Both the position numbers and the translations under genes were made by a program. A DNA stretch of 63,909 nt, the filler included, from Platydemus manokwari (Eukaryota): NCBI GenBank assembly GCA_037951405.1. It is 5 parts of 5 records of this genome, joined end to end, with 100 filler letters (N's around TTAATTAATTAA, not from the genome) between each part and the next. Parts side by side here need not be neighbours in the genome. Positions count along the whole stretch, not along the records: positions 54,910 to 63,909 come from JBBMOY011316205.1; 4 more parts are not named here. One strand, given 5' to 3'. The notes beneath the pieces were generated by a model that worked only from the letters and a program-made list of their open reading frames with translations, searched no databases and had not been told where the DNA came from. Shown piece after piece: positions 1-63,909 of this stretch; positions within the stretch are counted from its first letter, which is position 1; every line of letters starts with the position of its first letter.

Positions 1-625
1 TTTTTCATTGGTTATTTTACTTTAATGTGGATTAATTTATAATATTTAGAGAAATTATTTAATGCTTATCAACTTAACATTAATATATGTCAAGGACATG
101 TCTCTGATCAAATTGAGATATTCAGAAATGTACATTTAAAAATTCAATGTATTGTTAATGATAAACATTTGTTTGTTAATGGTTGAAGCTTTAAATATCA
201 AAACCGAAACATAAAAAGTAATTTATATTATATGGATTTAAAAATTTTATGAATGCATTAGATGTGACAATACTGGGTTATTATTTTTTGTGTTATCGTA
301 TTGTTTAATTCTGGTTACGGCCTATGAGACAACATTTATGTTGGTTTTTATTAAAATGTATTCCAAATAAAGTTATGATCAAGTTTTGTTTTTAATTAGT
401 TAAAAATTAAAAATAAGTCATGAAAAAATTCCAAAATTTTGGAACAGAACATGCTTCCAGGAATTACAGTAATATTTCCAAACGCGTACAGTAACTCAAT
501 TATTCTTCGTAACACTATAAGATGTAAATTCATTGATGTAAATTTGATTTCGATTTAAAATCGATTTCGTTTCAGCAAATATTTTTTCACTTTCATTATT
601 TTTACATCTGTTTAATACTTGAAAA

Positions 626-1052
626 TGTGGGCGTTAATTAACGCTTGGTTAGTCAAAAATATATATTGATTTCTTTTTCAGCCGATAAATAAATTTTGGA
701 CGATTCTATTTATTAGTTATTTCTATTTACGCCGTTTCTGATTTTTTGCTTCCTTTTCTATTATTGTTTTTCTATTTTCTTGTTTTAGTGCTAATATTTT
801 TGCATTTTTTTAATTGAAAATTTCTATATTTAGATGTTAATTCATCATTAATTTTTTGTATTTCATTAACTATTTTGGAATTTATCTTTAGCTTAATTAT
901 TAATTGTTTATAAAAATGATTGTCATCAGTACTTGACATGTGTATGCAACAGATCTATGGTTTTCTATTAAATTGCTTTGGTAAAGGCATTGAATAATGT
1001 ATGAGTAATTGTGAAAAATCGGAATGATATATTTCGATTATTAACGCCCACA
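626..1052. mobile_element. MITE- or solo-LTR-like element bounded by 13-bp perfect terminal inverted repeats
   Basis: TGTGGGCGTTAAT (626-638) and ATTAACGCCCACA (1040-1052), with TG...CA ends and a non-coding AT-rich interior. No clear TSD. Confidence 0.5.
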
Positions 1053-1699
1053 ATCAACACATAATTAATTATATATTATGACTTATATTCAATTTTAACT
1101 TATAATATTTTCTATTTTTGCTTTACACAATTTGTTAGAGTCCACTATAATTTGTTTCAATTGGTTTCATCTAAATTTTTGTGATCTTGCCTTTTAACTA
1201 AATCTTCTTTGAGCACTTAATGTTTCTCTATATCGTTTTCATTCATTGATATCTCTTCATCACTTACTTGCTAATCTTTCCCGTTGTTCTCTATCAATAT
1301 TGTTAGTATTCTGGATTTTATTTTTACATTGATTGGATTTTCGTGTTGAGTCAAACATTGTATAAATCTTCATTTCCATGGCAAACACCTTTTGTAAATA
1401 CATGTTTAATTCAACATTGTCTAGAATTGTGGTGTTATTGGATTCCTAGTTTTCAGTATAAAATGTTATTTCCTTGTGGTACGCCCTTAATATGAATCTT
1501 GATATTGTTTGTATTACGTTCCCTGAGTGTTTTTAGTATCATTATACTGTATTTTCACTATTGTACCTTTATAACTCAAGTACTTTCGACATTGGTTCTT
1601 AACCAGTTCCAGGTGGTATTGCTATCCTAAATGCTATCCTAATTAAACAATATTATCCGGTTTAAGTTAAAAACGCTTATCTGATGATTTGTTTTATTT

Positions 1700-2110
1700 A
1701 ATTTTACAATGCCGCAATTATATTTTTCTCGGATCATGCGCGAGAATATACAAATCATTTTGTCATATTATCCTAGCTTACTCCATAAGCGACCGACAGA
1801 CGGAGGTAATCTTCCATAAACTCATGAAATAAGCCTGTCTACCCATTGCAAGGTTTTAAAGGTATATACTATAACTTCTCCAACTCGATTATCTTGATCT
1901 CCTTCCTTCTGTTTAGGTTTTTAATAAATTTCTCGTTTACTGCATCATTCACGGTTCTGTGAATAATGGGTATTTCTTCCTCCGATAAGCTCATTATTTA
2001 TTATGGTTTAGCTTCAAGAGCCAATTAATTAATGCGAAAATCTTAAAAAACCTTGCGAAATAAATAAATTTATAATCCGATTTAGCTCATGTTGGGCCCA
2101 CCAAATTTGA
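1700..2110 (-). mobile_element. Degenerate Ty3/Gypsy 5' internal region (PBS plus gag N-terminus)
   Basis: Minus strand TGGTGGGCCCAACATGAGC (~2085-2103) resembles the tRNA-Lys PBS TGGCGCCCAACGTGGGGC. An ATG at 1994 opens a stop-riddled frame MSLSEEEIP...PLKPCNG*TGLFHEFMEDYLRLSVAYG, similar to gag N-termini. Confidence 0.4.
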
Positions 2111-4214
2111 TGGAATTCAATTAGGTGATGTTGATAGATTTAAATCAACAAGATATTTTCGATTATTCAAACTGTTAATAAGTTGTATGCAGTTAGAAAC
2201 AGATAGTTGACGTTTTCACCAAAGATCTAATAATTAACAAGTGATTAGATACGTGATACTAATATAAATTAATAACAACGAACAAAATAATACTTTTATT
2301 GATTATAATAATAAATATCAAATGTGCTATGCGTAATTTTAAAACCAATAGTGTTGTAACCTTAAGAGTTATAGAAATCAACATAGGGTACTAGGTGGCT
2401 CCCTACACTGATTTTAAAACTAAAGAAGATTATTATTTTATGTTCCGACAAATTCGGTTTAGTCTTCGTGGAGTTAATTATTTTCAACTAATCTCCTTAC
2501 GAGGTTTTCTAACCTAGGTATAAATAATTAATGTTCGTACTCTGTACACGACTTGACAAAGATCACTTATACTAGCATTAAACGACTTAAATACTCCTTC
2601 CGTTATAAAAATGGATATCGATAACTTACTTGGCGAATCGCCTAATAATTACGAATTAGTAGATGAGGTCATACACCAAGAAATAACTCATATGATCGAG
2701 CTTCTACCTAACATAAGTCAATGAAAAAGAAGTATAACATCTCATTCTCAAATCACTAGAGTACAAACATCGGCTGAAAAGATTAACCAACGAGTAAACA
2801 CTCAATTAAAAAGTAGAGTACTAAGAGGTTATTTCATTTGCACCCGTAGGACTATTTAAATAATTTCAGAGCTTTTTAAAATCCATCTACATTTATAATT
2901 TCAATTTATTTTTTGTTCATTTATTAAAATTTCGATTGAGTGTGTCAGTTTGATGTCCCGGGGCTTCGTTTTTTATTTGTTGAATTCGCTCGCACACAGA
3001 TCTGCTTGTAATTTTGCTTGTACCTCTTCTGTCAGTGGCAGAAATTTTGCTTTGCTGCTATCTGTAGGTATTTGCCTGTCGATTTTTAACTTCTAAGTAT
3101 GGATTAATATTAGAAAGAAACTGATTGGCTGATATATCACATGTGTTTATTGGATCTGTGTGTCAACCCTTTTTAAGATTATTTCCCTGGTTCCTATAAA
3201 CATTTTGGCTGATTTTGTGACCATCCAACAATTTTATGCAGATGCTAATCAAAATAAAATCACAAGATGATGCAAAAACTCTAATCACAAATTTTCATCA
3301 TTAATATTCACTTTCCACTTAGATTGATACTTTGTGGGCTTTGGTAGGATGGTTGAGTCTGGAATTTGAATCCCATCCTCTGGAAGACTAATGGCTGGGA
3401 TTGGGAAGATCATCTTGCTTGTTCAGTCAATACTGAAGACATTGAAGGTTATTTAGATGTTGAAGACAGTGAAGGTTAAGATTGTTTAGATTTAGATAAT
3501 ATTGTTGTTGATCCAGCTCTGTAAAAAAATGAAGGAGTGAGTGCTATTTATATTTAAATTTTTAAGTAAACTAAGGGTATGCCTTCAAATATTGACCTAT
3601 ATATTTCTTTGGAGTTGTTTTACCTATATATTTATTTGAGGTAAATGAATACAAAATGTAAGAAAAAGTAGTGCAAATCCAACAGAGGAAGATATTCATC
3701 GGAGAAACCAAGTATACTCAAGTTTGAAATATCAATAGAGAAATTATTTCCATTAGAATAAAAAAATTTAATTCGCGTAGTAACTCAAGTAACAACTAAT
3801 TACAAACAGAAGAAGCAATTATTGAACGAATTTTAAAATTCCAGAATATTTTGTTAAGAACTAATATAACTTGAGAAGAATCAAGATTTTTATAAGCATT
3901 TAATTATATAAATTTGTTGGGGTTTCACGCTGAAAAATCTTGTACAACATTATATAAATTTTATAATTATGCATGACAATACGTATGAAATGTGCACTAA
4001 TTTTTATTGTATTCATTTTTATTTAATCAGCATGTATTTTTTTATCTTAACAAATCTTAAAAATATCTGAGTGCAGTTAACTTAAAATATTATAACGTAT
4101 TGGTATTTATAATAATTATTATTTATAAATATGTAAATTAATAATATTACCAAACTCCACCAAGAACAAACCCGTTGAAATTCCCTAAATAATAAATAAA
4201 TTTATAAAATAATA

Positions 4215-4620
4215 ACACATAATATATTATCACATCATAACATCGACAAATAAATTCCCATCTAATAATGCGCACATAGATTCAGTCACTGAATAAAATA
4301 TCCACTCGATTAATTTTAATAAGATAGAATTTATCTCACCGATAAATAAATTCCAGCGAGAGAATAATAAATGCACTGGCATTAAATTTAATAGCAGAGA
4401 ATATCTACGAGAGATTCACCACTGCCTATATAAGGCAGCAGTCACAATAATTTCGGCCACAATTCTACTATTTCACTTTACTGAGGACACGTTACATCGA
4501 CTGAAGAAGACATTATTTTACATTCAATCACTTTTTCCAATCTATTGTCTTCACACAATAAAGTTGTGCAGGGTGAAGGAACAGCAGCATAAGGTAGATT
4601 ACAACTGTGACCCTATTCAA
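4215..4620 (+). mobile_element. Solo-LTR-like sequence
   Basis: TATA box (CCTATATAAGG ~4425-4435) followed by AATAAA (~4557) with no gene attached. Partial similarity to 47350-47470 on the minus strand. Boundaries approximate. Confidence 0.3.
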
Positions 4621-5069
4621 GAGTTCATAGAGACTGATTAAGACAATAGTGATAACAAAAAGAATTAAGATTAATAAAACAATAAAATCAATAAGACTCG
4701 AAAGTAACATCTTTGATTCCTTGAAATGATGTTTTTTTAATCATAATTTATTCATTAATGTTTTTGTATAACAATCCGTTAAAGTTAAATTATTTTCAAC
4801 ATTTATTTTAAAAACCAAAAAATTTCAATTATTTATAATCAAATTATATAAAAATTTCTGATAAAGAACGAACGATACTTTGAGACTCAATTTCTTTATT
4901 TATAATAAATTTTTCAATATTTTAATGTTATACTTTAGTTTGTGTAATGTGGCTTAATATTTTTTCGTTTTTTTTCAACAGTTTCCAAATTGTGGAATAC
5001 AAGCTTACCCATAAAATAGGACACATGTTTTTGTCAGAAAAAAAGTGAGACATTAAGTTAAAATAAAGT

Positions 5070-6140
5070 TATAAAAATTTAAAAATTCAATTCTAGATCA
5101 CGAAACTACATTGAATTCATAAATAGACAGAAACATAAAAGGTAATTATAAAAAAAAAATAAAATTTTTAAAATATTTATAAGACAGAAAAAAGAAGATA
5201 AATAAAATTCAAAAAATCTTCCGTGTAAAATTTATTTTAAAATAAATAAAACAAAAATTTTGTTTTACTATAACAAATTCTTTTGTTTAAATGATCTCAA
5301 AATCACCAAAATGAAAATAAAGGTTAAATAGAAAATTTATTTCAAAAATCTATTTTTAGTAACTAGGTCATTGTTAAGAATGGTGTAGGTTAATTTAGCA
5401 ACTCAAGTAACTAAAAACAGTAATATATTGCTAAATTTAGACATGATTTCTTAGGAGTTGCTATAAAAAATAAATAAAAAATAAAAGTGGAAAATAAATA
5501 AGACAAAGTCCTAGATATTTTAAAATCACCAAACAAATATTGAGACAGCTGTGGGCCCATAATAATAAGTAAATTTACTCATCATTATAAACTTGAACAT
5601 ATAACTAGATCGGTTTAGAAAATGATTCGAAGAAAAATTCTTTGGGTTCAAAAATCTCTGACAATAATACAATAAAGGCTTAATAATACAAAAAATAATT
5701 TAATGTAAAGTGCTTCGTTATAAGTTAGTGCTGGTGCATGATTAAATTTGTTTGCTCTTATATAGTTTTATATAGTGTTTTGCTGCTAAATAATGTAATT
5801 ATAAAAATTTTCTGTCCTACTGTTTTAGGTACATACGTATCTACATTAGATTTCTCTCAACCTTGATTATTTTCTAGATGACTTTGAGGTTGTTTAAACA
5901 AAATGTAAACAAAAAGAATTTGTGGTGTTAAAACAGTTTTTTTTGTTTGATTCAATTTTAACATAATTTCTTGTATATTTTATTTTAGAGTGCCTGAAAA
6001 TTTTTAAATTTCTTTATTTTTTCATTACTTATTTTGACTATTTATTGATATTTAATTTTATGTTTGCCTATTTCAATATGTATTAGATTTTTACATACTT
6101 ATTTTCTGCTAGTTTTTTATTTACATTTTTTAAATTTGAG
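5070..6140. repeat. Long imperfect inverted repeat (foldback / long-TIR element)
   Basis: ~5070-5350 is reverse-complementary to ~5850-6140, e.g. acaaattcttttgtttaaatgatctcaaaatcacc vs the reverse complement of gatgactttgaggttgtttaaacaaaa...aaaaagaatttgt, and aaatagacagaaacataaaa vs the reverse complement of ttttatgtttgcctattt. Confidence 0.55.
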
Positions 6141-6578
6141 TTTTCTTTCTTTCTAAATTAGTGTATCATATTATATGGACTTCACGTTTTTGATCAGGAT
6201 ATCACATATTCATCTTTATTATAAACATGATGCCTTGCATTATTTTTTTGTTTTTCACTTGTGTCGGGGACATTGATGGGCATGCATAAAATTTTATAAA
6301 TTTCAGGATATTATTTCAAACTTTGGTTATCCCTTTTACTGATAAATTACCTACACTAATACCAAATAAATATAATTTCCTCAAAATAACGAAGTAGTTC
6401 AATATATAATATCTTATTTAAACAATTTAACATGTTTTTAATTTTAGTTAATGTGATATATACTTTTATTGTAATTATTAAAAATCAATTATATTTTGTT
6501 TGAGACGTATTCTAAATATTATATTGAATAATTAAATTTGTTTTAATAAAAAAATAAAAATTAATTTTTGAATTGATA

Positions 6579-7297
6579 ATGAGTGAATATGCTGATGAAA
6601 AAGTAACTTCTAAAAATGTAAATAAATACAAGAACATACGTCAACATACCATTGAGGTAAACATTGTTTTGTGTAGGTCTTTTTTATTTTTTTCAAGATG
6701 TTGATAGATCGTGGTTACAACGTGATGGACGAATTCGAAGATATAGAAGATTTTAAACTCAGATTCATAAATAAAGAAATACGCGAAATGGATATATTAT
6801 GTAGAAATAAAAAAAACGAATCTCTTTATGTGCTATTTGCAGGTGTCGCGATGCAAAAACAAAATCTTGATGATTATTTACAATTTTTTGACGAACAAAA
6901 TTTTAATAATGGGGTTTTTGTATATAATCTAGCGCTAAACCATTTTGTTAAAAATAAAATAGCTGAAGTTAATTTACATAATTTAATGTCTATTCAACTA
7001 TTTTCAGAAGATGAATTAATAGTTAATATTACTCATCATAAATTTGTTCCTAAGCATATTCTTTTAAAAGACGATGAAAAAGAAGCTATTCTAAAAAAAT
7101 AGTAAGTGATTACAAATAAATGGTTGTATCTATTGTTTTAATATTAACTTAGTAATGCAACCGACAGTCAAATTTCCAAAATTGAAATTACTGATCCAGT
7201 ATCAAAATATTTTGACGCTAAAAGAGGTCAAATGTTTCGCATTATTCGTGTTTATGATGACGGAGAGATTTATGAAACTTATAGAATTGTTGTATAA
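6579..7297 (+). CDS. RPB5: DNA-directed RNA polymerase subunit RPB5 (RPABC1), divergent; exons 6579-6656, 6698-7101, 7153-7297; 208 aa
   Basis: Motifs MLIDRGY, FSEDELIVNITHHKFVPKH, and DPVSKYFDAKRGQMFRIIR...TYRIVV*. GT-AG introns of 41 and 51 nt restore the frame. Confidence 0.9.
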
Positions 7298-7381
7298 TAA
7301 AAATTTTCTATTATTTTTGTTTTAATAATATATTTTATTTAATTATAAATAGTAATATTTAAATTTCACGTTATTATTCTG

Positions 7382-8805
7382 ATGTCTTTGGTGGAAAATC
7401 AAAAAGTTTTATTAAAAAAAGACAATTGTTATAAAATTGTAAATATAATTAATAAGTAATTTTTGTTGGTATCCGATATTAATTTTGTTTTTTGCAATAG
7501 AACCATCGAACTTGATCGGACAAAGTTTTCATTGGCTGGTTTGATTGGTCATTCCTTTGGTTCAACTTTTGCAGTTGAAAATGGAAATTTAATAAAGATC
7601 ACAGATAAATCTAAATTTGACCAATATGAACGCTTAAAAGTTGAAAATCTGATGACGGATGAAAGATCAGAAAACGTTGATGTTAACACTAATCGTGATA
7701 ACCGTAATATCAATTTAAATGACAAAAATCAATTAATGTCAGCAGCTGATATTAGTGAATTAAAGAAAAACGGTGAAAGTGGAGATGTATGGGTTGTTGG
7801 ATTATAAAAAGGTTTTTTTATATTGTTCAGGTAATTCTGAATAAATTGATTGAGAATAGCACATCGTTTAATCAAAAAACTACATTTGCTCAAGAGAAAT
7901 ATTTGAAAAAAAAGAAGAAACGTTATATGCCTCACATATCCGTGCACAGAATTACGACGAGAATGCTCTGTGAATTGTATGCCGCAAAGAATAAACTGAA
8001 AATAATGTCAGTTTGGATATTAATATTTTGAATCGAAATGATGATAATTGTAATGTGCAGGAATCTTCGTATCGACACTGTGTCCCAGATATTAGCATAC
8101 TCCAATGTACAACACGGTTCTCGAGTATTACTGACGGAAACGTGTGCCGGTTTGATTCTTGGATCTCTGATCGAGAAAGGAGCACAGATTATCAATTTCT
8201 ATCACGGTAGCGCACCAATTTTGCCCGAATGTTACACGGAATGGAAAGAACTCGACGGCCGAGTCTTCAATCTTCCACTCGGCCAAATGGTTCCCTTGGC
8301 AACGACGAGAAAATTCGTCAACCACTTCGTGTCGGAACCGAAAGAAAAACCCGACGAAATCGAACAACGAGCCGACAAAAAGCGAGTCATCAAATCCGAT
8401 AACGAAACCGGCAAAAAGCGTGTCAAACTCTCACCGGAAGTCTTGTTGGCGAAAAAAGAAGAGCGAGATAATCGCCGTGAAGAAGCTAGCAATGTTTTGT
8501 TATCTGGTGGTCACGATTCGATGATTATCGCCATTAAATTCCATCCGTGTGAGTTGACGTTGCAAATGTTGGAATTTCTGGCACCCGGCAAACCGTTTGT
8601 GGTTTACAGCCAGTTTTTACAGCCACTGGTGGAGCTGTATGACGAATTGCGCAAGAAAACTGCCAGTTGTTCATTGAGAATCACTGAAAGTTGGTTGCGT
8701 AATTATCAAATACTTCCCGATCGAACTCATCCGGAAATGGCTATGTCGGGAACTGGGGGATATTTGTTGAGTGGCATCAAATTGGATCAATTGTCAATGC
8801 AATAA
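7382..8805 (+). CDS. TRMT6: tRNA (adenine58-N1)-methyltransferase non-catalytic subunit TRM6/GCD10; exons 7382-7455, 7501-7786, 7831-8006, 8061-8805; 426 aa
   Basis: Motifs DNRNINLNDKNQLMS, LIENSTSFNQKTTFAQEKYLKKKKKRY, NLRIDTVSQILAYSNV and ESWLRNYQILPDRTHPEMAMSGTGGYLL. Introns of 45, 44 and 54 nt keep the frame. Confidence 0.95.
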
Positions 8806-8932
8806 ACATATTTTATTATCATTTGTTGTTGTTTTTTTTCTGGTTTTTTGATTGCTCATTAAATGTTATCGTTTGTAATTCGAATCCACTTCAGTGTTTA
8901 TGATTGGCCTCTTGTGGTGTCGTCAATAATCA

Positions 8933-8968
8933 TATATAAGCCAATCGATGAATATCAACTGGATTAGT
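8933..8968 (+). promoter_or_regulatory. TATA box plus initiator of the neuropeptide gene
   Basis: TATATAAG at 8933-8940 and an Inr-like TTAGT (A at 8966) about 31 nt downstream. A probable 5'UTR intron (GTTAGT 8979 to CAG 9054) ends directly at the ATG. Confidence 0.55.
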
Positions 8969-9054
8969 TTATTGCATTGTTAGTTTTGTTTTTGATGATT
9001 TTCGTTGATATTATTATTATTGTTGATTGATTGATTGATTTTTCTTTTATCCAG

Positions 9055-9240
9055 ATGATGATTGCTGGTTTTGTCGTGATGATTATGTGTTTGATGAGCT
9101 TATGTAGCTTGGACGCATGGGCCGATACGATAATGGACGATAAACGGGCACCACAACGCAGTCGTGATCGAGTGACACTGGGTGAGAATTTTATTCGATT
9201 CGGCCGAAGTCAGGCCCAGAAGAAATATATTCGATTTTGA
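9055..9240 (+). CDS. RFamide (FMRFamide-like) neuropeptide precursor, 61 aa
   Basis: Hydrophobic signal peptide MMIAGFVVMIMCLMSLCSLDA, a KR site, ...TLGENFIRF-G-R (amidation signal), then KK-YIRF-stop. Confidence 0.85.
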   Translation: MMIAGFVVMIMCLMSLCSLDAWADTIMDDKRAPQRSRDRVTLGENFIRFGRSQAQKKYIRF

Positions 9241-9749
9241 CGGGGACATTATCTTAATTATTGATATTAAATTTTAAAATAAACAAGTTCCAATGTTGTT
9301 TCCAATAATATTTCGATTTCAAATGATATTTGGATATATTTTTATATTGTTTTTGATTATAAATATTATTTATTCACCATAATAGACAAAAAAATAATTG
9401 GAAACACAATTATAAATTACATGTTTCAATTCTATCAAATCTTTCTTTATCTTCTGATGGAGTTCATTATTATCAACATTATTCTCGATTACTTCCTTAT
9501 TATATCGTCTGTGTGTCAATAAAGGCCTTAAATAAAAACTTGGACTTCAATCAAACTATAAAAAAACAAAATTAAATCTATGGAAAATGTCATGGAAACA
9601 GTTCTCCATCATTTTTGAAGTTTTTGTCATTAATAGCAAATTTCCATAATATAATTTTGAATTTAAAAATGCTAACATCTCTTTCATTGGTAATGAATCG
9701 AATTAATAATTCCATTTTGTTCCAGTTAGTATTATCAATAATTATTATA

Positions 9750-10460
9750 ATTCAGTGACACAAATTTAAAAACATTTTCGGTAATGATCCTTATGAAATA
9801 AAGTGGTAAGAGTGTAGTATTTAGAAAGTCGAATATGTCCGCCATTGAAATGATTAATTCATTTTAAATATTATCAATATATTTTGTGATCAATTCATAC
9901 ATTTCAATCAAGTAGATTTCTGTGAAAAATATTTTAAAAATTTAAAACTATAAAACGTAATTTAAAATTTTCTCTTAGATGTTTTTACATAGAAACATGA
10001 TTTCATGTATTTCAGTAGCAATTAGGCAGTGTAATACGAAAAGGAAATAATTTTAATTGCTGACACATTTGTGGAAAAATGTTTTGTGTCACTTTTTTAT
10101 TATGCTAATATTTGATTTATGTTTTTGTCCTTAATCGAAATGTCCGAGAATATAAAATGACAAACATTCACAGATAATTTGGCATGGATAATAAAAACTT
10201 TATGTTTAGAGTGTCAGACAAAACACTAAAATATCAAATCATTATAACCAAAGATTGGGACTCTTAAAAATTTTATTATCAAATAAAACGATACAAAAAT
10301 AAATTCGATCTCACGTGATCAATGTTTTGTTGATTCAATAGTCTGAAGAAAACATAAATTAATATAACGTTACTCGAATATCTTGATCAAAAACATTTGA
10401 AATGAGGCCTACGAAAATGTACAGACAGTCAAATAACACACATCGTATCAATATAAAGCA
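9750..10460 (-). pseudogene. Degenerate cadherin-like fragment
   Basis: Broken frames contain NVFDQD and HKVFIIHAK...DISIKDKNINQ, resembling the cadherin AxDxD and IxVxDxNDN motifs. Confidence 0.25.
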
Positions 10461-11039
10461 CAAACCTTCAAATTAACAACCTTTTGATTGGATTTCGATT
10501 TGCAATTGCTACACGCCTTCAGATAGATATGAACACAATTGGACACAAGATTGGAGGAAATTAAATGCTTGTGATTGTTTTTAAATGGTTTAAATAAATA
10601 AAAAGTAAAACTCAGGAATCATATACACACAAGCAACACTGCCTATAAAACGAGTCGAATTTCCAGAACAACTGTTAGTATTTTTTGCGTGTAAGCAATT
10701 TATATCTTGCATTCTTTCTTGGGTGCTGGACCAATTTTTGTTATTATACATTGAGTATTGGGATGACTTTCATTTTGTTTATTGACGTTATTGATTGATT
10801 GAACGGTTTTAGATTTCATTGTTTTAAGAGTGAATTTTCAAACATTCTACTTCTATATAAGAGTGAAATAGCAAGAATTAGCAGTAAGACGCTGAAGTAA
10901 AATAACGGCGAAATTTAGACAGCTTGCTGAACTATAAATTGCAACTACCTCTTGGCCATAATGCTGACTGCTGACCAACAACTAATTAGTACTCAACTTG
11001 TCCTCTTGAATATTAACTTAATCTGATGAATGCTCACTA

Positions 11040-11830
11040 AGGATAGAATTTTCTAAGAGATTGTGAAATAATATCAACTATTAATATACCTAGAACTGGT
11101 AGATTTGCTCCTTCCGATTTCTCCACTAATCAGTATGTTTGTTCTCGTTTGTGACAGAATCTAAAATGTGCCACCTCATTAAACCTGTATTTTTTATCTT
11201 GAATTATTAAATTTAATTATATCATAATTACTGGACACGCTTTGAAGCAGAATGAATAAAAATAATAACAAGATATTATTAATCCGTTTGGAGTCCTATG
11301 TGTTTTTATATTTTATCGTTACTGTCTCACTATTCACACTCTGGGTCTTATCAGTCTTCTTATTATCATAGATCTTCTTTCATCTCAATTATTTTAATTT
11401 TAGCTTGAGGACCGAGGTGACAATGTTTGATGATCTTTGTGAAATCAATCCTTAAGAGCACATGGCTTCAATAACAGCACTAAAGTTTGGTTAAAATAAG
11501 GTCTATTGATTAACAAATTTCCATTTTTACTTATCCTATGCAATGACAGACAATAGTACAATTATTGGGTTGAAGTTGTTTATAGGACCCCTTCATAATA
11601 TAAGAGAAAAACAGTTTAACAAGATTGAGACTATTTCTATAACAGATGTGTATGATTTTATAATAATTGAATCCGTACGTACAACCTCCTAATGATTATT
11701 ATGATTTGGCAAGGAATTGATTAAAAATTTTCATGTTAACAAACAGAATATATATTATTCTGCATACACTTCGCCAGAATCACTGCTTTATTAATCAGGA
11801 TAAGGTTCTGAGTTTTATAAACCAATTTAT
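11040..11830 (-). mobile_element. Penelope-like reverse transcriptase remnant
   Basis: LLNCFLLYYEGVL/GSYKQ resembles the FxFxGxxYxQ region, and EKSEGANLPVLGILI resembles ExExxGxLPFLDVLI. Many stops. Confidence 0.3.
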
Positions 11831-12314
11831 ATTAATAGGGGTATACTTTATTTAAGGATTTTCTATTTTTAGATTTTATGGAATTTTTTTTCCGAAAGTG
11901 CTTGAAGGACTTGGATTTAATATATTTCATTTTTTGGGTTATTATTACTAATTTATGTTATGCATTGGTATTCTTTTTGTCATTATAAATGAATTTCTTA
12001 ATATTTTCAGAAATTGAATTTTATTCTAATGGCAAATCAAATGTTATTTTTCTACATCATGGTTTTATTGCTTATTAATTTTGATTAAGCAGGGTTTATT
12101 ACTTCTATGAAAAGCAAAAAGAATTACCCATTAAAAACTTATGAAAATTTCCCTGATGGAGATGACTTACGTAACTTTAAAGAATAAAGGCATGAAATAT
12201 ATTATTATTATTATTTAAATAAGAAGATCTACCTAAATTGACATAACACTATGAAGATCCATTAGCACAAAAATTATCCAATGATTATAAAAATATAAAG
12301 AATTTATATACTTA

Positions 12315-12455
12315 CAAATATTTGCGAATAATAAAATTCATAGTGTAGACTTAGTTGTAATGTCAAAAATTTTCACTCAATGTCATAATTTTATTTTGAT
12401 TGTTATTGATTTGCATACAAAATATAGTTAGTGTATTCCCTTAAAAGATAAAAAA
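12315..12455 (+). mobile_element. Polinton/Maverick-type integrase remnant
   Basis: Reads NNKIHSVDLVVMSKIFTQCHNFILIVIDLHTKYS*CIPLKDKK, matching the Polinton integrase pattern IWSADLVDM...YLLTVIDVFSKYAWAVPLKDK. Confidence 0.6.
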
Positions 12456-12719
12456 GACATTAGGATCACAATCTCAAACCCAATTCTCCAACCAAAGCCT
12501 CAATGGCATCACAAAAAACCTCAATTCAGACCTAATTTTAAACTGAGCATTAATGCCTTATGTGATCAATTTTGAGTGACTTTACGTTGATTTTTATTTT
12601 AAGACTTTTTATGTGGAAAATTTTTTAATTTTATTTTTATAAACAAATGATTGTTTTGTGAACACATTGATGTACTCAATTTTGTTTTGAATATTAAATG
12701 AAATTATAAAATTATAATA

Positions 12720-13500
12720 AATTTTTTGAAAAAATATAATAAATTGGCGAAATTATTATGTTGAATAAAATTATATTTTTGAAAGTAATAATAATAAAAC
12801 AAATTATAATAAAAAAGTGTAGGCAAAATTTATAATATGGGGGAAAATAAAAATTGAAATTATTAATGTAGGCGAATTTATGATTAAATAAAATTAATTA
12901 TCAGAATTGGAAAGATAAAATAATTTTATAATCCATAAGGAAAAAGAAAATAATAAAAATTAGATTATTCATAATCAGCATAGGAAAAATAGTGTATAAA
13001 CAAAATAATTCTGATGGAATCCTGCTGACGAAATTCCGATAAAAATATTTATTGAATTATTGAATCTCGATAAATCAAAAGGTAAATAAATCTAATTTTA
13101 GGGATAAAGCATTCACGATGTTTAAAATCTATTATATTTAAAATTTATATATCAACACAGAGGATGTTCGATATCAGAGTCTTCCCTCGTTGACCGTTGT
13201 TTTTTAAAATGCGTGTCTCAGTGAACTGTGATTTCGAATTATTAGGAAATTAAGTTTGATTGAGTTTTTTCTTAAAGTTGGGAATAAAATAGATAATAGT
13301 ATTATATTAAATAATTTTTTACATTCTGATAAACTTGAATAGAAGATATTGATATAATCTCTGTTCTTATTTTGATTATAATTCGTGACCTCGCGTTCCA
13401 ACCGGTACAACAGGACTCACATTAAAAATAAAATATAAAACACAGCCCCAACAATACAGAGACTAAATAATAATATCATTTATATCCTTAATTTTATTTA
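12720..13500 (-). pseudogene. Degenerate multipass membrane protein, family-B (secretin/adhesion) GPCR-like
   Basis: SSLS...NIILLSILFPTLRK...NFLIIRNHSSL (TM1-TM2-like) and IILFIHYFSYA (TM3 LHYF-like), with further hydrophobic segments, stops and frameshifts. Confidence 0.3.
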
Positions 13501-13727
13501 TCGAATACAAGGAAAATTATCTCTATATCAAGCAATCCGTTATTTAATTTTATTTTTGCGGAATTACTGGTATCTGCCTTTCCATCATTTTATTCTGAAA
13601 ATTGAATAACAAGATATAAAATTTAGTAAAAAATACCAATTTAAACAAATTCTTTACAATCCATTGCAGTTCGTGTCGTAGTTTAAATATATTCGCATTA
13701 AACTACTGCAGTGTCCCAAGGTATTTT

Positions 13728-13849
13728 TTCCAAAAACCATATTTTCTAAAAATCTGAAATTATGTAAATATGTTCCTTTATTTATTTGCAGCACATATAG
13801 TTCAGTTATACAAAAATATTTTCACTGGCCAAAAGTCGTATTAAAAGGG
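13728..13849 (+). mobile_element. piggyBac-family MITE, right part (copy 1)
   Basis: ~100 bp nearly identical to 48815-48911. Ends in AAAGGG|TTAA (13850-13853). Confidence 0.7.
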
Positions 13850-14374
13850 TTAAATCCAAAATTTGATGATGCCCATGATATCCCAAGAAACTTTTTATAA
13901 AACCGTAGAATCGATTTGCAAATCTAAAGTTTTTTGAGTCCAGGTGATAGTGTCAGCGTTATTATGGAATGGACTCACTATGTTTTGGGATTTCCATCGT
14001 ATTTTAATCAGGAAATTCCTTTCCATATTTACAAATGTATTTTACTCTGTACTGTTGTGATCTTTATAATTAACACCTTGTCGTTACTTTTGATTTCATT
14101 TAAATCGAAGCGAAAATAATGACGAAAATTCATTTACTAAATATCAAACAGCTAATAAACATTTTAAAAAGATAATTTATTATTAATGTAAATACATAGA
14201 TAACTACTTAACAATCGCGAATTATACAACACAATTACATATTCCTAATGCAAATCATATGAACATTTACAACAATCAATTTCCAGAGAAAAATGTAACG
14301 TTTGAAATGTACAAAATCGAAATGTATTAAATAAAACAATGACATATGCATCTATAATACAAAGAAAAAATATT

Positions 14375-14933
14375 TTAAACACCAACGGTAACATTCGCAG
14401 TTACTATTCTAATATCATGAATTGGCTTCTCATTATTGTCGGTTTCAACTAAACCCATTTGCTTAACAACTATCATTCCAGATGCAACTCTTCCAAATAT
14501 AGTATGCTGATTATCTAACCACGGAGTAGGCACTAATGAAATGAAAAACTGAGACCCGTTTGTATTAGGTCCTGAATTAGCCATTGATAAAATACCAGCT
14601 CCAGTGTGTTTAAGTTCCGGGTGGAATTCATCATCAAAATAATGACCATATATAGATGCTCCACCATTACCAACTCCAGTCGGATCTCCTCCTTGTATCA
14701 TAAAATCACGTACAACACGATGGAAAAGTGTATTATTATAATATCCTCGTTTTGCTAACTGATAAAAATTATTACAAGTATTCGGGGCATGATTCCAATA
14801 TAACTCAACAACAATCACACCTAGGCTGAATTTTAAAAATATGATAATAAATTATAAAAAATGGAACTTACGATGTATTAAGGGTAATAAAAGGTGGTCT
14901 TTCGGAAGATTTTACAATTTTTAAATTAGTCAT
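14375..14933 (-). CDS. PPIL1: Peptidyl-prolyl cis-trans isomerase-like 1 (spliceosomal cyclophilin); exons 14933-14872, 14825-14375; 170 aa
   Basis: NTSLGVIVVELYWNHAPNTC...FHRVVRDFMIQGGDPTG.G.GGASIYG...HPELKHTGAGILSMANSGPNTNGSQFF. One 46-nt intron. Confidence 0.95.
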
Positions 14934-15954
14934 TTTTTTCTAAATAAGTTGAATATATAAACAAATTAATGCAATCTGAAAATTTTTACAAAATCAATTT
15001 ATTAATTGAAATTCTTTTTAATTTAATGAAAATTAAATAAAAATAATACTATTTTATAAAGTAGTTAAGATAATTTTAAAATTTATATTTTATTACGTAT
15101 TTTATAATTGTAAAGTTAAGATTTATTTAAAATTTTCAAACGTGCCTATATTTTTCATTTTACGGATATAATACTAGACAATTTTATCAAAAAAGGACCA
15201 CAATTCGAATTCAAGAATTTCGATATTGAAGAAACACATTCAATACTGACGAACAAAAAGCGATAAATCGGATAATTTTATTTAATTAGCAACCACGATT
15301 GAAAGAATATATTCAATTAAATGCTCATTTAAAAACTAAAGGCACATATAACTTTGAAAAAGTTATCTAGAAATTAATGACCAAAGTAAAAACAAAAAGA
15401 GATATATCAGCAACTCCCGGTAGTGGAAATGGAGCACATACAAAACTTATGGACCTCAAAAAGGTAGATATAAAAGTGATAAATCCATCAGACGAATAAT
15501 GGGAAATGTATGACAAGATGAACATTATACTGAGGAAGAAGTAAATACTGCAAAGCAGATGATAAAAATGCGTGAGAAGTTATTTGTTGAAAAATTAACA
15601 AGCAAAACGAATCAGATCCGAACAACAAAACAAGATTTCCACAACTAACAACGCAGAAATTCTCGACGATATCAAGAATGTCACAGAACTATACCAATCA
15701 CTGTGCTATATTATTACGAGTGGGACAATGAAAAATGATTATATGAAGCCACAAATTTCATGCTTGTTAGCCACTACTATTTTAAAAACCACACATTAAA
15801 AACAAATTGAAAAGTCAAGACAAAATAATTCTAATTTTACATTAATTGAACTTTTTATAAAATTAGAATTACACCTGAATAAAATTTGAATAAAAAGATG
15901 AATTAAAATTGTTTTGAATTAAATTGAAATTTAATTCATAATAAATATCTCACA

Positions 15955-16623
15955 ATGCTTATGCCACAGGAAAAAAAATTACGAAAATGGCTTTACAAAG
16001 CTCTGAAGGACCTTGGCATAATTTACACACAATTTAACGTAACGTATGATGGGATAAAAATACAAGACAATGATTATTTAATAGGCAACGGAATGTTAGA
16101 GATACATGACAATTTTGTTGAGGTGCAATTGTTGACAGATGAATCAGATGACTTACCAATGACCGAAAATGTTTTTCCAATTGTCAACCTGCAAGTAATA
16201 GCAATAAATGATGTAACATCGGAAGAACAAGAAAGATATTTTGAAATACCAGTACTAGCGGAAATGGATTCGCTCATGAAATGGTTGCATGTCAAGTGGC
16301 CATTTAATCAGTTAAAACCAAATGAAATCAAAATCACATGTAAAGGGAAGAAAGTAGAGAATGAGCCAGAGTTAATCAATAATTTTTCTACAATGTGGTC
16401 TAATGAATCACATGTTTGGCTAAAATCTGCCAAGCAATATCAAATCCAAACGATGACGAATACGTACCGAGTTGATCTGGATGATCACAATTATATTGAA
16501 ACTGGAGAAAAAGGAGAAACACTAACTAATAGTCTTTTGGGCCATTGGAATCGAGAGATAACCCAAGATCGCAAAGAGGAGATGGAAACGACCGAAAGGA
16601 TAGATAAGAAATCCGAACGATAG
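15955..16623 (+). CDS. Intronless 222-aa ORF with two putative SUMO/ubiquitin-like domains
   Basis: Long open frame in AT-rich DNA. KKLRKWL...FNVTYDGIKIQDND resembles SUMO (LxKLM...FRFDGQPINETD). EIKITCKGKKVENE resembles the Ubl LIFxGKxLED strand. Confidence 0.5.
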   Translation: MLMPQEKKLRKWLYKALKDLGIIYTQFNVTYDGIKIQDNDYLIGNGMLEIHDNFVEVQLLTDESDDLPMTENVFPIVNLQVIAINDVTSEEQERYFEIPVLAEMDSLMKWLHVKWPFNQLKPNEIKITCKGKKVENEPELINNFSTMWSNESHVWLKSAKQYQIQTMTNTYRVDLDDHNYIETGEKGETLTNSLLGHWNREITQDRKEEMETTERIDKKSER

Positions 16624-17553
16624 AGCCAGTTAAATGCGATCAATGGACCACAACCAAAAGACCAAGAGGTAAACCGCCAAAGGTATCGGGAAATAGAAAA
16701 TACAACCAATTCTAATTCCAACTAATAACATCAATAATAATAGCAATGAAAATGTCTTAAATTGAATATATTAATTCACGATTTAAGGTTGGTGTGTTTC
16801 AGTTATGGATTTTCGATTTTTAATGTGCGATTTTGTAAATTATAGCTGATATTCTGTTTATCATTGATAGATTATTAGATTGGATTAGTGTGAACACGTT
16901 TGTTTGATATGGCATTCACCGTCTGTGTTTCCAATTGAAGCACAAATTGAAAAACAACGAATTGCAATAACAAATATCGAAGTCTGAACAATAAAAGTAG
17001 ATTTCGTCAATTAGTTCAGATTACTTTAAAAATATGAGCTTTCTGTTCCTGAAATAAAGTGAAGCGAATTTCAAAATTTTACTTAAATGAATGAAATGAA
17101 TGAAATAACATACTTTTGAAAAATTTGTATGAAAATATAATTTTGGGTTGAACTTCTCAATTGGTTCTCAAAACTTATTCAATGAAATGATATCCGGTAA
17201 TGAGACCATCGCATATTGAGATTATACTCTGAGAATATCAGTCTAGAAAGGTATATAAGGCATAGATAGAAGACTTAGTTAAGGCAGATATAGTAAATAT
17301 AAATAAGTAAATAAAAGCAGATTAAATTTTTGGGAAAATAATGAAAAATTAAGCCATTTGAGAAGTGAAGAAAATCAATGAATTAAGGAATAAAAATGTG
17401 AGAATTTTATAGTTTCTATAAATGATTTTTAATAATTTTAGATAAAATAATAAGTAATAATAATCAATAAAATATGAAATATTTTTGAATAATTTGTTCG
17501 AATGTTTTGGTTAAAAATATATTTGTAGGTTGAACTTCTTTTTCTTTACTTAA

Positions 17554-17653
17554 NNNNNNNNNNNNNNNNNNNNNNNNNNNNNNNNNNNNNNNNNNNNTTA
17601 ATTAATTAANNNNNNNNNNNNNNNNNNNNNNNNNNNNNNNNNNNNNNNNNNNN
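17554..17653. other. Assembly linker N44-TTAATTAATTAA-N44
   Basis: Exactly 100 nt. The 12-mer has stop codons in all six frames. Confidence 0.97.
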
Positions 17654-17749
17654 TATTATATAAAGCACATATCATCACTTTGTATAAATATTTATAGAAT
17701 ATTAATATGAAAAATATAATATAGTGATGGATATCTTTATTAACCATGA

Positions 17750-18040
17750 TTATTAACCATTTTCTGTGTGTGTGCTAGCCATTCTGTTTTCCGATCTAAT
17801 GTTTTTTCTGCAAGAGTTGACAAGTTGATGACTAAAGTTACCGATGCATCGATAGTTATTTTCTATGACAGTACATATTTCATGATCATCCACAGAATGA
17901 TATTTCTTAAATCGATTTGATTTTTGGTTCTCCTGGTGCTTCTTTTCAGAAGAGAGACATAGTCAATCATGAAGTCTAAAAAATTAGCAGTATCTCCTTC
18001 ATACTGAAAGTTTCTGAGAGCTATCAAAGTTTCCATATGA
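17750..18040 (-). mobile_element. Gypsy gag N-terminal remnant
   Basis: METLIALRNFQYEGDTANFLDFMIDYVSLL, similar to the gag-like frame near 1800-1990. Confidence 0.35.
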
Positions 18041-18229
18041 AATCATGCAAATTCCAGGTTGGACTTGCAGTTGACCTGAGGATATTTGATTGTCCTACTT
18101 GTCTACTTGCATAAAACTAATTCTTTTTCAATTCAAAGCTCACCAAATAATTGCTGGCACTGAGGTCTGGATAACCAAATAATTACAAATAATTACAGAA
18201 CATAGTATCATAAAAATACAATAAAAAAT

Positions 18230-18970
18230 TGGCTTTCAAATGGCATTTAGTCATCTTTTCTTCGATATTTATACCCGAGATCTCTGCGCAGTTTTTTACT
18301 CACGTTTTTGATTTGATCCTTAATTTCTCATGTTACTATTGGACGTATTGGTTTTGGTATATACCGATCAATTCTATGTATGTGACTATGTTCCTTTTTA
18401 AAATTATTGTATTTAATCTAAGTCAGCTTTGTATGGTTGTGTTGGCATGCAAATATATAATGTGCTGAAACAACATTTCTAAGGTGCCAACCGTTTTCTT
18501 ATTTTTACAAGATATCGTGAGAGTATGTCTGCAATATTTGTATCACTTTTATATCATATTTTCACTTGATCTTTGAATTAATATGTTTATATTAGACGTC
18601 CTCCATTTTAGAAAGAGTTTTGGCACTCCTTAAATTTAGTAATGTTTTAGTTGAGCATCTATTATCCGGTTTTTAATCTTCCAACGACGTCTTTTCGTCT
18701 GATTTTATGTGCTTCAGATCTTAGAATTTTGATTTGAAGACATCCGTTTCTTCTTTAATAACCCCCACGACATCATCTATATTCTTGCAATTCAATTGCT
18801 TCATTCTAAATTAATAACATTTGTTAAGACCCATTTTTATGAAAATCTTTTGTGTAATTTGAATCGGATTTATTCTTAAGGATCTGTATAGTTTAATATA
18901 AACTTGATTTTCAAATTTCCAGGAATTTCCTAAATATCGGTGCATTCGTCAACTGTTGAAAAAAATAGTT
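18230..18970 (-). mobile_element. Heavily deleted Gypsy pol remnant (RT, RNase H end, integrase tail)
   Basis: FSTVDECTDI*EIP (RT FSTLD..Y.QIP), NIDDVV (YIDD) and NIADILSR (end of RNase H). The tail is homologous to 21280-21540, 29690-29835 and 40330-40560. Confidence 0.55.
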
Positions 18971-19127
18971 AGATTTGTTATCTTGTTGTTTTTTGATTAT
19001 TACATGTAAAATTGTTCATATCCTGGTACAGTTAGTTATTGCCAAACTTTTAACTCTAATTAGCTAATAAAAATGTTAATTATTTTATCGAAACATAAAA
19101 CAAATTTTATTTTAAAATTTAAATCAA

Positions 19128-19730
19128 ATGGAAAGTGAGAGAAGTCACAATCAATTTAAAAAGTATGATAGATTAACGATTTTAATCAACATTGATATTC
19201 ATACATCTTTAAATAATCCAAACCCATTGGACAATCACAATTATCGATAAATAATTTTTGTGTATTTGTAAAAATTGAGGTAATAATCTGCTCATGTAAA
19301 TCAAATCAAGAAGTTATTAATGAGTTAAGGATATTTCAGTACTATTTAAAATTAAGTAGTACAATTTAATGTAATTAAAATAATTCTTAATAAATCTATT
19401 TCATATAATTTGTTCTCACATCTTGCTTGAATTATAAAAGATTTTTCGTTCTGTTTGTGTTTGTCAATAATCATCAATAAGTATTTATTTGCGGTCATTA
19501 TTGTTTGCATATTATTGATGTGATATCATTTTGACGTGATTTTGATTACACATCAACAATTTGTAACATTTATATGAAAATTTATTATTTCATTTCTTGC
19601 GATTTCTATATCAGTTTATAAGAGATCGAACAATTTGTCGATGTCCCGACAGACAATATGATAATAAAATATTGTCTCTGAGTCACAATTAAAGTCGTTC
19701 TTTTAACTGATAATTCTTTTCTTCTGATTT
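19128..19730 (+). pseudogene. Degenerate cadherin-like fragment
   Basis: ILINIDIHTSLNNPNPLDNHNY and RDFDYTSTICNIYMKIYY...FYISL*EIEQFVDVP. Confidence 0.35.
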
Positions 19731-21065
19731 AGTTTATTAAATGAGAACCAAATATGCAGGCAGATAAATTTATTAATTCACAAATTGCTACTCATCACTG
19801 AAATATATTTCGTTTATATTAATCCGATTTCCAATTCAACCTATATTTTGCACATTACTTATAACCAGAAGTTTGCATGAGTTCCATGAAGAGTTTTCAT
19901 GATTTCAATTGAACTCATTGATTTATTTTGATGCAAATTGTCATTCCTTGTGTAAACGTAGTTGTGTAATAATGCGTTTTACCAAATTGAAATCTTCGCT
20001 GTATGTGGATTATAATTAAAAAACTAAAATAAATATGAAAAAATTAAAATACATAAAGAAGAAAGAAAAAATTAGAAAATAAATTATTATAATAAATATT
20101 AAAACAAAAATGCATAAGTATATATAAATTAATTTCTCACAAACGATGATTTTATTTCTAGAATAAGTAATCATGTGGAATTTTTTTGAATTTATTTTAA
20201 CATCAATGCGAATATTATTAATAAAAAATAACTAGAAAAATATTTAGGAATTTAGAAAATGAACGGTATTTCGATTTGAAACAGTGATGATGTTTGGATA
20301 TTTTGGTTTTTCCTGGCGAATTAATAACGTAATTTCAAAAACTACTTTTAATTTTAAGAATGAGAAAGAAATATATAGGTATTGTAAATAACATTTAACA
20401 CAAAAAGGATAAACTGGAAAGTAAATGAAATGAATAATATTTTCTTGTATTTGTTTAAGTAATTTAATAAATATTATTTAAAATGTTGTGTTACAAGAAT
20501 TTCAAATGATGATGGTTGAAACTTTTCAAATCTATAAGGGTGAAGATCCATTCCATTCTCACAAATAAGTTACTTCAGATCAAAATTATGTAATTATAAT
20601 CTATTTGTTTTGTATTTTATAATTTTCAGACCTTATTCTCGTCACATCTTTATTATTTAATAAAGAAACGTTAAATAAATTTATATCTATTTTTATTAAT
20701 AACTTCATAACAATTTATTTTTATTACATCATCATTATTTATATTGGGATAAATATATCCAATGTTAATATTTATTAGGAATGCAATCATATCCATATGT
20801 AATTTTTTAAAATATTATTATAAAATTCATACCTTAATATTTTACTCAATTCTAAAATTCAAAATCCTAAAATGCCTCTGATAAAAAAAATTCCAAAAAT
20901 ATATTTCAATGATTCCCGTTTTAAAGCCATAATATAGGGATATTAATTTGCACGATCAGGTTCTGAAATGGCAAAAATTTTAATATTTGAAAATTCTAGA
21001 AATCGTGTTTGTTCCGTTCCGTAGATGTACTGTAAGCAACACTACTTGTTCGTCATTCAATAAAA

Positions 21066-21540
21066 TTTGGATTTCGTTACTTCGACTTTGAGAAAAAATT
21101 GAAATTTATTTAATAATTGTCGAGTAAACGGTAACGATCGTTACTCTAATCACTAAACCTTTCAAAGTACATTCACAGTTATATAGTTGATTCATCATTG
21201 CTATTATTGAATACCCAACAATTGTGATAAAGCAAAGAAACGATATGGCATTTCAGGAACTCTTACGTTAGCTCTTTCTTGCCTACACAACCACTCAGGT
21301 ATAGCAGCTAACCAATCACAGCTGCTTTAAATGTGAAATTCTGATTTGAAAAATGGACATAGATACAAAGTAATACACGCAAAGAGATAGATAAGAATAC
21401 ACAAAATCAATAAATCCTATTGGGAATCGAGATATAAAAGATAAAATTCAAACATAAACAAAAAATTTAAAGAAAAATTCGAAAAGTGAATATTGAGGTA
21501 AACCTGCCCAATTGTCAATCGGAAGCCAATATTCAAATTC
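21066..21540 (+). mobile_element. Gypsy integrase remnant
   Basis: LDFVTS...LIIVE*TV and FLAYTTT (LAYRTT-like). DNA similarity to 40330-40530. Confidence 0.45.
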
Positions 21541-22093
21541 TTAATTATTTTAATAATTTCTTTGTAGAATTATTCGTGTTCTTACTAGTAAAGTCCGTTT
21601 TGGTTACATAGATGTTGTAACTTTCAGTAACGAGCACCGAAAATAAAATTGAAGACAATTTCGCAAATTATTATTGATTATTCATAACAAATTGAAATTA
21701 ACTAAACTAAACTAAAGTCCTTTCAATTCATGAACTTTCTAATGATAATTGACCTAGATATGATTAATAATAATGTTCATTGACAACCGTGTATGATTGA
21801 AATGAATTTCTTTCGAATACATAATAAACACTGTAATTTAACGAGATTAGAACAACTCGGATTTAAAAATCAATAGCCTGGTAGCAAATCTTCCTACGTT
21901 GGCGTTTAATAACCAATTAAACCAATCCAAATCATAAAAACGAAACACGTAATCTTGAAAAATTGTGCATTATTATGTTTATTATTTGTCGATATCGTAT
22001 TACAATTCATGTAATAAACCAACCGTATAAATATATGTAAACAAACCAATAACGGAAACATTAGTTCAACATTATAAACCATTCCAAATTGCA

Positions 22094-23642
22094 ATGGATA
22101 TTTTAAATGTAAATGATATCGGAAATTTCAAACAGTTGAAAATTATTGATTTAAAACAAAACAATGAATACATTGAAGCTCTGAAAACATGGGCACAATC
22201 AATGGATCATCTTCAATGTCCAATAAGTATTTATTATTTCCTTTTTATATCTCAACAGTTGATTAAGATGATCGAGAATTTTATATGAAGTTTCTAGAAG
22301 ATCCTAAATTCGATTTGCAAAAAGCTAAAAAAAGATTGGATAATTTCTGTACAATCAGATATTCCGTAAGAGGTTCTCCACAATTTTTCAAATACAATGA
22401 TATCGACAATGAGATGATTGAAAGATTTTTTAAATCACCGTAGAGATATAATCGATAAATAAAAAATGCTGATAAATTATTTGCGTTTAGAAATGTGACT
22501 TCACTTGGCAGAAATGAAGAAGGACAATCATTCATATTGTTGACACCAAGTAATACCATCAATGCATTTATAAAGGATTTGAATATAAGAAATCATAAAA
22601 TCATTATGTAAATATAATCAATTTGTTATTTTATTCACAGAAAACTGGGATCCTGATATCATTCCATTTGTTGAATGGACAAATCTTGTTTTCATGTTAT
22701 ACGATATTGTTTTTTATGAAGAACCCACAGAAATTCAAGGCATAAGTTTTATCGTTGATTTTACAAATGCTTCAGAAAAAGTGGCAAAAATGTGGACTGA
22801 TCCAAAATATGTCATGCAAATACAGAGAATTATACAAGTAACCTTATCATATTCGTATTGATATCTATAATATAGTTAATAAATTTAGGACGCGTATCCA
22901 TGGAGATTGAAATCAATAATTTTCTACAACGCCGATAAATTGTTTGCTTCCTTTTGTAAAACATGGTCTTTTTATGCTAATGGAATAATGAAAAACCACG
23001 TACATTATTATAATTGTTTGTTTAAACGATTGGATATTATTATGATCTTGATGCCTCATTATTTTTGATAAATATTATATTTGTTTTATACAGTAAAATA
23101 AACGATAAATAAAAAATTATCAATATTAAAACAACAACAATTAAAAGTGATAATAAAAATAAATAAATAACCATAACATTGAACAAAATACAAATTTAAA
23201 AAATATAATTTATAAACATATTAATCATTGATTTAACAAAACAAAGAGAATTTTCCCAATCTTGAATTTTAACTATCAAATAACTCATTCGAGAAACTGT
23301 TTGTTATTAATTTGTTAAAATTACAATTTCAGATTTTGATTTTCAAGGAAAACGAGTTGAATAAATTCAATGAAATTGATGGATTGAAAAATCTGTTACC
23401 ACCTGAATTAAGTGGACTCGGGAATACATTGCAAGCACATTCAGGTTATTTATATTCATCTATGTGTATTATCTGATTATTATATCAAAAATATAGAGAA
23501 ATGGAAAGCGAAATTTATTGATTTCTATAAGGATAGAAATCCTTGGGGATGTATTAGTGTTGATGAATCGAAACGTTCGGAAGAGACTTCAAATTATCTC
23601 ATCGAATATTTAGAATATGAAGGCATGACGGATGATGAGTAA
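22094..23642 (+). CDS. CRAL-TRIO lipid-binding protein (alpha-tocopherol transfer protein / clavesin-like); exons 22094-22226, 22268-22439, 22491-22549, 22641-22837, 22889-22999, 23333-23444, 23497-23642; 309 aa
   Basis: DREFYMKFLEDPKFDLQKAKKRLDNF (CRAL-TRIO N), NWDPD, IQGISFIVDF, QDAYPWRLKSI and LLPPELSG. All GT-AG junctions keep the frame. Confidence 0.88.
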
Positions 23643-24859
23643 CAAGATTGAAGTAAAATGAAAATATGTCAGTGGAGAATATTTAAGTCGACATCTGTTT
23701 TGTGATTGATATGTTTGTTTAATATGGGTGCTGATTGTTTTGTGTTTTCATTTCAAATCTATAAAAACAAATAAATTTTGGTGATGTTTTTAAAGTTATG
23801 AATAAAATCTTATCTAATAAAATCTTATCATTATTCTCTTATAAATTATTCCATTTAATTGTTCTTACAAAAATTAAAAAAAAGCATCAAATAAAAAATT
23901 ATAATTGTGCGCTTTAAAGGTTAAAGTCAAAACTCATAATTCTCAATGTGTAAAAATATATTTCATATTAAAGATTACTTAAACAAATAATCCTTTAATA
24001 ATTGATATAAAATTATTTTAACACATTTTAATGTTTTTAAATTTTGAGAGTTTAAAAAAAATTTCTAAACAGAATACATAAATATTATATATATATATAT
24101 AATATTTTTTGTAAGTATATATTTAAATATATATTTGTATATAAAATATTTTTTATGAATTATTGTTAAAACAATAAATTATTTTACAATCATTTAATAA
24201 TTTTAAAACAATTTAATTTAAATTTTAAGCCTCACATCCCCCTTTTTTTAAATCTTTGATTTTTTCAATATTTCATGTTAGTACTGCTCCTTTTTCATTT
24301 TGTAATCGATAGCTTCTTTCATGATTCATCCGAATCACTTTGTACGAGCCTCCATATCTTTCGTGATCCTTGTTCCTTATCTCTTTTTTTATTAGTACCT
24401 CATCTCCTTTGAAATTTCGTTTAGTTGTTGCTTTTCTGACGTCATTTTATTTTTCTTCCATGTTTTCTTTTACTCTTCTCTGTCTATTCTACTGTTTGTT
24501 TGCCACTGTAATATGTCTATCTTTTTCCCGATTATTACTTCCGCAGGACTGACTTTTAAGGTTCTTTTAATTTTGCAGAATTTCTGGTAACGTTGAAGTT
24601 CCTAGGTCCAGGTTTAATTCTTTTCTGATAATTTGAGACATTTCACTCATCAAAATTTTCTTTGACTCCTTTATTGCACAAATTTTTTACTTTTGATGAA
24701 TTGTAATTTCTGTTTTTTTCTATCCATATGGATACTCAATTTAAATAATTTAAAACTGTAAACAAACTTAATATTTAAACAACACTGATCCGAAACTTTT
24801 AAATCTTATTAAAAATTTAATTCATGAAACAGCTTTATGATTGAAGATCATGAATTTTT

Positions 24860-24967
24860 GGATTAATGAATCATATTTGTCTGGAAAAGTTCGAAAATTT
24901 ATGAAATAAATAACATTTATTAAGTTTTCGAATTATTGAAGTTTCGGATTAATGAGGGTTGACTGTA
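24860..24967. mobile_element. pogo/Tigger-type terminal inverted repeat (one end)
   Basis: ...TTCGGATTAATGAGGGTTGACTG|TA, with degenerate subterminal copies of TTCGRATTA. Partner end not found. Confidence 0.45.
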
Positions 24968-25989
24968 TTTAATTTTTTAGTGCCTTTAAAAGAAATATTT
25001 CAATACGAAATTGGTGTCATGTCAATTATTGTTTTTAATTCGGTTCACAATATCAATTATCATTACAATGCATTTGAATACAAGATAAACTATTTTTAAA
25101 ATTCCACCAGATGTTGGAGAAATTCCTGATATAAGTAAAAGTATATCAAAATTGTTGAAGTTCACAAGCTTAACCTTATTATCCAAGTATGTAATAATAT
25201 GTAGTAATAAAATTAAAATGTCAACTAATTACAAAATTAAATATGAAATTCATTATATTTGGATTTAAAAATGTTAAAATGAACTTCCTGAAATTCATTT
25301 ATTTGAAAATAACATAAACATCTGTGTGATTACATTAATAAATGTTCAATGTTCAATTGCACATAAAAGTTAAATATCTGATTAAAAAGTCCAATTGCAT
25401 TATTAATAATATGATTTAAATTTGAATATATTATTGATTATATGAAAATCATTACATTTTCATATTTAAAAATGTCTATGTTTAAAAATTTTGATAATTG
25501 TTTATTAAATAATATTAAATAATTTATGAAAGAATAAATATTAATGAATAATTCGCTGTTATAAAAATAAATTTAGCAAAAATAATTTAAAAATATAATA
25601 CTAGGACATCCAGATGATGAATCAGACGCAGTTAATAATCGTCGATAGGGTTTGCTAAACTTTCAAAGATGGAATTGAAATGTTTATTGAAAATAAGTTC
25701 AGAGAATATGCTTCTTTTAGGTTAGAATATATTAATAAAATATGGTAAACAAGAAGACCTTATTTTTAATACCATGAATAATATTTTTCAAAATATAAAC
25801 ACATTGGCTCATTAAACCAAACAATGTAGCTATATATATTGTCAATAATAATAATTATTAAGAATGCTAAAAATAATTTTTATATAAAATGATGTTTTTC
25901 GTCATATTTCTCGACATGAAAGCATGATTTTCAATTTTTTACGAATAATTTTATTTAACGAATTCAGGTAGTAAAGCTAATTCATAACC

Positions 25990-26630
25990 TGTTAGTGAGA
26001 AATTTATTCTTTCACTTCCTCATTTCTGATACAAAAACATCATACATTATAAAAAATGCCTACCACCAAATATTATCATCATAATATCAAAACGATTTCC
26101 ATGTTGCATAATTATTGTCTTTCAAACTTAATTTCAATCTGACTGGATCTTGATTAAAATATATTTTCAATTAAAAATTGTTTTGTTTCGAAAAAATAGT
26201 AAAAATTTTGATCAATCATATTCAATGAAAATATTCGTTAGATAAGCACAATCATGCGCGATAATCAATGGAAAACTTAACAGAACAATTGAATACAATT
26301 TATTTTATCATCAACTGAAAATTCAGAAAAATTCATTTCAAAATTCACCAGATAAATGCAACATATAAGATTAGATACATACCAAGTACATTGACAAACG
26401 TGTATGATTACGTTAAATATTTAAGGCTATCGTTTGACTGTTCAAATACTATATCAACCATAAAAATGGATGTAAGCAAATCAAACTGTCATTCAACATT
26501 ATAAACCATTTTGAATTCCAATGACGATTTCAAAAGTAAGTTATATTGAAAACTCGAAACAGTTGGAAAATGATGATCTTTATCCGATATATCCTGTTCA
26601 ATTCAATAAAAATATGTCATCCTCTCATTA
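25990..26630 (+). pseudogene. Degenerate cadherin-like fragment whose 3' part is paralogous to 21950-22150
   Basis: LPHF*YKNIIHYKKCLPPNIIII, IFSIKNCFV and KNFDQSYSMKIFVR. Shares ttcaacattataaaccatt with 22065-22083. Confidence 0.4.
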
Positions 26631-27469
26631 TCAGTGACGTGGTCTGCAATATATTTTGTGCACTTCTCACTATTAGATTATCCAATAGATTATCTAAGCT
26701 TTTAAGAGTGTCACTTAATTGGTATTACATTCAAGCACATAATCAGTTGTTTCCAGATACAGATATTTTTTCCATGACAATAGAGTAGTTTATTCCTTCA
26801 AATTGAATATTTTATACAAAACTAGACTCTCATTACAACCATTATTTGGTCCCGTTCATACATAATAAGTAAAATCCTTAAATGAGTATTTATTTACTTA
26901 TTTTGAACCTTATCAGTCTGATCCGTTAACACGTATTTGTTGGTCATTTTCTTACTGACATTACTTAATTTATTTTAATGGATATTATTTTGTATTCATA
27001 ACTCTAGATATAATTCTATCCAAATCTCAAACATTTACAAAATTAATAAAACACCACATTTTTATAATTTATTAGCCAAAATAGAAAATTTTGCTCAATT
27101 ATTTTAGTAAAATTAGTCTAATGCGGTGTCAAGTAATTCACAATTCTTAGCTTTTGAGAAACCATTTCTGAGTTAACTAGTTTCCAGAATAATGGAAGAT
27201 ATTGGTAGCTACTATACTTGATCAGGTTTTACAAAGCATGATTAATATTTACAATTAAATTTTCAGAGATCAGTAAAGAAGGTATTGTGTCTCAAAAATT
27301 TCTTATTGAAGAATAAAAATGTACAAAATGCACTTTCACATAATTATAGCTAACATTTTACAATTAAGAAAAATATTTGAAAATTCTAAAAATGATAAAC
27401 AAATGATAAAGCTAAATATATGAGATTATAATATGAATTTAAAAAGGATAATGAATTTGTAATCGCCAA

Positions 27470-27595
27470 AATATTTTCTAAAAACAATCATGATGTTGTT
27501 ATAATGCTTGCAATGTCTAATGATAATTATAAATACTATTTTTGCTGTCATTGATTTGTGCGGTTGAGGTATTCCTTTAAAAGATATAAAATTAA
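27470..27595 (+). mobile_element. Second Polinton/Maverick-type integrase remnant
   Basis: DVVIMLAMSNDNYKY/(frameshift)/IFAVIDLCG*GIPLKDIK, homologous to 12315-12455. Confidence 0.5.
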
Positions 27596-27684
27596 AAAAT
27601 TAGCATGAATAAACGTTCCCCATTGTTTTCATATATATATATATATATATATTGGCAGATGATTTTATCCCTAAAAACTTACAA

Positions 27685-27784
27685 NNNNNNNNNNNNNNNN
27701 NNNNNNNNNNNNNNNNNNNNNNNNNNNNTTAATTAATTAANNNNNNNNNNNNNNNNNNNNNNNNNNNNNNNNNNNNNNNNNNNN
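27685..27784. other. Assembly linker N44-TTAATTAATTAA-N44
   Basis: Same 100-nt structure as the other three gaps. Confidence 0.97.
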
Positions 27785-29651
27785 TTTTGGAGGTGTTTGA
27801 CAAGAAAAACACTCTTGAAGAAATTTCAAGACTATTTATTCTGCAAGGTCTAAATAGCAAGTATTTGAAAGAGTCATTTACTCTCAGCCCTGCAATGTCC
27901 GACGATAAAAGAAGAGAGCTAGTTGACAATTTTGAGAAGTTAATTCCGACGAAGCCCATAAACGCCATCAAGAAGACATATGCTCAGTCGGTATTTCAAA
28001 GTGACCCAAGAAAGACATTTCAGTAGGAGACTTCATTCAAAAAGCCAAGTCCAATTGTGCAGGAAAGAGATTTTGGTGTAAAGGATTATCATCGAGCACC
28101 AGTTAATGGCAATGAATCTCAAATCAATGAGAGACCAATGAGATTAATGAAAACTATTGCCTCTAAATTTTATAACGATTGTAGAGGAAGACTCACACAC
28201 CGTGGTGGTTATTCGAAAAAAGGTGCTTGTTTTTGCAGTGGTGAACTTGGACACCGGAAATTTGAATGTCCACTGCGGAATAAATGTTTGATATGCGGAA
28301 AAGAAGGACATTCGTTCAGAGAATGTCATTTATCCAGAAAGCCTAGTTACAATTGTCCGAGGAGAATATTGTGCATCCATGACGAAAAAGATGAAGCCGG
28401 TATTCAAACCGAAGGTGAAGCACGTGATTGTGTTAACTCACTTTTCATGGAATATAAAAACACTGGAATCAACCTCTTGTGCCTATCTCGTCAATGGGGT
28501 CGAGTGAATAGGACATATATCAGCTAGAGACAGAATGGAAGTAAAGAAGGAAGACGGCAAGAAGAAGAGGAAGCATTCACAGATGTATCAGAAAGCAAAT
28601 GGTAGACAGTAGAGTAAAATTGAGTGCAATGGATTCTAGTGCATCAATAACCGTAATGAACGAGTGCAATTGGAGGCTTATTGGAGAGCCGCAGATAAGA
28701 AATTCGGATGTTCGATTGGCTGGTTTAATCTCCAATACACATAAATCGTGTCTAGGGAAAATAAGGATCCCAATATTTTGGAGTAACATGAGGTCTAGTA
28801 AAGGAGATCATTACAGTGAAAAATATTTCACCAGGATTTATTGGAGAAGTTAATATGTTGAAGACTTGTAGAACATTTCTTGTAGGGATAAAATCAATTG
28901 ATGCCAAGGATGTGGTAAAGAAATACAACGACCAAGACAGAATCGAAATGGCACTGGAGAGTATTGCTGATAAGAACGATATTTCATTGAATAGGTGTAT
29001 AAAAGAAAATTGCTCAATTTTTATGGCTTTTCGGTTCGATTTGGGATTAACAAATTTGGTGAAGCACGAAATCCTAACAAAAGGGGAAACTATTGCTCAA
29101 ACCTTCAGATGACGGCCAATAAATTTAGAAACCAAAATTCAAGAATTGATAGAAAATCTTCTGGAAACTAATGTCATAACACCTTGCAAGAGCCCTTGGA
29201 ACTCTCCTTTGGTGGTAGTTCCTAAGAAAGATGGATCGATCAGAATGTGTTTAGACTTCAGAAAATTAAACGAACAGACTGAGAAGTTTTCTTTTCGGCT
29301 AAAATCAGTAGCCACTAACTTAAAGAAATTCGATGCTGTTAAAAGAGGTTGTAAAATTTTCACAGTTGGAGAAGAAGTTTTAATGAAGAAAGAACCACAT
29401 AAGATAAAGAAGAACGGAGATCGATATGAAGTTTCTCACAGAATTTTGAAATTTTAAAGTCCACATCAAGTTCTTGATTTCCAGGGACAGCCGAAACCTC
29501 GAAGAATTGAGTGGCTAAAAAGGATCTCAAAAACAATGGGAGAGGGAAGTTAGATAAAAAATTAGATTTGTTTTAATATTAAAAAAACAAAAGGTGTGAT
29601 TTTGAAAATAGAATAAAATATTTATGGAAACGAGTTATGTTTTTACTCACA
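27785..29651 (+). mobile_element. Internally deleted, degenerate Ty3/Gypsy LTR retrotransposon (gag, protease, RT start, integrase C-terminus, PPT, short 3' LTR)
   Basis: Two CCHC-type knuckles (CFCSGELGHRKFEC, CLICGKEGHSFREC), protease-like MDSSASITVM, RT PWNSPLVVVPKKDGSIRMCLDFRKLN, and GPY/F-like FTVGEEVL...DRYEVSHRI. PPT GGGAGAGGGAAG at 29538-29549, then ~100 bp ending in TCACA. Confidence 0.9.
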
Positions 29652-29689
29652 TATAGGGATTGACCAATCTCATTCTTGTAAAAACCCAA

Positions 29690-29835
29690 TAAGAACGTAG
29701 AAAAATAAATATCAAATCAAAATATGATACAACATGACACAAAAACACACATAGATCGCGAATATGAAAATAGATGTAAAAATGGACAACTGCCAGTTGA
29801 AAGCTAATTTTGGGTTGAGATTTTGTAATTCGTGT
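29690..29835 (+). repeat. Dispersed repeat (Gypsy integrase tail family)
   Basis: acaacatgacacaaaaa...agatc.cgaatat.aaaat.gatgtaaa...ccagttg.aagc is shared with 40444-40530 and the reverse complement of 18230-18320. Confidence 0.65.
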
Positions 29836-30807
29836 ATTGATTAATAGACCAAGAAATATTATCACCTTCGATTACCCAGCAAGTTTATGAATATACGATT
29901 GAAATGAAGTGAAATCAATAAGTTTTATCACTATGAACAAGCTGATTCTTAGCACCGATAAAGTAAATTTTGACTGTAATTTTGTAAACGACATGGACTT
30001 TATTGAAATTGTTTTAATAATGACTACAGTTAGGATTTTAAAATTTAAATTGAATAGATATAAATTAATATCAAAAGATATTTTTGTTTACAAGATGAAT
30101 AACTAATTACTAGGATAACTAGTTTAGTTGTTATAGTAACATAATAAATCACCACTGAAATTTATAGAGATCGCAAAATAACTATTTATACTCATTTCGA
30201 AACAGAAAAAAATTCACATATAATCCATTGATCACGTCACAAGAATTTATCTAATTAAGCAGTGTAAATTTACGTAATTGATTGTAAAATTATCTAGAAA
30301 AGGAATGTTTACCACATTTACCTAAACTAGATTTATTCTAGAATCCAACCTGAAGCCGTTACATCCATTGTTATACAATTGTGAAATCTCTTTAGGCCAC
30401 TACAACCGAAATATATTCTCAAATCTTGTAGCCTCTCACATTCGATAAATGTATATATCATTTGGTTTTGTTCTCATCAACAATAAAGATTTTCATTTAT
30501 TTCTATTAATATCTATTTAATGTGTTTATATTTACCATAACAATTAATTACATTGTAGAGAATATTTTGCTGAGATATACCAGATCATTTATGGGATTTT
30601 TAAATATTTAATCAAATTATTAATTTTCCATTTCATTTCAAAACAATCATAAACAGATATAATTTATTTTTAATATTGATCAATATCTATATAATTTATC
30701 AATTAAAGCCATTATTATCAGCCATGTAAACCTAGTATTTATCGAAAAAATAGGGATGATTTAATAAATGAATTGCATTTTATCCAAAAAAATACTATAT
30801 AAATTAG

Positions 30808-33800
30808 ATCAAGAAATGAATCGGATGTCGATAGTAAAGAAAATGAGCATCTACTAAAATCTCCATCACAATCAAAAATCTCAATGAAAAATCAACAGCG
30901 GTCAAATCTTCCAACAGCAATATCTCTTGGAATTGCCTATTCTGCAACTTGTGGCGGGATTTCTACACTGACTGGAACAGGTCCCAATCTTGTTTTAGAG
31001 GGTTTGATCACCGAGTAATAATTGATAAATGACAAAATTTGTTTTCATTTTACTATTTCTAGTCGATACGGCCAGTTGAGTGGTCTGAACTTTGGTAGCT
31101 TTATGTTATACGCCACACCGATTTCGATGATGTGTTTTTTGATAGCATGGCTTTCTATTTGTCTTTTATTCATAGGGCCTAGGTTCGGTATCTACATAAA
31201 TTGAATACATTGAATAAATATTTAATAGAAAAATGTTTCGATTAAATGATGGTAGTGTTCAACAAAAAATTATTAAGAGACTGCTACATGCGGAATATAT
31301 TAAGCTAGGAACAATGAAGTAGATGATAAATTGTTATCAAAGATTATTATTAATTGTTATATTGTTAAGATTCTCAGAACTGTCTTGTATTATTTGGTTG
31401 ATTGTGTTAATTTTTCTTTGGATAACAAGAAATCCTGGATATTCTTTATGGAATCAATTTTTTGTTTACAAACAAACTAATGGATCATTGAAAAGGTAAA
31501 TACAATACAACGACATTATATAAAAATCTAATCCGCGCGAAAAGTAGTGATATAAACCGAGTATTGACGCTAAGTTTATTTTTGAACACTAACTAAAGTT
31601 TAAAAAAATCATAACGATGAATTATAGACTACGCACAAGCAATTAAATATCTTAAATTAATCTAACTATTGGTGGCTTTTTCACCAATTAAAATAACCAG
31701 TAGAACTACAGAAATCGTGAGCAACTGTTGTGTTTGCATACAAGTCTGTATAAGCACGTACAATATTATGATTAACTAACATTTAATTAACAATTCTGAA
31801 ATCCTTCTCTGTATTTGACCCCTTTAAAAGACAAATATAAAACAAAAATGTATTCATCGATATCAATACACCATATAATAGCCAAATTGCATGATAGGTT
31901 AAAATATGTTTCGAATTTTCTCGACGTTAATAGAGTCATTATAAAATTGAATGACATTTCCATTATCATTTAGTTTTGCAACAGATACTCAGCCAGTAAT
32001 TCTTATATCCATCATTCTATTATCGTGGCCATCTAGAAATCCATTTACAAAACAATATTGGAAATCTAATGAAAGTAAAATTCGATCTATTTATTTTGAT
32101 ATTTAACGATAACGTTTTTTCCAAGGTCATAAATCATTTGAATGGCCCCAAACCGTAATTATTTAATTTAAATTAATTTTGATTGGATTAAGGAATTTTT
32201 GATTTCATTGCTTTTTGAGAAATAATTTATCCTTGACAATAAATTTGGAAAATAAAACCGTATTGGCAATATTAGTATAGATTTATAAGTTTAATGCAAA
32301 ATACCTTGTTTCATAATGTTTTCGATATTTCGTCATCGTCGGCTTTCGTGAATGAAGAATTATCACATATATAATTGCGATGTTTAATTTATTCTTGTGA
32401 TTCAGTTAAAAGCCTTCTTTCGAGGATGTCAGATAAGGACAAAACATAGTTTTAAACCAAGTTCTCATTCTAGCCATATGATTTTTTTATTTTGTAAATT
32501 TAAATTTATTTAATTTTAAATTAACTTAGGAAACCCCTGATATGTTTAATAGTCTAGTATTACTTGTTTTTATCAAATAGTTGTAAAAATTGAAAGCATA
32601 TTTCAATTTGCTTCTAATATTTGAAAGGAGTCCTTGCTAATCTTCAATAAGTTCCAATTCGATCCGTTCTTCAAATAAACAAATTTTAGTATATTTCAAA
32701 GTTCTAATTCATTTAATTTTTGATTTCAAACAACTAAAATCCTTTTTAAGTACTTCAATCAAAATGTTTTTAAAGAATAAAATTAAATAAACTTTCTGGG
32801 ATTTTGAAATACATTCACTCAATAAATTAAAAATTTTATTTTAGGACCTCTTTTGGTATAATTTTCTAATTAATTTAAGTTTTTTTTAATTAAAAAGTAA
32901 ATTGTAGTTGATGTGAAAATTGTTGACATTTAATTTGATTGTTTGATTTATTCAGTGATTTATTTTTAAAATATACTTATAATGTGTTAATTGATAATAT
33001 ACAGTTATGATTTTAAAAAGTATATTCTTGAGAAGATAATGCACTATAAAATAAAGTCTAAAGTTTAAAGTTAAATCACAATACAAAAGTAGTTCATAAA
33101 CTGATAAACAAATAAAATGATTACGAAATAACGATGTATAACTGGCAGATTTCGTTGAATCAGTACATTATGAAACTCAATTAAGTTAGTGCAACAATTA
33201 ATATTACAATTGTTGGTAATGTCTTAAATCTTATATAAACTGTTTCGATTAGTCACTTCATAGTGGCTACTTGTGATCTTTGTACCTTTCCTTTGTCTGA
33301 TTGGCTGTTGTTGCAGTTGTGTCTCTATTTTTTTCGAGCTAGTTTGTCATATTGAAATTTCAAGTGCTTTTTGTAATAATCTGCTCAAAGTTCTGTGAAT
33401 TTGCATCAGGATGAGAATTTTTATTAGCAATGTTGGGTATGTATTTATTACATATTAAAACCTTTCAAATTTTGATTTTTGATTGGTTAGTTAAATCCAA
33501 GCGTTAGAATTAATTATACCAATGAACAATAAATTTGGCTATCTCAATTTCTAACAAAATAACGATTATTAAACCAATTTTGTTTATTTCATTTGGTGTT
33601 GGAAAAAATTAAACAAATTAAAAATATATTTCTGGGCAAATATTCGATAATTACCGGTAAATTTTATAAAATGATTTCTGCAAGAGAGTAAAACCATTTA
33701 AAAACCCAGCATTTTGCAAAACAGGTCATAAACGACTTGCAGTAAACAATTTGCTCTTAATAGCTTACAAAAACACCAAATCAATTAAAAATTACGATAT

Positions 33801-36800
33801 TATAAAATCTAATAAAATCTCAATTCTAAATTTAGTCATGAAAATTCCCAGAGGCAGATCAGACCAAAATATTTAAAAATAAAAATATTCCAATCGATTA
33901 TTTTTCAAAATCACTAGTTAAAATCTAATTTTGTTAGTGGAAATCAATTTCATTCCTTGAGAATTTGTATTCAAATTATTATCCGTGAGTCTGTTTACTC
34001 TAAATAACCTTTGTTACATTTATTTTCTGATATTTCTGAAAGAACAAATATTTACGTGACTTTCGCATGTAATTATAATCAATTTCTTAAACTTTTACAG
34101 AATACCTTCGGGTGCCATTAAACAACGACGATGGTTTCTCATCAATAATACTTTTAGGTTATTAAAAACGTTAAGTAGGTTAAAACTAGCATGTTTATCA
34201 TTTTGGTACAGAAATGCACATTAATATTTTCAACCTCATTTATTCGAAGCTTCGGATTATTGGTGAAAATTATGGACCATATCCATAGTCTAGGTTTTCA
34301 ATTAATTGTAGATATAAATAGATGTCTTCGAAAATTTACTGTAGATAATATCTATCAATAATTCAACAAACAAAACCAAAATAAAACTCATTATGAAATG
34401 CAACTATGATTCACACCTTGAAAGTAACGGCATTATTAGGCTGTATCTGAAGCAGTTCATCATCTTTAAAAAATTTGCTGATTGGAAAAAATGAAGTAAC
34501 ATTTCGATTCGACAGGATTGAAAAATTTATTAGCGATTTATTTATATAACTCAGCATCATAGTCAGCTTGACTCTATGCGAGATTCTCGTATTGATTATA
34601 TTCGGAAAAATGATGAACAGTTTTAAAGAAGACAAAAATGCTTTGACTTCAACGAAAATTTCTGGTGAACTTAAATGTTTTGGAATTTTCCATTTCGATA
34701 AAATAAGAGCGTTTTAATATGTTGAGAGTTTATTTGAAAATGTTAATTTCTTGTGGGTGTGTTAGTGTGGAGGTCTTTCGCTTACTTCTTGATCTGACTC
34801 CAAAGATCTGTTGCGTTTCGTTAAAAATATAATATGAACATAAGTTACTATTTATAAATATGAATAACATGATACGTCCTGAAAAATATATTAACAACAA
34901 AATATATGAAAATTTGGATTACAACCCAATTAGAATTTATTATATGTGAACAAGGAGCTCATGAAGTGCTGTGTCACTTAACCAGAGAGACCGATTCACG
35001 ATACGAGATTAACCGTAAAACGAATAAAACTTATATAAAACAAAGGGTAAATCGAAGATGATTTTAATTAGTATCGAATCAGATGACACGATACGAAATT
35101 CCAACTAAACTGTACTTGATTGTACCTCGAATGAAGTGAATTTTCTGATTTAGATGGTGCTTTCTGAGCAGTTTCCGGATCGCAGTTTACTAGTCTCCTG
35201 TATGGTATAGATTATCTCCTAGTGAATGACTTTCAGTGAATGAGGTTTGGTAGCTTAGCTGCCTAGTAGCTTGGCAAGGCTGTTTTCTCAGTTCAATTTC
35301 TCGATTATTAACTTTTTGCAATTAAAATTTTGGCTAATTTTTCTAAATGTTGTTGTTTTTATATACTGATTCGGTTGCTCTTTCCAGCCTATCGTGATTT
35401 TTCTATTTTTGTAATTACGCAATCCTATTTTTAGCTTCTTGTATTTTAAAATTCTGTTTTTAATTGTTGATCTATTTATGAGATTACGTATCTCTATTTA
35501 TAGAATTTTTGTTATTTTTAATATGTAATGTATTTTGTGAGCGTGATGCTGATTGTAGGCGTAATTTGTTAATTGTCAATGTGGGTTTGGATCTTAACAA
35601 AAATATATAAAATCCAATATTTTATGTTGGAACGTAGTGTGCTATTCAATTCCAAGATTTTGTTTTCATAATTAATTGTCCCATTAAGTTTGGATTATAT
35701 AGTCATCTAAATTGAAGAGATTATATTTTTAGAATGCGAACCCTTATTGCCATGGACAGAAATGCAGAAGGGATTATCTTGGAGCGTATTATTCTTGTTG
35801 GGTGGTAGTTTTGCTTTAGCCGATGCGTGCCAAGTATCAAATTTTGTAAGCACTTTTTATAATTTAATCTATTTTATTACAGGAATCCGGTTTATCCACT
35901 TTAATAGGATCATCTCTACATAATTTGGCAACACTGTCCCCAATGCTTTCTATGATTCTAGTGATTTTTGGTATTTGTATAGTCACTGCATTTACTTCCG
36001 ACTCGGCAACTGCAACCATTTCTATACCAATACTTTTGACATTGGTAAATTATTCAATTTTAGTTAGAATTGTAAAAACCACTTAGTTAGACATTTATAA
36101 ATACTTAGAAAACATAAATATGATTTTTAACAGATTCCATATCTGAATTGATTTTGCAAATCTTATGAGTAAATTATTCTTTAATATTAGGCTTCAAAGT
36201 CGACTTAAATTGTACTTATAAAATAATGGTAATAAAATTAACTTTCTATATCCGGTTTAATGAGTTACTGGATAACCAAATATGATTGATAAAATTTCAT
36301 ATTATATCTATTCCGATAAACTCAGAAATGTGTATGTTACTTGTCAAATTGACAATGAGCTTCATTGTGTAATAATATTTCTTGAATACAAATCAAAATT
36401 CGACGCAAAATAAATATACAATGTCTTTGATATCATGTTTTACATAATATTTTCGTTATATGATATAATTAAATAAACTTAAAAACATACTTAAATACTT
36501 TAAATACTTAAATAAACTTAAAAATTTATCAGAATTTATGACATTTTTGTGATCAAAATTGATATTACTGAAATAGATTCTGGTGTCATTTCCTTAATCC
36601 GATGTCGTTTATCGTAAGTCGTAAATGGATGAGCTATTTCAACGATACGATCCCCTGATTTCAAAAGGCATTTAATGATGCATATATGCTTCAAATAGTT
36701 TATAAATATATAAAAAATTTTATTATTGAAAAAGTTTAAAATTTTGAAATTCAAGTAAATAAATGACAAGTCAGTGTTTGAGAATCTTTCAATTTTTTGA

Positions 36801-37931
36801 ACATAACAATCTTATTTTTTGTTACCGACTTTGGTCAACATCAAGATTCTAAGTCTATAATTTTGATTATAGCGACGGAATAAAAATTGAGATGTATGAG
36901 TTGGGTAGGTCAGAAAAACAACCAAAATGTTCAAGGAAATCATGAAAATAACCCTCAAGATTCGATATACATAGATTCAATAAGCGTACGTGCCAATAGC
37001 CAATCAGATTTCTTTTATACATCAATCCAACAAATGACAATAAACACGAGCAAGTGCCAGTCCTTCATTCTGTTACGTGACTTTTGTCCTATTTTTCGGA
37101 CAACCAGTGATTTACAGTCTCTAAATGTTGTATTGTGATTTTTAATTGTATCTGCTGACGAGTTGAGCCTGTGATTCTTTGGAATTTAAATTGTAATTTT
37201 CAGCATTTCAGAATTAGCATTTTAATCTAATTTATTGAAATAAATTAATACTGTCACAAAGGTTCATTCTATATCATATGACTGCAAGCAATCTGACACG
37301 ATAATTACTCTAATAATTATTATTTAAGCAATAGCCAATAATTCAACAACCGAGTATTTAAAAAATTCCCCACCTAAATGATGCTGCAATATGAATTTCA
37401 TACTTAGCATCTGCTCGGCTACCATTTGAGAATAGCGAATTGCATTATTTTTGCGAACATATCAGAATGTCTCTTACAGATTTTAAAAAGAATGTTTGCT
37501 ACTTCTTTCATATTTTCCATTAAGGAAAAATTTAAAATTTGAATAAAAATAATTATTTTTCACAATATTAAAGTGTCTTTATAATTAATTGTTCTTAAGG
37601 CTGAATGCAATAAAATCAATCCTTTGTATTTTGCACTACCAGGCGGTATTGCATCATCGTTGGCATTTTGCTTACCGGTATCAACAACTTCAAATGCTAT
37701 TATTTATGCGAAAGGACATGTAAAAATCTTCGATATGGTAAGATATTGATTACAATGACCAAATTTAACCAAAATATTAAGATGAAATGCGGATCACTTA
37801 TCACTATCCAATGCATTTTAATTATATTTCTCTGTACCATCTCCTATGGAAATGCTATTTTTGGTTTAAACAATTTTCCAATTTGGGCCAACAATTGTGC
37901 CAGCGTGCCTAACGGAACTTTATCCGTTTGA
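30808..37931 (+). CDS. SLC13/DASS Na+-dicarboxylate/sulfate cotransporter (INDY-like), 5'-incomplete; exons 30808-31014, 31063-31182, 31229-31318, 31370-31495, 31974-32074, 35733-35833, 35883-36044, 37600-37737, 37782-37931
   Basis: IAYSATCGGISTLTGTGPNLVL, LNFGSFML, WITRNPG, WSVLFLLGGSFALA, ESGLS, NPLYFALP, LAFCLPVSTTSNAII and FPIWA. N-terminal exons not found in this contig. Confidence 0.9.
33900..34750 (-). pseudogene. Degenerate cadherin-like fragment, antisense inside an SLC13 intron
   Basis: YFIEMENSKTFKFTRNF/VEVKAFLSSLKLFI...SLINFSILSNRNVTSFFP. Confidence 0.3.
34945..35599 (-). mobile_element. Solo-LTR-like insertion in an SLC13 intron
   Basis: TGTGAAC...CTTAACA ends, a minus-strand TATA box (GTATATAAAA ~35357-35366) and higher GC than the flanks. 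No TSD found. Confidence 0.35.
36230..36900 (-). pseudogene. Degenerate cadherin-like fragment, antisense inside an SLC13 intron
   Basis: HPFTTYDKRHRIKEMTPESISVISILIT (PxF...IxExxPxGxxV-like) and IYFASNFDL/KYYYTMKLIVN (FDYE..Y.L.V-like). Confidence 0.4.
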
Positions 37932-38229
37932 TTCCCAAACAATTTATTTATTTGATATTTATAAATATACCTTCTGACGTGAAATGGAATCTTGAGAACT
38001 TCCTAGACAATATTTTTCAACCAACCTCTTTCTACTGGATGATTATTTGAAAATTATGACTTCCAGGATTGTTTATACTGATAATTTAATTGTTAATTGA
38101 CTTTATTAGTTATTAGATATTTTGGTTTTCACAGGTTTTTCATTTGCAGAATCTTATTGATTACAACGTTATTGTTCTCTTTAATTTGTTTTGAAAAACT
38201 CCAAAAATTCGTCCAATGAGAGAGAAAAA

Positions 38230-38940
38230 TCTCATCTTTTGACATTTCATATTACCTGTTATAATTAGATATATTGGCCGTAATTTGCTTATTGTCGCAA
38301 AGGCATATCGGTCATTGATCGAAATTATAATTACATCTTAACACAAATTCGACAATATGTGGATGACAGCCTCAGTGTAACACCTCTTTTAAACCCAAGC
38401 AATCTATCCAGTCTGTTCTAAAACCATTCATCTCGTATCAAATTCTTAGGAACATCAGTACTCTAATCGGCATTCGCAACATCACCAACTATGATAACAT
38501 TTTTAATGGAACTTGGCAATGATTTCATATTGAATGGCAATAGTTATGATTATAAAACTATCTTTTAATTATAAATGTTATCATTTGAATAGTATGAGAA
38601 CAAAATATTATATGTATTTTATATTCGTTATTAGTATCTAAATTGTGATTGTGATTCATATGAATTTTTTGGTCACTTTAGGCCTTTATATCTTTTATTA
38701 ATGTATCTGGAACATGATAGAAAGAGGACTAAATAATAAATTCATAATAATTGGGAAATTTAAGATAAAATTGATACAGAAATCCTCATAAAAATCATTG
38801 AAACGGATAGACTCATGAAAACAATAACCACGAGACCTGTGACCAATTTCGATTTTACATTGGTACACATCTACGGAAAACAACTTTCTCCTAAATGGAT
38901 AGGTGATATAAGAGATAGAAAAAAACCTACAAATAAAATA
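38230..38940 (-). pseudogene. Degenerate cadherin-like fragment
   Basis: LFSVDVYQCKIE...IRFNDFYED, the DNA tttgatacgag (FDYE with one base deleted), and DVIIISINDRYAF. Confidence 0.35.
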
Positions 38941-40319
38941 CAAAGGTAAATGAAGAATAAAACTTTAACTAAACAAAAGCAATGTAGTCTGTTACAAGAG
39001 TCGAATTTCGATGTTGTTAGTTTTTAGGGTGATTTTCATTTATTCTTAGAGTTAAAGTCTGTGATAAGTATTTTTTTATCAATAATAATTTACTTTCATT
39101 AATTTATATCGTAACATAATCAAATAAATAAAATAGTGGTAGTGTATGTTATGTATTAGCTAATAATGAAATCTGAAGATTATAATTTGAACTACAAGAA
39201 TCGCAGGTTCGACTCGTCAATAGATACAATTAAAATCGTATTACAGCAGAATAATATCATTCAATACGAGATCAGCACATAAAAACCGAATACAGAATTG
39301 AAAACAACCATGAAGACTAAATGTCGGGAAAGTCACAAAAATCAAAGATCAAAATGAAGGTTTCCGATCAAAAAAGACTAGCAGTTACTCTTGAAACCAA
39401 CTCCTTTATAGGCCTATTGTGTGTGTTCTCTCGATGTCTTAGAGCTTTATTTTTCATTTGGTAGAATCGTTCATACACTGATATGTGAGTAATTTTTCTT
39501 AAATCTCTCGTGCCATTGACGAATATTGGTTTTTTTGCAATTTGTTGGTATGCGCCAGTCGATTGTTAACTTCTAAATACGGATTGATATATAGAGGGAA
39601 TATGATTTGCTATTGGCAGGAGAGCTTATTTAATGTAGGTGTATCAAATCTTAAAAGGTTATTTTCATAGTTCCCGTGAATATTATGGTCATTTTTGTGA
39701 CATATCCAATATGTATATAAAATATTAAAACAGTAAAAATAACAACCGCATGTAAAAATACTAATAAAATCTAAAAAGGCATATTTGTGAGGGATATTAA
39801 TTTAATAAATATAAAAATAAAAGAAATAAAGAAAAATGTTTATGAAAAAGTAATAAAATTAATGAATATAAATATTTATATTTCAAAATTTTTAAGGCCA
39901 TATAAAATTAAAAATTGAAAAAATATCATTTGTTTCGATTAATGAAAAATAATTAACCTGAGATAAAATAGCAATTTGTTAAGATAACGCAAGTGTCAGA
40001 TATCTATAAATGGAAATGTCTCTTTTAGAAATACTAATCCTACTTTTCTGCGACTAAGTAAGAAAGAACTTATATCACAACTTATATATCATGACTAAGA
40101 ATTCCGACGTGTAAGTGCAAGTGATAAATATTTTTGATAACATCGGAGCGATTTTATTAAAAACGTTGTTGTGGCATCAGAATTATGATGCGGTCAATTA
40201 TCTAGATTTGTAATAATAACTGAGATTATCATAAATTAAAATTCCCACATGGAGTACTGTTGAACGAGATGAAATTTTGCAAAAAGAAAAACTAATTTTC
40301 ACCTTGAAAAGCTAATTTA

Positions 40320-40560
40320 AGCACTTCAAACATTTGCATGCCTACGCAGCTCTACAGGCATAGCAACCAACCAATCACACTCATACAAAAAGTTAAAAAT
40401 CCAAAAGAGACATGGAAAAGCAAGAATCGAATCAAAACTTAATACAACATGACACAAAAAATCAGACACAGATCTCGAATATAAAAATCGATGTAAAGAT
40501 GACCAGCTACCAGTTGGAAGCCAAGTTTTTGATTGATATTTTGTAAAGCCTGTCGAGTCT
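40320..40560 (+). repeat. Dispersed repeat (Gypsy integrase tail family)
   Basis: Similar to 21280-21530, 29690-29835 and the reverse complement of 18230-18460. Confidence 0.6.
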
Positions 40561-40839
40561 TGCTACGTATTATTTGGACTGGGTAGTACACAAGCGAAAT
40601 ACAATATTAGCTTTCAATTTTGAAGTCAGAGCTTAATTAATTGTTTGAGGTTCCAACAGTACTTACACAGTAATTGATTTAACCTTTTAGATTTTGACAA
40701 TGTACTTGATTAAATTGAAAAGTTTCTCTTCACACAAATTGTAGAGGTCGCTTACGGAAGCAGTGAAAATCATATAATATAATAATAATAAATTTATTAT
40801 AATTATTATTATTTAAATCTACCCAAGTGTGAATTAATA

Positions 40840-41220
40840 CCTTAGCCATGAAATGATAGTCTTGATGTCAGAACAAAACAATTACAAGTAATTCATCCAG
40901 TAACATCATTTGAAACATATTTTGAAGCTCCGATAACCCATAATTTGGTATAAAATACTTATTATTAAATCTTGTCTTTCACGCAATTAATATTTTTAGG
41001 ATTTTTCAGTGATTCTGTTTCTTCCTTCAATGAGGGTGGTAAATATATTTTATTCAATAATTACAGTCTTATTCACTAATAAAATGTATGTACAATACAA
41101 TACACAACAATTGAATTCTGGATTGAATACATCGATTTGAGACCTCTATACTATTAAGATTTTCTATCGGAATTTCTTTACAAATATTGAATTTGTTCAC
41201 GAATTTGAATTCAAAACCAA
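40840..41220 (-). pseudogene. Degenerate cadherin-like fragment
   Basis: GFEFKFVNKFNICKKFR*KILIV and TVIIE*NIFTTLIEGRNRITEKS. Confidence 0.2.
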
Positions 41221-41469
41221 ATATATAGTTTTATAATATTTTAAATAAAATAAAAATAATATTAATATACCACGATCATGCTGTCGGTTAGTAAATATCG
41301 AGTTGTTAAGCATTGATAAGAAATAGATGAATAAACTATTGAGTAATTAAGCTTGTCTTCATCATTGGTATTATTAATCTTTCCAAACTGATTTATTTTA
41401 GATGACATGAATTGTAAAAATTTCAGATACAGTCTAACTTTGATGAGGGAATAAATGTAAAAAGTAAAA

Positions 41470-41900
41470 ACATAACATTAATATCAGTAGTCTATCGACA
41501 GTGTTATTTAATATCTATCTGATATTACAGATTTTAATGACTCCCAAATAAGATAATTACATTATCATAAGTTGCTTTAAATCACTCCAAATCCTTTTCT
41601 ATTATCATTTAATCTCAACTTCATTGAATACTTGGTTCAAACAATTGTAATATCACTTCAAACTTTATTGGTCATTTAGAAGACCCATAATTAAACCTAG
41701 TAAAATCAATAAGAATTTGATACTTAATGCATATCATATTAAAATAGCAATACAGTTATGGTTCTCCGTGTATTAATAATATAATGATTCGTTATATAGC
41801 AATTTATTGACCCGTAAATCTTTTTCTTATGTTGATGATACAAAGTTTTTTACAAGAAATATTTATGAGTCGCTGAAGGAAAATAGGCGGAGATACGCAT
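41470..41900 (+). mobile_element. CR1/L2-type LINE remnant (APE endonuclease and RT pieces)
   Basis: TLISVVYRQ (VYRPP), ITDFNDSQI (GDFN) and SYVDDTKF (YADDTK) occur in the expected order with large deletions. Confidence 0.45.
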
Positions 41901-43308
41901 TTATTTTTCGAAAAGAATCAATGATACCATTTGAAAGCGTTTGGAAATAATAAAATATTATTGAATCAAATCAGAAATACATGACAATGTTCGAATATTT
42001 GTAACATGAATTATTTACAATTCCATTCAATCAGATAATGAACAAATCATTTTATCTGTTCCGTTAGTTCTCTGTTTAATTTCATCAATTATCCCAATAT
42101 TGGATTGTAGACTCCATCATCTCCAACTAAAATATCACAAACACTATTTTATTTATTTAACAGAAGATAATAATATTAATCATGATGTTTCGAAAATTCC
42201 CACAAAAACATTGATAATCGAAGCAAAATAATTTTCATTTGAATTTTCAACGTTTTTTCTAAACAATATAATAAATAATTTTTCTGTTTACACTCACACG
42301 TTTTCTATGCCCAAGATACTTTTATATTTCAGACTTTTATTTGTCAAAATAATTGAAATATTATTGATAATATATAATAATATATAATAATATTAAATGA
42401 AAAAGTGTGAATTTAAATTTTTAATAATAATCCTGCTATGATCGAATATTGCAATGTGATTTTATCATTTTTTCTGCAGTTTCAAGTTCATCTGCTGGAA
42501 TTTATCTCAAAATACTTCCAATATCACAGTGTTGTGAATTTTAAACAAGCTTTATTTTGATTTACCACGATGTTTGAGTTTTAATAGAGTTTCGAATTTT
42601 TCTGAAGAAAAATTACGCTTTAAGAGCTAATGAACATCTGAAAAATTCCTCAAATATTAATTCCTGTCGTCTTTGAAATCGACTAATCTAATTTAAACTA
42701 CGCGTGAGATTATTATTAACATCATGACTGTTGTTAGGGTAAATCCTCAACAACACAAACATAGGCTAAGCACATTGGTTTTGACTAATATTTGAGTTTC
42801 AAAAGCATAAATTTCTTTTCAATAAATAACAGATAATATAGGTCTTGAGAGCAAAATCAATAAAAAAAGATTTTAAAAAATAAATAATGATATAAAATTT
42901 AGATATACTCGACAATCTCTATCTTGAAATATTTCGATTTTTTAATTTATCAAGATATTAATTGATTTTTAACCTTCATATTAATCATTTTATGCATACC
43001 TATATTCCTATATGTATTTTTGATTGGTTGTAAATTTCACAGGAGAAGAAGCAAATAAGAGAACATCTCTTGCGTCAAATTATCTAAAGACATTTCTCTT
43101 GTGATAATTATAATTCCTATTGGGAATTAATTCCTAAAAGACAGAAAACTAAAAATAAAAATCTTTAAATTGATTTTTACAAAAAAGCTTTTCTTTTCAT
43201 TAAATTGTGAAAATTTGAAATAAATAAAAATATCAACTCTTTAAGGAAGGAATCATTATTAGTGAAATACTTTTTTTAACTTTTTAATTTTTTTAATAGA
43301 AAAGAAAG

Positions 43309-43408
43309 NNNNNNNNNNNNNNNNNNNNNNNNNNNNNNNNNNNNNNNNNNNNTTAATTAATTAANNNNNNNNNNNNNNNNNNNNNNNNNNNNNNNNNNNN
43401 NNNNNNNN
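43309..43408. other. Assembly linker N44-TTAATTAATTAA-N44
   Basis: Same 100-nt structure. Confidence 0.97.
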
Positions 43409-44198
43409 AACATGCAAACATTGTTTAATTCCAAAAATTAGGAATATTAATTGCTTTTTTCTATAAATAGAGACTTATGTGTAAGACTTTTATCACTAAA
43501 GCCTAAACGCCAACTCGACTTAGTTATTTTCTATAAATGGAATATCTAAAATAATTTTTCCTTAAATATAATATTTTTAAAATTTTATTGTTTATTTTAT
43601 ATGCTAATTTTTATATGAAAAGAAATTATTCTTAACCAAGAATAATTTCTACTGCTTCGTGAGTGGTCAAGATGTTTAAGTACATCAAAGCTAAATTTGT
43701 CTTACAGGAAAGCGCCCTGGTATTTATCAAGGCTAAAATTGAATAACAAAACTCATTAGAATACAGTAAAAGTTTCATAAATTTCTAAATATTTGAAAGA
43801 AAATACAGTGGAAATTGGAATGGAACTAGTTGATGAAGGTTTTTTGGATAGCAACCAATAAACAATGAAACTCTTGAAACAAAAGTTCTGAATCATTCCA
43901 AAAATAAAATATATGCTTGCCGTCTACTCAAACAACTTAAGAATAAATGTTATTTAGAAGATATCTCCTATTTACTGAATAGCATAAAAACGAATGTAAC
44001 TTCATAAAGCAAATCTGATTTTTATTTTCTATAAACTTAATGCCATTGAGTAATGATTATCAAAATATTGGGAACTTCATAATTAAATAAAGACTTATTC
44101 TTGTAAATTTCAAATACTTGAAAAATATTCTCAAAAAGGACCGGTATTCTGGAAAACCGTGATTAACTTTAAATTTGTATTTTCGTGATAGACCAGTT

Positions 44199-44984
44199 CA
44201 GTGGTTTTCAAACAGGGTGCCGCGATTCTTTAGAGTTTCACCAGTACAGTCCAGGGGTTCCGCAATTTCTAAATTAGAATAACGAACAAAAAAACAACAT
44301 TTTAAATTCAATTTCGAAAATTTATTTCATTATTATTATTATTTATTATTATTATTATTTCATTATCATTTTTATTATTTTATTATTATTTATTGTTTAA
44401 ATATACTAAATTTAACATAATTAAAGTCACTACATTTGAAAGATCACTTTGTCCTACCACTATTAGGTTTGCTTTTAGATTTTCAACTCTGACAACCAAT
44501 AAACACAAGTAACGATCACAATTGCTGTCTGTGGAAGATGGACTTAGTGTATGTATGTCACAAACACTACCGAATCTTAAAGTGTTGTGCAAGTAACACC
44601 AGACTCAAATTTTCCACTGAGTTTTTGATAAGGATAAATTTAGTCTATTCAAACATACAATTTTGTTTTCATTTCATCAACAAATATGTACAATACTCTG
44701 AACATAAATATTGATATTTCATTTTAAAAATTAAATGCTGTTTTATGCATTGTAAGCCGATACTATTTTTTAAAAAAAATGCATCGAAAACGAAGTGAAA
44801 AGACACGACATCAAATTCTATTCATAAACAATTATTTAAACAAATAAATATAATTTTATACCAAATTAAATTCAATTTTATATTATCACACGCATAAAAC
44901 AACTAAATTATTGTACAGTGGTTCTTGCAGCCAGAGGAATATTTCAGTGATGTTCATTTCCAGCAAAAAGGTTGAAAACCACTG
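44199..44984 (+). mobile_element. Non-autonomous hAT (Buster/Charlie) transposon, 786 bp
   Basis: TIRs CAGTGGTTTTCAA...TTGAAAACCACTG and 8-bp TSD gaccagtt/gactagtt (nnnTAnnn). Internal transposase C-terminus FSTLTTNKHK*RSQLLSVEDGLSVCMSQ...HQTQIFH*. Confidence 0.92.
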
Positions 44985-45659
44985 GACTAGTTGTATAATT
45001 TGTTTATTGATTTGTATTACCACGTATTTTGTTAAAAAATGTGAGTATTTGCAAAGGAAATAAATTGTGTTTAGGAGTTATTGATCTTACTGATCCTATA
45101 GAGGGCTTCAATAGCTCGTATGAGGACGAAGCTATCAGAAACTTAGACTGAATAAAAAAAGGTTAAAAATGATAATCCTGTAATATATAATCAACTGTGG
45201 CAACGAGGACTTGTGATATCCCGTAGACACCAGAGTAATCTAGAAGTTGAAATATTCTTAATAATCTTATTGACCAAAATGACAACACTTTAAAACCCCT
45301 TTAATTAAATGATTTATTTGAGAAAACGAAACTAAGTAACAATAAAAGAAAACAAAAACAATTTGGCAAATTATGTAGTACTTAATACTTAAAATACCGA
45401 TTACCGGAAGGAAAGAATCAGGGAGACGACAAAAGATAATTCTTTAACAAATGATGAAATGGATTAATTAACAATTATACAATGAGTCGGTGATGATTAA
45501 ATAATCATACGAACACTGTTGAAATAGCTGGACACTGCGGTAGCTCATGTAAGATTCGCCTGTCTCGAAGTGATTACAGTTATCGTAGTTTAACTTTTGT
45601 TGTGGGTAAATTGTGAATGAATGCCATTTTTTTCGTTTAGTTTATATAGTGTTTGCTGT

Positions 45660-46050
45660 GATGCTGTTTCTATAACTGGAATTTGTGAAATAGGAATTTG
45701 TTTGTTGATTGAACTCGATGATCAACTTGAGTTGGGATTCGGGATTTATGACATGAATATTGATTTGTTCAAGATTATTTGACTGAGGACGATTTGATGA
45801 TTTTGGTTTTCAAATAATTGGGCGATTTGTTTATTGTCGGTTAAGGCTTTATTAATTCCGGGGTTTGGATAGGATAATTGAAATTGATTATCGTTGGTTT
45901 GGAATTGATTACTGTTGCTGGGGTTTTATTTGAATTGGAATTAGTTGTTTTTGATTTGGGATTGGTTTCCGGATAATTGGGATTGATTATTGTTGCTAGG
46001 GTTTGAATATATTATTGTTGTTTGCTTTTGATGATGAAAGTGCATCCTCA
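45660..46050 (-). repeat. Degenerate internally repeated Asn/Gln-rich coding-like tract
   Basis: Repeated ccc(c/t)agcaaca(a/g)taatcaat(c/t)ccaa units on the minus strand (SNNNQSQ, SNSNQFQ). Confidence 0.4.
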
Positions 46051-46739
46051 ACACAAATAATAATGATCATTCACAATTAATGTGTTAAAGATATTTTATT
46101 AAAAATCAATCGGAAACTTTGTGTAACGATCATAACTTTCAACGTTAAAACATAGCTCATGCAAAACCAGGATTTAGAAAAGAAGAATATTTATCTTGAA
46201 TAAATTTTATCAAAGCAATAAAGTGCCGTCTGTCATGTACACCGATATCCAAATTTGTATTTTTCTAATAGATACTCAACATTTATGAAATAATATGTTT
46301 TATAAGTAGGAAATTATTTATAATATATGGTATTTATTCTTTAATAATTCGACTTCTATCGGAATCCAGGTATCCTTATTATTACCACGACTACTTCGAA
46401 AAGTTAGACGTTGTTGGTGGAAGACATTATTGATAGGTATTGGTTTGGTTTTTTGCACTCACTGAGAAAATGTCAATGTAGCGTTCAATGTGCTATTCCA
46501 AAACCAGATATTTTCCCAATCCTATTCTTTTCTAGATGCCTCTTCTAAACTCTTGAAAATCATGATGAGAAAGAAATTTAATCCACGTTAAATACATTAC
46601 TTTTAACTGGACACTGAACTAGAACTGCATGAGTTTCACTCTTAAGATGTACAAGACAATATATTAGCAAGTAACTATAATCATCATAGGCACGACACCT
46701 ACTACAAAAACAAGTACATTTATTTTTAATAAAAACCTG

Positions 46740-47260
46740 ATAGTATTTTAATCCTATTCATTCAATGAATTTGGGGCTCTCTGGTTTTTATTAAATAGAT
46801 TGATAATTAATAAACTTTCATTTTCTATTCGCCTCGATCGCACCTTCCCAAAAGGTAATGCATTGGAAATGAAGGTGATATGTTTACTACAAATGAAATG
46901 AATAGCACTTGGCAACTTCAAAATCAAAATTAATTCTTCTTTTAAATACACCTTTATTGATATAAATTACTATTGTTATACACCTATTAGCAAAGATTTT
47001 ATAAATTTATTACTTGTATACATGTAAAAACTAAAAGTTATAACTACAACTTCTGGTAAAAGCTGATGGTTAATAAAATCCCAAGAGGAGTAAAACCAAT
47101 TTGTTCGACATTATTGAGAATAACCCGATAAATAGGGATAATATACGAATATTATAAGTAATCAATGAATTTACAATCGAACAAATTCTTACGTATATTA
47201 TCGATTGATACTCGAGCAAACAATATCAATATCAAATTTTTCTTCCAGTAAATACTCGGC
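46740..47260 (-). pseudogene. Degenerate cadherin-like fragment
   Basis: YINKGVFKRRINFDFEVAKCYSFHL (G.I....[LF]D[YF]E...Y.F.L-like). Confidence 0.35.
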
Positions 47261-48771
47261 GTATTATTGACGACACTGACGGAATCTGACTAGCTTCAAC
47301 GGCTTAGTAATTTGATAACTACACGATGTGCTAGTGGTTTCAATAGGACAAGGTTGAGAGCCTATTTATACTGGTGTTTATTTGGGATGAATTTCCATAA
47401 AAATGTGAGTGCATTATTTTATTATAATAGAATATTTTAATCAAATCTGGGTTGATATTTTCTCAATAGGGACTTTTCTTGTATTTAATTTTACCATTGA
47501 TATTTTTGACAAGATGGTTTATTATTTGTATTTATTATTAACTCGAATTTACACACAGTCTATTAAATTGCTCAGTTGTCAGATCCTTGGTGGAATCAGT
47601 AACTGTCATACTGCTGTTGGGGATTTGATATGGTCCATGATTTTGTAAATTTTAGTCGTAACATTATAAAATTTTATGACAATAATTGTGTTTATGTTAA
47701 TGTTATTTTTTAATGTAACAATTTTCGCATGAATCAATTTTCTTCATATGTACAAAAACTAGACGTAAAATGTAACGGTTATTTTTATGAAAAAAATGTA
47801 ACAATTTATTTTGTTCTAATGAGTTTTTAAAAATAAATTATTAATTAGTAAAATAATAATTATTTGAGATACGATTAAAAATATAAATATATTTAATATA
47901 TCTACAATAAGAATCTACAAGAAGAATCTACAATAAGAAATCCAGAATTGACAACAGAAATGATTATTAAAATCAATCACGAAATAATTTCAATTATTTT
48001 TCGTAAGATCTTGAATGAGGAAAAAGAAATACAGTCAAATAAAAATAAACCCCTTAGCATAAGTCTTTAATTTAACAATTTAAGGCTTCCATCAGTAACG
48101 GAAAAACCTCGTATGTAAACACTAAATAGAGATTGAAAAACATCATAACCATCCTCTAAAAGAATTACTGGAAACCACTAGACTACGAATTTCGAGGAAC
48201 CATAGCTACCCAGATGTTTATGCCATTTTATTGATCGAGAAAGCCATTGTCAATGAATATGAGTTAGATCGCTTTGTAAAATACTAATCATTATTGTAGT
48301 GGTTATCGTTTATTGTTGGAACAAAACACTCTGAAGGTATCTGGTTTTACTCCAAGAGCAGAGGTGTATCAACGGTATCTTAATCCAGAAATTCGTTAGG
48401 ACAGGTCGTTTAAGTGTACCTTATCATTAAGTGTATATTGTATCATTAAAATTATTGTCATTTTATTTAGAAGTTGTTTTTATAATTGTTGTATCAATAA
48501 ACATTGTATATAACACATTGACTGCTCATCGATTGAAGTTTTAAAGTTAAAAGAGTAAATAATAATAAAACCGTTAATAAGTATTGAGACTGATAGAAAT
48601 TAAAATATCGAGATTATCTGCCTTTAATTATTTAAATCTAACTGAAACTATAGCAATCTCCTCTTACTAAGCAGAATTTAAATGAAAATGGCATAAACAA
48701 GAATTACAAAATTAGGCACACGCAAAAAATTTTCAAAGTGTAAAGTTATTGGCAGTGTTTATTAAAATTAA

Positions 48772-48917
48772 CCTTTTCAATACTGCGGGGATATATAAGC
48801 CCCAGAGAATGTTCAAAAACCCATATTTTCTAAAAATCTGAAATTATGTATATATGTTCCTTTATTTATTTGCAGCACATATAGTTCAGTTATACAAAAA
48901 TATTTTCACTGAAAGGG
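48772..48917 (+). mobile_element. piggyBac-family MITE, 146 bp (copy 2, both ends)
   Basis: TTAA|CCTTTTCA...TGAAAGGG|TTAA. The interior matches 13730-13827. Confidence 0.8.
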
Positions 48918-49569
48918 TTAAATCATATCCTTAACATTCTCAATTCAACTAAAAATAAATTTTGTTATTAACATAACATATGAATCTAGTATACCGTGTA
49001 ATAATCGATATTTAAATGTGATGTTAGTGATTGAGTTATTTTTATATTACTGATAAATTTCAGTAGTCTAACAATTATTGATTCAAATAATCTATAAAAG
49101 ACAAGGAAAAAAATTAGAATTACTTCTGATTCTCATTGTTTTATGTTGATTCTGAACTTTTATACAAAATAAGGTCTGCAAAAAAATGAAGTACGAATAT
49201 CAAATTTCCTTTACATCAGTGCTTTTATTTTAAAAACGATCAATTTATTGAAGGCATGTGGATTAAAAAAACGAAGAACATGCTTGCTTAAATTTAAACT
49301 TTGTTAATTTATAGAACTTTATAGAGTTGATAAAAATCAATAGAAACTATTTTTGGGAAATTAACATATTAATATAACAAAAATGCCTTTAAATCAATGG
49401 TTAATATTTCGAAAAGAGCGTCATAGTTGAACCAAAGAAAATCAAATATGTACCAAAACTGCTGAGACAATGTTTTATGCGATGATACCAATTAAGCTAG
49501 ATTAAACAAATTAGAAAGGGGAGTTATAACAGATACTCAGGAGCTACTAGTCCAGCCTGGTCAAAAGTA

Positions 49570-50240
49570 GTTTTAAGTGGTCACCTAACTATTGCTGAAT
49601 TCAGATTTATTCATAGCGCACGAACAGATAACCTTTCAACTCTGAACATAAAGTACATGAGGGATGGCAAGCAGAAAATGCTTATATGAAATGGAATTGT
49701 AAACACATTTTATCTGATATAAACCGTCCCAGTCTTTTAGTACTCTGTCGGTACAACAGAATAGTGGATATATTCATTAAGGAAATTGTTAACAATAACG
49801 ATTACAAAGTCTGTAGTGAAAGAATCCCAATTCACGGAATACACACTAAGGGTGAATATTCAACTAGTAAATAATCGGAAATTTACGTTGAACCTATTCA
49901 ATGTAAAATACTCCATGGAAGAATTTGCATTAATACCCTAAAAAGCTCAAAAAATTACTAAGAAAAATATTCAGACCGTCGAAATGCAATAAAAACAAAG
50001 CAGTCCGACTAGACTGTTCTAGCGGATTCTAGGAACCTTGGAAACACAGATCAATGACGCAGTCCTATAGAAACTCGGGATGGATAAGAAAACAATAAAC
50101 AAAAGTGTTCCTGCTGGCATAAAGTCGAATATAAATGCTAAATATCTACAATGGACGTTCCACACGGGCAATTTGATAACAACAAAGGCATCTTTAAATA
50201 TATCCAGGGCAAAAGTCACTGGACAGCGGAGACATAATTG
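49570..50240 (+). mobile_element. R2/NeSL-type non-LTR retrotransposon 3' remnant (restriction-like endonuclease region)
   Basis: GHLTIAEFRFIHSARTDNL, KHILS...CRYNRIVD (RHN motif), NVKYSME, KY and GTL...NDAVL*KLG occur in the expected order. Confidence 0.6.
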
Positions 50241-50681
50241 ATTGAAACATTAAGTTAATTGCATGATTGAACTAGCGTTTTGTTATTTGTTGAGCAATCA
50301 AAGGAAAAAATCATATAAATTCCATATTTTAATGTTTGAGTATCTCGATTATCAATGTTTATGAATAAATATTGGAAGATTAATAATAATCCTATTTGTA
50401 AGCACTAAATCAGAAAATTAATCAAATTAATCAGAAAATAAGAAAATTAACACAGGAAAACACAACAAATATTTCAATAGAAAATCTGTCATATATTCAT
50501 CAATGATAAATTTTATAATTAACAATGCGTTGTTTTCTGAATATAGGATAAATGGTTGGATGAATCAACTTTACAGCCAAATTAATATCAAGCCAAGCAC
50601 GTCGTCATTTATTGAATAAAAATTTTCAATAAAAGTGTATAAATTAATAATATAAAAGTACTAATACCAAAATCATTACAT

Positions 50682-53511
50682 TTAAGCTAACATTTCGTCT
50701 AACTCCTTTTGTCCAGGGAAATACCAATATGTACTTTTCACACACCTTGATAATCTCATTACATCATCACTGAGCCCATCTTCAGAAGCACCGACCATAC
50801 GGTCGAGCATATAATCCAGAGCTTCGACATTTGACGAGTATCCAATGAAAAACAAACCACTTTCTTCAGACAATGTTCCGAACGGTTGCGATTGTCTCAC
50901 GATTTCAAATGGTTTTTTCTGTTGGAAATTAGCGCCTAAAATTATTTTTTGAAAAATAAATTTGACTTTAACCTTTCAATAAAATAAGAAAATATAAAAA
51001 ACAACAATAATCTGCACTATCAAAATGTATGAGAATCATTTTAAGATCAAAATATACTAGTATTATTCATAAACAATAAGCTAGGAACCCCCATTACTTC
51101 ATATGTTGTGTGATGAAAATCATAATCAACTCAATCCGAATTCCAATTATAAGAATGTCCCTTTCCCCCATTTCAAACGTAATTGACGTGAAATATAATT
51201 CAAACTGTTCTGTCCCATGCAATAACAATGATGCGCCTACCTGTAAAACAAGATCAGTAAAATGAAATCAAATATACAGATACCCCGACGTCGGTTTATA
51301 TCGGAAAAGTGTGCGAAATCCAATCAAATTCAACCAAACAGTCACAGCTTTTCAGATAATTTTTAAATAACTTTATGATCCTCCGGAGATTGATTTAACC
51401 TTTGAATGCGACTACACCTGATTTGTTTTAAATTCAGTAGTTAATATATTTGTAGAATAAGTGGCTACTCAGCTTAAAAGTAAACGAGGTAACCGTGATT
51501 ACAACTCTAAAATAACTCCTTGAAAGGAGGACAATCAATCGAGGGAGACACTTTACTACTAACTATTAATGCCTGCTTATCATATCTTCACAACCTGTAC
51601 ATACATAAACACAAGGGCACATGCATTTCACTGTACCAATGGAAAAAAGACATAAATCAAAAATCGGAATCAAGATTTATTATTTAATTGACAAACCAAA
51701 ACCCAAATTGTCACAAAAAATTAACATAGATTTATATCTATAAATTAAATCGATTCTCAATGGAGTTGGTCAGTCTTTTTTGATCAATAATTAATTGATT
51801 AAAGTCTCCTTTCAACTCTGTTCGACATAACTTCATTAATGAAATACTAGTATTTTATTTGGTAGACAATGGTGATTCATTATATTTTGGTAAAGCAATT
51901 GTGTCACAATGTTAAAATCAATAATTATTAAAAGATTCTCAAATTCACATAATTCATTTTTTGTGTATTAACAATTAACTTTTGTGTCCTGACATAGATG
52001 TTTTAGTATAGAATTATGGTTGGGTAATTCAAATAAAGAATTTGAAACAAAACTCACATGTTTAAGTACAGTAAAAGTACAAAACCGAACCCACCAATTG
52101 GGTTATTAAGAAACTTAGTAAACCTTGAGGGATAAACTTTTAATACATCTAAATCCCATCACATTTGATTTTTTGTTTTAAAATTATCAACTATTAGTAA
52201 CGAAATCATACACTTTCTTTGTTTGAAATAAGCTGGCTAGAATTATTCACGGTTACATGAATTTCTTTATCAATAAAAACTAAGTCAAAAATAGTTCAAG
52301 GACATTATTTATATTATTTCATAAAAATAGAGATAATTGATAAACACATGAATAAAAACTTAGTCATAACACATGGAACATAAAATTTGATAATCATAAA
52401 TAGTTTCTACAATAATGATCTATCATCGTTAATTTGTTGACAGAATGACTAAGAAATAACAAAATGGAATCATTCCTTACAACTTTGGTATGATAAATTC
52501 TAAGTTAATTAAATAACATTCTTGCAAACTGTAGCCATGATAATAAAAATGTAACAAATTGATATTTTTGTTCAAAACAGAGCTGTTGTCACATATTAAT
52601 TTATGAAATTCAACGAATAATCTTAAAGTAGAACAATTATAAAATGGATATCTACAAGTGTGATCACCAAACATCGATTTTTGTGCGTATAATGAATTAA
52701 CTCAGGTGTAGACGACATAATAAAACATCCAACGATAACATTCAATCAAGATAGAAACAAAAAAATCGTCCAATCACAAACAAACCAACATAAATTGTGT
52801 CATTATGTCCAGCTACCGATACAACTGAATATTTAATAAAAAATGTCAGAAACAACTGCACTAGTTTGGCTGTCTGGTATCTTTACTAACATGAGCACGT
52901 TGCAAAAAATAACAAGAAAAATACTGTCTACACAAAGAAATCCAATAAATCAATATTAAAAGCACTATTGGAATGTGATTAACAAATGCAAATAATATTT
53001 AATAAGACGATTTCCATGCACTTTTAATCTGGTCATTGATTTATTAACATTATAAATATTGAATAACTAAGATTTCCACTTACTCCCTGTCATTCTGGCT
53101 ACATGTGACGTTAGTGCTTTCTTTTTTAGTTCAACACTGTCACTACGTCTGCGACCAATCCAATTTTCCAGTGTTGTATCTAAACTCTATTGTTAAAAAA
53201 ATACAATTGAACTCTGTGAAAACAACCTTTTTCTCGATGAATTACATGATGGCGATGAATCCATTTCTGAGCAACAACAAAACTGCCCCCGGTTTCTTTA
53301 TTCACTGCTACTTTTTCTCGATCATTCTCATCAGCTGGATTTTCTGTACCATCGATAAATCCACTTAAATCTCGACCATTTTGATAGACCCAACCGTAAA
53401 TGTCTTCAAATTTATCCACACAATTTGATGGTAAATTGGTCATAAACATTTTAGTTAGCTCAAACAGTTTGCCCAATTCATCGCATTTGGCATGGATGAA
53501 AATATCACCAC
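50682..53511 (-). CDS. DyP-type (dye-decolorizing) heme peroxidase, 5'-incomplete; exons 53511-53227, 53179-53084, 50935-50682
   Basis: GGDIFIHAK, RDLSGFIDGTENP (GxxDG), GGSFVVAQKWIH, IGRRRSDSVEL, SHVARM (proximal His), IVRQSQPFG (distal Arg), GLFFIGY and YWYFP. Introns of 47 and 2148 nt. Confidence 0.93.
51960..52950 (-). pseudogene. Degenerate family-B (adhesion/secretin) GPCR 7TM region inside a DyP intron
   Basis: Ordered fragments FFVSILIECYRWMFYYVV (TM3), LVDIHFIIVLL (TM4), HGYSLQECYL (ECL2 GY..CWL), GMIPFCYFLVILSTN (TM5), LLSFLITQLVG (TM6) and LKHLCQDTKV (end of TM7). Confidence 0.4.
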
Positions 53512-54809
53512 CTAAATTTCAATGAAGATTATCACATTCATCAATTAAACAGTGTCGAATTATTTTCTTGTGGGATCCGAAACACCGTGTTATAAGAATG
53601 CAGTAGAGTTTAAATACTCAGCTGAGTTGCAAAACCATTAAACGTCAAACATTAAGAAAAGTTAATTTTTAAAGAATAAATTCAAAAAATGTTTGATAAA
53701 AAATATATTGACTAATTTTTTTCGAATTAATCTATCCTAATGATCAGGAAGCAGTAATCAAACGAATATAATAATGCTTCTAATGAAAGGAGCGAAATAA
53801 TGTCTAAAATAAAGAAAGACAAATATGGATAAATGGAATCATTGGAAACTCGAAATATTAGAGTATATGAAATATCAATAACAACTCTGATCAGAAATGT
53901 TTGATATTTAAGTTTTAGTGTTTTTTATTTTATTAATTTTATTTAAATCCAAATTAATTAATTAATTAATTACAACTATTAAAAGGAATGTCGGTACAAT
54001 ATAATTGATAGAATTTTAGAACGCATTAATTTACATAGAACCACAAAAAAGGTATTTTGTTTTCATTTTATTGAATTCGAAATTTTAAAGCCAATACTGG
54101 ACCGGTATTCCAGACTGTGATCAACAGATTTCGCAAAGATTTACACACAAAAAGAAATCGATTCTGAAGTACTATCTTGATTAACTAGGCCGATAGGAAT
54201 TATAAGGAATTCGAAATCAATCGATCAATGAAGCTTCTTGTATGTATTTATTTGGCTAAGTTTTAATTTAAATCACATAATTTATTAAATTATTTAAACC
54301 GCATTTGTTCAACACCAATTCCTAAGCCAATGTTAATCTCACAATACGCAGTTTTCTGTAATTAAATTTATTTAGCTTCGCCCTGGCCGTAGAAATTATA
54401 TTTTAGATGGTTGTCATTGATACATTTTCATAATTTACGGTTTCAATATTCTAATAATTTCTAAATTAGGCGTACTTCGACTTCAACTTTCGTTTGTATA
54501 TCTAATTTAAAGACTTGATCAATCACATGACAATAAGGACTAATATTAAATATACTTTAATGTACTAAAGCAATCCCGTAGTGTACATATTCACATAATC
54601 CATATTTATTTTATTATTATTAGTTCTACAAATATTGAAATAAATGTATATTTTTTGGTAAGATGTTATCGAAAATAAAATTAAAATTTAAACAAATCAA
54701 AACTAGGAAACATAATAAAATATGATTTTTTGGAATTTCAACAAAAAATCTAAAAAAATGCATTCAATCACAAAGCTTTCTAAGAAAATTACAACAAGAA
54801 ACTTTATTA

Positions 54810-54909
54810 NNNNNNNNNNNNNNNNNNNNNNNNNNNNNNNNNNNNNNNNNNNNTTAATTAATTAANNNNNNNNNNNNNNNNNNNNNNNNNNNNNNNNNNN
54901 NNNNNNNNN
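54810..54909. other. Assembly linker N44-TTAATTAATTAA-N44
   Basis: Same 100-nt structure. Confidence 0.97.
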
Positions 54910-55499
54910 TAGATTGTTTGGAGGTAAATTTGTATATTTGCGATTAATAAATCATTTACAAGTGTTTTGTCATTAATATTCAACATTTATATAGGGGTTA
55001 TAGATACCAGTAACAATAATTTTATATCTAAGTAGCAATATTTATAGCTTGTCGTTTATAATTTTTATAAATATTCCTTTGAAGTTTTAATAATACTTAA
55101 AATCAACGACTATGGTATTAAAAGTAGATAATATGGATACAATAGGATTAATTGAGATTGATTTTTACATAAATTATAATTTGTATCATTATTGTCACAG
55201 TTATTGTCTTCATACAATACAGTTGTGAGAGGCTAAAAATAAATACAATGGGGTGAATTATGCCGATGTCCTCAATAAGAACTCTAATTGACTGGTTAAG
55301 ATACAAGAATTAATAAGTGAAATAAAATCGATATTGTTAGATAATAATAAACGACATAATCTCAAAATTTAATAATTTTGTCTAGAGTAAAAAGTTCATA
55401 TAGAGAACTGATAAGGCTGCTCAGACATTCTCAAAGAATTACTCTCTAAATTTGAAACCATTTAATATTCATAAACGAGTTATGATTGGATGGAAATTC

Positions 55500-56460
55500 T
55501 ATCAACATGAAGCATTATTTACTCACCAATACTGCAGTAACTATTTTATACAAATAAAACATTTTTTTCTCACAGTGTATCTGCTCCAATATGTTGTTCA
55601 ATTATATTTATGTAAATATTTCTTTTGATGTAAATATTTCTTTCTCCTTTACTTTGTTGGTAAAAATCTTCTTTAAGACTTCTAATTCTTTGCATGTTCA
55701 TTATAGAGACAATACTTTCTACATCCAGAAATGACATAAAAATATAGGTGATTAATATAGGTTTATAAAGATATAACTCAGATTCAAAGTTTTTGTTATT
55801 TTTAGATTTCATTCATTCGATTTTCTGCTTCCAACGAGTGAGATTGAATGAAATGCTATGGAATTATAATATAAATTGCAAGATGCTGTTGAGCTAAAGG
55901 AAATAGGCGAATTTTATTGAACAGAATAAAAATTCGATTGCGTTCATTGTTGACAGAATTGGTGAAACAGATGTCAATTTGCACTGATTTATTAAAGAGA
56001 TTATTTAATGGAAGGGGAAGTAAAGAAGTGAAAAATTGGATTACCTCAATTTATTTAGGCAAGTATTTCTTTACAACAAAAAAGCAATGTGACAATGCAT
56101 TAATAATTGTAAGGAAAAATGTTTGAAACTTAGTTGTACAAATAGAACACTGATTAACTTTTTGAACATTATTTATAATTAAGTTTGCATTCTCGAAACT
56201 CAACACATTTGAAAGAATATTCTCTCATAAATCAATGTCGATTATCATTAAATGTCTTATTTCGGGTTCTACAACTTAAAATTTCTCAACAAAACCTTTA
56301 TCCTAACGTAGTCACAATCAAACTTTATTAGATATAAGTAAAATCCACACTTATCATGGGCGATAGACTTCGTTGGAAATATAATGGATTTAACAACTTC
56401 CAATGTTTTGTTTAATTTATCCAAAGTATTTCTAAATTTAAATAACTTGATTCAATATAT
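55500..56460 (-). pseudogene. Degenerate cadherin-like fragment
   Basis: TLDKLNKTLEVVKSIIF...YVRIKVLLRNFKL*NP and VQIDICFTNSVNNE, with in-frame stops and residual splice donors. Confidence 0.3.
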
Positions 56461-57079
56461 AGGATAAATTTGGATTACTACATAAAATATTCTCGAACAG
56501 GTCGTTCTCATAAAAATACTATTTCAAAACTAGCAATGTAAATTAATTCTGGAAATTGAGACAATTCGCTTTATATTTCTTTTCAAAAATTCCTGAAAAT
56601 CTTATTGTTCGATCGTGGTTTATTTTTGCAGATAACAGCGGTTTAGATAAATTCAAATGTATTACTAAATCTTACATCCTAAGATATTAATGTTTTTGGA
56701 TAAAAATTGCGAACATCAATTTCCAAATTTTGAAACAAAAATGTAGAAATTGTGCATTATAATTTCCATACAAATATTTATTGGTACATGTTTATTTAAA
56801 AAGTAATTTGTTTAAGAAAAACATTGTTTGGGTATCGACAATTTTGAAACAACTTTCGATTATAGATGGAATCACAAATTAATTACGACGAATCAATCTT
56901 TTATGCTATATTAAGCACCACAAAATAAAGAATCAGATTCTTCATTTATGCTAGATTATATGATGCTTAACACATATTTCGCATACAACGTAATAATATT
57001 ATGAACATAAAAATATTTATTTAGATTTTGAATGCTAAACAAATTACTATTGAAATTTCTAATATTAACATAAGGATAT

Positions 57080-57503
57080 CTAAAACTTTGGAGTTATATA
57101 AGTCCCTGGGATGTTACTATATCCTTTGAAACAGCCTCTTCCTATTATTTCTCCTGCAAAAAACCAGAATATGACTTCTAAAGTCACGGCTCCATTTATT
57201 AATCCTTCCTAATATTGTTTTAGTATTTTATTTTTAAATACTTATTTTAAATAACCTTCATAGTAAGTTGTTTCCATTTACCAGATTTTGCAGAACATAA
57301 TATTTTAAACAGAGCATCCTTTGCAGCTGGCAGATCACTAATTGAAGGTGGTCTCATTTCAACTTTAGCATAAGAATAAAACGTTTTCAATCTTGGGACA
57401 CCATAATCTAATAAACCTAAATGGAAAAGAATATAAAACTGATTATATAATAATGTACAAAACTTTTTGAAATTACAGGTAACTTCGCAACTAATTTTGC
57501 CAT
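57080..57503 (-). CDS. ATP5MG: Mitochondrial ATP synthase subunit g; exons 57503-57464, 57416-57256, 57208-57080; 109 aa
   Basis: PRLKTFYSYAKVEMRPPS...SGKWKQLTMKEGLINGAVTLEVIFWFFAGEIIGRG..GY. Two 47-nt introns. Absent from the supplied ORF track. Confidence 0.93.
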
Positions 57504-57829
57504 TTTTATGTTTACATAAGTCAGATTAAACAAATTAACCTTGACTTATTTAACTAAATTGCTTGAAACATAATAGTTTTGTAATTTAATAGACAAGATA
57601 AAAGAATAGTTATTGAAATAAAATTGTATTTATTTATAATAAATTTTATCTAATTCTCGTTTTTCAATTAATTTTGTCAAGAATAAATTTTAGGGCTTTC
57701 AACAATCATAATATTTGACTTCAAAATTTTGAAGTTCTCTTTGTACAATTATAATACACTATCGAAAAACTCAAACTTTGATAAATTAAATTAATTATCC
57801 ATTGCTATTTATTATTTAACACACGATTG

Positions 57830-58370
57830 TTATTGACATGTAAATAGTGGACCAGCTCATCGATAGTACAATTTCAACATCGGGCGCTTTTGATAGAATT
57901 CGACTTCAACTAAACTTCATCAACCAAGATTTATCACTCGGTTTTTCTTATGAATAAAATATAATTACTAGTTAAAGTGATGAGTTATTATAATTCATTA
58001 TTGGTATAAAGACCTATACATATTAGAGATTTCTTCAAAAATGACTCAAACCACATTCATTATTGATTATCACAGGAGCAGCATTACAAGGCAACTAGGA
58101 AATATGAAGGAAAATTCAAAAAGCTATGAGCATTCATACGTGTGGATCCAAACAATACCCAGAAAATATTGAAGACTCTCATTTTCAAATTAGTAGGAAA
58201 GCATATGCTTAAAGTGCCGAAGTAAATGTTCCAATGTAAAAATTGTTTTCTTTTGCGTGATTTCATCTTGGATTCATTTCAGCACAAGATAAGGGCCATC
58301 AAATCTAATTGAAATTGCGAAATAGTGAAGGCAATCATTAAGCATACATATCTCATAAATCAGTTTATTT
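57830..58370 (-). pseudogene. Degenerate cadherin-like fragment
   Basis: HYFAISIRFDGPYLVLK*IQDEITQKKTIFTL and NLKMRVFNI. Confidence 0.25.
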
Positions 58371-60083
58371 ATGCCAATTTAAGTGTTGATGATCTGACTG
58401 TTTTTTGTGAACTATTAAAAGTATTGTGGATTATTAACTTTGCGCAGAGAAGAAATTTTAAGTTCTCTTTCTACATCTATAATTTGATAATTTAATGATC
58501 ACATTAATTTACTAATTTAATATTAAATCCCACTTTAATATTAAGCCCCACTTTGAAATTCCAATAATCCATTTGCGTGGTGCACTGAGCATCGTTGAAA
58601 ACCCTTTGTATTTCTATATAATTTGGAATTGTAATTTTCGATTATTCTTAAAATATAATTTATATCACATTGCAATAGTTCTTCTTGAAATAGCTACAAA
58701 TTACAAGCGTGCACATATATTAATCATACAGCTACTCATTGTAATTTAGATAAATCTTAGATTGAACCCTAACTATTAATTAAATTTGTTCAATTATTAT
58801 TACCTAGTTTATATTAAGTCTAATCGTATTTAGTGCTTTATTATAAAATTTAAAATTAAAAGAAACCTTTAGATAATTGTTCGTCCATAGTATGGTCCTC
58901 AATACTTACTATCGAATCCATTGGGTAACATAAAGTCAAGAACCAAAACTAATTTAAGACATGTTTAATACATTTTGCCAAGTATGCTGTATTGTGAACA
59001 TCATTAACGGCAGAATTGGAACTTGATAGGACTGCCACTTATGTTGATTCTCGGTAATTTGTTGTTATTTGTTCTTTTCAATGCAAATAGCAAATATTGT
59101 CATCATAATTCTGTTTATTTCCTTTTTAATTATTTTTTCTGTGGGGATTTTTTAAATATTTTAAAAGGTATTAATTTTTTTAAATAATTGTTTTTAAATT
59201 TGTACTTTGATGGCGTTTGTTTTCAATGTGTACTATCTATTGTGATTGTTCATTTATATTTAAACTATTTTTATCATTTCTTAAAGAGTCTTCGGAATAA
59301 GATATAAATTACGTAAAAACACTGCGATCTTAAAAACCTGAAATTTAAATCCAAACAAAACCAAACAATATTTGTCTTATAGAGTTTTTCAAATTTTATC
59401 CAGTTGATGTAGTTTTCATAAATTTATTACGCAATTGAATTTTTCTTGGATCATCTCAGTAAAGTGTATTTATTTTGCTGTTTAGAACGGTGGTATTTTG
59501 AGAATTGATTAAAGAATTCAAATTTTACTAACTACTAGGTAATAAACACAAAAGGAAAAAAGACTACTTGAATAGCCGATGAATCAAATAAATGAAAAAT
59601 CTAATCATCGTTGTTTTGAGTTTTCTCTAAGATCGTGAAAATTTTTAATTAGACAAAAAATTATCGTGTTAAACATATTTTTCGTTTTGTGATTAGTTTA
59701 ATTTTAAAATTTTGTTATTTTTTAATGAATTTTTTTTATACTAAACTAATTTTTATTATTTTAATTGATTTTTATGATTGTCTATATTATATTTGATAAC
59801 GCAACAGCATCATATTTCTTAAAAATGTTTTCTAAGATATTTTATAATGCTATTTAATATATGATAAAACACGAAAAAATAAAATTATAATATATTTTAA
59901 CTGATTATTTTGGACTTTTGAAAGAACAAATGAAACACTACTCGAGTAGTCATTAAATCAAATTAACATGTTGAACTTTCAATTGAATTCCAATAAGGAA
60001 AATAAAAACTGAAAATTAGATAAATTTGAAATAAATTTCGAATGATAAGATTTTAAATTGTCTTGATTTCATTCTTATCTTTA

Positions 60084-63000
60084 TCAAGATTTCTCATTAG
60101 AATGTTGGAAATGTTTTTCAAATTTCCTTTTGATTTTATTATTATTGGAAAACAGTTGATAGGAATCAGCAGTCTTTTCAGAATGAATTGGTAAACATTT
60201 TGTTTCGAATTCAGGTTCTTTACTGATGTAAGAAATTAATGATCGATCATATGTTGGTTTATGGGTTATAGTACTACTTACAGAATGCAACTTGCTGTTA
60301 AAAGATGAATAAAGCTGCATATATGAAATAAAAGATTTTGAATCCTCATTTTCATGAGAAATAAATGAATCATTATTAGTGTTTTCCTGATGTACTTCTT
60401 GATGTCTTTCGGTCTTGGTATTTTTACTATCAATCGATCTTAAAACATTAGAATCACTGGAAAATTCCATACACGCTTTTGATTGTTGATTGAAATTAAC
60501 TTGATTAAAATTACTGGTTGAGGCATGTCTGATAATTTCATTACTGGAATATATACCATAATCATTTGCATCTGTCATATTATGATGATCGAATTTTGTA
60601 TTGGATAATTTAAAAGTCGGAACAGAGGAAACTACCAATTTTGAACTCTGAGATTTCAAAATCGGTAATTTTTTGCTGAAACATTTTCTAAGCTTTTTTG
60701 AACGTTGGGAATTTGATGCTTGATCCAAGCAGAAATCATTAGTTTTACATTTCCGTAGTTTTTGTGATGATATGTGTATCGGTTGTAATTTATTGATTAA
60801 ACTTTTTGGACCTATATCATTATTATTATATTCTGTTGATAGTGACTCATTATCCAGAAATAATTGAACTTTGTTGGTGAGCGTATTGGATGAACTTTGA
60901 CAGTTTTGATTGTCTTGTAGATGCTTGATGAGAGAATAATTTTCATCCTTTGACATTTTAATATCCTCAGCCGATTGGCAATTTCTTAATGGAGACTTAG
61001 AAGATTTGGTTCCAACAAATTTCATTGAATTACCAAAATGTTTTTCAAGGAAATCTGAACTGTTAGATATATGTTTTGATTTCCTTTGATCATGAGGTAT
61101 TTGAGAAGTAGAAGACTTCTTTAATTTCAGCGAACCATAATTAGTTGATGAATTCTTGGCAGTGACTAGTGATGGTTTAATACTTGTCGGTTTTGATTTG
61201 AGCTGCAAAGTGAATTTTGTCTTATGGAATTTGCAATCTTTAGGCTGCTTTAACAAATTTTGTACTACTTCAACAGATGGAGACTTATTCTCGAGAGTTC
61301 TATCTTCAATTACTACCGGTGACGAAGCCAAGCGTTTACATTCAAGTTTCACCGGTTCTTCGACTTCCGTAACGGTTGAATAAAGAAGAGAATTCATAGA
61401 CAATTTTTCAGACGGATTCAAACTTCTACGCAAGGCCAATGACTCTGCAACGGTATCTGTATCTATAGGAAATGTCAGATTGGCATTCATGCTTAAATGT
61501 TTTATCTTTGATTCGTGAAGACTTGGAGCTGTTTGTAAACCGCAATTCATTGTTTTCGACGGAAATATATGAGGTTCACCAACTGAAGTAATTTTAAGCA
61601 ACTTATAATCGTTGGAGAGATTATCTTTAAATGAATCCGGTGATTCAATTAAATTGTAAATCGATTCCAGTGACGTTCCAAATACTGACTTTGATGATAT
61701 TTTCTCATCGTAAAACAGAGAATTGTTAGATTTTTGAAATGACTCATCTGGTTTTTCAAATATTTCATCGGAATTGGAAACCAAATCTTTCATATCCAAG
61801 CAATTTAATGGATTGGTGTGAAAGGAATTTCCATTCAAAATTATTGTTTCATCCGATTTGTTGGACTTATTTTTCAATTCAAAAATCTCATGATTTTCTT
61901 TCAATGTCGATTCGGAATTAGTGGGAGAAAACTGATCTAAATTATCGCCAACGATATCACAGCTATCACAATGTTTCAATTTTAATAAAGACTTTTTCTG
62001 TTCTAAATTATTGAAAAGAACTCGATTTTCATCATGTAGCGAACTCGGTCGATTATCAATGAACGATGAATTAGAATTGATATCAGCCACTTTGTGAATT
62101 TCAGGTACACTTTTATAATGGTCAACATTTGTATCCCAGTGGATGATTTGTTGGCCCTTTTGATCCACTAATGAATGAATATGATTTAATTTCTCATCAA
62201 GATTCAGAGATAATAAATTTCTCATTGTGCTTGAATTATGTTCATTTGATGTAGTAGGCTCAAGACGTTCATTCTGCGAGTTGGCAGTTAAGCCTGATAA
62301 CAGTTTGTAGTTCATTTCTGGTTGAATTATTTGGCGATAATCAGAATTTGATAAATCCTGCCATATAAATGGTGATTTTGAATTTGATGCCGATCGTTCA
62401 GTTGTGCCAACAGTACTTTGATCGTTATCATCTTCCTTCGTCTCGGATTCCTTTGTTTCTGTTTTTTTGGTCTCAATAGTTGGCGGAGGATTTTGTTTTT
62501 TCGTTGCTTCGTTCGTGATATTCGATGTATTTTCACCGGCTTCTTCATAATCTTTAACAAGAGCACTGATGTTGTACAGAGCTTCTGTGAATTCACATTC
62601 TTCCATACCTTCACCAACAAACCAATGAACGAAAGATCTCTTCGAATATAGTAAATAAAATCGATGCGTTAAGCGTTGCCATGCTTGACCAATTGCTGAT
62701 GTGTTTGTTAACATGGCAACATTTTCTTTCGTTCTTGCAAATTTAGAATCTGGAATAATAACAGGAGAAACAGCATTGATTCCTACTTTGAAACCCGTAG
62801 GACACCAATCAACGAATTCAATGCTGTGATCACGCTTGATTTCACTCAAAGCCATATAAACATGATGGGGGCAAATGTTTCCTCGGAAAAATAGAGCACA
62901 AGACATAAATTTCCCATAGAAATGGTCGACTTTCATCATTTGATTGCTTCTATCGAATACAAGTCTAGTTAAATCCTGCACAGATAAATCCTGATGGGAT

Positions 63001-63613
63001 GCTCTTTCTTCACTCATAAGTGGGGCAAAATTACATAAAGGAAAATGAATTCTAGGATAAGGAACCATATTGGTTTGAAGAACTGATAAGTCACAATTTA
63101 GAACATTTACAAACCGTACTGAAGCGGTAACCGACGAAACAACTTGAGCTATCATGCGATTTATTGTATTATAAGTTGGATAATTGAGTGATAAAAATTT
63201 AGCTGAAATTTCGAACATGGCTTCATTATCCAATAGAAGACCAACATCGATATCTTCCATGCAAAAATGCTCACCTAAAAGACAATTGTAAGGTTCAACC
63301 ATTGACGTTGATAGTGTGGGAGAAGGATAAATTGGTATTTCAATTTTTGGTGTTTTGGGATAATCAGAAAGACCTTCAAACATAGCTGACGTGAGTCCAG
63401 CACCAGTACCTCCACCAAGAGATCTTATAATCAATATTCCTTGAACCATGTCACATTGCTCAAATAAATGGCGAGACTGTTCATTTATTTTTGCCAGTAA
63501 TAATTTACCAACAGTGAAAAATCCACGAGAAAAATTATTGGCAGCATCTTCAGGTCCACTAATAAGTCTATCAGGATGAAACAATGATCTGAACATTCCT
63601 TTTCTGATCTCAT
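60084..63613 (-). CDS. Divergent alpha-tubulin with a ~815-aa C-terminal extension; last exon only (5' exons lie beyond the window)
   Basis: DEIRKGMFRSLFHP, EDAANN, GGGTGAG, VEPYN, LDNEA, QTNMVPYPRIHF, FVDWCPTGFKVGIN, KRSFVHWFVGEGMEE and KDYEEAG. Acceptor CAG at 63614-63616. Confidence 0.93.
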
Positions 63614-63909
63614 CTGTTTGAAAGATTTAATAATATTAAATCATATAACTTATTATATTGCCCTTGTACGAAACTTTATTTATTGAGGTTTCGCAGCTTA
63701 TATTGTATTGATATTTGATAGATTTTGTGTTGCATTAACTTATAAAGTTTTTTAATATATTAAAAATTATTCTTAAAATATTTTTATTATAATAAAATAA
63801 ATTAATAATTGCTATAAAACTTTAAAAAAAATTAATATTAATCGCAAATTTTATACTACTAATGTTCTCATAATATAATATGATGGAAAATTGAACTAAA
63901 TAATTTACC

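Follow-up and report, generated by a model that had tools for sequence, protein, structure and literature searches.

Does the last exon of an α-tubulin gene in the flatworm Platydemus manokwari encode, behind the tubulin core, a C-terminal tail of several hundred residues, and if so, what kind of tubulin carries it? Tubulin tails normally have 10–20 residues, and their tyrosination, glutamylation and glycylation make up the "tubulin code". The locus lies in a window of 63,909 nucleotides (five parts of assembly GCA_037951405.1 joined end to end), in the piece at positions 54,910 to 63,909, which comes from JBBMOY011316205.1. All positions given here count along the window, and all features lie on its minus strand.

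An open frame that continues past the tubulin core

We found an open reading frame of 1170 amino acids plus stop (63596..60084), in which an α-tubulin core (residues ~83–437) is followed by 816 tail codons. The exon begins at 63613, directly behind the acceptor (...tttcaaacAG, with its AG at 63615-63614) of an AT-rich intron (GC 0.24), whose 3′ end occupies 63614..63909 and holds an in-frame stop at 63629-63627. This intron has the same position and phase in the genomic contigs of two relatives (L001 and L002/P0113), where the shared site lies directly 5′ of a D-E/Q-I/M-R/K-T-G stretch. The core part of the exon, as placed by Pfam and PDB alignment (62535..63613), equals α-tubulin residues ~77–436 and ends in KDYEEAG, encoded at 62555-62535. 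The tail, recognized by its open frame, codon usage and composition (60087..62534), is non-repetitive and rich in Ser (15.3%), Lys (10.4%) and Asn (9.8%), and is closed by a TGA (60084..60086) with a TAA immediately after it. The initial annotation had described an in-frame, Ser/Asn/Lys-rich tail of ~815 residues fused to α-tubulin in a single exon. Such a tail is indeed present, with 816 residues at 62534-60087, and it shares the last exon with the core, but that exon is not the whole gene: as judged from the sequence, the gene has at least one further exon, with the first ~82 residues of the tubulin encoded upstream, past the edge of the piece. The first ~63 positions of the Tubulin profile are missing from the match for this reason, and the N-terminal MREC autoregulation motif, the Lys40 loop and the nucleotide contacts of the first ~80 residues likewise fall upstream of 63909.

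A pattern scan 3′ of the stop gave candidate polyadenylation signals at 59752..59858 (ATTAAA from 59858 and AATAAA from 59757, respectively 226 and 327 nt past the stop), which are weak evidence because the DNA is AT-rich. In an ORF scan of 54910-60083 we observed no ORF longer than 80 aa and nothing coding-like. Three intron candidates from the pattern scan all lie within the conserved core and are therefore false.

Frame 0 of the tail contains no stop at all, and the remaining five frames contain 42–104. With a stop probability per codon of 0.076, taken from the base composition, 816 open codons have a P of about 1e-28; the longest open run in 2000 shuffles averaged 59 codons and never exceeded 134, and in the neighbouring 5.2 kb it is at most 92 codons. 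RSCU in the tail correlates with that in the core at r = 0.79 when the tail is read in frame 0, but at 0.38 and 0.45 in the two shifted frames. Compared with shuffled DNA, the tail has about twice as much Glu, Asp and Ser and less Ile, Tyr, Trp and Arg. Stop counts, shuffles and codon usage together establish that the frame of the tail is continuous and held open by selection, as had been supposed from its 2.4-kb length. Since the tail has no detectable relative, constraint can be shown on its openness only and not on its sequence.

A flatworm clade of α-tubulins without Glu254

The core matches the Pfam domains Tubulin (PF00091, 4.5e-27, 96 bits against a cut-off of 33) and Tubulin_C (PF03953, 2.3e-37, 128 bits against a cut-off of 26.6), and aligns to residues 83–438 of solved α-tubulins with a single one-residue gap (E 1e-127). 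The best 60 of 69 PDB matches are all α chains, all named protein-search matches are α-tubulins, and the S9-S10 loop is of the α-type length, by which the core classes as an α- and not a β-, γ- or other tubulin. Like canonical α-tubulin (human/bovine TUBA1A/1B; 1JFF, 3J8X), it has both domains, the α-specific loop before S10, Asp251, and the GGGTG[SA]G signature, here GGGTGAG in the nucleotide-binding loop T4 (63396..63416, with G143-G146 conserved across the clade described below). The N-site nucleotide contacts (N101, G143-G146, E183, N206, Y224 and N228) are all kept. The plain label "α-tubulin" of the initial annotation is thus correct as to the domains, but this is not a standard member: the core is 51–52% identical to canonical α-tubulins and 85% identical to its closest relative, P0121, and the tail differs from the canonical one in its length (816 residues instead of about 12–20), in not being purely acidic, and in having no terminal EEY. 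The identity to P0121, a terminal branch of 0.07 and the retention of the GTP-binding residues indicate that the core is under constraint.

In α-tubulin, Glu254 is the residue that sets off hydrolysis of the GTP bound by the β-tubulin of the next dimer. Opposite this catalytic residue in the PDB alignment, in the T7 loop, our sequence has a GTT codon (Val, 63081..63083); the loop reads DLSVLQTN instead of DLTEFQTN, with Asp251 kept and Glu254 lost. The top PDB match to the core is 7sj9, an engineered E254A human tubulin with Ala at the aligned position. Among the 237 α-tubulins that we fetched, 215 have Glu at position 254 and 22 have another residue. Nineteen of these 22 are the flatworm clade in our tree; P0124 and P0140 are 62–71% identical to the query, and P0220, also without Glu254, was absent from the tree placement.

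Placing the sequences in a phylogenetic tree (IQ-TREE), we observed that the clade without Glu254 is monophyletic, contains flatworms exclusively, and stands apart from the canonical α-tubulins, including the canonical ones of flatworms (100/100 support). Residue 254 is Val, Ile or Thr across the clade. The query groups with P0121 (100/99) in subclade A, among free-living flatworm sequences and sister to the parasitic (neodermatan) group. The clade comprises cestode, trematode and monogenean proteins named "tubulin alpha chain" (e.g. Echinococcus P0139, Clonorchis P0133 and Calicophoron P0131) as well as free-living members (P0121, P0122, P0125, P0134, P0196, P0203, P0091 and P0113), and the query has in common with these relatives the residue type at 254, the position of the intron before the last exon, and a non-canonical tail. 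We also observed that 32 positions invariant in 10 canonical sequences are altered across the clade, E254V among them, and that these include changes on the surface of helix H12 (R422L, E423Y, D424N and E429V). Subclade B has a one-residue deletion in the T7 motif, which is full-length in the query.

Counted from the DYEE motif, tails are 5–16 residues long in cestodes and trematodes, 37–182 in the free-living subclade A and 230–472 in subclade B. Looking for long-tailed tubulins in related taxa, a check that the initial annotation had proposed, therefore yields free-living flatworm relatives with tails of 37–472 residues. One of them, P0125, is full-length and intron-free on a transcript-like contig of 1580 nt, with a 62-residue tail attached. 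The query tail, at 816 residues, is the longest in the clade, the others having at most 472, and it shares no sequence with any of them; the tail of P0121 is 4.5-fold shorter. In subclade B, the motif SLME[SE]LIR[LI]T is kept at the extreme C-terminus and the rest of the tail is divergent; since a motif is kept at the far end of tails so variable, those tails are read in frame. EEY is missing throughout the clade, short-tailed members included. The tail of the query ends in ...HSNEKS, with neither EEY nor a terminal Tyr, and in this the initial annotation was right; no standard tyrosination site was displaced by the tail in this lineage, however, because the whole clade, even where tails are short, is without one.

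Composition of the tail and its junction with the core

As the initial annotation had it, the tail is acidic proximally and basic distally. By charge count, residues 1–300 (61635..62534) have a net charge of -19 and residues 401–650 (60585..61334), which hold a KKLRK cluster, one of +24; residues 651–816 have a net charge of -2, and the whole tail one of +2. Mean hydropathy is -0.86, compared with 0.02 in the core, and places the tail below the Uversky boundary. AlphaFold2 modelled nearly all of it as coil with only five short helices (mean pLDDT 32.7), a low confidence that is weak evidence of disorder because the run used a single sequence. From hydropathy, the Uversky boundary and this model, the tail is probably disordered for the most part, in line with the initial suggestion, for which a disorder prediction had been recommended. 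Some folded parts would be compatible with a hydrophobic content of about 25% and with the hydropathy of residues 300–400 (-0.5 to -0.2). The tail contains no transmembrane or hydrophobic segment, the maximum 19-residue hydropathy being 0.64. An origin from repeats or low-complexity sequence is ruled out: self-BLAST and Tandem Repeats Finder detected no internal or tandem repeats, and the sequence entropy is 3.6 bits, compared with 3.9 in the core.

No homologue of the tail was found in a word-indexed search of 5.8 billion proteins or in an exhaustive HMMER search of 1.84 billion representatives. A Pfam scan with E values up to 10 yielded a single match, to CtIP_N and below threshold (17.8 bits, cut-off 27), and neither tau/MAP2/MAP4 tubulin-binding repeats nor any other MAP domain; the best ESM Atlas feature score (0.82) was under the useful range, and in an all-versus-all BLAST of the clade tails the query tail had no match below E 0.5. 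An HMM of the subclade B terminal motif did not match the query tail, although some of 1000 shuffles did match, and the stretch SLESIYNLIES (tail residues 288–298), which resembles that motif by eye, was accordingly rejected.

Given these observations, we asked how the core and the tail are joined. We consider it unlikely that the main tubulin mRNA lacks the tail, being spliced or polyadenylated soon after KDYEEAG, so that the long form would be a minor isoform, or another transcript would use the tail. A weak donor (CCG/GTGAAA) is present at the AG codons of KDYEEAG, in subclade A the tails of transcript-like relatives measure only 37–69 residues, and the alignment to P0121 stops just past ...EEAGENT. 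This endpoint is, however, the end of H12, where the variable tail starts in all α-tubulins, and can therefore be explained without a splice site. The tail, moreover, continues in the frame of the core with no stop at or past the junction, neither an acceptor nor a start belonging to the tail itself lies upstream (the first Met comes ~70 residues in), and our pattern scan found in it no strong donor paired with a pyrimidine-rich acceptor. In subclade B, long in-frame tails of this same gene family are read to their end.

That the tail is a recent accident, whether by fusion with an orphan gene that once stood separately downstream or by a chimeric join in the assembly, functionless on the tubulin and decaying, seems to us very improbable. 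The lack of any relatives of the tail in protein searches and the 4.5-fold difference in length from P0121 could be read in this way, as could the break between contigs of run X1 (genomic DNA) at 62590-62627, where a 38-nt word occurs at double depth, which indicates that this conserved tubulin word is present at another locus as well. The break nevertheless falls within the core, 56 nt before the junction, and on the tail-side contig (59341-62619, no differences) the last part of helix H12 (FTEALYNISALVKDYEEAG) is still encoded in one piece with the whole tail, so that the join, whose predicted junction peptide begins DYEEAGENTSNITNEATK, is not an assembly artefact. This run, the only one in which our run search found the locus, has a uniform depth of ~14x over intron, exon and intergenic DNA and showed no splice joints. 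An accident is also at odds with a frame intact over 2.45 kb, with codon usage like that of the core, and with variable long tails being a trait of the family.

Short introns are common in flatworms, and a 59-nt mini-intron at 60281-60223 (GTAAGT ... TTTCTTACATCAG), picked by eye with no trained splice model, has a consensus-like donor and a pyrimidine-rich acceptor and would trim about the last 65 residues from the tail, leaving ...KLHS and an immediate stop; since no stop interrupts frame 0 over the next 65 codons past its donor (P about 0.006 if non-coding), we give this candidate almost no credence.

We therefore regard as the probable reading, going by the exon and its relatives, that a functional, flatworm-specific α-tubulin paralogue ends with this exon, and that its 816-residue, mostly disordered and fast-evolving tail is translated with the core.

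A tentative role for the tail and for the loss of Glu254

If such a paralogue pairs with a β-tubulin and enters microtubules, hydrolysis at the lattice contacts of the Val254 isotype would be slow or absent, because it is Glu254 that triggers it, and long-lived microtubules would be the result. The tail would exit helix H12 on the outer surface of the microtubule, where a chain of 816 residues would work much as the projection domains of structural MAPs do. The acidic lattice would keep the acidic proximal third of the chain at a distance; neighbouring tubulin tails, other microtubules or membranes could be within reach of the basic distal part, which might thereby space or cross-link stable arrays. 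Possible sites of use are sperm cortical microtubules, cilia, and the tegument or epidermis. We put forward only tentatively the broader proposal that flatworms have a private α-tubulin lineage in which the GTPase-activating glutamate is switched off, and in which the tails of free-living species, long (up to the 816 residues of the query) and rapidly evolving, serve as built-in, MAP-like projections on microtubules that are non-dynamic and self-spacing or self-tethering.

In human tubulins engineered at the same residue, E254A and E254N, GTP hydrolysis is blocked or slowed (PMC7018511). These are laboratory mutants that are otherwise canonical, whereas the flatworm protein carries, besides this one, 31 clade-specific changes, which could compensate for the loss of Glu254 or alter its effect. 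With respect to tail length, a review of apicomplexan tubulins describes a tail of 48 residues as exceptionally long and without parallel among the other tubulins characterized (PMC10056924). Coccidian α3-tubulin (Toxoplasma TGME49_231400 and its homologues) has lost GTPase-activating residues and has an unusually long tail of low identity between species, and the authors proposed reduced GAP activity and stable polymers (PMC10056924). By description, the query resembles it in the loss of GTPase-activating residue(s) and in an unusually long tail, but the coccidian protein belongs to an independent lineage, the Apicomplexa, and has T and H/Q in place of D251 and E254, of which the query keeps D251. 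Because membership of our clade is flatworm-only, this likeness, drawn from description, is likely to be convergence. The projection domains of MAP2/tau and the side-arms of neurofilaments offer a functional analogy only, that of a long, disordered, charged chain extending off a cytoskeletal polymer, and the basic region of the query tail is microtubule-binding-like in the same analogical sense. The query tail is not homologous to these chains and contains no tau/MAP repeat, and in our case the chain would be a covalent part of the tubulin subunit. Papers on this flatworm clade, or on flatworm tubulins with long tails, did not turn up in our literature search, whose coverage was incomplete and which does not prove novelty.

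Should the tail prove to be untranslated, a lesser result would remain, namely a divergent clade of flatworm tubulins without Glu254. With this residue lost across the clade, nature offers a counterpart to the E254A/N mutants that serve in studies of the GTP cap, and the clade extends, in short-tailed form, to parasitic flatworms, in which tubulins are drug targets. If the tail is attached, each subunit bearing it carries a MAP-sized chain and, were our proposal true, flatworms would have a new way of building stable arrays without separate MAPs, for example in the cortical microtubules or the unusual axonemes of sperm and epidermis. A natural hydrolysis-deficient isotype, if real, would make it testable how cells build permanently stable microtubules.

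The open frame of the last exon

A single open frame of 1170 amino acids (63596-60084, minus strand) begins with 354 residues that match the Pfam domains Tubulin and Tubulin_C; against solved α-tubulins in the PDB, this core aligns over residues 83-438 (E ~1e-127) with only one gap, of one residue. The first ATG of the frame is not the start of the exon, which lies at 63613 and is preceded by the acceptor ...tttcaaacAG (AG at 63615-63614, minus) and, within the intron, by an in-frame stop read from the sequence (63629-63627, minus). Position and phase of this intron are common to genomic contigs of two relatives (L001 and L002). From the acceptor and the intronic stop we conclude that the first ~82 tubulin residues are encoded upstream, past the window edge at 63909. 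The core ends at KDYEEAG (62555-62535, minus) and is followed in frame by a tail of 816 codons (62534-60087, minus) and a TGA stop (60086-60084, minus).

The tail has no stop in frame 0, as against 42 to 104 in each of the other five frames. With a stop probability of 0.076 per codon, derived from base composition, 816 open codons have a probability of ~1e-28; across 2000 shuffles, the mean length of the longest open stretch was 59 codons (maximum 134), and no stretch in 5.2 kb of flanking DNA exceeded 92. The open frame thus exceeds chance. In frame 0, tail and tubulin core resemble each other in relative synonymous codon usage (r = 0.79); in the two shifted frames the correlation is only 0.38 and 0.45. 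Glu, Asp and Ser exceed about twofold the frequency given by shuffling DNA of this composition, and Ile, Tyr, Trp and Arg reach ~0.4-0.5 of it, so the composition of the tail is selected and not a mere by-product of AT-rich DNA. The proposal of the initial annotation, that selection has kept the frame open for 2.4 kb, is borne out by the absence of stops, the shorter runs in shuffles and the core-like codon usage.

A flatworm clade without Glu254

The core is only 51-52% identical to canonical α-tubulins, and all better matches, without exception, are flatworm sequences: unnamed entries (P0121 at 85%, P0122 at 74%, and P0124, P0125, P0127 and P0134 at 64-71%), trematodes (64-65%), a monogenean (62%) and cestodes (54-60%). 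In a maximum-likelihood tree the flatworm matches form one clade with 100/100 support. Because canonical α-tubulins fall outside it, and among them the ones from the flatworms Schistosoma, Opisthorchis and Hydatigera, the clade is, judging from the tree, a paralogue lineage and not simply flatworm α-tubulin. The query pairs with P0121 (100/99) within a free-living group whose sister group is formed by the sequences from cestodes and trematodes. Database annotation of the cestode and trematode members is plainly 'tubulin alpha chain'. Many of the 'long tubulins' among the database matches are tandem or mis-joined gene models without long tails; P0083 (1765 aa), for instance, is a model in which an unrelated protein has been fused upstream of a cestode clade tubulin nearly identical to P0139 of Echinococcus.

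In the T7 loop, the query reads DLSVLQTN where α-tubulin has DLTEFQTN, and both the PDB alignment and the sequence place Val at the position of the catalytic Glu254 (codon 63083-63081, minus). Val, Ile or Thr occupies this position across the flatworm-only clade (P0121-P0147, P0196, P0203, P0091, P0113, P0131-P0146). Glu254 is present in 215 of the 237 α-tubulins fetched and replaced in 22, of which 19 fall within the clade in the tree; P0124 and P0140, which also lack it, are 62-71% identical to the query, and P0220 was absent from the tree placement. The best PDB match to the core is 7sj9, a human tubulin engineered to carry E254A, and mutation of E254 in human tubulin blocks or slows GTP hydrolysis (PMC7018511). 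The query retains Asp251 and the N-site GTP contacts. Thirty-two positions invariant in ten canonical sequences differ across the clade; four of these changes, R422L, E423Y, D424N and E429V, lie on the side of helix H12 that faces outward.

The tail and its alternatives

As the initial annotation had described it, the tail is rich in Ser (15.3%), Lys (10.4%) and Asn (9.8%), and is acidic proximally and basic distally: residues 1-300 carry a net charge of -19, residues 401-650 one of +24, and residues 651-816 one of -2. Mean hydropathy is -0.86, compared with 0.02 in the core. Internal or tandem repeats, hydrophobic segments and Pfam domains were not found in it. Single-sequence AlphaFold2 gave coil save five short helices, at a mean pLDDT of 32.7, a low confidence that is expected for any orphan sequence and hence weak evidence on disorder. 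Hydrophobic residues make up about a quarter of the tail, and the hydropathy of residues 300-400 is near-globular, so some folded or binding segments may be present. No homologue of the tail was found by word search or with HMMER run exhaustively against 1.84 billion representatives, an ESM Atlas search returned nothing usable, and the tail does not align with other tails of the clade, that of P0121 included.

Measured from the DYEE motif, the query tail has 818 residues (816 after KDYEEAG). Tails are 5-16 residues long in cestodes, trematodes and one monogenean, and 37-182 in the free-living subclade A, to which the query belongs (P0147 37, P0124 38, P0127 56, P0125 62, P0122 69, P0134 181, P0121 182). 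In the sister subclade B (P0196, P0203, P0113, P0091; loci L001, L002) they reach 230-472 residues and are poorly conserved, yet all four end in SLME[SE]LIR[LI]T, a conservation that only translation in frame to the very end could maintain; the motif is not in the query tail. In the P0091 tail there are long acidic repeats built of ETPQEE and DAENE units, and P0196 and P0113 come from one sample, which therefore implies at least two such genes in one animal.

That the main isoform is short-tailed, and the tail confined to a minor transcript or to one of its own, strikes us as improbable. Similarity between the query and P0121 stops after ...EEAGENT, the end of helix H12; this need not mark a splice site, because α-tubulin tails all start there. 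P0125, full-length and intron-free on a transcript-like contig of 1580 nt, has its 62-residue tail attached.

We give still less credence to the tail being a recent, functionless fusion or a chimera. The only sequencing run found for the locus, X1, is genomic DNA; intron, exon and intergenic stretches are all covered at ~14x, and joints were not seen. The run possibly derives from the same sample as the assembly, so that its support is not independent. One X1 contig (59341-62619) holds the end of H12 and the entire tail with 0 differences. Contigs break at a 38-nt word (62590-62627) encoding part of the conserved WFVGEGMEECEF stretch, within the core and not at the core-tail junction. Given its double depth (27.7 vs ~14 locally), the word is probably shared with a second tubulin locus in the genome. 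Single contigs diverge into unrelated sequence at 62045 (inside the tail), 62972 and 60041; allelic structural variants, paralogues or artefacts of the graph might account for these loose ends. At 59043-59404, where neither an ORF nor tandem structure was found, a depth of 72-172x (~14x elsewhere) and several loose ends suggest a dispersed repeat ~0.7-1 kb downstream of the stop codon.

Least credible is that a 59-nt candidate intron (60281-60223, minus), with a consensus-like GTAAGT donor and a pyrimidine-rich acceptor, trims the last ~65 residues to end the protein at ...KLHS, since no stop interrupts the frame for 65 codons past the donor (P ~0.006), which argues against constitutive use.

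Possible function and relation to known tubulins

We consider it likely that the locus encodes a real, translated long-tailed tubulin; the fuller reading, a built-in MAP on hydrolysis-dead microtubules, is put forward tentatively and is the less likely of the two. Because the GTP-binding residues are present, the core is highly constrained and its branch is short, the protein would be expected to pair with β-tubulin as a heterodimer and enter microtubules. Interfaces made by this isotype, lacking Glu254, would hydrolyse the next dimer's GTP slowly or never, favouring long-lived microtubules. The tail would exit on the outer surface. Proximally, where it is acidic, it resembles a stretched canonical tail; the distal part, basic and rich in Ser and Lys, could attach to the acidic tails of tubulins, to neighbouring microtubules or to membranes, and in this way serve as a spacer or tether in the manner of MAP projection domains.

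The nearest described parallel is coccidian α3-tubulin, which also lacks GTPase-activating residues and has a species-variable tail of 40-48 residues. The paper describing it considers such a tail extraordinarily long and unseen in other characterized tubulins, and suggests stable polymers (PMC10056924). It belongs to a different lineage, and its likeness to the flatworm clade is very likely convergent. In the literature covered, which was incomplete, we found nothing on this clade or on long-tailed flatworm tubulins. The fold and family of the query are ordinary; what stands out is that an animal tubulin lineage has lost Glu254, and that the tail is so large.

Follow-up and report, generated by a model that had tools for sequence, protein, structure and literature searches.

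The window analysed here is a stretch of 63,909 nucleotides of Platydemus manokwari DNA (assembly GCA_037951405.1), composed of five parts joined end to end, and the gene of interest lies in the last of these, the piece at positions 54910-63909 (JBBMOY011316205.1). The piece is very AT-rich, its GC content rising from 0.20-0.30 in the sequence around the gene to 0.30-0.38 within it. Its only long open reading frame (ORF; minus strand, 63596-60084, 1170 aa) belongs to a single coding exon that holds alpha-tubulin residues 76 to ~440, an 810-aa tail and a TGA stop at 60084-60086, which is directly followed by TAA to give a double stop (60081-60086). The features of the locus are collected in Table 1. 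On the minus strand, the splice acceptor context reads TTTCAAACAG before the exon boundary and ATGAGATC after it, and the frame runs upstream of the first in-frame ATG as far as the AT that follows TTTCAAACAG. The exon thus starts at ~63613, and the intron is in phase 1, within the D76 codon (TUBA1 numbering). All homolog alignments end at this boundary (63614-63626) and no N-terminal match is found anywhere in the piece, indicating that residues 1-75, with the T1 and K40 loops, are encoded beyond its edge. The intron in codon 76 is retained, at a conserved position shared with TUBA1A and TUBA1B, and for this reason a processed retrocopy was rejected.

Table 1. Features of the alpha-tubulin-like gene in the piece at 54910-63909
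Feature	Position	Strand	Basis
Single long coding exon	60084-63613	minus	ORF list, frame statistics, 3' sequence
3' end of intron, AT-rich, GC 0.24	63614-63909	minus	acceptor AG at 63615-63614
Tubulin/FtsZ GTPase domain (PF00091), C-terminal two thirds	63204-63581	minus	ORF residues 6-131
T4 signature loop GGGTGAG (S147A)	63396-63416	minus	codon check
T7 loop and helix H8, TUBA 244-259, FVNVLNCDLSVLQTNM	63066-63113	minus	alignment, codon check, AlphaFold
Codon GTT (Val) at the catalytic Glu254 position	63081-63083	minus	codon check, DNA contigs identical
Tubulin C-terminal domain (PF03953)	62667-63056	minus	ORF residues 181-310
Helices H11-H12 to DYEE (62541-62552)	62532-62666	minus	alignment; H12 R422L and D424N family-wide
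Tail after DYEE, Ser/Lys/Asn-rich, near neutral	60087-62531	minus	frame statistics, composition

The 5 kb downstream of the gene (54910-60083; GC 0.20-0.30) contains two trivial short tandem repeats (58516-58554 and 59715-59779), no ORF of more than 80 aa and no Rfam match, and appears to be non-coding. No AATAAA is present in the 300 bases after the stop codon, and neither an additional 3' exon nor a C-terminal motif characteristic of related tubulins (clade B, below) was found in the remainder of the piece. Contigs of a DNA run reproduce the window with 0 differences over 59900-62619 and 62600-63857, the Val254 codon included, but the assembly was probably built from this run, the sole public one with the locus, and the identity is thus not independent support. 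There is no RNA run among the public runs holding the locus, the sole run not being on record as RNA. Within the coding stretch for GEGMEE and H11' (62590-62629), two very short contigs with a depth of ~29-33, as compared to 14, break the assembly graph of the DNA run. This double-depth stretch of 31-38 bases suggests a sequence common to another locus, probably a paralogous tubulin gene in the same genome.

The exon encodes an alpha-type tubulin, and not a beta- or gamma-tubulin. Residues 83-439 can be aligned with solved alpha-tubulins (E ~1e-127 for TUBA1B) with one 1-residue gap near position 159, the identity to TUBA1A and TUBA1B being 52-57% over this range, and both Pfam domains score above their curated cut-offs (PF00091, E 4.5e-27; PF03953, E 2.3e-37). 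The best 60 sequence matches and the best 50 fold matches are all alpha-tubulins or tubulin-complex chains, at 50-52% identity. The alpha-specific S9-S10 insertion is of full length, with K352 kept in KVGIN (62775-62789), and the nucleotide-contact motifs AANNF (63531-63545), DNEA (63219-63230) and YNTINR (63156-63173) are preserved. For the non-exchangeable site, the piece includes T3, T4 (with S147A), T5, N206, Y224 and N228, while T1 and E71 fall in the upstream exon; the full-length relatives keep GQ(A/C)G and (V/I)DLE. An AlphaFold model based on a 35-sequence alignment (mean pLDDT 84) matches alpha chains with a TM-score of 0.89-0.90 and an rmsd of 1.4-1.7 A, and positions Val254 in helix H8 (model residues 176-183). 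All secondary-structure elements of the alpha-tubulin fold are present, and the correspondence with TUBA1A and TUBA1B extends, element by element, to the fold, the insertion, the nucleotide-contact motifs and K352.

The departures from the canonical sequence are found at functionally significant positions. ORF residue 172 corresponds to TUBA residue 254, and here the codon specifies Val in place of the catalytic Glu. The initial annotation had reported this Val, Val and Asn in place of D245 and G246, and a GGGTGAG signature where GGGTGSG is expected, all of which are borne out by a codon-by-codon reading (Val245 at 63108-63110, Asn246 at 63105-63107); alignment to the solved alpha-tubulins and to TUBA numbering likewise places no Glu at 254. 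It had also described the protein as lacking the GxxNxD synergy loop, and this is correct only in part: D245V, G246N and A247V alter the T7 loop in addition to E254V in H8, but the loop is not missing, is of canonical length, and retains N249 and D251, with the GxxNxD signature altered at G246 alone. Q256, T257 and N258 are also unchanged. The number of acidic residues in the T7-H8 segment falls from three to one, and no member of the family described below has an acidic residue at 253 or 255. Together with S147A in T4, the one-residue deletion near 159, R422L and D424N in H12, and the C-terminal tail, these substitutions distinguish the protein from TUBA1A and TUBA1B.

The same change at position 254 is found in other flatworms. 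An exhaustive search recovered close relatives that share it, including P0121 and P0122, the former being 84-85% identical over the domain. A family profile search added named members from Echinococcus granulosus, Hymenolepis diminuta, Fasciolopsis buski, Calicophoron daubneyi, Clonorchis sinensis, Paragonimus and Protopolystoma, so that the subfamily consists of cestodes, trematodes, a monogenean and AT-rich relatives. The nearest atlas cluster is mostly Platyhelminthes, and named NCBI and UniRef proteins do not exceed 65% identity, though annotated proteins of parasitic flatworms are among the matches. With canonical alpha-tubulins as the root, a maximum-likelihood tree pairs the P. manokwari sequence with P0121 (support 100/100) within clade W (96/93), which lies outside the well-supported parasitic-flatworm clade of cestodes, trematodes and a monogenean (clade N, 100/99). 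Taken together, the atlas cluster, the identity to named proteins and this tree position point, with moderate confidence, to a flatworm from outside the sampled parasitic groups, perhaps a free-living triclad. These two clades, a third clade (B, 100/99) and two single rows join at 91/80, which is moderate support; a tree of 124 rows has a 9-row clade with a local support of 96. Val occupies position 254 in 14 of 14 members of W and N, the two closest clades, and Glu is kept in the four canonical alpha-tubulins of the outgroup, a distribution showing that E254V is not a chance change.

Other positions have changed along with residue 254. Across the family, 23 positions are fixed in at least 90% of members and differ from canonical alpha-tubulin, and the shared derived residues, which are also those of the P. 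manokwari protein, include a hydrophobic residue at 254, N or S at 246, Y103F, H139R, F141L, R422L and D424N. Clades W and N together have 14 members, of which 12 carry S147A and two, P0286 and P0288, keep Ser. N249 and D251 are invariant across the family. Within-family conservation is 0.98 for T4, 0.88 for T3 and 0.81 for H8, and the lateral and longitudinal elements (M-loop, H2-S3, H8-S7 and S9) are of canonical length with a conservation of 0.6-0.96.

The paralogs of clade B (P0092, P0130, P0283, P0124, P0270 and P0144, from loci L001, L002 and L006) resemble clade W in being without Glu254, with Ile, Val or Ala in its place, and have a one-residue deletion after position 255. Their tails are long and variable and all end in a conserved SLMEELIRIT-like motif that resembles a short C-terminal binding element; this motif is absent from the P. 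manokwari tail and from the 5 kb downstream. Among divergent alpha-like representatives (137 rows), residue 254 is Val in 18, mostly from the Val254 family, Asp in 14, Gln in 8, Ile in 3 and Ala in 3. For instance, the P0169 cluster, which includes Fasciolopsis buski KAA0189647.1, has Gln254 and represents a second type of alpha-like tubulin without the catalytic Glu in a trematode, a paralog different from clade W. Several further divergent alpha-like sequences, listed in UniParc only, have Gln, His or Gly as residue 254, and their accession numbers are near those of family members. A broader radiation of alpha-like genes without Glu254 may thus exist in flatworms. In the case of P0084 (1765 aa), an unrelated N-terminal protein with several other Pfam domains is joined to an Echinococcus-type Val254 alpha-tubulin, an arrangement that most likely stems from the merging of gene models as opposed to a genuine fusion. 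The contigs of run SRR33002330 range in GC3 from 0.36 to 0.64, and one locus (L004) ends in a string resembling a sequencing adaptor; the run may hold more than one organism, and with such a range across one run's contigs, origin from the same sample was rejected as proof of paralogy.

Selection was assessed with Logan contigs of relatives that have an uninterrupted coding sequence, and the values refer to these relatives and not to the P. manokwari copy. For the domain, dN/dS is 0.083/1.39 (~0.06) and 0.129/1.32 (~0.10), ratios that are rough because dS is greater than 1 and that indicate strong purifying selection on the domain in these relatives. For the tail, the same contig comparison gives 0.39/0.84 (~0.46) and 0.56/1.38 (~0.40). 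The P. manokwari copy has 1 of 79 family-invariant positions broken, similar to its relatives, and a short end branch (0.05). Judged from these sequence comparisons, the replacement of Glu254 is ancient and under purifying selection, which favours a function for the protein and disfavours decay.

After DYEE, a long tail takes the place of the acidic, tyrosinated C-terminal tail of canonical alpha-tubulins. The last 810 codons contain 0 stops, as compared to 42-104 stops in each of the other five frames, and the GC3 of the DNA in which the 1170-codon frame is open is 26%. The corresponding residues (ORF 361-1170) are 15% Ser, 10.5% Lys and 9.6% Asn with a net charge of +3, the first half being mildly acidic and a basic stretch occupying ORF residues 761-1010, and the C-terminus is NEKS, with no terminal Tyr or Phe. 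No homolog of the tail was found among 7631 candidates, an atlas feature search with the tail gave a best score of 0.76, which is below noise, and the sole Pfam match, to CtIP_N, is sub-threshold. Single-sequence AlphaFold prediction shows no domain (mean pLDDT 32.5). One SQIP motif (61095-61106) lies in a basic, Ser-rich context, but since one such SxIP-type motif is expected by chance, it was not accepted as an EB-binding site.

In trematode and cestode orthologs, the protein stops 8-40 residues past DYEE and the acidic, Glu-rich hook is missing as well, and the trait of the family is thus the loss of the canonical tail. Other relatives have tails of 170-530 residues, continuous with the domain within one contig or gene model, and even the tail of P0121 is barely alignable to that of P. 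manokwari. The 810-aa tail is a lineage-specific addition. The giant tail noted in the initial annotation is therefore genuine as an uninterrupted reading frame, but is not a feature of the family.

Glu254 of alpha-tubulin had been taken by the initial annotation as the residue that triggers GTP hydrolysis in the adjacent beta-tubulin, and this role is supported, as the human mutants E254A, E254N and E254Q block hydrolysis and form stable GTP microtubules that bind EB proteins with high affinity (PMC7018511, PMC8764682, PMC11893814). The engineered mutants also show lattice or growth abnormalities that are specific to each mutation (PMC11893814). The natural flatworm protein, known from its sequence, resembles the mutants in having lost the catalytic carboxylate of residue 254 (7sj9_A, the solved chain with the best score, itself has Ala there), and differs in that the mutants are single substitutions in a canonical isotype, whereas the flatworm protein has many co-evolved changes.

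A requirement for any effect on the lattice is pairing with beta-tubulin. A predicted complex of beta-tubulin with the full-length relative P0286, which is 69% identical to the P. manokwari protein, has an ipSAE of 0.76, the best control being 0.00; 51 of 78 solved complexes pass the mark used for this score, as do 2 of 108 mismatched pairs, and the score, which may reflect memory of solved dimers, shows likeness to such dimers and not binding. At least 97% of contacts are common to the runs, the partner pLDDT is at least 83, and the interface is the canonical intradimer face, with T3, T5 and H11' of alpha against T7, H8 and H10 of beta. Because the longitudinal, lateral and nucleotide-binding elements are all conserved, it is probable that the Val254 protein would pair with beta-tubulin as a normal heterodimer and enter the lattice through a preserved longitudinal surface (N249, D251, Q256-N258 and K352). 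Without the Glu254 carboxylate, hydrolysis of the GTP on the beta-tubulin beneath would not be activated, and given the behaviour of the human mutants and the lack of an acidic residue at 253 or 255, a Val254 subunit should leave this GTP unhydrolysed. By analogy, we infer that GTPase activation has been lost. Each incorporated subunit would then fix the GTP state at one longitudinal interface, and the polymer would be stabilised in proportion to the subunit dose. In addition, loss of the acidic tyrosinated hook, together with R422L and D424N, would alter how the surface is read by motors, MAPs and tail-modifying enzymes. In the lineage of P. manokwari, a long disordered projection would replace the hook, and the basic second half of this projection could space or cross-link microtubules as a MAP does, although any such projection or cross-linking role for the tail is speculative.

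The divergent gene itself is real, and the interpretation in the initial annotation of such a GAP-dead protein as a dedicated microtubule stabiliser, cap or seed is plausible by analogy. We lean, by a little, towards the reading that the exon is part of an intact and selected gene for a divergent alpha-tubulin isotype, one that belongs to a flatworm-specific subfamily and would stabilise the lattice into which it is incorporated. It is possible, though doubtful, that the consequences extend further, and that flatworms use naturally hydrolysis-dead alpha-tubulins to build permanent GTP-state, non-dynamic microtubules in one cell type (for instance, the cortical microtubules of sperm, cilia or tegument). 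The P. manokwari protein would in that case be a tubulin-MAP fusion, with an 810-residue projection that spaces or cross-links microtubules and excludes the usual tail-reading enzymes and motors.

An alternative, which we consider unlikely, is that the protein binds beta-tubulin but is not a lattice subunit, working instead as a terminator or cap, as a sequestering partner, or as a scaffold mainly through its tail. The T7 loop is changed at 245-247 besides residue 254, and remodelling at these three further positions could weaken longitudinal contacts; R422 and D424 on the H12 surface are changed family-wide; and the predicted complex covers the intradimer face only. The huge tail could also sterically hinder lattice closure, and a lattice rich in subunits that each carry 810 extra residues might be unable to close. 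The conservation and canonical length of the M-loop, H2-S3, H8-S7 and S9 argue for incorporation nonetheless, and, as most orthologs are without a long tail, the function of the family cannot depend on one.

Very unlikely in our estimation is that hydrolysis is retained or slowed, through D251 or a co-evolved beta partner, and that the isotype differs from others in its tail and H12 surface (that is, in the tubulin code) and not in dynamics. The invariance of D251 and N249 is consistent with this, as D251 may support residual or altered chemistry, and the recurrence of residues other than Glu at 254 in many divergent alpha-like tubulins may indicate that residue 254 matters less in some settings. 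Against this stand the hydrolysis deficiency of all three human mutants, E254A, N and Q (PMC7018511, PMC8764682, PMC11893814), and the loss of acidic residues from T7-H8, with none at 253 or 255 in any family member. Equally improbable is that the copy is unexpressed or a young pseudogene, or that the tail is spliced out of the protein, for although no RNA run was found, no clear AATAAA lies near the stop and the tail is fast-evolving and without homologs, the 1170-codon frame is open at a low GC3 where the other frames are full of stops, the family-invariant positions are largely intact on a short end branch, and the shorter tails of relatives are joined to the domain.

The preferred reading, that of a selected isotype that would stabilise the lattice, has one published parallel. 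The coccidian alpha3-tubulin (Toxoplasma TGME49_231400, with counterparts in Hammondia, Neospora, Besnoitia and Cystoisospora) is without D251 and E254, has a long, fast-evolving tail with little sequence shared between species, is barely expressed in the standard stage, and has been proposed as an isotype for non-dynamic microtubules or, alternatively, as a gene in decay (PMC10056924). Both are natural alpha isotypes without the canonical GAP glutamate and with an unusually long C-terminal tail. They differ in that D251 is kept in the flatworm protein and lost in the coccidian one, residue 254 is Val as opposed to His or Gln, and the tail of 810 aa in P. manokwari is far longer than the ~40-48 residues called exceptional in coccidians; the flatworm family is also older and more widely conserved, with an independent origin in an animal phylum. 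Common descent was rejected, given the retention of D251 and the grouping of the P. manokwari sequence with flatworms (the MPREI N-terminus of alpha3 falls outside the piece available here), and the resemblance is functional and convergent only. With coccidian alpha3 and the frequent absence of Glu254 in divergent alpha-like sequences, the concept of an alpha-tubulin without Glu254 is not new. The searchable literature yielded no flatworm alpha-tubulin without E254, and neither the Val254 animal family, its breadth and constraint, nor a tail of this size was found there; a paper on bdelloid alpha-tubulin was set aside as a precedent because it does not concern residue 254.

Dynamic instability rests on the GTP hydrolysis that alpha-Glu254 triggers, and hydrolysis-dead microtubules have so far been studied mainly by way of engineered human mutants. 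An animal isotype that has long been without Glu254, and has co-evolved around its loss, would be a natural reagent for the GTP lattice, and would test whether cells tune microtubule stability through isotype dosage. The family is present in parasites of humans and livestock, including Echinococcus, Clonorchis, Paragonimus and Fasciolopsis, whose tubulins are drug targets. In flatworms, the Val254 protein may represent a natural building block for unusually stable microtubules, and the isotype would provide a marker for an unknown class of such microtubules.
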